IMG/VR virus record: IMGVR_UViG_2710264778_000001
Coordinates: 96,001 to 160,000 of that record
DNA from: a virus
Lineage: Duplodnaviria > Caudoviricetes
Strand: one strand, 5' to 3'
Length of the DNA stretch: 64,000 nt
The position numbers were made by a program, and so were the translations under genes. A model generated the notes under the pieces. That model was not told where the DNA came from and did not search any database. It worked only from the letters and a program-made list of their open reading frames with translations. Shown here piece after piece: positions 1 through 64,000 of this stretch; the first letter of the stretch is position 1; each line of letters starts with the position of its first letter.

Positions 1-2
1 CC

Positions 3-968
3 TCATGTGATAGTTTAATTGGAAAAGTTTATTATACATATTTACCAAAAGAAAAATATAAAGAAAAGTCAATATATAATAAACATTTATTATATTCTAT
101 CAGAAAATATGGATTTGATGCATTTAAAGTAATAGAAATATTTGATATTGCTTTTTCTAAGAAAGAATTAGATATAAAAGAAGACATTTGGATTGATTAT
201 TTTGATTGCATTAATAATGGTTATAACAATATGGGAGGAGGTTCAAATGGAAAATTATCTAAGAAAAGTAGATTAAAATTAAGTAAAACTTGGAAAGAAA
301 AATATAAAAATGGATATATACCTCACAACTTAGGCAATAAACATACTGATGATTGGAAAGAAAAGATGAGTAAAGTACATAGTGGTGAAAATAATGCAAT
401 GTTTGGAATTTCTCCACAAGAAAGAATGGATGAAAATACTTTTAATAAATGGAGAAATAATATATCAAAATCCGTAACTAGAGGTAAAAATCCATTTGCT
501 TCAAAAGTAGTTTGTTTAGAAACTAAAAAAGTATATGAGTGTGTAAAAGACGCAGAAGAAGAAAATAATATTACTGGAATTTCTGCTGTATGTAGAAAAA
601 TAAGATATAGTTGTGGTGGAATGCATTGGGCTTATTATGAAGAGTATTTGAATATGACAAAAGAAGACATAGAGCAAATATATATAAAAGAAAAAGAAAG
701 TAAAATTAGTAAGAACACTAAGTCTTTAATCTGCACAACTACCAACAAATTATTTAAATCAATAAAAGAGGCAAGAGCTTTTTATAATTGTGATAGTCAT
801 ATATGTGATTGTTGTAATAATAAAAGAAAATATTGTGGTAGGTTAGAGGATGGAACAAAACTTGAGTGGAAGTACATATCAGATTTAACTCCAGAAGAAT
901 ACATAAAATATGATATAGAAAATAAATTAAATGAATTACATAATCACAAATTAGTACAAGCCAGTTAA
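3..968 (+). CDS. Free-standing GIY-YIG homing endonuclease with NUMOD-type repeats (5' end outside the window)
   Basis: Frame is open from base 3: HLLYSIRKYGFDAFKVIEIFDIAFSKKELDIKEDIWIDYFDCINNGYN. This resembles the intron ORF at 36968 (HLYNSILKYGFESFEIVKIFDIAFSQDELNIKE..GYN). NUMOD3-like HSGENNAMFG and repeated VVCLET/LICTTT units follow. No intron core lies between it and the next gene. Confidence 0.8.
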   Translation, partial: SCDSLIGKVYYTYLPKEKYKEKSIYNKHLLYSIRKYGFDAFKVIEIFDIAFSKKELDIKEDIWIDYFDCINNGYNNMGGGSNGKLSKKSRLKLSKTWKEKYKNGYIPHNLGNKHTDDWKEKMSKVHSGENNAMFGISPQERMDENTFNKWRNNISKSVTRGKNPFASKVVCLETKKVYECVKDAEEENNITGISAVCRKIRYSCGGMHWAYYEEYLNMTKEDIEQIYIKEKESKISKNTKSLICTTTNKLFKSIKEARAFYNCDSHICDCCNNKRKYCGRLEDGTKLEWKYISDLTPEEYIKYDIENKLNELHNHKLVQAS

Positions 969-1019
969 TATATAAACAAAATATAAAATAAAAAATTTAA
1001 ATAAGAGGAGAGTGACAGA

Positions 1020-4000
1020 ATGTCTAAGCAATTGTATAGTCCAAGATTTATATTAAAAATTCAATCATCTAGATTAAAAGAAAATGATTGGTCATTGGAT
1101 ATAAATTTACAGGAAGCAAGAGACAAAGAAGAATTAATTCAATTGGGAGATAGTCAAATATTAAGGTTTATAAGAGAATTAACTAATATGAATTATTCAG
1201 AAAAAGAAATAGAAGAAGTTAAAGAAAAAATAAATGAACTAAAAAAAGAAAAGTCATGCAAAGCCAATAAAGAAAAAATAAAAGAACTATATAAAGATTT
1301 AGATGAAATGTTATACATAAAAGACTATGTGTCTATAGTATTTGATAAAAAAGGTGATTTCGATAGAGCAACTAATAAAAATGGATTTAAAATAAATAAT
1401 AAAAAATTCAAAAGAATAGTTGGAACTACAGGGGGAGTAAAAAACAACACAGTTAATTTTTGTAGCGAAGAAATATACGAACAATTAAATGAAAAAATGG
1501 ATTGTGGAAGAAATAAAGAAATACCTATAGTTCCTGCAAAGTTAGAAGCATATAGAGCATTAAGTGCCAGTGTTTCAACACCAGTAACACAAACTAGAAG
1601 GATTTTAGTTATAAAAGATGGAGTAACAAATATAAAAGATAAAGTAATTAAAGTTAGTGATAATGGTGATGATTATAAAGTTGAATATGGAATAGATTAT
1701 GAATCTGAAAAAGAATTTTGTGATGGTTGTGGGATGATTAGACCAACATTATCTGAGCAATGGGCAATAGATTTAGGTTTATATCACGAAGATGAACAAG
1801 GATATAAGGTTGCTAATTATATACCAAGTGGATTTAATACAAGATATGCCTTTGAAAAAGGAATGCTTTGTACATATGACTTTGAAATGTTTGGGGAAGA
1901 AATAGCTAAAAATTATATGGTTAAAGATGCATGGGGCAATGAACAGGATATAAGAAAGATAGATATTATATTTACTACAAATATGCTAAAACTTTGGAAT
2001 GCTTATGATAGCATAGAAGATTATCTAGATAATTGTGAAAAATATGGATATTTACTAAGTGTGACAAAAGTAACTCCTAAAAAGTTAGAATTAAAAAGAA
2101 ATATGAATTATCAATACTTACAAAGTTATGAGTTTTCAGATGAAGATATAAAAGAATTATGTTCAGAAACAGTAAATAATATAAATGATGTATTAGGATT
2201 AGACATAGCAAAAACAGTATTGTTTTCAAAAGGAATAGATATAACAAAAGATAATGTATCTAATGGGGGATATGATTTCATAAAAGCATTAACTATAAGT
2301 GATAAGGTATTAGAAGATTCATATGTTAAAAATAAAATATATAATATGATAAAAAAAAGAATACGAGAAGCTAAAAAAGGAGTTATACAAGTAGATGGTT
2401 GTTATTCAATAATCTGTGGAGACTTATATGCTTTATGTCAATATATGTTTGGTTTAGAAGTGACAGGATTATTAAATAAAGGAGAATTCTATAGTAAAAC
2501 ATGGACAGACAAAGGAGTTTATGAAATAGTATCATATAGAAGCCCTATGACATCACATAATAACATAAGTAAAAAGAAGTTGATAAGTAATGAATTAACT
2601 GATAAATGGTTTAAATACATAAAGACAATGACAATATTTAATGCTTGGGATACAACTTGCGATTCAATGAATGGTGCTGATTAACAAAATGGTCGTCTAT
2701 TATGGAAACATAGTGGAGTATTACACCTTAAACTGCTCAAATTCCCTAAAGATTTATACACTACAACGTAGATAGTGATATCAAGCGTGAATGTAGCGAA
2801 AGCAGAAAAAAGTATAAATATATCCTATGCTGAAATAAAAGCCTTATATAAGGTGCTAAGGGTGTTGTAATGGGTAATGTAGCATGGATGTTATCTCAAT
2901 GAGATAATCCTTCAACGACTATAAAGGTGTACCTTAACAGATAATGCTGATGGTAAAGGAATAGTCTACTCCCCTGATAAATATCGGGAAACCGAGGGTA
3001 TAAAGGTTTGATAGTGATGCAGAAATAGAAACTAATAATAAAATAATATTAAAAACAACAAAAAAAGAATTACCAATAATTTGTGAACAGAAATCTACTC
3101 CAAAAGTAAAAGTCACAGAAAATAAATTAAGATTATCAAATAAAAATGGATTTGGAAATGCAGTAGGATCAATAACCAATAGAGTAACTACAATGTTTGA
3201 TGTATTGGCTTCATTAGAAAAAGATTCAAAAGAATATAAAGAATTAAATAGAAGAATAATATGTGGCCAAGCACTACAACAGGAAGAAATTGATAAAATT
3301 AAAGGAATTCAAGCGAAACAAATGCCTAAAACATGGTATGATTACAAAATTAATAAAATACTAGAAGATGATTCAGAAGATATAAAGAGACAAAAAGAAT
3401 TCAATTTAAAATTAGTAGTAAATAAAAAGCCATATTTCTTTATATATAATTATAAAAATATTCAAAGTAAATACAATGTATTTATGAAGAATGTTGAGAA
3501 TAATTGTATAATAAGATTTGGGTTAAGTTTAAATGAGTTAAAAAACAAACCAAATAAGAATGAAGATGAAATAAACTTTCTAAAATCAGTTAAATATAGA
3601 AGTCCAGTTTTTGAAAATCCTAGTGCTATGAATAAAATATGTTGGTATATAGAAGACGTATTTAGAAATATTAAATTAAAAACTAATAAAGATGAAAAGG
3701 GATTTGATAAAAGTATATATATGACAACCTCTAAAAAATATGAAGGTAAAAAAGAAGAAATTAAAGAATTGTTTAATGAATATAAAAGCATACAATCACA
3801 ATATATGGTTGAAAAAGGAAAAACAGTAGATAAAGAAGAAAAGAAAAACAAGAGAGAAGAGTTTGTAAATAACTTTAAACAAAAAGCTATAGAGATATAT
3901 TCTAACAGTGAAGATTTATGTAATGCCATAGTTTATACTTTATATGACATAAAAGCCAATAGACAGTTTGTATGGGATATATGTGGAGAACAAATGATAA

Positions 4001-4110
4001 TTAATTTATTAAGCAATAATGGTAACAAATATAAATATCCTATTAAATGTAAGCATGGAGATATAGAGTGGCAAGGATTAAGGTTTAAAATGGAGGAATG
4101 TGAATGTTAG
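1020..4110 (+). CDS. YonO-type single-subunit phage RNA polymerase; exons 1020-2681 and 3007-4110 (~921 aa spliced)
   Basis: Motifs FCDGCGMI, TRYAFEKGML, NYQYLQS, YRSP, GSITN, EIDKIKG and KKPYFF. Splicing restores NGAD/FDSD, a DxDGD-type motif. Exon 2 is in frame with ORF 3193-4110. It lies upstream of HU as in SPbeta. Confidence 0.88.
2682..3006 (+). mobile_element. ORF-less group I intron (325 nt) in the RNA polymerase gene
   Basis: The 5' exon ends in U (GAT). P1 GATTA/TGGTC includes the U-G pair; P3 is TACACCTT/AAGGTGTA. R-like CAACGACTA at 2913, S-like ATAGTCT at 2961, terminal G at 3006. Removal restores the frame and the motif. Confidence 0.9.
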
Positions 4111-4871
4111 GATTAATAGTAAATGAAAAAATAATATGTGAAAAGGCTTTAGCTGATAAATACATAGAAGGAAAACCGATGAAGATAATTAGATTAATAA
4201 TTAAGAAATATTTAAATGAAAAACTTACAAAAGAACAAGTATTTGAAAAAGTAGATAACTTTATGAAAGAAATATATAAGGATAAATATAATAAATCATA
4301 TTGGAAGAAAGTAATCTCAGATTCAATAAATACAGTATCAAAATATAATAATTATAATCTAATTAATATTGAAAAAATAGATATATATAAAGAGGAATTA
4401 GATATAATTGAATCTTTAAATGATATTAGATTAGAAAAGTTAGCTTTTGTATTACTTATATATGCTAAAATAAATAAAATAATAAATCCAACGAGTGATG
4501 GAAGAATAAATATAAATTTAGCTTATATATTTAAAGAGAGTAAATTGGTTTCTGATAAAAAGTTATTACATAAATTAGTAGATATTCAATACATATTAAC
4601 TAGTAAAATTTGTGACTCAACAACAATGAAAATAAATTATATTAATGAAGAAGGAGAAGTTAGATTGACGGTATTCAATCTAAATGACTTAAATCCAATT
4701 ACATATTATTTAGAATATAAATTAAATGAAACATATAATAATTGTGAGATATGCGCAAGCAGATTTAAACAAAAATCTAAGAAACCACGAAAGTATTGTA
4801 ATAAATGTGCAAAAGAAATAGATAAAGAAAAAGCAAAGGAAAGAATGAAAAATATAAGGAATTTTCAATAA
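4104..4871 (+). CDS. Phage protein with C-terminal zinc finger, translationally coupled to the RNAP gene
   Basis: Overlaps the RNAP stop; GGAGG RBS; CEIC...CNKC near the C-terminus. Confidence 0.6.
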   Translation: MLGLIVNEKIICEKALADKYIEGKPMKIIRLIIKKYLNEKLTKEQVFEKVDNFMKEIYKDKYNKSYWKKVISDSINTVSKYNNYNLINIEKIDIYKEELDIIESLNDIRLEKLAFVLLIYAKINKIINPTSDGRININLAYIFKESKLVSDKKLLHKLVDIQYILTSKICDSTTMKINYINEEGEVRLTVFNLNDLNPITYYLEYKLNETYNNCEICASRFKQKSKKPRKYCNKCAKEIDKEKAKERMKNIRNFQ

Positions 4872-5513
4872 TGTTCGATTTAATAATATATATGAAACAC
4901 GCATGGTTATCACATTTAAAAGCATTTCTTATTTAAATGTGAACGTGGTAATTATGGTAGAGAATAAGTATCTGTTTCTATTTTCTACGAAAGGAGTTGT
5001 ATTGATATTAAAGTACAATCCAGTAGGGTAGATTATGTCTAACATATTTACCCTACATAAAAAATAAAAACAAATTATAACAAACTACTTAAAAATACAG
5101 ATAGTATTACTCAATTATGAGTTTATTATACCAACCACTCTGAGGAGTGGTACAAACTTTTCATTTTTAATTCATTTTTTTCATAAATCCTTTTATTTAT
5201 ATTTTTAACTTTTCTCTCCTTGGTAGGCGTAGCTATTCAGAGCAACACGCCTACTTTAAGGAGAAGAAAATAGAAATGAATTAAAACAAAATATAATTAA
5301 GTTAAAATTACTGTTTTATCAGTACTTTAGATAATAATTGTAAACGTGTATGAGGTGGTTATGTGAGAGTTCCATCCATATTGTATATATTTTTCTATGT
5401 GCTTAAGTATATTGTGAGAGATTACTTAAGCTTTTTTATTTAGATTAATTCGGATAATTCCGTTTTAAAATACAACCGTGGCTAGGTGAAAAGGCTATTT
5501 AGGAGGAATAATA

Positions 5514-6167
5514 ATGAAATGTAAAAAATGTGGATATGAAAGATCAGAACAATATTTTTATAAAGGATTTACTGAGTGCAGAGATTGTATACAAGATTAT
5601 TTAAACAGTCAACCACTTGAAAAAGCTTTTATAACTACAAAAGAATTATTAGAAAAAGCTAATTATATTGTGAATGAACAATTGTTAGTAAACATATTTT
5701 TTGGAGAATTAGAACAATATAGAGGTTTAAAAACTGGAAATATGTTAGGTGAATATCTTAAAAGAGTAAATACAATGCCTCAATTTGAAAAATATAGATA
5801 TAATCAAAAAGTAATCAATGAAGAAAAGTCGGATATTGATTTTCTAGATGACGATATTATGAGAATAAAAAAGAATATGAAACAATCTACTTTTCAAAAT
5901 GACGCAAATGCCCATGGAAAATGGATGAATTCATTGAGAGATGCTTTGGAATTAAAAGAAAAATTACTTTTAAAAGAGAATAAGGTATCAATTAGCAACT
6001 TAAATGATTTAAAAGTTGATTATGGAGTATTTGAAGGGAAAGATATAAATGGTGAAACAGTTGGTATTATACCAATATTTATAAATAGTCATTACATAAG
6101 AAGTGCATATATAAAATATGTTGATGGTAAATATGAAATGACTGAATATATCACAGATAAATTATAA
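5514..6167 (+). CDS. Zinc-finger protein; N-terminus resembles that of the putative small terminase (13266)
   Basis: AGGAGG RBS; CKKC-x8-FYK..CRDC. Confidence 0.55.
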   Translation: MKCKKCGYERSEQYFYKGFTECRDCIQDYLNSQPLEKAFITTKELLEKANYIVNEQLLVNIFFGELEQYRGLKTGNMLGEYLKRVNTMPQFEKYRYNQKVINEEKSDIDFLDDDIMRIKKNMKQSTFQNDANAHGKWMNSLRDALELKEKLLLKENKVSISNLNDLKVDYGVFEGKDINGETVGIIPIFINSHYIRSAYIKYVDGKYEMTEYITDKL

Positions 6168-6297
6168 TTAAGTTATTAAAATATCGATTTTAAGCCCTCA
6201 ATGGGGTTTTAAATAAATTTTCAAAAAACCTTTAAATAGGCAAAATTAAAATAAAATATAAAGCAATATTAGAAGAGAGAAAGAGGAGATTAAAATT

Positions 6298-6579
6298 ATG
6301 AACAAAGCAGAATTAGTAAAGGCATTTGCAGAAAAAATAGGAGTTTCAGTAAAAGAAGCAGGAGAAAAATTACAAGTATTGAATGATTTAATTTTTGATG
6401 CATTAAAAGAAGGTAAAGATGTAACTTTACTTGATTTAGGAAAGATTAAAATTGTTGAGACTGCTGAAAGAGAAGGTTTAAAGAAACCGGGACATCCAGA
6501 AGAAGGTAAGAAATTATATCCAGCATCAAAGAAAGCTAAGTATTCAGCAAGTAAATCAGTTAAAGAAGCAGTTAAGTAA
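6298..6579 (+). CDS. HU-family histone-like DNA-binding protein (YonN-like position)
   Basis: MNKAELV..AEK, LKEGKDVTL..LGK, EREG..P, PASKKAKY.ASK.VKEAVK. Confidence 0.9.
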   Translation: MNKAELVKAFAEKIGVSVKEAGEKLQVLNDLIFDALKEGKDVTLLDLGKIKIVETAEREGLKKPGHPEEGKKLYPASKKAKYSASKSVKEAVK

Positions 6580-6702
6580 TTAAATAAAATGAATATAACA
6601 AAGGAGATTTAATTGAGTTTTGCTTATATTAAATCTCTCTTTGCCTATTATTCACTTTACCGAAAGGTATAAAATATAATAGAAAAGATGGGAGATTTGC
6701 TT

Positions 6703-8154
6703 ATGAGCAAAAAGAAGAGAAGTGAAGAACATGATTTTAGAATTACGCCATATCATGTAAATAATTCAGTCACAGGTTCAAGTGTGCTTTGTGAAGTAGA
6801 TGGATTAAAAATATTACTTGATTTAGGAATGTTCCAATCACAAACGCATAAATTAGAAGACATATACAAGATTAATCATAAGAAACTACAAATACCTTTT
6901 GATAAATTAGATTACATAATATTATCTAGTGGGCATGCAGACCATTGTTGTGGGTTAGGTGCTATAGGAAGAAGAGACGTAGAATTCAATGGTAGAGTTA
7001 TGGCTACTGAATTATCAGCAGAATTGATAGGATTAAATGTAAGAGATTCAGCACATCTAATGAGAGGTGAATGTGAGGCTTATAATAAAAGTCATAATGC
7101 TAATTTAATACCTTTATATAATGAAAGTGATGCAGAAAATGCTTTAACTTGTATACAGGGGTATGGACATAATGAAAAAATAAAACTAAATGATAATGTA
7201 TATTTTGAATTTTTACCAAATGGTCATCTTAGTGGAGATGGAAGTATTTATATTACATATCAAAAAGATGAATATACAAAGAAAAGATTATTATATACTG
7301 GAGATCATAACTTTGGTAGAGAAAAACCTTTCACAAAGAAGTGGGTAGAAAAATGTTTAAAAGCGGATTGTATAATTAGCGAATCAACTTACTCTGGAAA
7401 AGGTCATTTGAAACAAGATAATTTTAAAGTATTAGAAGATGCTATTTTAGACGTTTGTATAAATAAAAAGGAAATTTTGTTTATACCTACTTTTGCTATA
7501 CATAGACAAACCGAAGTTGAATATATGTTAAAGAAAATATTTGACAAAAATAAAATATTACGAAATTCAAATATTCCAATATATTCAGCAGGAGTTATGA
7601 GTGCTAAAGCTCATAGAATATTAGGTAATCCAAAATATAAATGTTTTTATGACGAAAAGTGGCAAGAATTAGATGATGTTTTTGATTGGGATAGAGTTGA
7701 ACACGTTGAAAGATTTAAAGATGTATCTGAAAAGTTAATAGATAATAAAGTAAAGATTATCTGTGCAAGTTCAGGTATGCTTACAGGTGGTTATGGAAGT
7801 TATTTAGCAAGTTGTTTTGTTAATAGAAAGAATGTACATTTCTTATTTAGTGGATATCAAGCAATAGGTAGTGTTGGAGATAAAATAATGAGTCAAGAAC
7901 ACAAAACAGTATCAATACAAGGAAAAGCATATATAATAAAAGCTAATTCATTAGGAAAACTTGATTTAAGTGGACATGCTGGAAATGATGAATTAATAGG
8001 TTTGATAAAATCTGTAAATCAAAAAGTATTAAAGAAAGTTATTTTGATTCATGGAGATGATGATAGAAAAGAATTACTAAAAGATCAATTAGAAAAAGTA
8101 TTAAATGATAAAGAAATTATTATCCCTAAAATGGGAGAAGTAATTAAATTTTAA
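6703..8154 (+). CDS. Metallo-beta-lactamase/beta-CASP nuclease (probable RNase)
   Basis: VTGS, LLDLG, SGHADH, NGHL.G, YTGD, ESTY, PTFA..R, SSGML.GG, GYQA, SGHA and IHGD motifs. Confidence 0.88.
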   Translation: MSKKKRSEEHDFRITPYHVNNSVTGSSVLCEVDGLKILLDLGMFQSQTHKLEDIYKINHKKLQIPFDKLDYIILSSGHADHCCGLGAIGRRDVEFNGRVMATELSAELIGLNVRDSAHLMRGECEAYNKSHNANLIPLYNESDAENALTCIQGYGHNEKIKLNDNVYFEFLPNGHLSGDGSIYITYQKDEYTKKRLLYTGDHNFGREKPFTKKWVEKCLKADCIISESTYSGKGHLKQDNFKVLEDAILDVCINKKEILFIPTFAIHRQTEVEYMLKKIFDKNKILRNSNIPIYSAGVMSAKAHRILGNPKYKCFYDEKWQELDDVFDWDRVEHVERFKDVSEKLIDNKVKIICASSGMLTGGYGSYLASCFVNRKNVHFLFSGYQAIGSVGDKIMSQEHKTVSIQGKAYIIKANSLGKLDLSGHAGNDELIGLIKSVNQKVLKKVILIHGDDDRKELLKDQLEKVLNDKEIIIPKMGEVIKF

Positions 8155-8194
8155 AATGAAATAAAATATAATTAAGTTTAAGGAGAGATTTTAA

Positions 8195-8410
8195 ATGGCA
8201 AAGAAAATGATTAATGAAAAGATTATAACTGATCACAAATTTAGTGCAGAAGGCACTCTATCAATAGATAACCTTCCAGAAGGTGTATTTATGATGGAAG
8301 TAGAAGAAATTGGGGAAGTTGATTTAAAGAAATATTTAGATAAGTTTAATTCTGCTTATATTAAGTTGTCAATTTCAGATAAGGTTGAATCTGAACCAGA
8401 AGAGGAATAG
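8195..8410 (+). CDS. YonK-like small protein
   Basis: Pattern MAK...F..EG.L...E.....DL...L.KFN...I.LSI with an acidic tail; SPbeta-like position. Confidence 0.6.
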   Translation: MAKKMINEKIITDHKFSAEGTLSIDNLPEGVFMMEVEEIGEVDLKKYLDKFNSAYIKLSISDKVESEPEEE

Positions 8411-8421
8411 AAGGTGTAAAT

Positions 8422-8637
8422 ATGAGTAAAGACAAACCTAAATTAGTAGAAGGTACTTTAAGTCTAGATGATATAGTGTACAGTTTACCTGATAATTGTG
8501 ATACAGAAGTAGTCTTAAAGATTCAAAAGAAAGAAAATCATTATGGAATTTCAAGTTTTAGAATCAAAATTGAAGAAAGTAAATTAATTAATAAGGTTAA
8601 AGTATTTGACAAAGATGAAAATGAAGTGAAAATATAA
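8422..8637 (+). CDS. Hypothetical protein
   Basis: 71-aa ORF with GAAGGTG RBS. Confidence 0.6.
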   Translation: MSKDKPKLVEGTLSLDDIVYSLPDNCDTEVVLKIQKKENHYGISSFRIKIEESKLINKVKVFDKDENEVKI

Positions 8638-8642
8638 CTAAG

Positions 8643-9040
8643 TAGCAGATACCTTTAGCAAGGATTTGACTTAAAACAACTAATTTGTAAATTTCTATAT
8701 GTTATATAGAGATAGTTTTACTAATATAGTGTTGAGAATGATACATTTGACATTCAAAATACACAAGGAGTTGACATAGGTTATCTTCTTGAAAGTGGAT
8801 GGATATCCCTTAAAACCTACTACCAGAGAGAACCAGTCAAGCCTATGATTTTATATTTAGTTTATATACTGAATATAATTATGCTAAAATAGACTCCAAT
8901 TATTTATAATGACGAAGTACAAGTTATTATAATAGCATACGGGCTAGTGGGTCACCATATGGGTATGTATAAAATGGAATTGCGGTATATATCTTTGGAG
9001 TATACCTAAGAGGGTTAGATGCGTCTAGCTCTCTCTTTTA
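8643..9040 (+). ncRNA. Candidate structured non-coding RNA
   Basis: No listed ORF; nested stems (GGAGT/ACTCC, CATAGG/CCTATG). It is preceded by the recurrent 17-mer and closed by a terminator-like hairpin at 9009-9039. Confidence 0.4.
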
Positions 9041-9174
9041 AATATATAATAAAGCTCATCTCGTTGTGATAACGATGTGGGTTTTTAGTGTATTTAAGTA
9101 TAATATTACATTATAATTGTAAATTAGTTAGATGTAAATATCAATATAAGATAAAAAAGAAAAGGATGAGAATT

Positions 9175-9393
9175 ATGTTAAAAGATGATGGTAGAGTAAG
9201 TAATAAAGATAAGAAGAAAGTACATAGAAAATATAGACCAATAAAATGTGAAGCCGATAATTGTAATGAGTCAATTGATATTGATTTATGTATTTTTAAT
9301 GAAGACTTCGATTATTGTGATAATACTAAAAGTTCGATATATGTGTATTGTCCAGTATGTGGGTTACAACATAAAGTTAAATTAAACAAATAA
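9175..9393 (+). CDS. Small zinc-ribbon protein
   Basis: CEADNC and CPVCG; AAGGA upstream of ATG 9175. Confidence 0.6.
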   Translation: MLKDDGRVSNKDKKKVHRKYRPIKCEADNCNESIDIDLCIFNEDFDYCDNTKSSIYVYCPVCGLQHKVKLNK

Positions 9394-9423
9394 ATTATAT
9401 AATAAATAAAGGGAGAGTTTATT

Positions 9424-10635
9424 ATGGATGAATTGAAAATGAAAGAAGGAGAAAGTAAATTAGCTTATTTTAAAAGAATTACTGATAATAAAAATGAATA
9501 TGATTTAGATTATGCTGAATGGGGAGAGCTTTTAGTAGGTGAAAGAAAATATTCAAGTGAAAATTGCAGAAAAGCATTCTACATATTTAAAAAATTCTTT
9601 GAGCAGTTAAATATTGAAGAAATAGAAAAGCTTCCTAAAAATAAAATGGAAGAAGTTATTGAATTGATTGGTGAACTTGATGTAAAAAAGATGGAAATTA
9701 AAAATAAAACAAATCAACTCAATAGTATAAAAAGAAAATTTGTAAAAACAATTGAAATATCTAACGATATAAAAGATTGTTTATTAGAGAATATAGATGA
9801 ATTTCCTAAGTTTGAATATGAACCTATAATAGACCTTTCAAATAATAAATTGATTGTGCAAGTATCAGACTGGCATGTTGGTTATATTATAGAGGGGTAT
9901 AAAGGAAATTATTATAACTATGAAATTGCTAAGAAAAGATTAAATAAATTATTAATGGAGATAGATAAGACTTGTAATTTATATAATATTAACTCAGTAA
10001 TTGTTGTGAATTGTGGTGACGCAATTGAAAATTTATATATGAGACAAAATCAAAGTTATGAGTGTGAGTTTGATTTATCTCATCAGATTACATATGCTTC
10101 AAAGTTATTGTTTAGTTTTATAACTGATATATCATCAAGAAATAGAAATGTTGAAGTATATTCTGTAGGTGGTAATCACTCAAGATTAAGTTCAAAGGAT
10201 GCCAATGTTGAAGGTGATAATGCAAATGTAATAATTAATGAAAATTTAAAAACATTTGTTGAGTTATCAGATAATAAAAGAGTACATATAAACGATATAG
10301 ACTATAAAGATGATAGTGCTAGTTTTGAAGTTAATGGTATGAATGTAAAAGTAATTCATGGAGATAATAGAGTTTCTGATAAGAAAAAATTATTTGATTC
10401 TGAATCTACTATGGATGAAACTGAATACAAACTTGTATTAAGAGGACATGATCACAATTTCAATATACAGTCACAAAATAATGGTGGTTATGTAGTGACG
10501 TCTGGAAGCTTATTTGGATATAACCCTTATTCTGTAAAGAAAATGAGTTGTACAACTAACGCAAGTCAAACATTAATTGTAATTAATGAAAATGATATTG
10601 AATGTATCAAAGATATTAATTTACAAATAGTATAA
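9424..10635 (+). CDS. Calcineurin-like metallophosphoesterase (YonJ-like)
   Basis: SDWHVG, CGD, GGNH, HGD and GHDH motifs after an N-terminal coiled coil. Confidence 0.85.
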   Translation: MDELKMKEGESKLAYFKRITDNKNEYDLDYAEWGELLVGERKYSSENCRKAFYIFKKFFEQLNIEEIEKLPKNKMEEVIELIGELDVKKMEIKNKTNQLNSIKRKFVKTIEISNDIKDCLLENIDEFPKFEYEPIIDLSNNKLIVQVSDWHVGYIIEGYKGNYYNYEIAKKRLNKLLMEIDKTCNLYNINSVIVVNCGDAIENLYMRQNQSYECEFDLSHQITYASKLLFSFITDISSRNRNVEVYSVGGNHSRLSSKDANVEGDNANVIINENLKTFVELSDNKRVHINDIDYKDDSASFEVNGMNVKVIHGDNRVSDKKKLFDSESTMDETEYKLVLRGHDHNFNIQSQNNGGYVVTSGSLFGYNPYSVKKMSCTTNASQTLIVINENDIECIKDINLQIV

Positions 10636-10695
10636 ACAAAATATAAATAAGTAAATGAAAGGATTATATGAAAGCATATAATTAAGGTGATTGAT

Positions 10696-11292
10696 ATGGG
10701 AGAAATATATCAACCAATAGATAATATCTATAATGAAATGATTAATACTGATTTTCTAAAGAATAGACGTATTTGGTTTAATGACCAAGTTGATGAAATA
10801 TCGGTTACAAAAGCAATTTATAGTTTAAATAAACTAAGAAAATTAGATGATTTAAATGAAATTCCTATTAAAGATAGACAACCTATAACCATTATATGCA
10901 ATAGTCCTGGAGGATATTGTTATCAAGGCTTATTCTTATGCAGTGTAATAGAATCTATGGTTAAAGAAGGCTATAACATAGTCACTATTACAGGTGGAAT
11001 GAGTGCTTCAATGAGTTTTTTAATAGGTTTATGCGGTAAAACTAAAAAGTGTTATGAGTATTCAACTTTTCTTTGTCATCAACCAAGTGGAGGAGAAATT
11101 GGTGAAGCAATAAAAATAAAAAGAACTAGTGATGAATTAGATAGATTATGGGAACTAAGTAAAGTTATAATTAGAAAACATTCAAGTATGTCAGATAATT
11201 TATTAAATACTATATATAAAGAATCTTGGGATTATATAATGGATAGTTCGGAAGCATTAAAACTAGGAATTGTAGAAGAAATAATTAAGTAG
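10696..11292 (+). CDS. ClpP-like protease subunit
   Basis: NSPGG, GMSASM (catalytic Ser), HQPSGG (catalytic His), and DY.M...EALKLGIV..I. Confidence 0.85.
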   Translation: MGEIYQPIDNIYNEMINTDFLKNRRIWFNDQVDEISVTKAIYSLNKLRKLDDLNEIPIKDRQPITIICNSPGGYCYQGLFLCSVIESMVKEGYNIVTITGGMSASMSFLIGLCGKTKKCYEYSTFLCHQPSGGEIGEAIKIKRTSDELDRLWELSKVIIRKHSSMSDNLLNTIYKESWDYIMDSSEALKLGIVEEIIK

Positions 11293-11300
11293 AAGGATAG

Positions 11301-11639
11301 GTGAAAAGTATGAATGAAGAACTAAATCAAGAGTTAGAAATGGATGAAGTTGAAGGAAAAGAATTTTATTCTCAAGATGAAGTATTAGATATTATAGATC
11401 AAATAACGCCTAAAATTGAAATTGATAATGAAGAATTAAATGGATTAAAACTTGACTTAAAAGTATTTAAAGATGGTTTAAAAGATATTAGTTTTGCATG
11501 TGGACAATATGTCGGATTAATGTCGGTAGGCGTAAGTGCTGTTGATGCATTCCAATATATACTTAATGAATCTACTGGAAAGAGTAATAAAGATGTAACA
11601 AAAGTTCAACAGATAAATGTTGAAAGTAATCAAATTTAG
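11301..11639 (+). CDS. Hypothetical protein
   Basis: ORF within the operon, with RBS. Confidence 0.6.
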   Translation: MKSMNEELNQELEMDEVEGKEFYSQDEVLDIIDQITPKIEIDNEELNGLKLDLKVFKDGLKDISFACGQYVGLMSVGVSAVDAFQYILNESTGKSNKDVTKVQQINVESNQI

Positions 11640-11656
11640 ATTGGAGATAAAATATA

Positions 11657-12265
11657 ATGAATTATAAAGATAAAGTTGATAAGATTGTCGGTCTATTATT
11701 AGAAAATGAAGAATTGGAAACAAATTGCGAAGTAATTCTAGATTCTGAATTAGCTTATGACGTAACCAAAGAATTATATTATAAATTAGATAAGTACTTT
11801 CTTATAGAAGAAAAAGACCAATTTGAAAAAGATTTAAAAGAGAATGATATTCTTGGAGTAGCTTTGTTAGTTCATGGTGATGGACAAGCCGAATATTTCT
11901 TACAAAGAATTATGAGTGATGAAGGTGAAACATATCTAGATGAGATAACCCAAGTTCTATATATTCAAGATGATTTATTAGACTGTGTTGATGTTGAAGA
12001 GTTTAAAATAGCTGATATTTATATTCTTACAGAATGTGATGAGAATTGTTGTGATTGTGAATCTTGTAAAAATAAACAAGCGTATTCAGAATACGAAAGA
12101 GAAATGGACGATTATCTAGACGAATCAATGTTTGAAGTTCATAAATATTTTGCAGATATGTTAATAGAACATGGAGAAGATGAAGATTTTGATTTTCATG
12201 AATTGATTGATGAAATAATTTATATGGCATTTTTCAAGGGATTTGATAAAGCTATAGAAGAATAA
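11657..12265 (+). CDS. Acidic hypothetical protein with Cys cluster
   Basis: CDENCCDCESC; rich in D/E. Confidence 0.6.
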   Translation: MNYKDKVDKIVGLLLENEELETNCEVILDSELAYDVTKELYYKLDKYFLIEEKDQFEKDLKENDILGVALLVHGDGQAEYFLQRIMSDEGETYLDEITQVLYIQDDLLDCVDVEEFKIADIYILTECDENCCDCESCKNKQAYSEYEREMDDYLDESMFEVHKYFADMLIEHGEDEDFDFHELIDEIIYMAFFKGFDKAIEE

Positions 12266-12410
12266 AATATAACTAAGTATTAAATTAAAAAGCCAATTTT
12301 ATTAAGTTTTTATAGACCACATCTATAGGGTGTGGTCTATTAAGAATTTAATCGTATTTGCTGGGTTGGGTATGCCCAGTATTATTTTATGATAGACAGG
12401 TGGTGAGATT

Positions 12411-12665
12411 ATGGAAATAAATTTAAAAGCTGGTGAAGTTAATGTTATTTATAGTGATTACTTAAATAAAGTAGTTAAAGAAGCAATGATTCAATTGACA
12501 GATACAGTTGCAGTTAAATATTCATTAAATAAAGATAAGAATTGTATGGATATGAGTATCATAAATACTTTACTTGAGGATGTAGATCAAGGTGGAGAAG
12601 TAAACAAAGATGAAATCGCAAAAATAATAACTGCTCAGAAATCAATATTTGTACAATTAACTTAA
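12411..12665 (+). CDS. Hypothetical protein
   Basis: AGGTGG RBS. Confidence 0.6.
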   Translation: MEINLKAGEVNVIYSDYLNKVVKEAMIQLTDTVAVKYSLNKDKNCMDMSIINTLLEDVDQGGEVNKDEIAKIITAQKSIFVQLT

Positions 12666-12692
12666 AAATAAAATATAAGGAGGTATTATTAT

Positions 12693-13157
12693 ATGAAATT
12701 AGGTTATATACCATCTATGTTAAATAATGTTAGAACTATGAAAGTTTATATAAAATCTTTAGGTTCAACAACTTTAACAGAAGCAGATGAACAGAAAATA
12801 ATTGATGATTATTCACCATTATTACAATATAAAGATTTAATTTTTTCAGGTAAATTTAATATTGATCCACAAGGAAATGTAATTGTAGATGAAACAAATG
12901 GTGAATTAGTGACATTGTCTTTAGTAAATCAAGTGCTTAATATTAATAAAGATTTTATTGCTACTTTTAGTATTGCAACAAAGGATATTAAAGATAGTGA
13001 GTTAGGAGCAAATATATTAAAGACAAAAGACTTAGTTGCAGAAGCAAAATGCTTGTTGTTTAAGAATATAATTACTAAAGCAGTTGAAGATATTATAACT
13101 GCAATAAAAGGAAAAGAAAATAATTTTGAAACAGAAAGTGAATCTGTTGAATTTTAA
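12693..13157 (+). CDS. Hypothetical protein
   Basis: AAGGAGG RBS; followed by a terminator hairpin. Confidence 0.65.
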   Translation: MKLGYIPSMLNNVRTMKVYIKSLGSTTLTEADEQKIIDDYSPLLQYKDLIFSGKFNIDPQGNVIVDETNGELVTLSLVNQVLNINKDFIATFSIATKDIKDSELGANILKTKDLVAEAKCLLFKNIITKAVEDIITAIKGKENNFETESESVEF

Positions 13158-13265
13158 TTTATTAAACTGGGTTGAAATATATCCAGTTTTTTATTGTTTT
13201 TATAGTGCTTATTTGAATTAATAAGTAGTTTGAAATAATAAATTATAAAAAGGAGGTGTATTATC

Positions 13266-14213
13266 GTGGCTGGTAAGTCAAGAAATAATACAGAAATAAC
13301 AAATAGGGAAATTATTTATTGTACAGGGTGTGATCACGATAAAAAACCTAGCGATTTTTATAAGAGTTATGGTTCTACTAAATCTGGGACATTACCATAT
13401 TGTAAACAATGTTGTATAGATATGAGCTTGAATGATAATGGAACATTGAACATAGATAAATTCAAAAATATGCTGTCTAAAGTAGATAGACCATTCTTAT
13501 ATCAAACATTAGAAGATAATTTGAAAAAATACCCCCAAAAAATAGAATCTGCTATTGGCTTCTATTTCAAAGATTTAGGAATGACACAAAATAGAGGTTT
13601 AAAATATAAGGATAGTGTATTTGAAAATGAAGAAACAAATAAACTAGCTGAAATGAATACAGTTAGTTATAATATTTCACAAGATGTAATTAAAAAATGG
13701 GGACAAAATTATACATCAGAACAAATTATGAAACTAGAGAACTTCTATAATGATATGCAAAATAGTTACGATGTTAAAACTGCTTCTCATAAAGATTATT
13801 TAAAAAAAATATCAAAGGTTTCATTAAAGATGGATGAAGCATTAGATAATGACAACGTAACTGAATTTCAAAAATTATCAGGTGTTTATGATAATTTAAT
13901 GAAATCAGCAAAATTTACAGCAGTACAAAGATCGGCAGTAGATGATACTGGAGGATTCGCAACGTTTTGTGAGTTTATAGAAAGCCTTGAAAAAGAAGGT
14001 TTTATTGAACCAGCAAAAATAGAAGAAGACTATGATATTGTTGAAGCTACTATCTCAGATGTAAAAAACTATACAAAAAAATTAGTTTTAGGGGATAGTT
14101 CAATATCCACTATGGCAGTAGAACAATTGAATAAAATGAAAGAAAAACAAGATGAAAGTAATAATACTTTAGATGAAGAGTTAGAAGGTGAAGATAATGG
14201 CATCAATAACTAA
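13266..14213 (+). CDS. Putative terminase small subunit
   Basis: Overlaps the large terminase gene; N-terminal Zn finger and helical C-terminus. Call is by position. Confidence 0.55.
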   Translation: MAGKSRNNTEITNREIIYCTGCDHDKKPSDFYKSYGSTKSGTLPYCKQCCIDMSLNDNGTLNIDKFKNMLSKVDRPFLYQTLEDNLKKYPQKIESAIGFYFKDLGMTQNRGLKYKDSVFENEETNKLAEMNTVSYNISQDVIKKWGQNYTSEQIMKLENFYNDMQNSYDVKTASHKDYLKKISKVSLKMDEALDNDNVTEFQKLSGVYDNLMKSAKFTAVQRSAVDDTGGFATFCEFIESLEKEGFIEPAKIEEDYDIVEATISDVKNYTKKLVLGDSSISTMAVEQLNKMKEKQDESNNTLDEELEGEDNGINN

Positions 14214-15963
14214 CTTTAAATCAGAAAAGGATAATAAAAAAGAAGGGATTTTAGATATTCATAATCCAGCAGGTAATTCTTTTGAAAAAGATGTTAATCC
14301 TATGGCTTCAACTTTTGATGTAGTAAAAAAAGATTTTGCTAAATATGTAAGCTTATGGCGTGCTTGCCCTGATTTATTTATTGATTTTATTACACCAAAG
14401 GATAGTAAATTTAAATTATTTTTCTATCAAAGAGTATTTTTAAGAAGTGCGATAAGGCATAAATATTTCTATGCAACTTTTACAAGAGCTTTTTCTAAAT
14501 CATTTCTTAGTATATTAATACTATATATAAAACTTATTCTGTACCCCAATATATCTTTATTTATATGTTCTGGGGGAAAAGGTCAGGCAACTAATATCGC
14601 AAAAGAAAAAATAGAAGAAATATGGGAGAAGTTTCCTATATTAAAAAGAGAAGTTAAAGATTATCAAGTATCTAAGGATTATTTAAAAGTAACACTACAA
14701 AATAATAGTCGTTTAGATATAGTTGCTGTTCGTGAAAGTACTCGTGGAGGAAGAAGAAATGCTGGTTTAATTGAGGAAGCAATTTTAGTTGACGGTAAAT
14801 TATTAAATGAAGTTATAATTCCACTGATGAATGTTAATAGACGTGCTAAAAATGGAGATGTTGATCCCAATGAACCGCACAAACAACAAATTTATGTTAC
14901 AACAGCAGGATATAGAAATACATTTGCTTATGACAAGTTAAAACAAATACTAGTATGGATGGCAACAAAAGATGATGAAGCCTTTGTTATGGGTGGAAGT
15001 TGGAGAATTCCAGTTTTACATAAACTATTAGACCCAAATTTTGTTGAAGAATTAAAAGAAGATGGTACATATAATCCTTTATCCTTTGATAGAGAATACG
15101 AAAGTATATGGACTGGAAGTGGCGAGGATAGTTTCTTTAATGAAGATATGATAACAAAAAATAGAGTATTAAAGAAGTCGGAAGACAAGCCTGATTTTAA
15201 AGTTTCGGATAATGATAAATTTGAAATAAAATATATAGTATCTACAGATGTGGCAAGAAGTGAAGGAAATCAAAATGCGAATACTGTAGTTACAGTTGGT
15301 AAAGTAAAACAAAATCTTACAAATGGACATTGTGTAACAAATATAGTAAATATGTTTGTATTACATGGAGAACATTTTGAAGAACAGGCTATAAAAATAA
15401 AAAAGATTGTTTTTAAATATAAAGCAGAAATGTGTCCGTGTGATTTAAATGGTCTAGGAGCTGGTCTTGCTGACTATTTGGTAAAAGAAAATATAGATGA
15501 AAATGGTGAAATATTTCCTCCATTTTCTATAGTAAATGATGATAGATTTGATAAGTATAAAACTGATGATAGTTTACCATTATTGTATGCAATTAGATCA
15601 CAAGGAATTGCAGGGCAAATTCATGTTAATTGTTTATCGCAAATATCATCTAATAAGGTTAAATTTTTAATAGATGAAATGGAAGCAAAAACTCAATTAT
15701 CTAAAACACAAATTAAAGATATGAGTGGTAGAGAAATGGGAGAATATTTAGCACCGTTTTTAAATACTACTTGTTTAAAAGATGAAATGCTTAACTTAAG
15801 AGCAAAACAAACAGGTAAAGATGTAGTCTTGGATAGAATAAATAAGGGAATACAAAAAGATAGATTTAGTTCTTTAGAATACCTTTTATGGTATGTGAAA
15901 GAGATAGAAAATAACTTTGAAGATGATTCAGATGACGATGACAGACAATATGTATTTTGGTAA
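14197..15963 (+). CDS. Terminase large subunit (YonF-like)
   Basis: LFFYQR, Walker A-like TRAFSKS, RGGRR, Walker B LIEEA, YVTTAG, FDREYES.W, STDVAR and KDRFSS. Confidence 0.92.
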   Translation: MASITNFKSEKDNKKEGILDIHNPAGNSFEKDVNPMASTFDVVKKDFAKYVSLWRACPDLFIDFITPKDSKFKLFFYQRVFLRSAIRHKYFYATFTRAFSKSFLSILILYIKLILYPNISLFICSGGKGQATNIAKEKIEEIWEKFPILKREVKDYQVSKDYLKVTLQNNSRLDIVAVRESTRGGRRNAGLIEEAILVDGKLLNEVIIPLMNVNRRAKNGDVDPNEPHKQQIYVTTAGYRNTFAYDKLKQILVWMATKDDEAFVMGGSWRIPVLHKLLDPNFVEELKEDGTYNPLSFDREYESIWTGSGEDSFFNEDMITKNRVLKKSEDKPDFKVSDNDKFEIKYIVSTDVARSEGNQNANTVVTVGKVKQNLTNGHCVTNIVNMFVLHGEHFEEQAIKIKKIVFKYKAEMCPCDLNGLGAGLADYLVKENIDENGEIFPPFSIVNDDRFDKYKTDDSLPLLYAIRSQGIAGQIHVNCLSQISSNKVKFLIDEMEAKTQLSKTQIKDMSGREMGEYLAPFLNTTCLKDEMLNLRAKQTGKDVVLDRINKGIQKDRFSSLEYLLWYVKEIENNFEDDSDDDDRQYVFW

Positions 15964-15992
15964 ACAAATTATAAAAGAAAGGAGATGAAATA

Positions 15993-17576
15993 ATGGCAGG
16001 AAGGCCAAAAGGTTCAACTAATGCTTTTTCAAAAAAACAAGTTGAAGAAATGCAATTAAAAATTGAAGAATTAGAAAAACAATATAATTCATATGATCAA
16101 GTTGTAGATAGTTTTGTTGATGGTTTTATATTAGAACTTACACAACAAATTAAAACTATTGATATGACCACATTGCAAAGATGGTTTAGTAATCCAGACA
16201 ATTATATTCAAGAAATAAATAATCTACTAACTTATTATTATATAATAGACGGTAATATATCACAATTATATGATTTAATATTTTCTCTACCAGAACTAAA
16301 TTACAAAATAAAAACTTACAAAAGATTAAGTAGCTATGAAAATGATATTTCAACTATAAAAATTGCGTTAGAGAGAATAGTAAAACATAAAACATTAACT
16401 AGAGAATTGTTAGTTCAAATGGCTGTTAATGGTTCGGTTTTAGGAACTTGGTTAGGAAATAAACAAGAACCTTATTTTAATGTCTTTGATGATTTAGATT
16501 ACATATACCCATATGGAATTTATAAAGGGAAGATGGTTGGAGTATTTGATTTATCATATATAGATACATTAACGAGCGAACAAAAAATAGCATTATATAA
16601 TACATTGAAACCATTAGTTACTGAAAGCATTTATAACAAATGGAAAGGTGAAAGAGATCCAAATAAACAAAGAGAATTACAACTAGTTGTTTTACCACCA
16701 GAGACTTCATTGGTTGCCAGAACAAGAGTATTATCACGTAATCAAAGATTAGGATTGCCTTGGGGAACTCAATCTATATTTGATTTACAACATAAACAAA
16801 AAATGAAAGACTTAGAACGTGCTATGGCTGATAAAATTATAAGAGCAATAGCAATTGTTAAAATGAGAGATAAGGATGATAATGATAATAAAGTAAAAGA
16901 GAGCGTTCAAAAGAAAGTTTTTACTAAAGTTAAAAAAGCATTAGAACAAAATAACAATAGTAAAAATGGATTAACATGTATCGCTATGCCTTCATTTGCT
17001 GATTTTTCTTATCCTGAATTTAAAGGTGCTGATGATATATTAGACCCTAAAAAATATGATAGCGTAAATAATGATATTACTACTGGAACAACTGTAGGAT
17101 CTGTTTTAGCAAATGGTAGTGGTGGTAATTATGCATCAGCAAACTTAAATTTAGATATGATTTATCAAAAAATAGGTGCAATGCTAGAACAAGTTGAAGA
17201 AATATATAATCAATTAATTCTTATAGTATTAGGGAAGAATAAAGGTTCTAATTATTATTTTGAGTATAGTAAACAAAAACCGTTAACTAAAAAAGAAAAA
17301 TTAGATAATCTTAAAAGTTTAGTAGATAAAGGATATGCATTAAGACCATTGATAGAAGAAATGGGATATGATTTTGAAAGTTATATTGATGAAAGTATCT
17401 ATGAAATTGAAAAACTTAAATTAAGAGATAAAATAATTCCACCTTTAAGTACTTATACTGCAACTGGTTCAGATGTAAATAGTGGAAGACCAACAGATAC
17501 TACTGGAGAAAACAACAGTACAGTTCAAACAAAAGAACAGGGTGGCAATTTTAACCCAAAACCTTCAACAGAATAG
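15993..17576 (+). CDS. Portal protein
   Basis: Follows the terminase; 527 aa; GGNYASA motif and a C-terminal GRP tail. Confidence 0.75.
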   Translation: MAGRPKGSTNAFSKKQVEEMQLKIEELEKQYNSYDQVVDSFVDGFILELTQQIKTIDMTTLQRWFSNPDNYIQEINNLLTYYYIIDGNISQLYDLIFSLPELNYKIKTYKRLSSYENDISTIKIALERIVKHKTLTRELLVQMAVNGSVLGTWLGNKQEPYFNVFDDLDYIYPYGIYKGKMVGVFDLSYIDTLTSEQKIALYNTLKPLVTESIYNKWKGERDPNKQRELQLVVLPPETSLVARTRVLSRNQRLGLPWGTQSIFDLQHKQKMKDLERAMADKIIRAIAIVKMRDKDDNDNKVKESVQKKVFTKVKKALEQNNNSKNGLTCIAMPSFADFSYPEFKGADDILDPKKYDSVNNDITTGTTVGSVLANGSGGNYASANLNLDMIYQKIGAMLEQVEEIYNQLILIVLGKNKGSNYYFEYSKQKPLTKKEKLDNLKSLVDKGYALRPLIEEMGYDFESYIDESIYEIEKLKLRDKIIPPLSTYTATGSDVNSGRPTDTTGENNSTVQTKEQGGNFNPKPSTE

Positions 17577-17588
17577 TAGGTGATAAAA

Positions 17589-17756
17589 ATGAAAATATTG
17601 ATTTCTAAAACAGAAGAGTTGATTACTATTTCTTTAGATGGTAAAAAATTATTAATAAATAAAGACAATAAGCTATTTAACAAATTGATTATTTTATCTA
17701 AAGAGGAAATTAAAGAATTATATCAAAAGGATAAATTTAATAGTTTATTAGATTAA
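17589..17756 (+). CDS. Small hypothetical protein (55 aa, not in the ORF track)
   Basis: AGGTGA RBS, then MKILISKTEELITISLDGKK...NSLLD*. Confidence 0.55.
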   Translation: MKILISKTEELITISLDGKKLLINKDNKLFNKLIILSKEEIKELYQKDKFNSLLD

Positions 17757-17832
17757 AATAATTATTTATTTAGTAATTTTAATTATTTATTATACTTAAT
17801 AGATAAATTATATTGTGAAAGGTGGTGATAAC

Positions 17833-19503
17833 TTGGAAGAACAAAATAAAAAAATAGGTCAATTTCAAATTTCTTTTAATTCATTAACTACTGTTCCCAA
17901 TGATCCTACTATAATGAAAGCAAAAGTTATTCTTTTTGATTTTGAAAGAAGTGGCAATAATCAAATCATTGAAAAAGCAGTAGCCGAAGAAAATATAAAA
18001 TTTCTTATTGGTAAAAGAATTTGTTGCAAATACATATCAAAAGAAGATAATGGTGGAGAATTGGATGCTTTAGGAGATCATGAGCAATATGAAACAACAA
18101 ATAGAGATGATAAGGAAGTAGTCTATACTGATACAGAAGCTATTGGATTTATTGAAAATGTCTATATAGATAATTATACAGATAACAATGGAAATACTAA
18201 AGAAGTTGTTTATGGTGATGTAATATTATGGTGTGATGATCATTATGCGGATATTATTGGATTATTAAAAGAATGGTTAGAGAAGAATATACCAATACAT
18301 ATGTCAGTAGAATATTATTATTTTAACTATACTGTAAAAGATGGAATTGAATATATACAATCTCCTATTTTATTTAATGCACATACTGTTTTGAATAGTG
18401 AAGATAGGGGATATGCAATAGAAGTATTGCCTTCATATGAATGTGCAACTTTAGTGAGTTTTAATGAATTAAAAGAGCAATGGAATAAAGCTATTAATTC
18501 ATTAAATTCAAAACAAAATAAAGTAAATAATCAATTAAATGAAGAAAATTTACAAAATAATAGTTTACAATCTAGCGAAAATCTAGATTCTAATAAATTA
18601 AAACAAATAAATAAAATCCAAAAGGAGGATGAAACAATAATGGAAAACATATTTTTAAATGCAATGAAGTCAAATAATGAACTTTCATTTGGTGATGTTA
18701 GAGATTTATTATATGACGCTTTAGCTTCTGTTATGGTAGCAGAAGAATATTTTAATGTTTGGATAAGTCAATATGGAGTATATGAAGATTATTTTTTATA
18801 TGAAACAATAGAAGACTCAAAATGGGTGAATTATAAAGTTTCTTATACTAAAAACGCTGATGATACTGTAACTATAGACTATGCTACAAAATCAAAGGTT
18901 GAATATAATTTAACATTAGTTTCTGTAGATGATTTTGAATCTTCTCAAAATGCAAAACTAGAATTAGAAAAGTCACAAAATGAATTAAAATCAGCTAATG
19001 CTAAAATAGAAGAACTTGGTGATCAAATGAAATCGCTAAATGAAAAATTAGTTGAGAAATCTAATAATTCAAAAGTAGATACTGATAAATTTAATGAATT
19101 AACTGAAAAGTTAGTTTCCTTAAACGCTATGGTATCAGAAATGCAACCAATTGTAGATAAATACAATAAAGATGCATTTGAAAAATCTTTTAATAAAGCT
19201 AAAGAAGATTATAAAGTTACATTTACAAGTATTAATGCATTAGATGTATTTGAGTTGGAATCTACTCAAGAGTTAATTAAAGAATCTATTAATTCAGTAA
19301 AAGAAAAAGCAGATACAGCTAAATTTAGTTTAAATGCATTAATTGTAAATAGTATTAAACCAATTGAGGAAAAGATTAATGAAGATGATGTAGTTTTAGG
19401 TTCTGCTAATGTTAGTATTAATCAAATAACTAAAGCTGAGGATACAAAAGAATTAACAGACGTTGAAGACGGTGTATTATCAGAATATGGATTTAATTAT
19501 TAA
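17833..19503 (+). CDS. Prohead protease/scaffold (YonD-like), with a probable nested scaffold starting at 18640
   Basis: LGDH and HMSVE protease-like motifs; coiled-coil C-terminal half; internal AAGGAGG plus in-frame ATG. Confidence 0.7.
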   Translation: MEEQNKKIGQFQISFNSLTTVPNDPTIMKAKVILFDFERSGNNQIIEKAVAEENIKFLIGKRICCKYISKEDNGGELDALGDHEQYETTNRDDKEVVYTDTEAIGFIENVYIDNYTDNNGNTKEVVYGDVILWCDDHYADIIGLLKEWLEKNIPIHMSVEYYYFNYTVKDGIEYIQSPILFNAHTVLNSEDRGYAIEVLPSYECATLVSFNELKEQWNKAINSLNSKQNKVNNQLNEENLQNNSLQSSENLDSNKLKQINKIQKEDETIMENIFLNAMKSNNELSFGDVRDLLYDALASVMVAEEYFNVWISQYGVYEDYFLYETIEDSKWVNYKVSYTKNADDTVTIDYATKSKVEYNLTLVSVDDFESSQNAKLELEKSQNELKSANAKIEELGDQMKSLNEKLVEKSNNSKVDTDKFNELTEKLVSLNAMVSEMQPIVDKYNKDAFEKSFNKAKEDYKVTFTSINALDVFELESTQELIKESINSVKEKADTAKFSLNALIVNSIKPIEEKINEDDVVLGSANVSINQITKAEDTKELTDVEDGVLSEYGFNY

Positions 19504-19618
19504 TAAGATTTTTATCAATTGAAATGATACACATTGATAATATTTTTATTAATATGTTGAAATAAAAACAAATTATATAAAATTAAAATAATACTTAAAA
19601 AGAAATGAGGAATGTAAA

Positions 19619-20143
19619 ATGGCAACAGTTTTAAGAGACGCTTTATATTTACCAGGAACACATAATATTTCAGAAATAAATACAATTTGGGCTAAACCAG
19701 TAGCTAATGGAGCTATTCTAAGTGGTTCTAATATGGATAATGGTGGTTTAGTTGAATTTGCCGGAAGAGACGCAAATGGAAATAGACTTTGTAAACCATA
19801 TGATGGAACAGGAGAATTCTTTATTCTTCAAACTCATGTTGAAGATCAATTATTAATTGATATGGGTGAAACTGATTATAAAAACTTTTATAACAAAGTT
19901 GGAGAACCAGTGAGGTTAATAAGAGTTGAAACAGGTTTAGCACAAGAATTATCAGGTTTTACAGTTGATACTGGTGTAACTTTAGCACAAGATTTACCTG
20001 TAATTTGGGATGCTACTAATAAAGTTCATAAAGTAGTTGCTTCTATTGGAGCAGGACAAACACAAATTGCTACAGTAGTAGATTTAGATACAGACTTTGG
20101 TTACAATGCTGGAGTTACAACTATAAGAATTGAATACAAATAA
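19619..20143 (+). CDS. Capsid decoration or minor head protein
   Basis: Lies between the scaffold and capsid genes; beta-rich, DNG.LV motif. Confidence 0.55.
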   Translation: MATVLRDALYLPGTHNISEINTIWAKPVANGAILSGSNMDNGGLVEFAGRDANGNRLCKPYDGTGEFFILQTHVEDQLLIDMGETDYKNFYNKVGEPVRLIRVETGLAQELSGFTVDTGVTLAQDLPVIWDATNKVHKVVASIGAGQTQIATVVDLDTDFGYNAGVTTIRIEYK

Positions 20144-20176
20144 AATAAATTATAAAAAAGAAGGGATGATTATATA

Positions 20177-21235
20177 ATGGAAATAACATTAAAACCAGAA
20201 GCAATACAATTAGGAAAAAGAGTTTATAATAGTAAAGATATAAATTCAGAGAGCAAAGATGGACAAGCTATTACAGAATTAGCACATAAAGCAATAAATG
20301 CAAATGGAACAATAAATAATTTACAAGCATTCAGAGACTTAAATCAATTAATTGTTACAACAGCAGAACAATTACAACAACCAAATAGACAACAATATAT
20401 TGATTTAGTTTCAGATTATAAAAAAGTAGGAGTTAATGACATTATGCAATATAATGTTGAAGATAAAATAACTAAAGTTACTACTGCCTTAACTGCAACT
20501 GGTACAGGAGTAAACTTTACTAAAGTACCATCTTTCACAAGCAGAGTGTATGCAACTCCTTATAAACACCAATTTGGTATTAAATATTCTATTTCAGAAA
20601 TGTATTCTGATCCAATTAACCAATTTAAAAATGCAGTAGATTTGGTTAATGAGGAAAAGGTAAGATACATATTATCACAAATCTTTGCAGTAGTTAGAGA
20701 AGCATCTGCTAATTCAAAAATACCTGCAAAACAAAAAAGTACAGTTGCTAATATTACATTCCAAGGATTCAAGGCTATAGAAACAGCTTTATTAAGATAT
20801 AGTAAAAATGTTAAGCCTGTAATGATCGCTGATACTGCTCTTATCGGTTCATTGGCTGATAAACAAGCTAGTGTTATGGTTACTGGTTCTACAACTGTTC
20901 CAATGTATTTAACAGATGATATGAGAAAGTCATTATTGACAGATACTACAATTGAGCAAATTTCAAAAACAGTTGCAATATCTATAGATAATCCATATAT
21001 AGATAATATGAATTCTAAAGTTGAATTGCCTGTAGATGAAGCTATTTTAATTGCTGGTGGTTCTGCTAGTCCAATTAAAGTAACAGAATTTGGAGATATG
21101 GCTTTACTTTCTGATATAATCCAACAACATATTGAAAGTGAAGAAGCATTCTTAAAGATAGCTTATAAAGTTGATGTAACTTTATTATTGAATAGAGCTA
21201 TTGGATACATTAAAGATACATCTGTAGTTCTTTAA
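20177..21235 (+). CDS. Major capsid protein
   Basis: 352 aa, expected position, followed by a terminator. Confidence 0.7.
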   Translation: MEITLKPEAIQLGKRVYNSKDINSESKDGQAITELAHKAINANGTINNLQAFRDLNQLIVTTAEQLQQPNRQQYIDLVSDYKKVGVNDIMQYNVEDKITKVTTALTATGTGVNFTKVPSFTSRVYATPYKHQFGIKYSISEMYSDPINQFKNAVDLVNEEKVRYILSQIFAVVREASANSKIPAKQKSTVANITFQGFKAIETALLRYSKNVKPVMIADTALIGSLADKQASVMVTGSTTVPMYLTDDMRKSLLTDTTIEQISKTVAISIDNPYIDNMNSKVELPVDEAILIAGGSASPIKVTEFGDMALLSDIIQQHIESEEAFLKIAYKVDVTLLLNRAIGYIKDTSVVL

Positions 21236-21328
21236 TAATAAATAAAATATAAGTAGGATTTGAAATATAATCCTACTTTAAATCTTATAATAGTTTAAAA
21301 TATTTATGAAATTAAGGAGAGAAATAAT

Positions 21329-21871
21329 ATGAGTAAAAATACAGTAACATTAATAAGGAAACAAGCTGATCCATTTGAGGTAAATTATCCATTTGCATTA
21401 CCTGATGGGAAATTAACACATTTTGATTGGACAGGAACAAAAAATGGAATTATGAGCAAAAGAGATGTACCAGTTGAAGTATTTCAATGGTTAAAAGATT
21501 TTACAACAACATTCACAAATGGTCACTTAATAGTAGAAGAAAAAGATAATGAAGAATTAGAAGAAGATGTAAAATATTTAGTTGAAGATGTTGAAGAAAA
21601 ACAATCTGAAATTAAAGGTGCAATAAAAACAAGAGAAGAAATTGAGAAAATGTTAACTACAGGAAATCAATTAGTATTAAAAAAAGAATTAGATAATTTA
21701 ATAAAAGATATAACTGATGAAGACCAAGTTAAAGAAGTTAAAAGTTATATATATAGAACTGCAATAGATATTGGGGTTGATTCTAATGCTAAAAGAAAGG
21801 TAATCTGTGAATGGTATGGATTATCTAATGTAGAAAATTGTGGTTGGATATTTGATGAAGAAACAAAATAA
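21329..21871 (+). CDS. Head or neck-associated protein
   Basis: Position after the capsid gene; AAGGAG RBS. Confidence 0.5.
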   Translation: MSKNTVTLIRKQADPFEVNYPFALPDGKLTHFDWTGTKNGIMSKRDVPVEVFQWLKDFTTTFTNGHLIVEEKDNEELEEDVKYLVEDVEEKQSEIKGAIKTREEIEKMLTTGNQLVLKKELDNLIKDITDEDQVKEVKSYIYRTAIDIGVDSNAKRKVICEWYGLSNVENCGWIFDEETK

Positions 21872-21892
21872 TAAATAGGAAGGTGAGATATT

Positions 21893-22306
21893 ATGACTGT
21901 AACAGATTATGATACTATATGGGAAACCTTTCGAGATATCTCAGGATTAGATGATGAATTATTACCTTCTGATGAACAAGGAATATATTTAGAAATTCAT
22001 AATGCAGTAAGAAAGTATAATATCAAAACCGATGATAGTGAAGAAAAATTAACTTATTCAGATGAAACTGAAACATTGAATAAGTTTTTAGATGATAATA
22101 GATTACAATTACTCGCATTATTTATTAAACAAAATATATTACAAAGTAAATTAGAATATTTTGAACAATTACATCAATATGATTTAAAAGAAGTAAAAAG
22201 TAAATTTTACAGAGAACAAGTTTCTGCCAGACAATCCACTATAGAAAAGGTAGATAAAGAAATTAAAGAATTATTAAGTTATATGGATGATCATGATTTA
22301 AATTAA
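21893..22306 (+). CDS. Putative head-tail adaptor
   Basis: Helical, 137 aa; call is by position. Confidence 0.5.
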   Translation: MTVTDYDTIWETFRDISGLDDELLPSDEQGIYLEIHNAVRKYNIKTDDSEEKLTYSDETETLNKFLDDNRLQLLALFIKQNILQSKLEYFEQLHQYDLKEVKSKFYREQVSARQSTIEKVDKEIKELLSYMDDHDLN

Positions 22307-22307
22307 T

Positions 22308-23546
22308 ATGAAAAATTATCAAAATTATAAAAAACATGTTCAAGTTGATATGGTAAAGTATAGTGGAACTTTCCATTTCAACGAACAACTTAAACAAGAG
22401 GGAACTGATATAAAAATTAATGGAAAATCATCACAGGTTTTAGATGATATTGAAACTACTATAAGAGCTATAGTTAGAAATCATGGAAATGAATTTAATG
22501 AGTCAAAAGAAGAACGTTCAATAATGATTGATAAAAAATATGAATTTAAAGCAGGAGATTACGTAGAATATTTAGGAGATATTTATTTAACTAATAACTC
22601 TATTGATAAAGATAATCCATTTTTCAATACTGCTAAAATGACAAGATGTAACTATGTTTTAAAATGGATGGACGAGGGAGTTCTTAAAGAACAATCATGT
22701 ATCGTTTATAATAATACTAAAAATACTGGAGGTACAAAAACTTTAACTAGCGGTTTAACTGAAATTGACGCAATGGTAAATATAAATATACAAAATAATG
22801 AAGATACAAGAAAAATTAATTATGGTAAAAGATTATATACTATGAAAAATGCTTGGCAAGTTACATTAATTGATAATATAACTACTGAAAATACTTTTTC
22901 ATGGACACTTGGAAAAGATAGTTTGAATAGTGAGATAGATGATATAGTCAATGGTATATGTGATGCATTCGAACATTCATATGCAATATCGCTCAACTCT
23001 AACAATCAAACATTAGTTGAAACAGAAACATATAAAATAGTTCCTAATGTAACTGATAAGGGTGTAACAGTAACAAATCCAAAAGTAAATTATACTTCAT
23101 CTGATGAAAATATAGCAAAAGTTGATAGCACAGGATTAGTAACAGCTTTATCAGTAGGTAGTTGTATAATTACTTGTAGTATTGGAACTGTAAATTCTGT
23201 ATTAAATTTAAATGTCAATGAAAAACCTATATCGCCAGTAGTTAGTTATAGTACAAATTGGAGTCAAGGAACAAATATTAAACAATTTGTTACATCTACA
23301 TTAAGTTGTATCAAAACAATTAGTGGAGTAGCAGATTCAACATTACATATAGATTATAGCTTTGATACAAATGCTCAAACACTTATTAATGCTGGCAAAA
23401 TAGTTGTTACTAGAAAATCTGATAGTTCTATATCTATAAAGAATGTATCTGTGACTACATCTACTAATATTTATTTAACTGTTACAGATTCAGTTAATAA
23501 TACTAAAATATTAGATAATCAGCAAATAACTTTAACAGGAATGTAA
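22308..23546 (+). CDS. Neck or head-closure protein with Ig-like (Big_2) domain
   Basis: YTSSDENIAKVDSTGLVTALSVGSCIIT is a Big_2 signature; the N-terminus has GDYV and CNYVLKW. Confidence 0.65.
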   Translation: MKNYQNYKKHVQVDMVKYSGTFHFNEQLKQEGTDIKINGKSSQVLDDIETTIRAIVRNHGNEFNESKEERSIMIDKKYEFKAGDYVEYLGDIYLTNNSIDKDNPFFNTAKMTRCNYVLKWMDEGVLKEQSCIVYNNTKNTGGTKTLTSGLTEIDAMVNINIQNNEDTRKINYGKRLYTMKNAWQVTLIDNITTENTFSWTLGKDSLNSEIDDIVNGICDAFEHSYAISLNSNNQTLVETETYKIVPNVTDKGVTVTNPKVNYTSSDENIAKVDSTGLVTALSVGSCIITCSIGTVNSVLNLNVNEKPISPVVSYSTNWSQGTNIKQFVTSTLSCIKTISGVADSTLHIDYSFDTNAQTLINAGKIVVTRKSDSSISIKNVSVTTSTNIYLTVTDSVNNTKILDNQQITLTGM

Positions 23547-23623
23547 ATAAAATATAACTAAGTTATAAGTTAATAAAACGGATGTTTTATATGGAAAATA
23601 AATAAAAAGGAGGATAGTAATAC

Positions 23624-24208
23624 ATGGGAAACGAATTAGATAATTATCAAGATTTTAAAAAATTCATTAAGACATTTTTTTTGACAGATATGGATTTATG
23701 GAAGATAGTTTACTATCCTCAAATATCACCCTTGGATGGAGAAGATCCAGAAAATCCATATGATATCTTTGACAGCTCTACAGCAACTAATGAAAATGAC
23801 AAAGAAATACATGGAGTTGTTATTTTTAGGCAAAAAAATGATGAAATTTTAAATGCAAGCATTCCAATTATACTTATAGATTTCAAAAGTTTACCTAAAG
23901 GAAGTTATAAAGAATATAACAATATATATATAAATTTTAGAATAATATGCAAAGGAAGTTATATTCAAGATATACAATATAAAGACGATATTAATAATCG
24001 AATTTCAGTCATTGCAGAATTAATTGATAATAATTTTAACAAATCAATGATTAATGGACTCGGTGAGGTTAAGAGAATTAGTTATGATTCTATACCTATC
24101 AACGAAGAAAACGAAGGTTTTTCATTAACTTATAAAGCAAGTTCTTTTTCTTATAATTTTATAAATAATAAAAATATACAAAAAAGAATTAGAGGTGAAT
24201 ATTTTTGA
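23624..24208 (+). CDS. Putative tail terminator or neck protein
   Basis: Position before the tail tube gene. Confidence 0.45.
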   Translation: MGNELDNYQDFKKFIKTFFLTDMDLWKIVYYPQISPLDGEDPENPYDIFDSSTATNENDKEIHGVVIFRQKNDEILNASIPIILIDFKSLPKGSYKEYNNIYINFRIICKGSYIQDIQYKDDINNRISVIAELIDNNFNKSMINGLGEVKRISYDSIPINEENEGFSLTYKASSFSYNFINNKNIQKRIRGEYF

Positions 24209-25068
24209 TTAATGAAGAAACTCTTAAATATAATTTGATTAGAGGATTAGATATTCAATATATTGATAAAGATAATCAAATTATAAATATAAAACAGCCT
24301 AAAATAGCCGATATAGATGAAAGTTTATTATCATATCTTACTTATACATATATTTTTAGATTACAAAAAGAGCATTTGGAATTTTATGATGAGATATCAG
24401 AAAAATTGAATGGAAAATCTTTGTTTGAGTCTATATTAATTCATGAAGAATATTGCAAACAAAAGAATGATTTTAATCCAATGAATTCATATATTATAAA
24501 ACTAATTTGTTCAATATCTTTCTTTTTAGGTATAAAAGATTTCAAAAAAATTGGATTTTCAAAAGATAGACAAAGTATCGAAGTTTATGATTTTAAAGAA
24601 AACAATGGAGAATTATATAAAGTCATTATCTTTAAATTAGATAATAATAATTTTGATGAGTTTGCTGAATTAATTAGAACTATTACTTGTAGTGATATTC
24701 TTGAGGTTGAAAAGAAAATGAAAAAAGTACTTTACTCTGATCCAAGTGTTCAGAAGATGTATGAAGATTTATTAGAGCAATATAAAAATAATGAAGAAAA
24801 AACAAAAGAAGAAAATAATATTACAATTTCAGATGTTATAGGAGCTATATGTATAAATGAGAATTCAAAATATAAATATAGTGATATAAAAGATTTAACT
24901 ATATGGCAGGTATTTTATCAATTTAATTCTATGTTTACAAAAGAAAATATAGAAATTATAAAATCACAATTTACTTCAGGTAATTTTAGTTTTGATAAAA
25001 CACCAGATTTAAATTGGCTAAATAAAATAAAAATTAAGATACCAGAAGATGCTAGAATAACAAAATAA
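24205..25068 (+). CDS. Tail-region protein
   Basis: Coupled ORF with a DLTIWQ motif. Confidence 0.5.
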   Translation: MINEETLKYNLIRGLDIQYIDKDNQIINIKQPKIADIDESLLSYLTYTYIFRLQKEHLEFYDEISEKLNGKSLFESILIHEEYCKQKNDFNPMNSYIIKLICSISFFLGIKDFKKIGFSKDRQSIEVYDFKENNGELYKVIIFKLDNNNFDEFAELIRTITCSDILEVEKKMKKVLYSDPSVQKMYEDLLEQYKNNEEKTKEENNITISDVIGAICINENSKYKYSDIKDLTIWQVFYQFNSMFTKENIEIIKSQFTSGNFSFDKTPDLNWLNKIKIKIPEDARITK

Positions 25069-25150
25069 AAATGAATGATTAAACTTTTATAAATATAAGA
25101 GTTTTTTTATTATATAAAAATTGAAAACAAATTAAAGGAGGAATTTATAT

Positions 25151-26224
25151 ATGTCAAATATCTTTGAAAGATTCGGGATTTTGAATGCTTCAGAAATTAA
25201 ATTATTTAGCAAAAGTACCGATAAACTAATATTAAAAATATTACAAGGAAATTCATTATCATTAGAGGTGAAATCTGATTCTAAAAGTGCTAAAGAGCAG
25301 GGTGTTGAAGCAATTACTTGGAATTTAGCTAAAACTGGAAGTATGAAACTATCTACTGAAACAACTTCTTTTGCACAACTAGCAGAAGCATTAGGTAGTA
25401 ATGGATTGAAGCTAAATACAGATTCAGAGACTTATGATAGAAGTGAAACTTTTACTGTAACAAGCAATGGTTCAATTACTATTAATTTAGCAAATGAGCC
25501 TATGGTAAGTTCTGTAGTTAGTTTTCATAAACTTACATTAGATGGGGAACTTGGTGATGAACTTACGGCTGTAGTAGATGTTACAGATAAAAAGAAATTC
25601 ACTATTACAGATTCTAAGTTAAAAATTAATGATATTATTGAAGTAAATTATATTGAATCTTTAACTGCTGGAAAGGTGTATACATTTAAAGTAAGTGGGA
25701 AAGGTGGAAATACAGAAGCTAGAAGACTTGTTGCAAATGTATTATGTAAGAATAGAGTTGATGGCTCAATGAGAGTAATGCAATTAGTTGTGCCTAATGT
25801 TGTTCTTGAAAATTCAATGACTTTAACTTTTGATGCTGATACTCCTAGTAAGTTCGAGTTGACATTAAAAGTTATGGCTGATGCGATTTTAAAAGACGAA
25901 AATGGAGACCCATTATTTTTCGAATTAAAATCTTTATCTGATATAGTTGGAACTATAACTCCAATTACTGATTTAATAGCTACACCAGCAGATGATTCAG
26001 CGACATTTACATTTACAGCTCCAACTGGTGCTTCAAGTGTTAAACTTATGATTAAAAAGTCATCAGATAGCACATATGTTGATTCAGGAATTTCTCTAAC
26101 AAACGTTTCTACAACCGTAACTGTTTCTGGTTTAGTGGATGCAACATCATACAATGCTAAATTAATAGTAGTAGGTGGAGAACATGAAGGAGAATCCAAT
26201 GTTGTAACATTCACAACTTTATAG
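25151..26224 (+). CDS. Major tail tube protein with C-terminal FN3-like domain
   Basis: Beta-rich; C-terminal TVTVSGLVDATSY...GESN; strong RBS and terminator. Confidence 0.7.
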   Translation: MSNIFERFGILNASEIKLFSKSTDKLILKILQGNSLSLEVKSDSKSAKEQGVEAITWNLAKTGSMKLSTETTSFAQLAEALGSNGLKLNTDSETYDRSETFTVTSNGSITINLANEPMVSSVVSFHKLTLDGELGDELTAVVDVTDKKKFTITDSKLKINDIIEVNYIESLTAGKVYTFKVSGKGGNTEARRLVANVLCKNRVDGSMRVMQLVVPNVVLENSMTLTFDADTPSKFELTLKVMADAILKDENGDPLFFELKSLSDIVGTITPITDLIATPADDSATFTFTAPTGASSVKLMIKKSSDSTYVDSGISLTNVSTTVTVSGLVDATSYNAKLIVVGGEHEGESNVVTFTTL

Positions 26225-26310
26225 TGTTAATATTAAGGACATGCTTAGGCGTGTCTTTACATTAGTTTTATAAAAACAAAATATAAGTAATTAAGAGGAA
26301 GTGAAATAGC

Positions 26311-26757
26311 ATGAGTGAATTTAATTCGGTTGAAGATTTTTATACTCAATTACAAACTAACATTGGTGAAACATTAAGAGACGAAGCAGAAAAAATAAAA
26401 GAAATTATTCAAGACTATATGGTTACCGTTATTTATACTTCTTATGCTCCAGAAATATATGAAAGAACCTACGAACTACTTAATTCAATAATTATAGATT
26501 ATAGAATAAGTGGAAGTGAGTATATTGCTGAAATTAAAATTGATCCACAAATGTTGCAATCTCCATCAAATTCATATAATGAAAATCCTTTGCCAATTAC
26601 CGAAATAGCCGAATTATTTGCAGAAGGTAGAGGTTATAAAAGAAACGGAAGAAAGATGGATGTGATTGGAGATACATATGAAAATTATGTGGAAGTTGGG
26701 AATGCACTAAAAGACATCATAGGCATGTTAAAATCAAAAGGATACGATTTTGAATAA
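26311..26757 (+). CDS. Tail completion or neck protein
   Basis: Y.P..YERT..L..S motif common in phage neck proteins. Confidence 0.5.
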   Translation: MSEFNSVEDFYTQLQTNIGETLRDEAEKIKEIIQDYMVTVIYTSYAPEIYERTYELLNSIIIDYRISGSEYIAEIKIDPQMLQSPSNSYNENPLPITEIAELFAEGRGYKRNGRKMDVIGDTYENYVEVGNALKDIIGMLKSKGYDFE

Positions 26758-26835
26758 GAAATAATATTAATAATGGATATCTTATATGGTATCCATAAAT
26801 AAATATTATTAATACAAATAAAATATAAATAAGTA

Positions 26836-26864
26836 TTGACTTTAATTTGAGTTGAGTGTATAGT
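26836..26864 (+). promoter_or_regulatory. SigA-type promoter
   Basis: TTGACT-N17-TATAGT upstream of 26939. Confidence 0.6.
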
Positions 26865-26938
26865 AAACATTGTAAAGGAAATATAAACCTTTATAAATAA
26901 AATATATATAATAAATTTAAATTAAAGGAGAGAAAGAA

Positions 26939-27874
26939 ATGGAACAAAACAAAGTTGTAAGAAACAATATTAATAAGAATGAAAGAATGACTAAAGGAAA
27001 TGTTTATATTATGGTTAATACAGATACTAGAAATATAAAAATAGGTAAAAGTGCAAATGTAGATGAAAGACTAAAGTCATTAAATGGAGCATATAAAATG
27101 CTTGGAGAAAAACCTAGAATTGAATTATTATATTCAGTAAGATGTGAGGATGATTTAAAACTAGAACGTCATTTACATAGACATTTCAAAGATTTTAATG
27201 TACAGAATGAATGGTTTAGCATAAATCCTAAAAATGTAATAGATTATATAGAAACATTAGATATGAATGATTTTTGCAAAAAAGAAGAGAAAAATTTTGA
27301 TTTTAGCAATGGAATAAAATATATTATAGAAGATATAAAATATGAAATATCTATTTTGGAATTCAAATCATATAAACAACAATTATATGTTACGCCTTAT
27401 TACATTATTGCTTTTTATGAAAAATATTTTAGAAAAAGCAATTTGCTATCAAATATATTAAGTTTAAAAAAATGTTTAGACAATATGAATTATTATAATA
27501 GAGATATTTTTTATATTATAAGAAATAATGAGTTTTATATATCTTGCTATTTTTGCGTTTTATATATGAAAATATTTATCAATAAAGAAATGGTTAAAGA
27601 ATCTTTTATAGAAAAAATATGTAGTGAAATTATTGAAGATTTCAAAGAAGAGATAATAAAAGTAAACTATTATAATGAAATAGATACTCTTATAGAAGTC
27701 AATCTAGATGGATATCCAATTGAAGAGTATAAAAGAGCAGAAACCATATTATTACAGTTATTAGGAGACTATTATACATTTCAAGAAGTCCCTATTGATA
27801 AATTTAAGAGTGCTGATCTAGAGAGTTTAGTATGTAACATTTGTGAAAATATAAAACTTTCATGCAAATTATAA
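26939..27874 (+). CDS. T5orf172/MUG113-like GIY-YIG domain protein
   Basis: GNVYIM..IKIGKS...ERL...ERHLHRHF...NEWF. Confidence 0.8.
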   Translation: MEQNKVVRNNINKNERMTKGNVYIMVNTDTRNIKIGKSANVDERLKSLNGAYKMLGEKPRIELLYSVRCEDDLKLERHLHRHFKDFNVQNEWFSINPKNVIDYIETLDMNDFCKKEEKNFDFSNGIKYIIEDIKYEISILEFKSYKQQLYVTPYYIIAFYEKYFRKSNLLSNILSLKKCLDNMNYYNRDIFYIIRNNEFYISCYFCVLYMKIFINKEMVKESFIEKICSEIIEDFKEEIIKVNYYNEIDTLIEVNLDGYPIEEYKRAETILLQLLGDYYTFQEVPIDKFKSADLESLVCNICENIKLSCKL

Positions 27875-28261
27875 ACAAAATATAAAATAATAACCATAGA
27901 ACGGATTGAATTTAATGACTAAAATATTTGAGACTAGAATTTTTCAATAAGGTTCTAGTCTTTAAAATTATAATCACCTTTTGTAAAAATTTAACTAACG
28001 ATTTAAATACATAATATTGTAAATAAGTGGTAACATATTTATAAGATAATACGATTAAAAAGTATTAACTGAATATTATATCCATTATGAATTGTATTTA
28101 TACATAATGAGATAAAAAATCGTTCGACAAAACTATTGCATATTATGGTAAAAGGTGGTATATTCATGAATATAAAGAGGTATAAAAAAAATATTATTAC
28201 AAGAAATATCAGAAAAGAAAAAACCATTACAGAACAAATCAATCAAGTTGGAGGTGTTAAT

Positions 28262-28417
28262 ATGAATGCTAGAATACAAGAATTACAAAAAAAGTTATCA
28301 TTAAATATGAATAAAGCAGTATTGTTAGCAGAAAAAAACACTATCAGAAATGAACAAGGATATGTAGTATTACGTAAAGATGATGAGTGGAGAGATGAGG
28401 ATGAGTGGGAAGAGTAA
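28262..28417 (+). CDS. Putative type II antitoxin (51 aa)
   Basis: GGAGG RBS; acidic Trp-containing tail; overlaps the toxin start. Confidence 0.6.
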   Translation: MNARIQELQKKLSLNMNKAVLLAEKNTIRNEQGYVVLRKDDEWRDEDEWEE

Positions 28418-28796
28418 AAAGAAAGATATACAACCGCAAGAAGTGTGGTATGTTAATTTTCCTTTTGAGGAGAATCCCAACATAAAGAAAAGAAGACCAG
28501 TTGTGGTTTTAGGAAAAACAGAAGACAAAGTAACTGTAGCAGGATTAGAAGTAGATGCTTATTTAAGTGTTAAGATTACAAGTCATACTGAACGAAAAGA
28601 AGATGAATATGATACAATAATAGTCAAATGGAAAGAAGCTAATTTAAAAAAGGAATCGGTGGCAAGAGTTTCAAAAACGATAATTTTACCTAAAAGTCAA
28701 TTTATTGATAAAGTTGGAATTGCAGATGATGAAGATTTTGAAAATATACTAACTAAATACATAGAATTAACTGAATCATTCGATGATAGAACTTAG
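28401..28796 (+). CDS. PemK/MazF-like toxin
   Basis: EVWYVNFPFEE...K.RPVVV...ITS...W..ANL...S. Confidence 0.8.
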   Translation: MSGKSKKKDIQPQEVWYVNFPFEENPNIKKRRPVVVLGKTEDKVTVAGLEVDAYLSVKITSHTERKEDEYDTIIVKWKEANLKKESVARVSKTIILPKSQFIDKVGIADDEDFENILTKYIELTESFDDRT

Positions 28797-28899
28797 TAAA
28801 AGTAATACAATCTTTGCTGAGTTCTTTTTATTATAAAAATATCTTGACCTTATCCGATTTTCGTATAATAATGTTATTATAGAGTTAATTTACTAGTTG

Positions 28900-28908
28900 T
28901 GGTATAAT
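28900..28908 (+). promoter_or_regulatory. Extended -10 promoter of the wall-binding moron
   Basis: TGGTATAAT. Confidence 0.5.
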
Positions 28909-28945
28909 ATTCTATAATTAGACATTGTTTAAAGGGGATGAGTTA

Positions 28946-29788
28946 ATGAAGAATATTTTTATAAGAAAATTAATGGCTTTGACTATTGCAACTACAACAG
29001 TTTTAGGATTTGGTTCTGTAACTGCACATGCTGAATGGAGACAAGATAATAATGGATGGTGGAATACTGAAGGAAATTCATATTCTACTGGTTGGAAAGA
29101 TATAAATTCAAAATGGTATTACTTTAATCCAAATGGATATATGAAAACAGGTTGGTTAAGTGATAATGGCAAATGGTATTATTTAAAAGATGATGGTTCA
29201 ATGGCGGTTAATGAGACTGTAAATGGTCAATATAAAGTAGATAATAATGGAGTATGGATACAAAATACCACTGTGAATTCTAACAATACAAGTACTGTAA
29301 ATAATTCAGTTTCAAGCACAAGTAATAGTAATAATATGACTAATTTGACTAATAATATTGATAATAGTACAAATACAAATAGTTCGACAAGTTTAAATAA
29401 CACAGGAAACATAACAAATAATGGAGCTATAAACAATGGACAAATAAATACAACAAACAATGTTGATATTAATGTTGATAACACAAGTAAGGCTAAAGAA
29501 GATTATTATAAAGAATTAAAAAAACAACAAAAGAAAAGTAATGAAACATTAAAATTATATTATGAAAATCAATTAGATAGTGCTAAAAGTGATTTAAAAC
29601 AAGCTCAAACAGATCTAGAAAGAATAAAGACTCAAAAAACTGTTCAGACACTTAAACAACAAGATGATGGTTCTTGGCAATATGTTTATGAAGTAGATCA
29701 AGAGAAAGTTAGATATCATGAAAAACAAGTAGATAGTTATCAAAAACTTGTTGATTATTATGAGAAATTAGTAAAACAATATTCTTAA
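28946..29788 (+). CDS. Secreted cell-wall-binding protein with C-terminal tape-measure-like segment (candidate superinfection exclusion protein)
   Basis: Signal peptide ending AHA; CW_binding_1-type repeats (GW..I..KWYYF..NGYM.TGW); Asn/Thr linker; 48-aa TMP-like tail. Confidence 0.75.
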   Translation: MKNIFIRKLMALTIATTTVLGFGSVTAHAEWRQDNNGWWNTEGNSYSTGWKDINSKWYYFNPNGYMKTGWLSDNGKWYYLKDDGSMAVNETVNGQYKVDNNGVWIQNTTVNSNNTSTVNNSVSSTSNSNNMTNLTNNIDNSTNTNSSTSLNNTGNITNNGAINNGQINTTNNVDINVDNTSKAKEDYYKELKKQQKKSNETLKLYYENQLDSAKSDLKQAQTDLERIKTQKTVQTLKQQDDGSWQYVYEVDQEKVRYHEKQVDSYQKLVDYYEKLVKQYS

Positions 29789-29796
29789 AATAAATA

Positions 29797-29840
29797 TATA
29801 AGAAAAAAACGAGTATAATTAACTACTCGTTTTTCTTATA
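29797..29840. terminator. Bidirectional intrinsic terminator
   Basis: AGAAAAAAACGAGTA...TACTCGTTTTTCT between convergent genes. Confidence 0.75.
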
Positions 29841-30635
29841 TTAGGGATTACATTTCATATTTATAATTTGATATTTATAAGGAGAATTTGTATCAACGAT
29901 TACAGGAATTTTAAAAGACCAGATTTCGCCACTTTTTAAACTTGTAATATTAGCAATAGGAGTATCTAAAATATCTCCATTATTATTGGTAATTTTAGCT
30001 TGTACTTCAACATAAGAACAATTATAACTATTATTATTTTTAATTTTCCCTGTGATATAATAACCATCATTACTTACATTGTGGTTCAATAACTCTAAGC
30101 CATTCATAGTAAAACTTTGTGAGTTAGATTTTGGTTGAGTATTAGTTGTAGTTTTGGTATTTGAAGTCTTTGCCCCAATAAAATTTAATAAATATATTTG
30201 GTTATAGTTAAGATTTTCAGTATCAAATTTTATTAAACTCTTATTAATAGTTGGTTTCATTCCATTAAATAGTTCAAAATATTTAGCAGGGGAATTCTTT
30301 GTGTCAGATGTTTTTTCTAAAACTATATTTAAAACTTTATTATAAAGTAATTGATTGTCATCTAATTTATAATTAGCATCTATATCATTATTACGTAGTA
30401 ATGTATTACATTCTTTAATGTTGTCATGGTTTAAATTATCAATAAATTCATCTACAATTTTTTTGTCTTTAGTCTTTTTTAATAATTCATCATTTTCAAC
30501 TTTTTGAAGTTGCTCTTTTTGAATATAATTTAAATTAGATTTAATGCCTAGTACAATTATTATTATAAATATTAAAGATAATATTAAAACTATAATTTTT
30601 TGTTTTGAAAGTAAATTTATTTTGAATTTTCTCAT
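29841..30635 (-). CDS. Membrane-anchored FxLYD-like domain protein
   Basis: N-terminal TM helix; C-terminal ITGKIKNN...YVEV...NGDILDT...L..GE.WSF; TGTTATAAT on the minus strand at 30674-30682. Confidence 0.7.
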   Translation of the reverse strand: MRKFKINLLSKQKIIVLILSLIFIIIIVLGIKSNLNYIQKEQLQKVENDELLKKTKDKKIVDEFIDNLNHDNIKECNTLLRNNDIDANYKLDDNQLLYNKVLNIVLEKTSDTKNSPAKYFELFNGMKPTINKSLIKFDTENLNYNQIYLLNFIGAKTSNTKTTTNTQPKSNSQSFTMNGLELLNHNVSNDGYYITGKIKNNNSYNCSYVEVQAKITNNNGDILDTPIANITSLKSGEIWSFKIPVIVDTNSPYKYQIINMKCNP

Positions 30636-30747
30636 ATTATTCCTCTCTTTATAAAAATATGTTTGATATCAATATTATAACATATTTTTAGCAGTTTTAG
30701 GAAAAATAAAAATTTTATTTTGAAATATGTAAAACTAGCTAATTTTG

Positions 30748-31464
30748 CTAGTTTTTTCTCAATTCATATAATTTTAATAATTCATTTGATTCATTTAATA
30801 AATCATTTAAATCATCATTATTTATAATTAATGATCCAGAATTATCTATATATATTCTTTTCATATGTTGTAAGAAATCTACCAATTGTTTATTATACAT
30901 TTGTTTCATAACTATATAATATAAAGAATGAAATGCTAAAAGAAATCTAAATGTAAATGGTATATCATCATTTACAGCTTGTAGAGCATTAAGCTCCGAT
31001 TGTATTTTACTTTTTAAACTATTTAAATTAGCCTTTTTTAAAATATAGTTAACTATTACTTTTAAATTTTCGTTAAGATCATATTCTTTATCTATACGTT
31101 TCTGTATTTGATCTAATTCTACATCTAATTCTTTATTTTTAAGGTTTTTTTCGTTGTTTATAATGGTATAATTTCGATCTATACTTATATTCTTTATAGA
31201 TTCTAAAGTATCTTGGCTTAATAAAGTTTGTTTTATGTTAAAGTTATTATAATTAAAAAGAGTTAATTGTGGTTCAACTTCAAAAATGTCATTTGGAGTT
31301 ATATCTAATATATTGCATAATTTTTCAAGTATATCGTATTTAATAGATGTAGTCTCGCCTTTAACTAATTTACTTAGATTATTTTGAGCTACACCTATTT
31401 CTTTAGATAATGAATAAATTGATATGTTTCTATTATCTAATATTTCTTGTAACTTTACTTTCAT
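30748..31464 (-). CDS. Cro/CI-type (HTH_26-like) repressor
   Basis: KLQEILDNRNISIYSLSKEIGV....LSKL...T.SIK..ILEKLC..L..TP.D. Confidence 0.85.
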   Translation of the reverse strand: MKVKLQEILDNRNISIYSLSKEIGVAQNNLSKLVKGETTSIKYDILEKLCNILDITPNDIFEVEPQLTLFNYNNFNIKQTLLSQDTLESIKNISIDRNYTIINNEKNLKNKELDVELDQIQKRIDKEYDLNENLKVIVNYILKKANLNSLKSKIQSELNALQAVNDDIPFTFRFLLAFHSLYYIVMKQMYNKQLVDFLQHMKRIYIDNSGSLIINNDDLNDLLNESNELLKLYELRKN

Positions 31465-31489
31465 TTAAACTACCTCCTTATTTAATTAT

Positions 31490-31570
31490 ATTATACTTCA
31501 ACATACTGTATGTAGCAATAAAAAATATTCAAAATATATGTTGACATACTGTATTTAATGGTATTATAAT
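31490..31570. promoter_or_regulatory. Divergent promoters with ACATACTGTAT operator pair
   Basis: Left promoter TTGCTA-N17-TATAAT on the minus strand; right promoter TTGACA-N18-TATAAT. Operators at 31501-31513 and 31544-31556. Confidence 0.65.
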
Positions 31571-31696
31571 GTTCACATAAGGTAAGTTAATCCAACTTAT
31601 CCAAATAAAAATAAGGCAGTAACATGAATGCTACCACCAACTCTCGCAAAGTTAGTATAGCACATTGTTCAGCCTAAATCAAGGGAGATGTGTTAA

Positions 31697-32404
31697 ATGG
31701 AAAATGAATTAATGTTATTTAAAGGAAGAAAAGTTGAGGTTTTTGAGTGGAATGGGAAGATTTTATTTAACCCTAAAGATGTTGCAGAATGTTTAGAAAT
31801 TGCAGATGTAAATAGTAGTATTAGGAATTTTAAGGAAAAGCAAGTAGTTAAGTTAAAAAATTTAGATATGCATGGAATGCATATCTAAAAATTAAATAAT
31901 GCAGGTGAAAATTTTCTTACTGAATCAGGAGTGTACAAGCTAATTTTTAAATCTAAAAAAGAAGAAGCTGAAGAATTTCAAGATTGGGTAACAGATGAAG
32001 TATTACCTTCATTAAGAAAAACAGGAAAATATGAACTACATAACGATAATGAAGAAGAAAATACAAACAAATATTTGAGAATTGAACCAACTAAATTGGA
32101 ACAAAAAGCTATTGAACTATTTGAAGAACTAAATTCTAAAACAGGTGAATTAGGTGAATATTTTAGGCCTAAGCATAAAACTAAATTGGCTTTTAATAGA
32201 TTTATTAAAGATTGTCTTGGTGATAATGCTACAAAAGAGAACTGTAAAAAGGCAAAAGATATGTTAATTATGATATTAGGGAATGGAGAATATACAATAT
32301 ATGAAGATATTCCATTAGATAAAATCAGAAATACAAATACTATGACTGTTTTACATGATATCTGTAAAAATATAAATAATTCTATAGCTGGAGGTATTAG
32401 ATAA
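31697..32404 (+). pseudogene. BRO-N antirepressor with an in-frame TAA at 31886-31888
   Basis: FNPKDVAECL...HI*KLNNAGENFLTESGVYKLIFKS.K.EAE.FQDWVTDEVLPSLRKTG reads in one frame across the stop. Confidence 0.85.
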
Positions 32405-33138
32405 TGTGTGATTTAACTTATCTTCAAGTATTAGAATTAAATAATAAAAAACGAGAATGTATAAAACTTGGTAAAAGATATGAAAAAGAGAAAATTACAT
32501 ACGATAAAAGCAGTTATTCGGAATATGAAATCAACTTTATTGAGTTCGGTAGATTCTGTGAGTACCATAATTTAAATTCTGGTGATTTAAGTATATATGA
32601 TAAATATTTAGAATGTGATATGGCAAATTGGAATATTAATCATATCAAATATGAGTCATTAGAAGAAAATCAAATATATGTATTTTTTAATAGGATTAGA
32701 ACAGGTGTATATAAAGCAATAATCGCAAACGAAATTACGCCAATATTAAATGATGAAAGAAATATTCAATTTTGGGTAAGTGAAGCTTTATATAGATTAA
32801 AAAGTTTAGAAATTGGTTATGATACTATTAAAATAATTAAATTAGATGATTCTGAAATCTTCTTTGAAGGGTTAGAAGAAATATCGGAGGGCGAAATTAT
32901 ATTAAGAGAATTCTTAGATAAAAGTTATGATCATATAATTATTAAAGATTCTTTAACTCAAATAGAGTTTAGAGATGAAAATATTAAAGACATTGACCTA
33001 GAATTATTAAATAGATGTAAAAATGTAATTAATATAAGAAAAGTTTCAGAAGATAGCGAACATTATAATATGAACTGGGATTGCCTTTTAGTTAGATTTA
33101 AGGATCAAGACAAAGAAGAAATTTGGCAACCATGTTAA
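32404..33138 (+). CDS. Hypothetical protein
   Basis: Coupled to the BRO gene; GGAGG RBS. Confidence 0.6.
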   Translation: MCDLTYLQVLELNNKKRECIKLGKRYEKEKITYDKSSYSEYEINFIEFGRFCEYHNLNSGDLSIYDKYLECDMANWNINHIKYESLEENQIYVFFNRIRTGVYKAIIANEITPILNDERNIQFWVSEALYRLKSLEIGYDTIKIIKLDDSEIFFEGLEEISEGEIILREFLDKSYDHIIIKDSLTQIEFRDENIKDIDLELLNRCKNVINIRKVSEDSEHYNMNWDCLLVRFKDQDKEEIWQPC

Positions 33139-33187
33139 ATTAAAACTTAATATTGAAATTCAAACAAGGATTGTGCTATAATACAAA

Positions 33188-33318
33188 TAAGGAAGCTTAG
33201 TGCTGGTAACACTAAGCCTATCTTATGAACGTTTTTGGTTTAAAGTTGTTGAGTAAAATTAGTATGTATTAATTAATGAGTTGGCACTTATCTTTCGTCG
33301 GATGGAGTGCCTTTTTCA
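33188..33318 (+). ncRNA. Putative type I antitoxin RNA
   Basis: Promoter TTGAAA-N18-TATAAT with TG extension (33153-33182). Terminator GGCACT..AGTGCC-T5 overlaps the toxin 3' end. Confidence 0.6.
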
Positions 33319-33458
33319 TTTGTCTCAAATGTAAAATTAAATCCAGTAGTATTGAACTTGGTATCAAATTTGCAAGTTTTGCTAAAAGGACTCAATGCTA
33401 TAACTGCGACTAAACAAATGGTTATAAAACCTAATAAAAGCATAGTATATATAGACAT
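33288..33458 (-). CDS. Putative type I toxin (56-aa hydrophobic peptide)
   Basis: AAGGGGGTG RBS; TM helix MSIYTMLLLGFITICLVAVIAL plus a charged tail; long leader from TGGTATAAT at 33666-33674 (minus strand). Confidence 0.65.
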   Translation of the reverse strand: MSIYTMLLLGFITICLVAVIALSPFSKTCKFDTKFNTTGFNFTFETNEKGTPSDER

Positions 33459-33763
33459 ACCCAACACCCCCTTGTTAGTTTGAATTTCAACAACTCTAAC
33501 TCCCAAGGCTGGATAACGTACAACCCCGTACAATTACTGTCCACCCGTAACAGTGAGGTAATTTACTATATTTATATAGATTTTCGTCTATAGTTTTTTT
33601 GGTTAAAACACTTTTCATTTTAATTCATTTTTCAAATCCTTATATCTATATAATACAGTAAGGATATTATACCATATTATTAATTTAAATACAATTATAT
33701 ACAAATATACAATGGAATAATTAACTATTATTTGTTATAATCATCTTATAAGGGGTGATTATA

Positions 33764-34387
33764 ATGAATTTAATAATACTAAAAATAAAATTTTCAATAT
33801 TGAATCATAAGAAAATAAGTATGATAATTTTCGCTATATTTATTATGATTTTGTCAATTTCATATATTTTATATTTTAATTATGGAATAGGAATGTCTGA
33901 AAAGCAAAAAACAACTAGAATAAATGCATTAATAGCTGATAAAAATTATAATAAAGCAAGAGAATTGAATAATATTTATTTTAATGAAAATGATGAAAAA
34001 AATAAAGCATTGAATAATCTGTTTGTAGCTACTATAAATTTATGTGAACAGACACAAACAAAAAATCTAGAAGAGGCTACGAATCAATATAATGATGTAA
34101 AGAAAAAAGTTGATGCGTTAAAAATAATAAAAGTAGATATTAAAAAAGAAAAATATAATAGTAATTATCATAATATAGAAGTTACAATTCAAAATAATAG
34201 TGATAAAAATATTAATTATGTAAAAATAGGATTAGATTTTAAAGATAAAGATGGTAATATTATTCAAAGTGATTGGACTAATGATAGTTCAACAATAAAA
34301 CCAAATGCAAAACAAACAATTAAAAAAATGGAAAGTAATGATATTAAATATGATACTGTACAAGCAAATATTGAGGAATTTAGATAA
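33764..34387 (+). CDS. Membrane-anchored FxLYD-like domain protein
   Basis: N-terminal TM helix; VTIQNNSDKNINYVKI..DF.DKDGNII..D; own TGTTATAAT at 33733 and a terminator near 34411. Confidence 0.7.
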   Translation: MNLIILKIKFSILNHKKISMIIFAIFIMILSISYILYFNYGIGMSEKQKTTRINALIADKNYNKARELNNIYFNENDEKNKALNNLFVATINLCEQTQTKNLEEATNQYNDVKKKVDALKIIKVDIKKEKYNSNYHNIEVTIQNNSDKNINYVKIGLDFKDKDGNIIQSDWTNDSSTIKPNAKQTIKKMESNDIKYDTVQANIEEFR

Positions 34388-34465
34388 AATGTAATAAATA
34401 AGAAAACTTTAAGAATCAGTTTAATATCTGGTTCTTTTATTATTTTAAAGGAGAGATGATTTATA

Positions 34466-35047
34466 ATGGCTAAATTAAAAGATAACGATATTAAAAAGAA
34501 AATTAGAGCAAAATTCAATGAATATGAGATATATAATCCTGAATTTAATATAGAAATTTATAATAACTTAATTGAACGAATTAAAGAGAATTCTAAGCAA
34601 ACTGAATTAGAAAACAATGAAGCAGATATTCAAATTGATACAATAAATATCATGAGAGAAATGTTGATTGGACTATCAAATATTGAGGATGAAGATTATT
34701 GGAGGAACATTAGTGATTGTGACTTAGACACAATGTTAAATCTAGCAGATGGTGATTTTAAATTGGTTATACAAATGTTAATGGATATAATGTTAGAATT
34801 AGCACAAGATATAAGAATTCAAGAGATTAGAAAATTAAATATATTAAAAAACAAATTAAATGAATTTGTTGAAGTATTTAACTTTAACTCAGATATAGAT
34901 AATCTGTTAGATAAATTTGGATTAGACAGAGAATTGTTTATAAAAATTCAAAATGGTGATACCGATGCAGTTAAAAAGTTTCAAGAAATTATAACAAATA
35001 AAATAAATAAACCAAAAAGAAAATATACAAAGAAAATCAACAAGTAA
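34466..35047 (+). CDS. Putative tail assembly chaperone
   Basis: Directly upstream of the tape measure gene; helical. Confidence 0.45.
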   Translation: MAKLKDNDIKKKIRAKFNEYEIYNPEFNIEIYNNLIERIKENSKQTELENNEADIQIDTINIMREMLIGLSNIEDEDYWRNISDCDLDTMLNLADGDFKLVIQMLMDIMLELAQDIRIQEIRKLNILKNKLNEFVEVFNFNSDIDNLLDKFGLDRELFIKIQNGDTDAVKKFQEIITNKINKPKRKYTKKINK

Positions 35048-35105
35048 GAGAGCGTTTATTACACTCTCTTTTTTTATTGCAAATAGAAAGGAGAGAAATT
35101 AATAA

Positions 35106-38100
35106 ATGGCAGAATATAAGAATAATATAAAAATTGGAATAGCTTTTGATAAACAAAAAGATATACAAGGGCAATTAGATTCTTTAATAAAAAGCTTGAA
35201 TAACACTAAAATTAATTTAGACATAAACTTAAATAACACTGATTTGGTTAAAAAATTAGAAAATATAACAAAAATGGCTGATAATTTTAAAAGCAGTTTT
35301 GGTGGAAACATATCTCTTGGCAATGTAGATCAAGTAATAAATAAGACTATATCAGCTATGGGAAGTCTTAATGGAGAACTATTAAAAACTAATATAAAAA
35401 CTTTTAACGACATTGTTACTAAAAGCATTTCTACTAATATTGGAGAAGTTACTAGGCAAACAGAAAAATTTATTAACGAAAGTGGGCAACTGCAAAAAAT
35501 TGGTGAAACAATTACAACAGTAACTGAAAATTCTGAAAGATTTAAACAATCAATGAATGATATTCAAAAAGCTATGTTGTCTTTAGAATCAATGAAACTT
35601 AATGGTTTAGTTGATACAAATTCTATTGAAAAATTGAAAACTGATTTAAATACTGTTTTTTCAGAATCTAATAAAGAAAATGGTATTAAATTTTCAGATA
35701 ATGAACTAAAGAATTATTTAAATCAAGTTAAAGCATTAGAAAATGAAGAAAAAAATTTAAAAGAAATACAAGATATAAATAATAGAGAATTAGAAGCTAT
35801 GTATAAGCTTCAACAAGATGATTTAAAACAATTACAACAACTAGAACAGCAAAGAGAAAAAGAATTACTACAAGAACAAATGTTGATAGAACGTCAAGCT
35901 GAAGCATATAAGCAAATTGATGTTATGAAAGCAAATGGGATTATAAGCAATTCAGATATTGCCAAGCTTGAATCAATGGTACAAAAAGCTAATTCATTAA
36001 AAGATATGAATAAAGCTTTGAGTGAAATTATGACAACATCAATGATGAAAGAATCATCTATAGTAACATTATCAAAACAATTAGATGAAGCTCAAGTAAA
36101 ATTAGATAAAATGAAATCCACTTTTGGTAATAAGTTACCAGATGGATTTATTCAATCAACTGAAAGCCAAATAAACAAGTTAAAAGAAGATCTAACTAAA
36201 GTTGATGGTATGAATTTTAATGGCATCAAAAACAGTTTAAATGATATTAATACTGGAATGAAAGTTACAAATAATGAAACTAAAGAATTAGTAAATTCTT
36301 TAAAAGAAACTAATAACAATAGTTTCTTTGGTAGTATGAGTAGTTTTCTTGGCAAAATTGGTGTGTTTTATGGAATACAACAAGTAACTCAAGAAATCTC
36401 TCAACAGTTAAAAAATGCGGCAAGTTATACTATTGATATGGATAAGTCTATGACCAATATGCAAATGATTACTGGAAAATCAAAATCAGATGTTGGAGAT
36501 ATAGTTAATAATTATAAACAATTAGGTGAACAATTACATACTACTAATTCTGAAATGATGAGGGGCATGGAAGAGGTAACAAGAGCAGGATTTGATGGAA
36601 AAGAAGGAGAATCATTAATGTCTGCTTCTATCATGGGTTCTAAGCTTTCTGGTCAAACTACAGAACAAGTTACTCAACAATTAATTGCAATTAAAAATGC
36701 GTTTAATATGACTGGTGAACAAATGCAAAATGTTGTAGATATGATGAGCAAGATGGATAATGTTTCAGCAACGTCGTTAGATTTTGACGACTTAGTGGTA
36801 TAATAGATAAACCACTAATAAAAAATTCTCTCTTATATACGGCGAAAATCCAGAGATGGACAACGCCTTCCAAGATAATTGATTAATTAATAATAAAATA
36901 TAATGTGTTATTTAAGATAAGAACAATATTCTTGTCTTTTTATTTTGTAGAAAATGGAGGTGTAATATTGAAGATAGGTAATATAAAAGTATATGGAATT
37001 ATTTATAAAATAACAAATAAAATAAATAACAACATTTACATTGGACAAACTACTAAGAAAAATGGTTTTAATAGTAGATATTGTTGTAAAGGAACTGAAA
37101 TAGAACGTGTTTATAAATATCATAAAAAGTTAAAAGAATCTAATAATAAATCTTTTAACTCTCATTTATATAACTCTATATTAAAATATGGGTTTGAATC
37201 TTTTGAAATAGTAAAAATATTTGATATTGCATTTAGTCAAGATGAATTAAATATAAAAGAAAAATGTTGGATAAATTATTATGATTCATATAAAAATGGA
37301 TATAATCAAACAATTGGTGGAGAAGGAACTTTTGGCCATAAAGCATTAAAAGGCAAAGAAAATCCAACTTCTAGAAGTGTTATTCAATTAGATTTAAGTG
37401 GAAACTATATAAAAACATGGGATTACATGACACAAGCTATCAATGAATTAAATGTAGATAAAGCAAGTATGATAAAGTCTTGTAAAAATAAACATTATTC
37501 AGCTAGTGGATTTTTATGGGTGTATGAAGATGAATATGATATCAATAAAACATATAAACATATTCCTAAAAGAAAAAATTCAAAAGAAGTTTATAAATTA
37601 GATGAAGACTACAATATTATTGAAAAATATATTAGTTCAAAAGAAGCTTCAAGAATATTAAAAATAAATCATGTATCCATTTCAAGAGTTTGTTCGGGAA
37701 TGAGAAAAACATATTTGGGATATATTTGGATGAATGTTGAAGATTATAATAAAAAATTTATAAAGACTTCCGAAATTAATTAACACACCATTTCGGATTA
37801 TTAATTAATCAATTATCGGGAACAACGACTGAGCGAGAGAACTACATTTATTATGTAGATGCAACAGTCTGAACACACGCTATAATCTAAAAATGAAACG
37901 TGTGAAAAATGGTCAAGTGTAAAGACACTTTTGGAAGAACCATTTTCGCTATATAATAAATAATTATATAGTCAGTAATCTATTTTAATAGATGAAAGTA
38001 ACAGAATGTAAAGAAATAGCTTCAGCAATACAAAGAACAGCTTTCTCAGCGCAAGAAGCAGGAACCCCACTTAGCAATCTTATTACATATATAACAACAG

Positions 38101-41100
38101 TTTCAGAAAAAACTAGAAAATCAGCAGAAACTATAGGTGAAAGTTTTAAAACAATTTACGCACGATATAGTAATATAAAATTGGGTAATCTTGATGAAGA
38201 TGGTAAAACAATTAACGACACCGAAACGGCCATGAACAGAATCGGGATAGCTATAAGAAATAACAAAGGACAGTTTAAAGAATTTGATACTGTATTACAA
38301 GAATTTATGCAAAAATTTAAAAGTGGACAGCTAAGTCAAGTTGACTATCTAGCAGGAATTCAAGCATTAGCCGGAACTAGGCAAAGAGAAACGTTGATGG
38401 CATTAATGGAAAATATGGACACATTAAATCAACATCAAAAAGAAGTAGCACAATCGGCTGGTTCTGCTAAAAAAATGATGGATGAAGCATATAATCAATC
38501 GTTAGATGCACGTATTCAGGATTTAAAAAGAGCATTTGAAGAATTATATGAAAAAATAACAAATTCAGAACAATTAAAATGGCTAGTTTCAGAATTTACA
38601 CAATTAATAACTGTATTATCAAATGTAGATGGAAAAACTATAGCTTTTACTGCCACTATTGGTGGATTAGTTTTAGTAATGTCAAAATTGTCAGCATTGA
38701 ATAAAACTTTACTTGCTGGTGAAGCAGTAACAGGATTAAGTAAATTTATTGGATTGGCAAGTGGAATGACTAAATTAGAAACAGGTGCTACAGGCGTTGC
38801 AACAGCATTTGGACTATTGAAAGGTGGAATAGTTAGTGCAACACAAGCATCTATTGCATTCATTAGTAGTTCTTTAGGTTTAGTTATTGCAGGAATTGCA
38901 GTTGCTATAGGTGTTGCCATTTCAGCATTTACAAGTTATAAAGAACATCAAGCACAATTAGAACAACAATCAAAGAACTTAAAAGATGCTATTGATGGAG
39001 TCAATGAAAGTCTTAAAAATGGAGATACAAAAGGCGCTAGCAAGCAATTGGATAAAGCTAAAGAAGAACAGGTACAATTACAAAAGCTTTATGAAACTAG
39101 AAAAAGATTAGAGGGAATGTCTGAAGATCAATTTTATGGTAAAATGGGTGGGGCAGATAAAGCACAATCAATTGCTTTAGTTCAACATCAAATCGATGAA
39201 TTAACAAATTCTATAAAGGAAAATGGATTAACGGTTAATGAAGAAACTGGAACTATTAAGGAATATGTTGAAGCACAAGAACAAGTCGCAAATGCTAAAA
39301 CAGTAGATACTATTAAGGAACAGACAAAAGCACAATTAGAAGATAGAATGAATTTAGAAGAAGCTCAGGGGGAATATAATAATTTTATAGGAACTGTTCA
39401 AGGGTTATATACAGAATATCAAACTCTATCAGATCAAGAGAGTTTAAGTGCTGATCAAAAGACACGTTTAAGTGAAGTGTGTTCAGAGCTACAATCTAAA
39501 TTTACAGATTTAAATGTTAGTGTTGATGAAAATGGTGTTGCACATATAAATAATACCCCACTTATAGAAGACAATATTTCTTATCTAACTAGCGAGGGAA
39601 TGACTATTGAGACTTTAACTAGTATACGTCTTAGTGATGCAAAAGCTTGTAGTGAATGGTCTATTGGTAATCAGCAAATGACTTATCAAGAAGTTTCTAA
39701 CAATATAGAAAATTATAAGGCTGAAATTGATGCTATTGGGAAGTTAATGGAAGCTAGAAGTCAAAGCGCTCAAAGCTCTACAGCTTCAGGAACAATAACT
39801 GATTCTGCAATTGATGCAACTTTACAAGTTACTAAATCTGGCTTGGAAGCTGATGCTAGTGAATTAGAAAGTGCTAAATCTAAAATAGATTCAATATATG
39901 GATCTATAAAAGCTCCTGTTAATAATGCACATACTGTTGGTGGTGGAGGAGACTATATGCCATCAGGAGAAAGTGGAGGAGGAAAAAAAGGTTCATCTGG
40001 ATCAGGTAAATCAGAAGAGGCAGAAGCTAAAAAAGCACAACAAGAAGCAATAAAAGCTGAAAAAGATGCCTTGAAAGAAATTACTGATGCATATGATAAA
40101 TCTAAGAATACAATATCAAATGACTTAAAAGAGATTGAATTAAATGAAAAAATGCTAGGTAAAGCTACAAATGATAATTTTCCTCAGAGAGTAGATTTAA
40201 CTAATAAGAAAATAAAAGAACAACAAAGTTTACTAGATTCCTCCACAAATCAGTTGATGGATTTAGAAACACAGTCTTATAATACAGAAGAAGGACAAAA
40301 GGCATTAGCTGATGCTATAGAGAAGGCTAATACTGAAATTATAAATCAAAAAATTGCTGTAGAAGAAGCTAAACAAGCATTACAAGACTTATTACAACAA
40401 CAAATGAAACAAGTAATTGAACAAGAAAAAAATGTTGCTGAAATTGAATTAGAAGGAAAACAAGAGTATGATACCAAAGCCTTAGAAGACTATACTAAAC
40501 AACAAGAAAATGCACATAATGCTAGAATACAATCATTAGATGATGAATTAGATGCTTTAGAAAAACAAAATGAAGAAGAAGAAAAATCTAATGAACTTCA
40601 AGAGAAAAGAAATGATTTAAAACAAAAAGAAATGGATTTGGAAAGACTCAAAGGACAGCAAACTATTCAAACACTTCAAAAACAGGCAGATGGAACATAT
40701 CAATTTGTTTATACTTATGACAAATTAGCAGTTGAAGATAAACAAAAGGAAGTTGATGAAGCTAAAAAGGAGTTAGAAGATACTAGACGAAAACAAGAGT
40801 ACGAAGCAGAAAAACAAGCCATTGAAGATCAAAAAAAGTCAGAAGAGGATTTATATAAGAAAAAAGAAGATTATTTAAAGAAATATGCTGATAGTCTTAA
40901 GGAACAACAAGACTTAGAAAAACAACGACTTGATCAATATTACTCAGATATGGATAAGTTATCTTTTAATAGATTGCAAGAATTGGAGCAACAATATGGT
41001 CAAAATTGGGATGAAATAGCTAAAACTATTCAATCAAAATTATCAGAAACTGAATCCTCGTTCGAACAATTAACTACTATAAAATTAAATTTTGGAACAA

Positions 41101-42035
41101 AGGCAGTTCAAGAGGCATTAAATAGTGGTGATATTACTACTTATTTAACAAATAAAAGAGACCAAATTGATAAATCAACTAAATTAGACTTACAAGGAAT
41201 TGATAGTTATATTAAATCAATTGATGATTCTGCACAAGATTTAAGTGAAACTTATGATAATATATTATCTATTAAAGATAATAACGAGATAACTGAATCT
41301 GACATAAAAACCAGACAAGTTCAGGCGAATAAGGTAGTAAATATAGATTTTGATGGATTACAAAAACAAATTAAAAATCTTCAAGATGCAAATGAGAAGT
41401 TAGAGATGGAATTAGATTCTCATTATAATAAACAATTATCAAGACAAAAAAGAGCACAGCAAGAGGAACTTGAAAGTTTACAAAAATTTTCTGAATCTTA
41501 TTTAACATTATCTAATAAATTCTTAGAGTTATTACAAGTTGTATATGATTATAGATTTAATAATATAACTACAAATGTTGCAGGAGCTGTTAATGAAATT
41601 GTTGCAGGATTAAATGTAATATCCGAAGCTTATGAATCATATGCAAAAGCATGGAATAAAATGCATCCAGATGATAAAATTCCTTCTAGTATTGATACTG
41701 CACAAGTACAATCAGATAATTCAACCTATCAAAAATCTGTAATTGATTATCAGAATAGCAAACTGTCATTGTATAATGCTGACGTTTTTGAACAGTATTA
41801 TAAACAAATTAAAAATGGAATTACTGATAATATACTAACACAACTTGGTAATTATTCATTGCCATCTGGAAATTCTATTAACACAAGTAATAATTCTGTT
41901 GTTAACAATAAGAATACTACTACGTCAAAAACTACACAAGTTACAATTAATCAACTTGATGTTAATACAAAAGATGCACAAAGCCTTCTTAATCAGTTAT
42001 TAACACTTGTAGAAAATAAAACAAAATTAAGCTAG
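35106..42035 (+). CDS. Tape measure protein; exons 35106-36778 and 38009-42035 (~1899 aa spliced)
   Basis: TP901-like TMP core (spliced DNVSATS-F-KEIASAIQR, ETIGESFKTIYAR, AGTRQ), hydrophobic segments and long coiled coils. Confidence 0.9.
36779..38008 (+). mobile_element. Group I intron (1230 nt) with a homing endonuclease ORF
   Basis: P1 GTCGTT|A/TGACGAC with a U-G pair at the splice site; P3 TTCTCTC/GAGAGAA; R-like CAACGACT at 37823; S-like ACAGTCT at 37864; terminal G at 38008. The stem GATAATTGATTAATTAA/TTAATTAATCAATTATC encloses the ORF. Confidence 0.9.
36968..37783 (+). CDS. Intron-encoded GIY-YIG endonuclease with NUMOD1-like repeats
   Basis: GIIYKITNKINNNIYIGQT; GGAGG RBS before TTG 36968. 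Confidence 0.9.
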   Translation: MKIGNIKVYGIIYKITNKINNNIYIGQTTKKNGFNSRYCCKGTEIERVYKYHKKLKESNNKSFNSHLYNSILKYGFESFEIVKIFDIAFSQDELNIKEKCWINYYDSYKNGYNQTIGGEGTFGHKALKGKENPTSRSVIQLDLSGNYIKTWDYMTQAINELNVDKASMIKSCKNKHYSASGFLWVYEDEYDINKTYKHIPKRKNSKEVYKLDEDYNIIEKYISSKEASRILKINHVSISRVCSGMRKTYLGYIWMNVEDYNKKFIKTSEIN

Positions 42036-42077
42036 GATGAATATATCCTAGCTATTTTATATTGAGGTGATTCATAT

Positions 42078-42365
42078 ATGGATTTAGATTTAAATAAGGA
42101 AGCAGATATGCTTATCAAAGCAATGCAAACTCATTCGGAAAAAGAAGTAAAAAATAAAGCAATATTAAATATGAATAAATTAGGATATGTAAAAGAAAAC
42201 TTAGGGAATAACTTATATATAGTAGTTATAGATGATGAAGAATATAAAATGGGGGCAAGAACTGGTCTATTATTAAATGAAAAAGACATTGTTATTGTTA
42301 TGTTATTTAATGGAGATCTTAATAGACCATGGATAATTGATAAAAAAACATGGAGTTGTTGGTGA
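42078..42365 (+). CDS. Small baseplate or tail protein
   Basis: Position after the TMP gene; beta-rich. Confidence 0.45.
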   Translation: MDLDLNKEADMLIKAMQTHSEKEVKNKAILNMNKLGYVKENLGNNLYIVVIDDEEYKMGARTGLLLNEKDIVIVMLFNGDLNRPWIIDKKTWSCW

Positions 42366-42408
42366 ATTAATATATATAAACTTTAATATTTGGAGGTGAA
42401 TTTGAGAA

Positions 42409-43590
42409 TTGGAAACAAATAATCAACAAATTTGTGCTAGAAGTCGAAATAGAACTTTAGGTTGTAGAATAGAATTACTTAATACAAATTATAATGTTGT
42501 TGATACCATTCAAGGAAAAATCATAGGAGGATCAATAACACTAACAAATAATTCAAATGATAATAGTAATTTTTCAAGATTATCAGGAAGCTTGGATATG
42601 ATTCTAACTAATGATCTATCTATTGCTTATTACAAATTAGATTTAAGACATTTAGTAAGAATAATTATGAAAATAACAGATAATATTAGTGGTATCTCTG
42701 CTGAATATAATTTAGGAATAGCGATTTTAAATTCTCCTCAAATAACTAAAGGTATAGATGGTAACAGTAAAATATCAATAAGTTTAAATGATTTATTTAG
42801 TAATTATAATGGAGATTTTTCAGGAGACTTAGATCACACAGTTACATTACCATCAAGCTCAACTTCTAGTTTGAATTTATCTCAAAGTCTTTTATCAATT
42901 GCTTTAAATGCTGATTTAATGAATTTGGATGCTAGTAAAGTTAAATTTGAAACAAATACTTTTCAAATACCCTATGATATTACATGTGAATCAGGAAGTA
43001 AAATAACTGATTTATTAAAATTACTTATGGACTTATATAAAGGATATGAACTTTTCTTTGATCAAAATGGAGTTTTAATTTACCAAAAAATTAAACAATA
43101 TGAAACAGACAGTCCTATACAAGAGTTTTTTAATAGTCCAAATATAATAAGTTATGATAGGAAAGATAATTCAACTAATATTAGAAATGTTGTTACAGTT
43201 TTAGGAGCTGTTCAAGAAACGGCAAACAGTGTGGATATTCCATATCAATACAAAGCAACAGCTACAGAAGATAGAGCAACTTGTCCTATTAGCACTGTTA
43301 ATATAGGTATTAAAAGAAAGGTTATAAAAAATGACAAAAATCAATCTAATGAGACTTGTTTATCTGAAGCACAATATAATTTATTAAAGTATAGTAATTT
43401 GGCTGAAGTATTAGAATTATCAATCTTACCAGATTTTAGACTAGTTCCAAATAGAGTAATTATTGTAGAGTATAGTGATGATAATTTAATTATTGAAAAG
43501 GGTAGATATTTAATAGATTCAGTTACTTTTGGATTGAAACCAAGTGACTTATCAACAGTAACTTGTCATAAATTATATCCAACAACTTAG
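42409..43590 (+). CDS. Baseplate hub or tail protein
   Basis: YELFFDQNG.L, IRNVVTVLG, GRYLIDS; position in the tail module. Confidence 0.55.
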   Translation: METNNQQICARSRNRTLGCRIELLNTNYNVVDTIQGKIIGGSITLTNNSNDNSNFSRLSGSLDMILTNDLSIAYYKLDLRHLVRIIMKITDNISGISAEYNLGIAILNSPQITKGIDGNSKISISLNDLFSNYNGDFSGDLDHTVTLPSSSTSSLNLSQSLLSIALNADLMNLDASKVKFETNTFQIPYDITCESGSKITDLLKLLMDLYKGYELFFDQNGVLIYQKIKQYETDSPIQEFFNSPNIISYDRKDNSTNIRNVVTVLGAVQETANSVDIPYQYKATATEDRATCPISTVNIGIKRKVIKNDKNQSNETCLSEAQYNLLKYSNLAEVLELSILPDFRLVPNRVIIVEYSDDNLIIEKGRYLIDSVTFGLKPSDLSTVTCHKLYPTT

Positions 43591-43661
43591 GATAAAAAGA
43601 CTATAAAATATGACTTTTAAAAGAATAAAATATATTAAAATATAAAGAAAGGAGTGGAAGA

Positions 43662-46322
43662 ATGTCAATTACAAAAATTAAACTTGGAAGTCTATTTATG
43701 AATAACTCCGCTGTACTTTTTGATACGGAAACTCCAGTTCAATATATAGATAATGCAACATTAGAATTAAAAAATGAAGTTACTAATTCTGCATACAATA
43801 TAGAATGGGTATCTTTTTCAGATGGAGTAAAAGAATTTTTATTATCAACTAGAAATATATTAACAAATATAAATTATGATACACTTAACATCCGTGCTTT
43901 TATTTCTGGAAATACAATAGTGACATTAAATTCTATAAAGTATAAGGTGAGACTATTAAGCACAGACGAATGGGATAAATATATTTGTAATTCAGCTAAT
44001 TTTACAAATTTATTATCGCCTACTACACAGGACAAAACAACAGGAGCATATACAGATAATACAATAGTGTCTAGTGACAGTAATACGTTATGGCATTGGT
44101 GGAAAATATCTAGTTTAACTCAAACTTTATCTGGAAATAATGTGGTTATACGTGGTAGTTCAACAATTAATGGAACAAATACAATTGATAAAAGCAATAA
44201 AAACGCAAATGTGGGTTTGCGTTTGCTTTTAGAAAAATATAATTCACCACCTACAATCAGCATTTCAAATTCAACACTAGGAAGTTTTTCGCAAAATTTT
44301 ACACTTCCATATACAGTAACTGATCCTGAGAATGATTTATTTAATGTGGTAGAACAATTAGATGGTATTACTATTAAAGAACTTAATAATCAAACTAGTA
44401 AAACTGAATTTACATTAACACTAGCTAATCAATGGAGTAATCTATCAGTAGGTAGACATGTTATAAATATATCTGTCACTGATAGCTATGATAATAATGT
44501 AACCAGACAATTAATATTTAATAAAATTGCAGTAGATAGTGGAACATCCGCGAACTTGACAAGACCTGTCATAATATTACCAATTAACTCTTCATCATTA
44601 AGGCCAATAGATGCAACAATAGATAACATAGTTAATTTTACTGTAACAGGAGGAGAACTATTCTACTCAAATGAAATAAATATAATATTAAATAGTTCTC
44701 AATCTTTAGTTTATAGTAAAAAAACAGAAAGTTTCGAATCTTCTATTACAGTGCCCAAAAATGTTTTAACTAATGGTAATGTATATCAAATTAAAATACG
44801 TACATATAATTCATTAGGTCAATATAGTGCTTGGTCAGATTCAGTATTAGTAAAAACTTTAACACCACCAGAGTTAATAATAACTTCTATTATAAATGGT
44901 AAAGTTGAAAGTCCTAATCCATTAATTATTGCTACTTATCATCAAGAAGAAAATGATAGCCTATATAAATATACATATAATTTATATAAAGATGGTGCTT
45001 TGATTGATAGTAGTGGTGTCTTATTTGATAATCTCTTACAATATCAATTTACTAATTTAGAAAACAAAACAACATATGTTGTAGAGTTAAAAGTAGAAAC
45101 TAGTAGTAATATGGAATATTCAATTTTCCAAGAATTCTATTGTATTTATCTACAATCAAAATTACCAGCAGTAATGAAGACAAGTAATGATTATAGGACT
45201 GGTTCTGTAAAAATAACAACATATGTTAGACAAATACTTGGTAGATTAGAAAGTGGAGATAAAATAACATATATAGATGGAGAATGGGCAGACATGCACA
45301 ATTCGGTTGCTATTTGGGATGCAGAATCTGCATTTAGATTAACAGGAAATTGGACTTGTAAAATATGGGCAAGAGATTTAGAAGATAATGGAGTAATGTT
45401 GATTAAATTTACTTTTGATGATGAAACATATGTTGAGTTAACTAGATGGTCAAATACATTTTACTTATCAAAATATGTAGCAGGTATAAAGCTATACGAA
45501 TTACATTCTACAATTCAAGGTGATATATTGTCTACAGATGAATTATACTTTTATATTCAAAATGATATTAATTTAGGGTTAATGAATTTCGATGCAAAAA
45601 GAATAACTGCTGGTAGAACAACATGGTTTATACCTAGTCATATAGAGGATAATCAACCACCATATTATACTGAAGGTGGATTTTTAACTAATTTTCAAGA
45701 TGATTTAAAAAATTTATTTGTTGATAACAAAATTAATGAAGAAAACATGAAAGTATATATTCCTACAATTGATGAAATGTTAAATGCAAATACAACATCG
45801 GCATTAGGCAAAGCAACAATAGGAACTATGTTGTTAAACTCTTCAAGTTACATAGAGTTAAAAGCAGATAAACCATATTTTACAAGAACTATAGACAATG
45901 TTGATAATTCAAAATTAAAAATATTTAATATAGATGGAACTATTGGAAGTGCGTTTCCAAATGAAAAATTGGGTGTTAGATTCGTTATAAAAATCCCTAA
46001 TACTGTAAAAGTAACAAATTTTAAAGATTCTATTGATAATTGCTACTTTATATCTATAAATGTTTTGAATCTATTTACAATTCGAAATATAGGTGAGTTA
46101 AATATTGGAGATAAGATAAAATCGTACTCAATAAAATATAATAATCAATTGATAAAGTTTACTGTATTAGCTAAAGAAAATGGTACAGTTTCTTTATTGT
46201 CAGATGTAATTAATACTTTAAAAGAATTTGATATATCTGAATCAAATTATATACATGGGAATACAGATTGGAATTTAAGTAACATAAAACAATGGTTAAA
46301 TTCTAATATAAAAATAGGCTAG
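43662..46322 (+). CDS. Multidomain tail protein (Ig/FN3-like domains and a permuted DUF6273-like C-terminus)
   Basis: NSPPTI...YTVTDPEND Ig-like unit; YQIKIRTY...YSAWS FN3-like unit; SNIKQWLNS. Confidence 0.6.
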   Translation: MSITKIKLGSLFMNNSAVLFDTETPVQYIDNATLELKNEVTNSAYNIEWVSFSDGVKEFLLSTRNILTNINYDTLNIRAFISGNTIVTLNSIKYKVRLLSTDEWDKYICNSANFTNLLSPTTQDKTTGAYTDNTIVSSDSNTLWHWWKISSLTQTLSGNNVVIRGSSTINGTNTIDKSNKNANVGLRLLLEKYNSPPTISISNSTLGSFSQNFTLPYTVTDPENDLFNVVEQLDGITIKELNNQTSKTEFTLTLANQWSNLSVGRHVINISVTDSYDNNVTRQLIFNKIAVDSGTSANLTRPVIILPINSSSLRPIDATIDNIVNFTVTGGELFYSNEINIILNSSQSLVYSKKTESFESSITVPKNVLTNGNVYQIKIRTYNSLGQYSAWSDSVLVKTLTPPELIITSIINGKVESPNPLIIATYHQEENDSLYKYTYNLYKDGALIDSSGVLFDNLLQYQFTNLENKTTYVVELKVETSSNMEYSIFQEFYCIYLQSKLPAVMKTSNDYRTGSVKITTYVRQILGRLESGDKITYIDGEWADMHNSVAIWDAESAFRLTGNWTCKIWARDLEDNGVMLIKFTFDDETYVELTRWSNTFYLSKYVAGIKLYELHSTIQGDILSTDELYFYIQNDINLGLMNFDAKRITAGRTTWFIPSHIEDNQPPYYTEGGFLTNFQDDLKNLFVDNKINEENMKVYIPTIDEMLNANTTSALGKATIGTMLLNSSSYIELKADKPYFTRTIDNVDNSKLKIFNIDGTIGSAFPNEKLGVRFVIKIPNTVKVTNFKDSIDNCYFISINVLNLFTIRNIGELNIGDKIKSYSIKYNNQLIKFTVLAKENGTVSLLSDVINTLKEFDISESNYIHGNTDWNLSNIKQWLNSNIKIG

Positions 46323-46368
46323 GCGAAAAAATCTTAGTCTATTTTTATATATAAATATAGAGGAGGAA

Positions 46369-48813
46369 ATGAGAATGGCAACAAATATGACAGACACAGA
46401 TGCATTAAGATATTCAAGTTTTACAACTGACGAAAATCTAACACCTGATGATTTCATTTTATATAAAGATATAGATAAAGATCATAAAGATATGATAAAA
46501 AGATATTATACCCTTAAGGATAAAACTTTTATTACTGATACAGAAAAATTGGAAATGACACAACTATTGACTAATTTAGAAGAATATATGATTACAAGTG
46601 ATGCATTTAACAAGTTATGCGCATGTGTTAGAACAATGCAAATGTTTATGAGAGATGGTATAGTAATTTTTATAGATCAACAAAAATCAGAATTAATAGA
46701 ACTAATGCAAAGTTATAAAAAAGTTGGCATATGGAGCAGTGAAATATCATATAAAATTGGAAATGTAGTTACCTATAGTGGATATTCATTTTTAAGTAAG
46801 ATAGGGAATAACTTAAATAATCCCCCAAATATAGAAGCTACTGAAGATGATTATTGGTTAAAGTTAACAATTAAAGGAGATAAAGGTGATCCTAGCTTAA
46901 ATATATCTATAAAAAAAGGTACTGATGGTTCTGCAAATTATGATAATACAGTTCTTTACAATACAGGTGATGCTTGCATATATGAACACAGATTATATTA
47001 TGCTTTAGTGAATGGAATTATTGGAATTACGCCTACAGATAATACAAAATGGGCATGTGCAGACAAAGTAGTAGTAGACGCAAAAGAACCAACAGACCAA
47101 TATGTTGTTTGGTGGGATACAAGTTCTGGTAATAATACTTTTAAAAGATATAATAATAATACAAATATATGGACAGAACAAAGTATAAAAGGCATGAATG
47201 TATCCTTGATAGATAATGGAAATAAATTTGTGAATAAAAATGTTGAAGGAGCATTAAGTCAATTGGCGACCAATAGTATTCCTTATGCTGTAACAACTGG
47301 TTTAACTAATAATTATTCGATAACATTGAATCCAGCTCCAAGTTTTTATTTTGATGGAATGCCTATATGTGTAAAAATAAATGTATCTAGTACAGGAGCG
47401 AGCACAATAAATGTTAATAATCTAGGCGCAAAAGCTATTAAAAAGGCTAATGGCAATAATGTTACTAATTTAATTGCTGGATCAATATATACAATGAGGT
47501 ACAATGGAACAAATTTTATCTTGCAGGGTGAGGGTGGAAGTGGAAATGCCATGCCATCAGATCTTCGCTCTGGGAAAATAGCTTCAACAGACAATGGAGA
47601 TATTGTAGGGACAGCTCCAGAACAACCTTCTGCAACTTATATTGTTGGAACGAGCGATCAGATTATTGCTTCAGGGAAAATACTTTCAGGTAATCAAATA
47701 ATAAAAGGGTATCCAGATTTGATACCACAAAACGTAGCTGAAGGTAAAAGGATAGGAAACATTGTTGGTGAGTTGCTTGTATTAGATATAAACAAAGGTG
47801 GAGTGTTGGTTGGGATACCATCTTTAAATATTGGGGAAACAATATTGGATGTTATAAAAATAGAAGATAATAATTTTTATTATGTTGATAAAAATTATTC
47901 TATAAAGTACTTTGATTATAAACCCAGAAAAATCACTACAGTTTCAAACGTATCTGTACTTAACCCCTATAGTGGAAGTTTTATTGATTCTGGTGTATTG
48001 AAAGGGGTAACTAAAGATTATTATATAATTGGCACTCTTATTTTAGATAAAAATTTTAATCTAATTCGTAATTTAGCTGATATTAATAGTAATTTAAAGA
48101 ATTTTAAATATGACGTTATAATAGATCCATATGATAATTTGAATAATAGGATTTATATAAAAATATATTTTATATATAGTGGATCGGGATATCAGTATAA
48201 TTCTGAATCAATAATATCATATGATATTGATACGAATACATCTAGATCGATAGCATCAGTTGGTACTGGAAGTGGATGGGGATCTGTTTCAACTGTATTC
48301 AAAAACAGAGTTATAGTTGGAAATGATGTAAGTGATAGTGATAGTGATGTATATAAAATTATATATACTGCGCGGGATATAGATACAGGCGACACTATTA
48401 CACTAAAAACAGATCAATGGATTAATAGTAGGCATACCCAACAAAATCAATTACATACAAAATATTACACATGTACAAACTCAAAGAGACTAGTTGAATT
48501 AGCATGGTCTAAAGAAGATACAACAGGAACAAATACACATGATAATGTTATATATATGGCATATACAGTATATAATGATTATGGAAATGGATATTATAGT
48601 TTCAGGTCACCAATTTATAATGATTATGGTGATGCGGTTGAAATCGGGAAATTAGCCAAAATCGTATATAATAACAATATTGAAACATATATAGATAAAG
48701 ATATGTTTACATTAAGAAGTTCGACAATGAAAACAAGTCTAGGTGAAACATATTTAGCTTTTAGTAAAAATTTTATTATATGTTCTTCGGGAAATCTATA
48801 TTTATATAATTAA
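46369..48813 (+). CDS. Tail fibre or receptor-binding protein
   Basis: YKIGNVV.Y units, KGDKGD, and the fibre motif YNGTNFILQGEGGSG; divergent C-terminus. Confidence 0.65.
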   Translation: MRMATNMTDTDALRYSSFTTDENLTPDDFILYKDIDKDHKDMIKRYYTLKDKTFITDTEKLEMTQLLTNLEEYMITSDAFNKLCACVRTMQMFMRDGIVIFIDQQKSELIELMQSYKKVGIWSSEISYKIGNVVTYSGYSFLSKIGNNLNNPPNIEATEDDYWLKLTIKGDKGDPSLNISIKKGTDGSANYDNTVLYNTGDACIYEHRLYYALVNGIIGITPTDNTKWACADKVVVDAKEPTDQYVVWWDTSSGNNTFKRYNNNTNIWTEQSIKGMNVSLIDNGNKFVNKNVEGALSQLATNSIPYAVTTGLTNNYSITLNPAPSFYFDGMPICVKINVSSTGASTINVNNLGAKAIKKANGNNVTNLIAGSIYTMRYNGTNFILQGEGGSGNAMPSDLRSGKIASTDNGDIVGTAPEQPSATYIVGTSDQIIASGKILSGNQIIKGYPDLIPQNVAEGKRIGNIVGELLVLDINKGGVLVGIPSLNIGETILDVIKIEDNNFYYVDKNYSIKYFDYKPRKITTVSNVSVLNPYSGSFIDSGVLKGVTKDYYIIGTLILDKNFNLIRNLADINSNLKNFKYDVIIDPYDNLNNRIYIKIYFIYSGSGYQYNSESIISYDIDTNTSRSIASVGTGSGWGSVSTVFKNRVIVGNDVSDSDSDVYKIIYTARDIDTGDTITLKTDQWINSRHTQQNQLHTKYYTCTNSKRLVELAWSKEDTTGTNTHDNVIYMAYTVYNDYGNGYYSFRSPIYNDYGDAVEIGKLAKIVYNNNIETYIDKDMFTLRSSTMKTSLGETYLAFSKNFIICSSGNLYLYN

Positions 48814-48854
48814 AAACAATGAATTATACATTATATTAGGAGGTGAAATAGTTT

Positions 48855-49769
48855 ATGTTTCTGAATATGGAAGGATTTAATGACGGTTCTCCTTTTCTAT
48901 GGAATTGTTATACTGTACCAAAAGTAGATGCTATAAGAGTTTCAAATGGTATATATGATGAAATAAAAATAGATGAAACTTTAGATATAGAAAATTCTAT
49001 AGAAAAAGATGTATGGACTTTGGACACAGCCTTTGATGCTAAATTCCAAAATAATTTAGAAGCTGGCAATATAGGAAGTGGACTGCCAATTCAATACATT
49101 AGATTTAAACGTAGAAAAGTTGGTGAATTAAACTGGGAAGTGATGGTGGATGTTCCATTTGATAAAAATATTGAAAATTATGATATTATAGATTACTTGA
49201 TAGAAAATGCTGTAGATATTGAATATTGCTTAGTACCTCTTGTTCAGTTTATTGAAGGACAAGGGGTATCAAGTATAGTAACAACAGATTATAAAAGCTT
49301 GTTTTTAACTGGAAGAGATGAAAGCAATATATTACAGAATTATCCTTTACGATTTGATGAAAAAGCAAGTGATATAACAATAAATATGGATAAAACTATA
49401 CAAAAAACTCTTTCAAGCAAGTATCCAGCAATTCTCTGTGGTGAAAGTCAATATTTGAGTGGAAGTATTGCAGTAAAATTAGTTAGTCCTACAACTGAGG
49501 ATAATCAAGGGAGAATTGATATGAAAGCAGAAAAAGCATATCGAGAATCTTTCGAGACATTTATTTCTAGTGGACATCCAATTTTAATTAGAAATCACTC
49601 AATGTATATTTTAGGAACAATTCAAGAGCCAAAGAAAAATCCAGCTTTTGATGAAGAAGTAGCATTTGGTATTTATGATTATACTATGGCTTTTACCGAA
49701 GTAAACAATGCTAAAGATTTAGAAGTACTAAAAAGCAACGGATTAGTTTATACGGTTACAACAAATTAA
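48855..49769 (+). CDS. Baseplate or distal tail-like protein
   Basis: Position; TLSSKYP..Y.SG motif. Confidence 0.45.
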   Translation: MFLNMEGFNDGSPFLWNCYTVPKVDAIRVSNGIYDEIKIDETLDIENSIEKDVWTLDTAFDAKFQNNLEAGNIGSGLPIQYIRFKRRKVGELNWEVMVDVPFDKNIENYDIIDYLIENAVDIEYCLVPLVQFIEGQGVSSIVTTDYKSLFLTGRDESNILQNYPLRFDEKASDITINMDKTIQKTLSSKYPAILCGESQYLSGSIAVKLVSPTTEDNQGRIDMKAEKAYRESFETFISSGHPILIRNHSMYILGTIQEPKKNPAFDEEVAFGIYDYTMAFTEVNNAKDLEVLKSNGLVYTVTTN

Positions 49770-49795
49770 AATTTAACAATAAAGGAGGTTAAATA

Positions 49796-52633
49796 ATGAC
49801 ATTATCCTTAAATAAGATAAATAAAAAAAATGGTGAACTTTTTACTGAAAATGATGTAAATAAAATAGATATAAATATGCAGATGATTCAAGACATGGTT
49901 AACACTTTACCAACATCAGCAGTAAAAGAAGTGATATCTAGTGAAATTAATGGGAATATAGTTGTAGATGGTGTTGAAACACAAGTTTATGTTCATCCTA
50001 GTGGAACCAATCCGCATGGTACAACTAAAACTGATGTTGGATTAGGTAATGTGGATAATACAAGTGATTTATCTAAACCAATTTCAACATCAACACAAAA
50101 TGCTTTAGATGAAAAAGTAGATAAAATTGTAGGTAAACAATTATCAACTGAGGATTATACAACTATTGAAAAGAATAAACTAGCTAACTTATTTAATTAT
50201 GATCATACAAATGTCGATAATCATATGGCTAACACAATAATACATGTTACTCAAGCTGACAAAGATTTATATTCTGATAAATATACAAAAAATGAAGTTG
50301 ACAATAAAATAAGTGCAGTAGTAACCAGTCTAGATTACAAGGAGCATGTGGCGACATTTGATGATTTAAATACTATCTATACAAACGCTCAAGAAGGTTG
50401 GACAGTAAGTGTAGACGATGATAATATTACTTATAAATATAGTGACGGGACTTGGATTCCTATTAGTGCAAATTCTATTCCTTTAGCTTCATCTAGCGTT
50501 GATGGCAAAATGTCAAAACAAGATAAAATAAAAGTTGATTCTATTACAGGAACAAACACAGGAGACGAAACACAAAATACAATAAAGACAAAGCTTGGAA
50601 GTGCTTCAAATTCTAGTGATGGTTATTTAACATCTACTGATTGGAATACTTTTAATAATAAAGCTAAAGTTAATGATATTTTATCAACTTCAATAAATGA
50701 CACATATTCAATAGATAAAATAGTATCATTATTAGCTAATAAACAAAATAAAATATATTTACAAAATACTCAACCGACTGATTTAGTTGATAAATTATTA
50801 TGGATACAAACAGGAATTACTCCATTATTGTTTTGGGAATATGATTCATCTACTACAAGTTTTAAACAAATTGGTTCTTCTGGTGGAGGTATAAGTATTG
50901 ATGACTGGATAAGTGGACAAAATTATAACCTAAAAGATTTTGTGATCAATAACTTAAATCTTTTTAGATGTAAAGTAGCAAATTCAGATACGAATTTTGA
51001 TTCTAGTAAATGGGATGAAATAGGAGGCGGATCTAGTTCAGGTGCAAGTGGAGTTGGACAAAGCACTGGTGGAATTGGTTCAGAAATTTTTAATGACTAT
51101 GTAAATAATACGATAAGTGGACAATATTCTCATGCAGAAGGTACACATAATATAATTAATGGTGATGTATCACATGTGGAAGGGAAAAATAATGTAATAA
51201 ACGCACCGAATTCTCATATATCAGGAACTTATAATTTAATTACCCCTGATATTAGTTCTCCAATAGCAGTAGTTGACACTCCATCTGCTACAGCAACAAG
51301 TATTTTTATTGTCAATACTGTTAGTGGTTTTACAGTTGGACAACAGGTTTGGACTTTTTCTTTAGCAGGAAATGGTCATAACAAGGCATCTATAACAGCA
51401 ATTGATACTACTACTAAAAAAATAACCTTAGATAGTTCCTTAGTATATTTAAAATATATAATTGGAATAACAAACAATAATGATGCAATGATAAATACGA
51501 TAGATGGTGGACAAAATTTACTTATTGGTAAATATTCAAAAATTTCAGGGTATCAAAATTATGGTAAAGCATTATACACTGAAATTGGAGGATACAATAA
51601 TACAGTTACTGCTGATTATGTGCATGTAAAAGGTTTTAATAATAAAGCACTAACACAATTTTCACATATAGAAGGGTATGGAAATTTGATACAATCTGGT
51701 TCAAATTCTCATCTTGAAGGAAATAATAATATTGCTAATGGAGAGTCTATTCACATTGAGGGTACAAGTAATCAGGTGACAGGAGCATATTCAAATGCAG
51801 AAGGGGCATACAATTTGATAAACTCATCTTATTCATCAGCATATGGTTACTATAACATAACCAATAATCTAGGATCGACTGTAATGGGACAGTATTGTAA
51901 AACTCCAGTTCAATATAACAATGGGACATCTTTTAGTTCATCTGCCGATGCCCTAACTATTGGCTGTGGAACATCTGATACGTCAAGAGCTAATGCTTTT
52001 AGAGCTACATTTGCTGGTAAATTATACTGTTTGCAAGCATATTCTTCAACAGGCGCGGATTATGCTGAATGGTTTGAATGGTTAGATGATAACGAATTAA
52101 GTGAAGATAGAGTTGGTAAGTTTGTAACATTAATTGGAGATAGAATCAGAATAGCAAATTCAACTGATGATTATATATTGGGAATAGTTTCAGGAAATCC
52201 TTCTGTTATTGGAGATGCGCAAGATGATAGTTGGGTAGATATGTATGTAAGAGATGAGTTTGGACGATTACAATATGAAGACGTTGAAGTTGAAGCAGTA
52301 ACTAAAGTCATCCCAGAAATTTCAGAAATAATTGATGGTGAAAAAGTAATAATAAAACCTGAAGAAAAAATAGTTATTAAGCCAGCAGGAATAGAGCATA
52401 GAATAAAGCTAAATCCAGAATATGATTCATCAAAAGAATATATTCCTAGAAGCCAACGAAAAGAATGGAGTTGTGTAGGAATGATGGGAAAATTAATTGT
52501 TTATGATGATGGCACTTGTGAGGTTAATGGTTATTGTAAATCTGGTGATAATGGAATTGCAACAAAATCGGAGAGTGGATATAGGGTTATGAAAAGAGTA
52601 TCTAATAATATAGTTCAAGTATTGGTTAAATAA
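49796..52633 (+). CDS. Tail spike with YadA-like repeats and a C-terminal Peptidase_G2-like intramolecular chaperone
   Basis: NPHG.TK.DVGLGNVDNTSD; SHAEG..N repeats; GADYAEWFEW...YIPRSQRKEWS.VGMMGKL.V.DDGTC. Confidence 0.85.
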   Translation: MTLSLNKINKKNGELFTENDVNKIDINMQMIQDMVNTLPTSAVKEVISSEINGNIVVDGVETQVYVHPSGTNPHGTTKTDVGLGNVDNTSDLSKPISTSTQNALDEKVDKIVGKQLSTEDYTTIEKNKLANLFNYDHTNVDNHMANTIIHVTQADKDLYSDKYTKNEVDNKISAVVTSLDYKEHVATFDDLNTIYTNAQEGWTVSVDDDNITYKYSDGTWIPISANSIPLASSSVDGKMSKQDKIKVDSITGTNTGDETQNTIKTKLGSASNSSDGYLTSTDWNTFNNKAKVNDILSTSINDTYSIDKIVSLLANKQNKIYLQNTQPTDLVDKLLWIQTGITPLLFWEYDSSTTSFKQIGSSGGGISIDDWISGQNYNLKDFVINNLNLFRCKVANSDTNFDSSKWDEIGGGSSSGASGVGQSTGGIGSEIFNDYVNNTISGQYSHAEGTHNIINGDVSHVEGKNNVINAPNSHISGTYNLITPDISSPIAVVDTPSATATSIFIVNTVSGFTVGQQVWTFSLAGNGHNKASITAIDTTTKKITLDSSLVYLKYIIGITNNNDAMINTIDGGQNLLIGKYSKISGYQNYGKALYTEIGGYNNTVTADYVHVKGFNNKALTQFSHIEGYGNLIQSGSNSHLEGNNNIANGESIHIEGTSNQVTGAYSNAEGAYNLINSSYSSAYGYYNITNNLGSTVMGQYCKTPVQYNNGTSFSSSADALTIGCGTSDTSRANAFRATFAGKLYCLQAYSSTGADYAEWFEWLDDNELSEDRVGKFVTLIGDRIRIANSTDDYILGIVSGNPSVIGDAQDDSWVDMYVRDEFGRLQYEDVEVEAVTKVIPEISEIIDGEKVIIKPEEKIVIKPAGIEHRIKLNPEYDSSKEYIPRSQRKEWSCVGMMGKLIVYDDGTCEVNGYCKSGDNGIATKSESGYRVMKRVSNNIVQVLVK
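50705..50755 (+). repeat. 51-bp exact direct repeat, copy 1
   Basis: Identical to 59321-59371; encodes YSIDKIVSLLANKQNKI. Confidence 0.9.
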
Positions 52634-52653
52634 ATAAAAAAGGAGACGATAAT

Positions 52654-53688
52654 ATGGGATATATTAAAGGGATTGATATATCAAATAATGATGGACAAGT
52701 AGATTTTAGTAAAATTGCTAATGATGGTGTTCAATATGTGTACTTGAAGGCCACAGAAGGCAAATCATTTAAAGATAGTTATATGGATGGCTTTTATAAT
52801 GGAGCTAAAGCACAAGGTTTAAAGCTAGGTTCATATCATTTTTTGGTTGGTACTAGCAGTCCCGAAGAACAAGCACAGAATTTTTATATTAAAATTAAAG
52901 ACTATAGTTGGGATCTAGTACCTATGATGGATATTGAAACGAATTTTGATGGATTATCTGATTATGTTGTAAGATTTATAAATGCATTTAAACAATTAAG
53001 TCCATTACAATTAGGTATATACAGTTATACAGGTTTTATTGATTATATCTCAGATATTAGTGAGACAATTAAAGGTATGCCTTTCTGGGAAGCTAATTAT
53101 AATAATAATCCTTGGTCATTAAAAGATAATTTCTTTACAAATAGAATAGGTCATCAATATACTGAAACAGGTGTTATTAGTGGAGTTAATTGTAATTGTG
53201 ATGTTAATTCTTTTACTGAAGGAGTTCTATTAAATAATACTTCAAAGTCTGGTCAATGGATAACAAATGATAAAGGACAATGGTGGTATAAACATGACGA
53301 TGGAAGTTATACAACTAATGGATGGGAATATATTAACGGTAAATGGTATATGTTCGATTCACAAGGTTGGATGCTTTATGATTGGAAACAGGATGGTAAC
53401 GGATATTGGTATTATCTTGGGGATTCTCAAGACGGTTCAATGAAATCAGGATGGTTATTAAAAAATTCTAAATGGTTCTATCTTGCTGATAATGGTCAAA
53501 TGTTAGTTGGTTGGCAAAAGATAAAAAATAATTGGTATTATTTTTATGAAGATGGAACTATGGCAGTTGGTTGGTTTAAAGATACTAAAGGAAATAGTTA
53601 TCTTACATATTCTACTGGTGAATTAATAACTAATATAGACATCTATAGATATCATTTTGATAAAGATGGACATCCAAATAAATTATAA
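52654..53688 (+). CDS. Endolysin: GH25 muramidase plus cell-wall-binding repeats
   Basis: GIDIS, YLKATEG, GSYHF, DIE, HQYTETG; GW....KWY repeats. Confidence 0.92.
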   Translation: MGYIKGIDISNNDGQVDFSKIANDGVQYVYLKATEGKSFKDSYMDGFYNGAKAQGLKLGSYHFLVGTSSPEEQAQNFYIKIKDYSWDLVPMMDIETNFDGLSDYVVRFINAFKQLSPLQLGIYSYTGFIDYISDISETIKGMPFWEANYNNNPWSLKDNFFTNRIGHQYTETGVISGVNCNCDVNSFTEGVLLNNTSKSGQWITNDKGQWWYKHDDGSYTTNGWEYINGKWYMFDSQGWMLYDWKQDGNGYWYYLGDSQDGSMKSGWLLKNSKWFYLADNGQMLVGWQKIKNNWYYFYEDGTMAVGWFKDTKGNSYLTYSTGELITNIDIYRYHFDKDGHPNKL

Positions 53689-53753
53689 AAATAAAATATA
53701 AATAATATAAAGTTATGCCAAAACGTAAAGGCAATTTTAAGGAGGAAAATTTT

Positions 53754-54557
53754 ATGGAAATTTTACAACAACAAACTTCACAAATGTTAGAAATTATTAT
53801 AGGAGGTCTATTCAGTGCATTATTAGCATTTGGACTAGTATATGCAAAAAAAGGATTTGCTTATTTAAAACTAAAAGCTAATTCTATTCAGGATTCAGAT
53901 GCAAGAGCAATAGTTCAGAAAACATTAGACAATCTAGATAAAATATTAATAACTAATATCACATCAGCAGATTCAACTTTAAAACCAATTATATTAAAAG
54001 ATGTTGCTGATGGAAAAGTTACTAAAGATGAATTAAATTCTTTGGCTGATACAGTTAAAAATAATACATTAAAACAATTAGGAAATGATAGTCTCAATGT
54101 ATTAAATGAATCTTTAGGTGATGTTAATGGTTATATATCTAATCGAATGGAAAAATTATTAGCAGATTTGAAAGTTGATGAAACTTCAAGTGTAACTAAA
54201 ACTATAATTCCAGAAATACCTCAAGAAGTAAAAGATACTGAAACTTTAAAAGCACAAAATGCTGAATTAACAAGTCAGTTACAACAATCTCAAACAGAAA
54301 AAGATAGTTTATCTCAACAATTATCAGAGTTACAAGAAGCTAAAAGACTATCAGAACAATCATGGCAAGATTTAGCTAATCAAGTAAGTTCATTATCTAC
54401 TGACAATCAAAATTTAAAAGCTAAATTAGATTCAATAACACAAGTTGTACAACCAATAGTAACAGCTCCAGTAACTCAAGCTGTAGATAATACAAATGCT
54501 ACAGTTGATACAACTCAAATTCAACCAACAGATAATCAAACAACAGTAACACAATAG
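53754..54557 (+). CDS. Holin-like protein with long C-terminal coiled-coil extension
   Basis: One N-terminal TM helix, adjacent to the endolysin; DGKVTKDE; AAGGAGG RBS. Confidence 0.6.
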   Translation: MEILQQQTSQMLEIIIGGLFSALLAFGLVYAKKGFAYLKLKANSIQDSDARAIVQKTLDNLDKILITNITSADSTLKPIILKDVADGKVTKDELNSLADTVKNNTLKQLGNDSLNVLNESLGDVNGYISNRMEKLLADLKVDETSSVTKTIIPEIPQEVKDTETLKAQNAELTSQLQQSQTEKDSLSQQLSELQEAKRLSEQSWQDLANQVSSLSTDNQNLKAKLDSITQVVQPIVTAPVTQAVDNTNATVDTTQIQPTDNQTTVTQ

Positions 54558-54832
54558 GAATAAAATATAATTAAGAATAGAACTTAAAATCTGAAATTTA
54601 TTGGGATTTTTAATTTTAAGAATGAGACTATGACTGGGTTCTAGGAATTCGGTTATGGTCTTTTTATTATGTTTATTTTTAATTAAGTTCATCCCTTTGG
54701 GTGGATTTATAAAAAATAAAATAACAGATAGATAGGAAGTCATGAGCCTATTGATAAGAAAGGAAATCCTTACCCTTTCTTCTGTTGTTAAATAAAGTAA
54801 GGAAATATATTAGTGTAAGGAGTAATATAAAA

Positions 54833-55675
54833 ATGAACAAAGAAGAATTAAAACAATTTAAAAATGTTAAAAACTCAGATGGAGGATATGTTTATGTATT
54901 ATTAGCTAATGATAATACAGTAAAAATTGGTATAACAGTACATCCAATTACAAGAGTTAGACAAATTGAAAATGCATCAGGAAAATCAATAAATGATTAT
55001 TGCATAAGTAATCCATGTTCAAATTATATGGAAATAGAAAAGGATATGCATAAAAAGTTCAAAAAATATAGATTAGAAGGAGAATGGTTTAATTGTTCCT
55101 TTCAAAAGGCAGAAGAACAACTTAAAAATTATAAAACAATAAAAATAAAAAACAAATCGGCATTAGATAGATGTGAGGAAGAATTTAAAGCAATTAGTTT
55201 TGTAAAGTCATATTTGGAAGAATTTAAATATAAAGAATATAATGAACTTTCATTTAAATATGATTTATCAAAATGGGATAATAATGTAGATGATGTTAAT
55301 AAAATTAAAAATATGATAGAAGAAAATATAAATTATAATATAAAAGAAACTGGAAATGATGCTGAAGACTTTAATCAATATTTATATAAATATAGAGAAA
55401 ATATAAAAAACAATATAAAGGTTAGGGAGTCCATTCAAGAGTATTGTATGGATTATATTAATGATTTACAAGAAGATTCTTTTGCAAAACAAATTTTAAT
55501 TGAAAATAAGGATTATGAATTATTTGTTAGAATATTAGGAATACAAGAAATAATAAGAAATTATATTGTGGAACAAATTGTAAATAAATTAATGAATAAT
55601 ATAATATTAGAATTTCCAGAAGAATATGAACAATTAATAAAGAAGTATCGCACCAGGATAGAAGGTGCTAAATAA
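54833..55675 (+). CDS. T5orf172-like GIY-YIG domain protein
   Basis: GYVYVL...VKIGIT...R.RQI...EK.MH..F...R.EGEWF. Confidence 0.8.
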   Translation: MNKEELKQFKNVKNSDGGYVYVLLANDNTVKIGITVHPITRVRQIENASGKSINDYCISNPCSNYMEIEKDMHKKFKKYRLEGEWFNCSFQKAEEQLKNYKTIKIKNKSALDRCEEEFKAISFVKSYLEEFKYKEYNELSFKYDLSKWDNNVDDVNKIKNMIEENINYNIKETGNDAEDFNQYLYKYRENIKNNIKVRESIQEYCMDYINDLQEDSFAKQILIENKDYELFVRILGIQEIIRNYIVEQIVNKLMNNIILEFPEEYEQLIKKYRTRIEGAK

Positions 55676-56805
55676 TGAATTTAGAAAATTTAGAATTAAA
55701 AACTTATAAAAACTATAAAGAATTATGTAATGTATTAGAGTGGAATGTTAGTGATGGAAACACAAAGAAAAAACAATTAAGGATATTGAGTGAAATATGT
55801 AATTATGAAAAACAAGGAAACAAATTTATTATAAAAGAAATATATGATAATAAGGAAGTGTGTATGGATATGAGAGGAAAGCAAGATAATAATACACCTA
55901 AATATGTTGAAAGTATTGAATTAAATATTATTGGCGAGTTACTTACTAAAGGTACTGATGGTAAATATGTTGTTGGTCGTGGTGTATTACTTAGAAATGT
56001 TGGTTTGACTAATACTAATTATTCTTATTGCAAAAGAAGACAAGATAAATTGGCATCATATCTAGAAATTAAAAAAGAAGTGGTTAATGATTATTATAAT
56101 TGTGTTGATTCTATGCTAGTAGGTAATTTAGAAAAGGCTCTAAAGAATCTATCTAATAGAAAATTGATTCAATTAAATAGTACATTATTAATTTGTAAGA
56201 ATGTTATTACAGATGTTACATATGAACATATAACTAAAATAGATGAGTTTGATGAAGAAATTGAAATAGTTAAACCAGTTGTTCAATCTGATGTTATTTA
56301 TACTCAAGCAACCGATGATGAAAGAAAATTAATACTTGCTACAGAAAGTAAAGTCCTTATTGAAATGGGATTTGAAAAATTAACTGATGTATTTTTAAGA
56401 AATAAATTAAAGGAATATTATAATAAATGTTATAAAGCAATTAGAAAGGAAATAAAAGATATTAATTTCTATTTTCAAGCTTATGATATAATATTTGATT
56501 TTAATATATTAGCAAATGAATTAGAAAAACGTGGTTACGATGATTGGAGTAAAGAATTAAAAGAACAACAACAAAATATAGTTAACTTCGGTGCTATGGA
56601 TAGAATAATATCAAATGCAGAAAAGAGACAAGAAAAAGCTACTCCTGATTTTGGAGAATTATTGAAAGATGATAAAAAGTACATAAGAACACAAGATTAT
56701 TATTTGATAAATTATAATCAATTAAACAATAGTGTAGTAAATGTATATGCAAAAAATATTAAGGATAAAGTTAAGAAAACTAAAAAGTTGGACGTTCAGA
56801 AATAA
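55675..56805 (+). CDS. Hypothetical, possibly DNA-binding or replication-related protein
   Basis: N-terminal YKNYKELC...GN.KK.QL...G.KFII.EIY; followed by an inverted repeat. Confidence 0.5.
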   Translation: MNLENLELKTYKNYKELCNVLEWNVSDGNTKKKQLRILSEICNYEKQGNKFIIKEIYDNKEVCMDMRGKQDNNTPKYVESIELNIIGELLTKGTDGKYVVGRGVLLRNVGLTNTNYSYCKRRQDKLASYLEIKKEVVNDYYNCVDSMLVGNLEKALKNLSNRKLIQLNSTLLICKNVITDVTYEHITKIDEFDEEIEIVKPVVQSDVIYTQATDDERKLILATESKVLIEMGFEKLTDVFLRNKLKEYYNKCYKAIRKEIKDINFYFQAYDIIFDFNILANELEKRGYDDWSKELKEQQQNIVNFGAMDRIISNAEKRQEKATPDFGELLKDDKKYIRTQDYYLINYNQLNNSVVNVYAKNIKDKVKKTKKLDVQK

Positions 56806-56844
56806 TTATATTAAGAAGTAATTTAATGCATTCTGAACGTCCAA
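56788..56844. repeat. Perfect 14-bp inverted repeat
   Basis: TTGGACGTTCAGAA-N29-TTCTGAACGTCCAA. Confidence 0.9.
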
Positions 56845-57077
56845 TAAAATATAATTAAGTTTATAATTTGGATTGTGAGGAACGAACAAGACAAAAAGCC
56901 TGTCATGGCTTCGGAATGACAACAACTGATAAGGCGTTAGTGGATAACACAACATTATGAGTTAACACAATAATATGGGGATAGGGAACAAGTCGGAAGC
57001 CGTAGTTTCCTCCTTTTGGAGTTCCCTCCCCAAACCCCAACCTTTACCAACAATATTTTAATTTAACAAGTTATGGA

Positions 57078-57407
57078 GTGATTAAAATGAATATGAATAA
57101 AGAGGTTTCAGGTGTCTATATTATAAATAATGTTAGTAAAAATTCTGATAATGAATTATATATAAAAGTTGGATGTAGCAAACATTGTCTAAAGCGTTAC
57201 AAAGAAATACAAGCTAGTTACAGATTTAATGGAATAGATGATAAATTGGAATTAATTCAAATAATACCAGTAAAACAATATATGAAGCTTGAGAAACATA
57301 TACATATTTTATTAAATCATTTTCGCCAACTTGGAGAATATTTTAAGTTAAGTGAGAACAAGCTGAATGAGAAGTTATTTATGATAAACTTAGCAGATTA
57401 CAAATAA
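57078..57407 (+). CDS. Small T5orf172-like protein
   Basis: GVYII...IKVGCS....R...EKHIH..L...GEYF. Confidence 0.7.
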   Translation: MIKMNMNKEVSGVYIINNVSKNSDNELYIKVGCSKHCLKRYKEIQASYRFNGIDDKLELIQIIPVKQYMKLEKHIHILLNHFRQLGEYFKLSENKLNEKLFMINLADYK

Positions 57408-57610
57408 AATATAAATAAGTTGTATAAGATTAAGGATTAATTTCTTTAGTCTTATATAATTAAATGAAAATTAATATCTGCTTAAAATTATAGATTTAAG
57501 TTAAAGTTACTTCAATAAAGCCTATTAATTAGTAGGTTTTTAGAACTAACTAAGTGAGTATGTTAGCTAGATACTCATAGAAAATATATAACAGAAAGGA
57601 ATGATTTATA

Positions 57611-57922
57611 ATGGCAAATATATTAAAAGTATCATTAGAAAATAATGGATTTAACCAAAAAGTTGAAGTAAAATCAATTTCAGTTGAGTTAGATGCAGAT
57701 ATTACAGTAGCAGAAATAAATAATTATTTACCTAACAATGGTACAAGATTTAACACAGTTGATTATATAAGTTTAATTCCAAGTAACAGTAAAGCTACAA
57801 TATTAACCCCTAATACAATGTTTGTATGTGTTTTTCTTTCAGAAACAGGAACTAAAAATAGCGAAACTGGATATTTAGAAGGTACATGGAAATGCTTAGG
57901 TAAGAGAACTTATTTATCTTAA
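57611..57922 (+). CDS. Hypothetical protein heading the second fibre cluster
   Basis: AAAGGA RBS. Confidence 0.55.
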   Translation: MANILKVSLENNGFNQKVEVKSISVELDADITVAEINNYLPNNGTRFNTVDYISLIPSNSKATILTPNTMFVCVFLSETGTKNSETGYLEGTWKCLGKRTYLS

Positions 57923-57940
57923 AGAAAGGAGTGATAATAT

Positions 57941-60900
57941 ATGGTATCAATGGATGGACTTATGGCTTGGGTTCTTGCGAATGGATATACGGATGAAGTA
58001 GGTAGTGGTATATCTGGATTGAATCCAACTCCTACAGGTTTTGAATTAATAACAACAAGTGGTACGACTTTACCATTTACAATTCCAAATCTACATACAC
58101 ATAGTAATCTGAATAATATTTTAGAAAAACTTAGTTTAGATGTTAATAATAAATTATTGTTTGATGGTCAACCTATAGGGAATGGAGGAGATTTTAGCAA
58201 TTATGCATTAAAAAATGGTGATGTAAATAATGATTTTTTAGCCAACAATGTAACTGTAAAAGGCAATATCATGCCTTCAGCAAATGGCACTCAAAGTATT
58301 GGTTCACCAACTAATAGGTTCAAAGAAATATATGTTAATGAAGCAAAACTAAGTGTTAATACTTTGTATCTTGGAGATACACCTGTAATGGGAACAAATC
58401 AAGACACAATTGTAATTAAAGGTGATAAAGATCAAAGTATAGCAGTAAAAACAACTGGGATAGGAACAACGAATCTTATATCTGAGGGGAATGTAACATT
58501 ATCTACTTCTGGTATGAATGCTAATGTTAATGTTCAAGCAACTGGACAAGGAGCTAATGCCAATTTAAGTGCTACAAATCAAGTTAATCTAAATGCTCCA
58601 AACATAAATATCCAAGGAACTTCAACAGAAGTTAAGGGTGCTATGGCCGTTGATAGTCTTACTATTCGTGGAGATGTAACAATTAATGGTGGAGCAACCA
58701 CAATTCAATCTACAATAGTACCGGTTGAAGATAATATAATCGAACTTAATAAAGGTGAAGTTGGCTATGGTGTTACTGCTGGTAGAGCAGGTCTTAAAAT
58801 TGATAGAGGAGATGCTGATGATTATTTAATTATATTTGATGAAACAGATAATGACTCTTTAAAAATCGGAACAGATAGTGTTTTAAAAAAAGTTGCAACA
58901 GAGAATTATGTAGACAATAAAATTCCAACTATAACATCAAAAGCTGATAAAGTATTAAATTCAGTTAGTGGAGATATTGCTACTCTTGACACGAATGGAA
59001 ATTTAGTAGATAGCGGTAAAAAGATATCAGATTTAGTGCTTAATACTACTACTATTAATGGTAAAACTTTAAATTCAAATATAACATTAAATAAATCTGA
59101 TATTGGTTTAGGAAATGTTCCCAATATTGACACTACTAATGCTTCAAGCATTACAAATGGTACATTACCTCCAGCACAATTACCTGTAGCAACAAGTACA
59201 ACTATAGGTGGCGTTAAAGCTGGTACAAATATAACAATATCAGCAGATGGAACTATAAGCTCTACGGCAAATGGAAGTAATAATATAAATGATAATTTAA
59301 CTACATCTACTTCGAATACTTATTCAATAGATAAAATAGTATCATTATTAGCTAATAAACAAAATAAAATAATAGTATCAACTACAAAACCAACTGATTT
59401 AACTATAAATAATTTTTGGTTAGATATTTCTTCCAACACATCTTATAAATTATTAAGAAGTAATGGAACAGATTATATACAAATAGGAAGTTCATCAGGC
59501 ACAGATAATCAATTTGAAGTAGTAAGTACATTGCCAACAGAAAATATAAATACAAATAAAATGTATTTATTATCTAGTGATAATTCTATCAATGTTTATA
59601 ATGGAACTACATGGAACAATTATGGTGGAACTAATGCAGGTGGAGGATTGACACCAGAGCAAGAAACTCAAATATCAAATATACAATATAAACAAAATAT
59701 TTCAGATAATAATTTAACCACTCCAATAAAGCAAATTACACCAGCAATAAACTATTTAAATAGTTCATTAGAGACTGCAAAAACAGATATAAATTCAAAA
59801 GCAAGTGCTGATAATGTTGTTAATAATTCAACTTTTAATAGTCATGTTGATAGCAGGAATCCTCATCAAACTAAAATATCAAATCTTGCAGATGTACAAG
59901 TTAGTACTTTATTAGATGGGCAATCCATCATATATGATGCTACAAATAGTATTTTTAAAAATGCAACAATTAGTGGGACTACTGATGAAAAAGTAAAGTT
60001 AACAGCAAGTAGTACTAGTTCAGATTATTTAAGTAATCTAATTGATAATACAACCATACAGATAGCTAATAATAAAATAGTTGCAAAAACACTAGATGGA
60101 TTAAATGTAACATTATCAGAGCTAAATAATATCAGTGGATTAAATGAAAATATTATGACTAAGTTTTCAAACTTTGCAAATGGTGGAGTTCAAGTGTATA
60201 ATGGAGTATTTAGTTCGTATGCTAATTTATTAGCGTTTAATTTTTCAACATTAACTAGCGGAAAAACATATTTAATGTATGTTTCTTCAGATGAAAATCA
60301 TAGCAATAATGGAACAACTTATATGTGTAATAATACTACAAATAATAGTACTCAATTGCCTTATTATTGTGGTTTATCAAGTGCAACACAGAGAGATTTA
60401 ACAGTTAATAAAGTTAGTCTTACAACTGAGGTAAAAAATATTTTACCACAAGCTAATATGGATTTAACTGGAATTGCTAAAACAACGGATTTAAATGCAT
60501 ATATGAAAACAAGTGATTATACGGGAACAGGGACAACATCTGTAAATGTAGCAAAGGCATTACAAGGAATGGCAAGTACAATATCTCAAGTTGATAATTC
60601 AGTAAATTTAAGTCATTCTCATCCAAATAAATCATATATAGATAAATTAGGAGAAGATGCAAATGGAAAACCTACCTATAATGGGAGTCCAATAGGTTCA
60701 AGTACAATTAACTCAGATACTATGTTAATGTCTGTATATGATCCAAACAAAGATGGCTCAGTTTCAATGTCAGATAAGTTATCTAGTGAATTAACTGCAA
60801 GTAATGGAACTGTATATTATAAGAATAATAGTGGAGTCGTAGGATGGTTTCAGCCACCAATAACACCTCCAGAAACCTCTTCTATTAGACAATTAGAATT

Positions 60901-61207
60901 CCAGAACCTGACAACTAATATTCCACAAATCCAAGATTTTTACCCTGCACTAACTGATATAAAAGGCATCACTCAAATATATGAATTTATAGGTGGCACA
61001 TCTTTAACAGGATTAGTTGCAGACTTTACAAACATACTAACTATAAATAAAACTGATAATACAATAACTACATCTAATGGATTAAAGATTCAAGATAATT
61101 TTAATTATACACTAACAATAACTGATAATACTACATATGTAGTAAAAGAATCACAGATGATAGATGTAAATCAATATATAAATATATCATCTATTTCAAA
61201 TAGCTAG
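57941..61207 (+). CDS. Second tail or head fibre-like protein
   Basis: HTHSN, VEDNIIELN, DIGLGNV, GGVKAG.NI and NPH fibre motifs; shares a 51-bp repeat with 49796. Confidence 0.65.
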   Translation: MVSMDGLMAWVLANGYTDEVGSGISGLNPTPTGFELITTSGTTLPFTIPNLHTHSNLNNILEKLSLDVNNKLLFDGQPIGNGGDFSNYALKNGDVNNDFLANNVTVKGNIMPSANGTQSIGSPTNRFKEIYVNEAKLSVNTLYLGDTPVMGTNQDTIVIKGDKDQSIAVKTTGIGTTNLISEGNVTLSTSGMNANVNVQATGQGANANLSATNQVNLNAPNINIQGTSTEVKGAMAVDSLTIRGDVTINGGATTIQSTIVPVEDNIIELNKGEVGYGVTAGRAGLKIDRGDADDYLIIFDETDNDSLKIGTDSVLKKVATENYVDNKIPTITSKADKVLNSVSGDIATLDTNGNLVDSGKKISDLVLNTTTINGKTLNSNITLNKSDIGLGNVPNIDTTNASSITNGTLPPAQLPVATSTTIGGVKAGTNITISADGTISSTANGSNNINDNLTTSTSNTYSIDKIVSLLANKQNKIIVSTTKPTDLTINNFWLDISSNTSYKLLRSNGTDYIQIGSSSGTDNQFEVVSTLPTENINTNKMYLLSSDNSINVYNGTTWNNYGGTNAGGGLTPEQETQISNIQYKQNISDNNLTTPIKQITPAINYLNSSLETAKTDINSKASADNVVNNSTFNSHVDSRNPHQTKISNLADVQVSTLLDGQSIIYDATNSIFKNATISGTTDEKVKLTASSTSSDYLSNLIDNTTIQIANNKIVAKTLDGLNVTLSELNNISGLNENIMTKFSNFANGGVQVYNGVFSSYANLLAFNFSTLTSGKTYLMYVSSDENHSNNGTTYMCNNTTNNSTQLPYYCGLSSATQRDLTVNKVSLTTEVKNILPQANMDLTGIAKTTDLNAYMKTSDYTGTGTTSVNVAKALQGMASTISQVDNSVNLSHSHPNKSYIDKLGEDANGKPTYNGSPIGSSTINSDTMLMSVYDPNKDGSVSMSDKLSSELTASNGTVYYKNNSGVVGWFQPPITPPETSSIRQLEFQNLTTNIPQIQDFYPALTDIKGITQIYEFIGGTSLTGLVADFTNILTINKTDNTITTSNGLKIQDNFNYTLTITDNTTYVVKESQMIDVNQYINISSISNS
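59321..59371 (+). repeat. 51-bp exact direct repeat, copy 2
   Basis: Identical to 50705-50755. Confidence 0.9.
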
Positions 61208-61220
61208 GAGGTAAAATAAG

Positions 61221-62420
61221 ATGGCAGGAAGTGCAAAACCGTCAGTAGCAGGATTAGGAAGTCAAGCACAATATACAGTAATAGGAGTTGTTGGTTCACA
61301 AGGAAGTGGTGGTACAGTTTCAAATTGTGGTTTATTCGATGGAACAACAGTTAATGAGTGGAATACATCTCATGTAATGTATTGGAGTGGAAGTAGTACT
61401 TATTTAGAAATCAATATAATATCAAGCAAAGTTAATATATGGAGATGTGGGACTACATCATGGATTGGAAGTAAAGCGCCTCTTCAAATTTTACAATGGA
61501 ATGGGTCTGCATATATTGATGTAACAACGACATATGCTCAAACATTAAATTCAATAACAGAAACGCAATGGGAGAAAACTATAGCAAATTTACCATCTGG
61601 CAGATATAAATTTGTTGGCGTGAATGCTAGATTAGATAGTGAATGGTATATTGAATCAGTTGAATCAAAATATTTAATAAATTCAAGTATTGATAATAAA
61701 TTATATACAATAGCATCTGGAGCAATAGTTCAAACATCAGCTACAACAACTTCTGATAAATTTATTGCTGGATTCTCAATTAATGATTTAACATCTACTA
61801 TATTAACGTCAAACACATTAAAATCATTAAGCCCCTTTAAACTTATCAGTTTTAATACCACTAATGATGCTTATACAAAAATATCAGTAAATGCCACGAC
61901 TACAATATCAGAATTAATAGTATTAAATCAAAGTATTAATACTAAATTAGCTACATCTATAACAAAATATTTTACTGATAAAACATTAAGTGGTAATGGG
62001 AATATTAAAGTCGTTGTAAGTAATGATGATATGCTGACTTGGAAAACTTGGAATGGCACATCATGGATATCTTTAACTAATACAATAGTTAATAAATCAT
62101 ATACAAGTATGTCAACGACTGAGAAAACTCAATGGGATACATTTAAAAATGAAATAGCTAGTGTGGGAATGACCGATACAATATTACAAAGTGCTGATTT
62201 TAATCAATTTATAGGTCAGAATTTGAGATTTGCTTTTGTATTAATAAAACCAACTTATAATGATACAGCAGTTTTAAAAGATTTACAGTGGAATTACATA
62301 GGAAAAGATAATTATGTATTACTAAACAATAGTGATGTTAAAGTTAGTTTAAATGAAGACTTTATACAATTAACACCAACAAGAAATATAACAAAAGTCA
62401 AAGCCAATATAATTACTTAG
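61221..62420 (+). CDS. Putative virion adsorption or carbohydrate-binding protein
   Basis: LFDG...W and S.D...TWKTWNG.SW motifs; position after the fibre gene. Confidence 0.45.
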   Translation: MAGSAKPSVAGLGSQAQYTVIGVVGSQGSGGTVSNCGLFDGTTVNEWNTSHVMYWSGSSTYLEINIISSKVNIWRCGTTSWIGSKAPLQILQWNGSAYIDVTTTYAQTLNSITETQWEKTIANLPSGRYKFVGVNARLDSEWYIESVESKYLINSSIDNKLYTIASGAIVQTSATTTSDKFIAGFSINDLTSTILTSNTLKSLSPFKLISFNTTNDAYTKISVNATTTISELIVLNQSINTKLATSITKYFTDKTLSGNGNIKVVVSNDDMLTWKTWNGTSWISLTNTIVNKSYTSMSTTEKTQWDTFKNEIASVGMTDTILQSADFNQFIGQNLRFAFVLIKPTYNDTAVLKDLQWNYIGKDNYVLLNNSDVKVSLNEDFIQLTPTRNITKVKANIIT

Positions 62421-62434
62421 TGAGGTGATAATTA

Positions 62435-62767
62435 ATGTTGAAAATTGAAAATTGTACAAGTATTAATATGCCTAGTAATATTTATAAAAGTTATGAGGTG
62501 ATTGTTATTTCAGATATAGTTAAAACCGATGAAGGGTATACATATACAAAAAATTTTTATAATCCAATTGAATATAAGGATATTGAGGAACAATTAAGAC
62601 AAGAAAAAGATAATAGAATTAGTGATTTAGAAGATAAGAATAATAAATTAAACGAAACAATTAATAATTTAAGTCAGCTTACAGACACTTATAGTCAAAC
62701 TATTGATTTATTAATGTTTGATATATTACCTAATATTGTAACGACAGAAACAAATACAACAGAATAA
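62435..62767 (+). CDS. Putative fibre assembly protein
   Basis: Small coiled-coil protein after the fibre genes. Confidence 0.45.
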   Translation: MLKIENCTSINMPSNIYKSYEVIVISDIVKTDEGYTYTKNFYNPIEYKDIEEQLRQEKDNRISDLEDKNNKLNETINNLSQLTDTYSQTIDLLMFDILPNIVTTETNTTE

Positions 62768-62783
62768 ATGGAGGTGAAAGGAG

Positions 62784-62972
62784 GTGGAAAACCATATGAG
62801 TACATTTATAGCATTACAAATTATGAAAGCTTATGATACTAATGGACTAGAAGCTGGACAAGCTAAATATAGGGGATATTTTATATCAACTAAATTATAT
62901 TTAGCATATAAAGCAGATTGCGACACAATCTTAACTACAGACGGATATAGTCAAGTCATTGTAACAGTTTAA
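62784..62972 (+). CDS. Small fibre-associated protein
   Basis: Strong RBS; last gene before a terminator. Confidence 0.5.
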   Translation: MENHMSTFIALQIMKAYDTNGLEAGQAKYRGYFISTKLYLAYKADCDTILTTDGYSQVIVTV

Positions 62973-63002
62973 AAACAATATATATTTATAAATGACTAAT
63001 GA

Positions 63003-63049
63003 AATAGAGTAATTAGTAATAAGAAATTAAAACTAATTACTCTATTTTT
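63003..63049 (+). terminator. Intrinsic terminator
   Basis: AAATAGAGTAATTAGT...ACTAATTACTCTATTTT. Confidence 0.7.
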
Positions 63050-63460
63050 ACCTTAAATAACAATAAAAAATGATGGTTGAAAAATCTTCTATTGCCAATA
63101 TAATCTTAACATATGTTCGTATAAATTGTAAATATAAAAATAAGGAAGTGAAATTAAATTCTACTTCCCTACTTTGGTGTATTATGTGTATATCGTATCT
63201 AAACGGATATAAAAATAATTATAACATAATATCAGTTGTTTGTAAATATAGCTGAAATTTTATTTTGGATTTGAAAAGGTGTTTGGATTATAAAATACTA
63301 GCCTTTAATAAAAGTTTCATCGATATTTTTAACACAAAGGATTTTGGTCAGACAAAGTCAAAGTTAAGTTAAAAGAAAGATTTTATAAGAACATGAATGG
63401 CTCTATATCTGGGTTCGTGAAATTGAAATTCATAAAAATAAGTAGGATTCTCTCCTACTT

Positions 63461-63682
63461 TTAATATTCACGCAATCTTTTTAAAAAACGTTTCATTATT
63501 TCGTCATCATATAGTAGTTCTACTAGTATGTCTAGACATTTTGTACGTGGAACTTTAAGATCAGTATACATTTGTTTGAAGTCTTTATAATAATCTTCGC
63601 GAATTGATGTATAAATATCTACTCTATTGTATTCAAGGTAATCTTTATCTTTATAATATTTGTCTTTATATGTAAAACCCAT
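63461..63682 (-). CDS. Small ribbon-helix-helix-like regulator
   Basis: AAGGAG RBS; beta-helix-helix pattern (VDIYTSIREDYY); palindrome array upstream. Confidence 0.5.
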   Translation of the reverse strand: MGFTYKDKYYKDKDYLEYNRVDIYTSIREDYYKDFKQMYTDLKVPRTKCLDILVELLYDDEIMKRFLKRLREY

Positions 63683-64000
63683 AATATTCACTCCTTATAT
63701 ACATAATTATAACATATGTTAATAATATGGACAACATATTTGTAATAAATAATGTTTAAGCGAAAATATGTCTTACATATGTTAATAGTATAAAAGTTAT
63801 GTAATGCAAGTGATTTAAACAGGTTAAAGACATATGTTTATAAATTATAGAATCTTTGAAGAATAAATATACAAAATATATGAATATTAATACATAATAA
63901 AATTGAATATATGCATGGCTATATATGGAGTTTGTAATTGTACAGGCTCTTTTTATTATATAAAAATTTAGAATCAGAAAGGAATGATGATATGGGAAAA

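What the first reader, a model, noticed from the sequence alone, without database searches (positions are those of the whole stretch)
28946..29788. Secreted wall-anchored protein displaying a copy of the phage's own tape-measure segment: candidate TMP-decoy superinfection exclusion
Seen: DLKQAQTDLERIKTQKTVQTLKQQDDGSWQYVYEVDQEKVRYHEKQVD (29591-29734) aligns without gaps to TMP DLKQKEMDLERLKGQQTIQTLQKQADGTYQFVYTYDKLAVEDKQKEVD (40614-40757). By hand, 25 of 48 residues are identical, many others are conservative, and the match centres on a beta-hairpin-like insert within a coiled coil. The gene has a signal peptide, wall-binding repeats, a long Asn/Thr spacer and its own promoter and terminator. 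Known: TMPs are ejected to form the DNA conduit, and exclusion proteins such as Ltp and HK97 gp15 act through the TMP. Inference: the lysogen displays the TMP motif to occupy its host partner or to disrupt assembly of incoming TMP. I know of no description of exclusion by TMP mimicry.
Basis: partly seen in the sequence, partly recalled or inferred. Interest (0 to 1): 0.92.

Follow-up and report, generated by a model that had tools for sequence, protein, structure and literature searches.

The report
Secreted protein sharing a tape-measure domain
A 229-kb clostridial phage encodes an exported, cell-wall-binding protein whose tail end is a small folded domain also built into the phage's tail tape-measure protein; this may let infected cells block entry of rival phages, but that is untested.

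Summary
The gene at 28946-29788 encodes a 280-aa protein. It has a Sec-type signal peptide, choline-binding/cell-wall-binding repeats, an Asn/Thr/Ser-rich spacer and a C-terminal segment. That segment matches the phage's tape measure protein (TMP) without gaps: 28/60 identical, BLASTP E 4e-14, z about 11 against shuffles.

It is not a recent copy of this phage's own TMP. The segment is an unannotated domain of about 80 aa (helix, beta-hairpin, helix; AlphaFold2 pLDDT 96). It occurs once in about 49 TMP clusters, at a roughly fixed distance from their C-terminus. It also ends at least 12 secreted protein clusters with different anchors (cell-wall-binding repeats, Cu_amine_oxidN1, fn3).

The secreted copies form their own clade. 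This protein matches foreign TMPs as well as its own (18-26 of 48).

All five related phage contigs searched carry both forms. A distant phage places a differently anchored version directly after its TMP gene.

Superinfection exclusion by competition with the incoming TMP domain is my leading reading (about 0.4). It is inferred, not shown. A shared envelope-active or oligomerisation module is the main rival.

The scan noted the same theme earlier on other DNA (e1-5411229).

The parts
28844..28918 (+). Promoter-like sites upstream of the gene, including an extended -10-like element at 28900-28908
   Evidence: The consensus scan finds sites at 28844-28872 and 28889-28918 (10/12 each). The sequence was read. 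This is weak evidence: such sites are not enriched over shuffles.
28931..28937 (+). Shine-Dalgarno-like purine run 8 nt before the ATG
   Evidence: Read directly.
28946..29788 (+). CDS of the 280-aa secreted wall-binding protein (P0001), stop included
   Evidence: Full-length homologues at 47-58% identity are aligned.
28946..29032 (+). Sec-type signal peptide (about residues 1-29), no lipobox cysteine
   Evidence: Translation. The cleavage-site motif is conserved in six homologues. This is a heuristic reading; no predictor was run.
29033..29260 (+). Choline-binding / cell-wall-binding repeats (about residues 30-105)
   Evidence: Pfam PF19127, PF01473 and PF19085. The repeats are 44-45% identical to those of the phage's GH25 endolysin.
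29261..29485 (+). Asn/Thr/Ser-rich low-complexity spacer (about residues 106-180)
   Evidence: Translation. The spacer is present in all homologues with cell-wall-binding repeats.
29531..29785 (+). C-terminal helix / beta-hairpin / helix domain (residues 196-280); the core shared with the TMP is at 29567-29746
   Evidence: BLASTP; profile search; AlphaFold2 pLDDT 96.
29803..29836 (.). Bidirectional intrinsic-terminator hairpin between the convergent genes
   Evidence: 4 terminator-like sites found in the region scanned against 0.4 expected.
35106..36803 (+). TMP, N-terminal part (565 aa)
   Evidence: Matches phrog_4211 positions 212-727.
36905..37783 (+). Homing-endonuclease ORF inside the insertion that splits the TMP gene
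   Evidence: Pfam NUMOD1; phrog_314 and phrog_5123 homing endonuclease.
37992..42035 (+). TMP, C-terminal part (1347 aa, P0002)
   Evidence: Matches phrog_4211 positions 729-1080, E 6e-35.
40560..40796 (+). The same domain embedded in the TMP (P0002 residues 857-935), 412 residues from the C-terminus
   Evidence: The fold is the same in a 199-aa TMP context, pLDDT 90.
52654..53688 (+). Phage endolysin (GH25 plus cell-wall-binding repeats), the nearest relative of the target's wall-binding part
   Evidence: Pfam PF01183 and PF19127; BLASTP 44-45% identity over the repeats.

Best explanation
Shown.
- The gene encodes a protein with a Sec-type signal peptide, cell-wall-binding repeats and a flexible Asn/Thr/Ser spacer of about 75 residues.
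- The spacer carries a C-terminal domain of about 80 residues: two antiparallel helices capped by a beta-hairpin.
- This domain belongs to a previously unannotated family. The family's other members sit as a single copy about 160-560 residues (median 323) before the C-terminus of long tape measure proteins, including this phage's own.
- The secreted form is an old, separate branch of the family. It has been joined to several different surface anchors and is kept near the TMP gene in this phage lineage.

Inferred.
- Export and wall binding themselves are read from sequence features, not measured. The signal peptide would take the protein out of the cytoplasm, so it cannot be a virion part.
- It would therefore present the TMP-type domain in the wall compartment that an incoming TMP must cross.
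- Most likely it interferes with entry of phages whose TMP carries this domain. That would be superinfection exclusion, or protection of an infected or lysogenic cell and its progeny.
- It would do so by competing for whatever the TMP domain binds. That partner could be other copies of the same domain (hairpin-to-hairpin or helix-bundle association, as a dominant-negative subunit) or a wall or membrane ligand.
For: Homology is significant and family-wide. The two-sequence profile gave 94 hits in 1.8 billion representatives. With the 34-sequence profile the true members score 39-101 bits.

All long members tested are TMPs.

In secreted members the domain is always C-terminal, behind a signal peptide and one of at least three anchor types: cell-wall-binding repeats, Cu_amine_oxidN1 or fn3.

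Co-occurrence: all five related phage contigs searched hold both a short copy and either a TMP copy or a second short copy. A distant phage puts a Cu_amine_oxidN1-anchored version directly after its split TMP, which also carries the domain.

Within the accessory island, the short gene is the only member conserved among relatives. It stays 2-12 kb from the TMP domain even when it moves.

Two tandem paralogues in one relative are about 93% identical over the first 160 residues but about 76% identical in the domain. This fits diversification of a specificity-bearing end.

One relative's TMP core has 70-89% DNA identity and 22-24-nt exact runs with short genes. Codon identity is 27/34 at shared residues, against about 50-60% elsewhere. 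This suggests exchange between the two forms.

Another member lies beside an integrase and an HTH regulator in a small integrated element.

The phage DNA is held by cultured-isolate assemblies from three studies, and the genome has two tyrosine recombinases. A carried or lysogenic state is therefore plausible.

Precedent from the literature: Ltp targets the TMP, and wall-associated CwpV blocks DNA injection (PMC4737114).
Against: There is no functional test of any kind.

The protein is no closer to its own TMP than to foreign TMPs. Cognate ranks are mixed and confounded by phage relatedness.

Secreted copies form their own clade rather than tracking their TMPs.

One member (P0053) is chromosomal, with no phage gene within 10 kb. 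The domain therefore also serves a cellular role.

Two prophages in 400 Clostridia genomes carry the TMP domain with no secreted copy anywhere in the genome.

The fold is a generic helical hairpin with only weak prefoldin-like matches. It could simply be an oligomerisation unit.
Confidence: 0.4

Rival explanations
1. Shared envelope-active module without antagonism. The domain has a wall- or membrane-directed activity of its own, such as binding or locally opening the envelope. The TMP uses it during penetration. The secreted proteins use it for a separate purpose, for example wall remodelling, help with lysis or release, or a host function. The mycobacteriophage TMP motifs shared with secreted host wall enzymes are the model.
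For: Precedent: TMP-embedded motifs related to secreted host proteins act on peptidoglycan and aid infection (PMC1796659). A chromosomal member lies in a non-phage context. The secreted copies are an old separate clade. The wall-binding repeats are shared with the phage endolysin.
Against: No hydrolase or other enzyme family matches the domain. About 80 residues of helix-hairpin-helix is an unlikely catalyst. This reading does not explain why the gene stays linked to the TMP gene across lineages with different anchors.
Confidence: 0.25
2. Generic oligomerisation unit. The helix-hairpin-helix is a self-associating module (prefoldin-beta-like topology). It bundles TMP chains inside the tail and, independently, multimerises surface proteins. 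Their real function, such as adhesion, aggregation or lysogenic conversion, then lies in the N-terminal anchor domains.
For: The best Foldseek matches are prefoldin beta subunits, whose hairpins build the oligomer core (E 0.03-0.3, TM about 0.7). Other matches are helical hairpins of multimeric adaptors (Z about 10). The varied N-terminal domains fit a reusable C-terminal module.
Against: The matches are weak and typical for any helical hairpin (note). The domain is rare: 2 of 400 Clostridia genomes, both in TMPs. It is almost confined to TMPs and mobile-element secreted proteins, which is unexpected for a general-purpose module. Divergence between tandem paralogues is concentrated in this domain.
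Confidence: 0.2
3. Non-functional remnant. The gene is a chimera made by chance from endolysin-repeat and TMP sequence and has no selected role.
For: Both halves have their nearest relatives inside the same genome.
Against: Intact full-length homologues at 47-58% identity exist in several phage lineages, with conserved signal peptide, cleavage motif, spacer and domain. DNA identity to the TMP segment is only about 52%. The gene has its own ribosome-binding site and terminator.
Confidence: 0.04
4. Chance similarity between two coiled coils.
For: Both regions are rich in Lys, Glu and Gln. A second, weak high-scoring pair (E 0.024) is of that kind.
Against: The hairpin part alone gives z 10.7. 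The alignment is gapless across 34 sequences. Profile E-values reach 1e-30.
Confidence: 0.01

Closest known systems
Ltp of Streptococcus thermophilus phage TP-J34 (and lactococcal Sie2009-type proteins)
   Same: It is a phage-encoded, surface-exposed protein. In Ltp's case it blocks DNA entry, and escape mutations map to the TMP (as summarised in PMC4737114; PMC3952083 listed).
   Different: Ltp is a lipoprotein with no reported homology to the TMP. The protein here has no lipobox cysteine, binds the wall through choline-binding-type repeats, and carries a domain homologous to part of the TMP. Exclusion is not shown here.
CwpV of Clostridium difficile
   Same: It is a wall-associated protein of a clostridial host whose C-terminal part blocks phage DNA injection without blocking adsorption (PMC4737114).
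   Different: CwpV is host-encoded, phase-variable, anchored by another wall-binding domain type and carries long repeats. No TMP-like domain is reported for it.
Host-related motifs embedded in mycobacteriophage tape measure proteins (Rpf-like motif 1, motifs 2 and 3)
   Same: They are small motifs inside TMPs with homologues among separate non-virion proteins (PMC1796659).
   Different: Those motifs are peptidoglycan hydrolases related to host chromosomal proteins and help the phage infect. Here the domain has no enzyme signature. The free-standing homologue is encoded by the phage itself, next to the TMP gene, with a signal peptide.
Prefoldin beta subunit fold
   Same: The topology is helix / beta-hairpin / helix with antiparallel coiled-coil arms (Foldseek E 0.03-0.3, TM 0.7).
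   Different: Sequence identity is 10-14%, rmsd is about 10 Å, and there is no Pfam prefoldin match. It is probably only a shared simple topology.

Membership tests
Choline-binding / cell-wall-binding repeat proteins (Pfam PF01473, PF19127, PF19085) | Tandem repeats of about 20 residues that score above the Pfam gathering thresholds | tested here: met
   PF19127 56.2 bits (cut-off 27), PF01473 46.2 (20.5), PF19085 31.3 (27).
Sec-exported proteins (signal peptidase I type) | N-terminal basic region, hydrophobic core and small-x-small cleavage motif | tested here: met
   Seen in the translation and conserved in six homologues. This is a heuristic reading only; no SignalP-type tool was available.
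Ltp-type exclusion lipoproteins | Lipobox with an invariant cysteine at the signal-peptide cleavage site | tested here: not met
   There is no cysteine in or after the signal peptide.
Ltp-type exclusion lipoproteins | Blocks DNA injection, with escape mutations in the TMP | not testable with these tools
   Needs infection assays.
Tail tape measure proteins (phrog_4211 and related) | Long protein matching TMP profiles over most of its length, encoded in the tail module | tested here: not met
   P0001 hits only endolysin-type PHROGs, through its repeats. Only the domain of about 80 aa is shared with TMPs.
New helix/hairpin/helix domain family defined here (profile A4) | Gapless match to the 81-position profile, including the conserved Gly of the hairpin turn and the flanking Leu and Asp positions | tested here: met
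   P0001 scores 101.5 bits and its own TMP 100.4 bits. The nearly invariant columns are listed.
CwpV-like wall proteins | CWB2-type anchor plus C-terminal antiphage repeats | tested here: not met
   Pfam shows only choline-binding-type repeats and no CWB2 domain or long repeats.
Prefoldin beta | Sequence or structure match strong enough to infer homology | tested here: inconclusive
   Foldseek E 0.03, 14% identity, rmsd 10 Å. There is no Pfam match.
Peptidoglycan-hydrolase motifs of TMPs (mycobacteriophage type) | Match to a hydrolase family, or muralytic activity | tested here: not met
   No enzyme family matches in Pfam or by PDB sequence search. Activity itself is not testable here.

The most novel reading that the evidence does not exclude
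Superinfection exclusion by structural mimicry. The wall-tethered domain co-assembles with the homologous domain of an incoming, partly unfolded TMP, or caps its hairpin. This would stop the refolding or bundling needed to build the DNA conduit, much as helix-mimic peptides block the hairpin refolding of viral fusion proteins. Tandem diverged copies and patches of gene conversion with the TMP would then be traces of an arms race over domain specificity.
Probability: 0.25. Interest if true: 0.85.

Novelty: new variant of a known kind. Interest (0 to 1): 0.6.

Why it matters
How tape measure proteins cross the thick Gram-positive wall and open a channel is largely unknown. So is how exclusion proteins stop them.

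This work defines a compact, confidently modelled domain. It marks a fixed position in many long TMPs and also exists as a free, surface-displayed form encoded by the same phages. That gives a concrete handle: one small domain to delete, swap, purify and use as bait.

If the secreted form is a decoy, it would be the first exclusion mechanism based on homology to the virion part it targets. It would also explain the recurrent linkage of such genes to the TMP gene.

If it is not a decoy, the domain still identifies a wall-compartment function shared by phage tails and clostridial surface proteins.

Tried and rejected
- Word-index homologue searches with the C-terminal 81 residues found only the query itself in the near-length search and nothing in the longer-length search. 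The two forms share no exact 5-residue word.
- Megablast of the 8-kb island against deposited phages gave no match.
- tblastn of the whole protein against deposited phages hit only the wall-binding repeats of endolysins.
- Multi-stretch hits of the first profile (Bacteroidota-like repeat adhesins, a eukaryote-like coiled coil) fell to 15 bits or less with the better profile. They were rejected as unrelated.
- Scans of representative genomes with two sub-alignments returned nothing in one case and a single prophage TMP in the other.
- The PDB sequence search gave no match. Foldseek against PDB and BFVD, VIA-align and the Atlas structure search gave only generic helical hairpins.
- No RNA holder is listed for the stretch. 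Three RNA-seq runs of the same species label gave only partial, 90-95%-alike reads on the repeat-coding part, which fit other repeat genes. They say nothing about expression.
It was redone from files.

Full report
**Setting.** The window is bases 96001-160000 of a 229,129-bp virus record with about 26% G+C, rated complete by CheckV. It carries head, tail, lysis and fibre genes. The stretch is held almost entirely (0.91-1.00 of sampled words) by assemblies of cultured isolates of one coded species, from three studies. One of them, laid on the window, gives contigs with no differences. The genome also has two tyrosine recombinases. A carried (lysogenic or plasmid-like) state is therefore plausible, although not proven.

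**The gene.** ORF 28946-29788 has a good ribosome-binding site and is followed by a bidirectional terminator hairpin. Promoter-like sites lie upstream, but they are no more frequent than in shuffled sequence. The 280-aa product (P0001) has four parts:
- a typical Sec signal peptide without a lipobox cysteine;
- three to four choline-binding-type wall-binding repeats (Pfam E 3e-15 to 2e-7);
- an Asn/Thr/Ser-rich spacer of about 75 residues;
- a helical C-terminal part.

The repeats are 44-45% identical to those of the phage's own GH25 endolysin at 52654-53688.

**The similarity.**
- P0001 residues 208-267 align without gaps to residues 867-926 of the TMP ORF 37992-42035 (28/60 identical, E 4e-14).
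- Against composition-preserving shuffles the score lies 11.7 standard deviations out. The hairpin part alone lies 10.7 out. This is not coiled-coil noise.
- At the DNA level the two segments are only about 52% identical over 261 nt and about 60% over the 180-nt core. The copy is not recent.
- The TMP gene is split. ORF 35106-36803 matches TMP profile positions 212-727 and ORF 37992-42035 matches positions 729-1080. A homing-endonuclease ORF lies between them.

**A domain family, not a private copy.**
- An exhaustive profile search over 1.8 billion representatives gave 94 hits. With a 34-sequence profile the true members score 39-101 bits, and unrelated repeat proteins fall to 15 bits or less.
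- About 49 clusters are long proteins. All six tested are TMPs by PHROG.
- Each TMP has one copy, 163-560 residues (median 323) from the C-terminus. Total length varies from 1169 to 2991 residues.
- At least 12 clusters are short proteins with signal peptides in which the domain is always the C-terminal end.
- Their anchors are cell-wall-binding repeats (six clusters), Cu_amine_oxidN1 domains (four), fn3 (one) or unknown (one).
- Pfam has no model for the domain, and the PDB holds no sequence relative.
- One deposited phage, Clostridium phage D-1873, has the domain in its large TMP-like gene.
- In 400 sampled Clostridia genomes only two matches were found, both in prophage TMP-sized ORFs.

**Structure.**
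- AlphaFold2 with the family alignment gives helix 2-34, strands 36-43 and 49-55, and helix 57-84, with mean pLDDT 96.
- The same elements appear in a 199-residue TMP context at pLDDT 90.
- The model is an antiparallel helical hairpin capped by a beta-hairpin.
- Foldseek's best matches are prefoldin beta subunits, weakly (E 0.03). VIA-align finds only generic helical hairpins at Z about 10, which its own note says is common for such shapes.
- The fold suggests a self-associating or partner-binding unit rather than an enzyme. That is inference.

**Linkage to the TMP.**
- Five related IMG/VR contigs all hold matches. Four hold a short copy plus a TMP copy. The fifth holds two short copies and breaks off before its TMP.
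- In two relatives the short gene sits where it does here, upstream of the TMP. In a third it lies downstream, after the TMP and two tail genes.
- The other genes of the accessory island (a MazF-like toxin, T5orf172 proteins and others) are mostly not conserved.
- A distant phage has a Cu_amine_oxidN1-anchored member directly after its endonuclease-split TMP, and that TMP also carries the domain.
- Another member lies next to an integrase and an HTH regulator in a small integrated element.
- One member is chromosomal, with no phage gene within 10 kb.

**Does the short copy track its own TMP? Mostly not.**
- P0001's core identity is 25/48 to its own TMP and 18-26/48 to 18 foreign TMPs.
- Over five cognate pairs the own TMP ranks about 2.5, 7, 1, 9 and 25 of 49. 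This is better than random, but it is confounded by shared ancestry.
- In a FastTree of 76 domain sequences, the 15 signal-peptide proteins fall in one clade with five truncated short forms and one TMP (SH-like support 0.885). They are apart from the TMPs of their own phages. The tree rests on only 81 columns.

Two observations hint at interplay:
- One relative's TMP core shares 70-89% DNA identity, 22-24-nt exact runs and 27/34 identical codons with short genes. Other combinations show about 50-60% codon identity. This points to gene conversion between the two forms.
- Two tandem short paralogues in another relative are about 93% identical over the first 160 residues but about 76% in the domain.

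**Reading.**
- Export rules out a role inside the virion or in cytoplasmic tail assembly.
- What is conserved across different anchors is the TMP-type domain, displayed on a long spacer in the wall compartment.
- The gene is kept by the phage lineage close to the TMP gene.
- Known biology offers two frames. The first is surface proteins that block injection via the TMP or at the wall, such as Ltp and CwpV (PMC4737114). The second is TMP-embedded motifs shared with secreted wall-active proteins (PMC1796659).
- I rank exclusion by competition with the incoming TMP domain first, at about 0.4. A shared envelope-active module comes next (0.25), then a generic oligomerisation unit (0.2).
- None of these is tested.

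**Earlier scan notes.** The same theme was reported on another genome (e1-5411229), with a claim of change in step with the TMP. My data support co-occurrence but only weakly support co-variation. A further note (e1-489645) describes an envelope protein copying a TMP segment in a P1-like element. I did not check it.

Noticed in passing
window 35106-42035: The TMP gene is interrupted. Two ORFs match consecutive parts of one TMP profile (positions 212-727 and 729-1080), and a NUMOD1/GIY-YIG-type homing-endonuclease ORF (36905-37783) lies between them. Homologous endonuclease ORFs sit at the same place in two relatives, and a distant phage (L033) has a GIY-YIG gene splitting its TMP as well.
   Followed up: partly
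window 28136-28796: A MazF/PemK-like toxin gene (28380-28796, Pfam E 1e-9, phrog_1936) overlaps the end of a small upstream ORF (28136-28417) that could be its antitoxin. The pair lies directly upstream of the target gene.
   Followed up: no
window 26939-27874 and 54785-55675: Two paralogous T5orf172/MUG113-domain proteins lie inside the structural region.
   Followed up: no
window 30748-31464 (-) and 31931-32404 (+): A Cro/CI-type HTH repressor-like gene lies divergent from a Bro-N/anti-repressor-like gene, in the middle of the tail module. A perfect -35/-10 promoter match lies at 31541-31570.
   Followed up: no
window 29841-30635 (-): The convergent neighbour encodes a 264-aa protein with an N-terminal membrane-spanning stretch and a C-terminal part matching phrog_14275 (unknown function). 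It is another envelope protein sharing the target's terminator.
   Followed up: no
L014:9179-9913 and L014:11066-11821: A relative carries two tandem copies of the secreted protein. Divergence between them is concentrated in the C-terminal domain.
   Followed up: partly
L029 (relative's TMP) against L024/L025 (short genes): A patch of 70-89% DNA identity and 22-24-nt exact runs links one relative's TMP domain core to short-gene domains. This suggests gene conversion.
   Followed up: partly
L040 (Clostridium phage D-1873, ACSJ01000012.1) 4295-4567: The TMP-type domain is present in the large 'conserved hypothetical phage-related protein' CLG_B2203 of this deposited clostridial phage. A putative transglycosylase gene follows it.
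   Followed up: no
window 49796-52633: A 945-aa fibre-like protein ends in a Peptidase_G2 intramolecular-chaperone autoproteolytic domain (Pfam E 1e-35).
   Followed up: no
window 29116-29196: RNA-seq reads of the same species label match only this short repeat-coding stretch, at 90-95% identity, and run on into unlike sequence. They appear to come from other wall-binding-repeat genes of the host.
   Followed up: no
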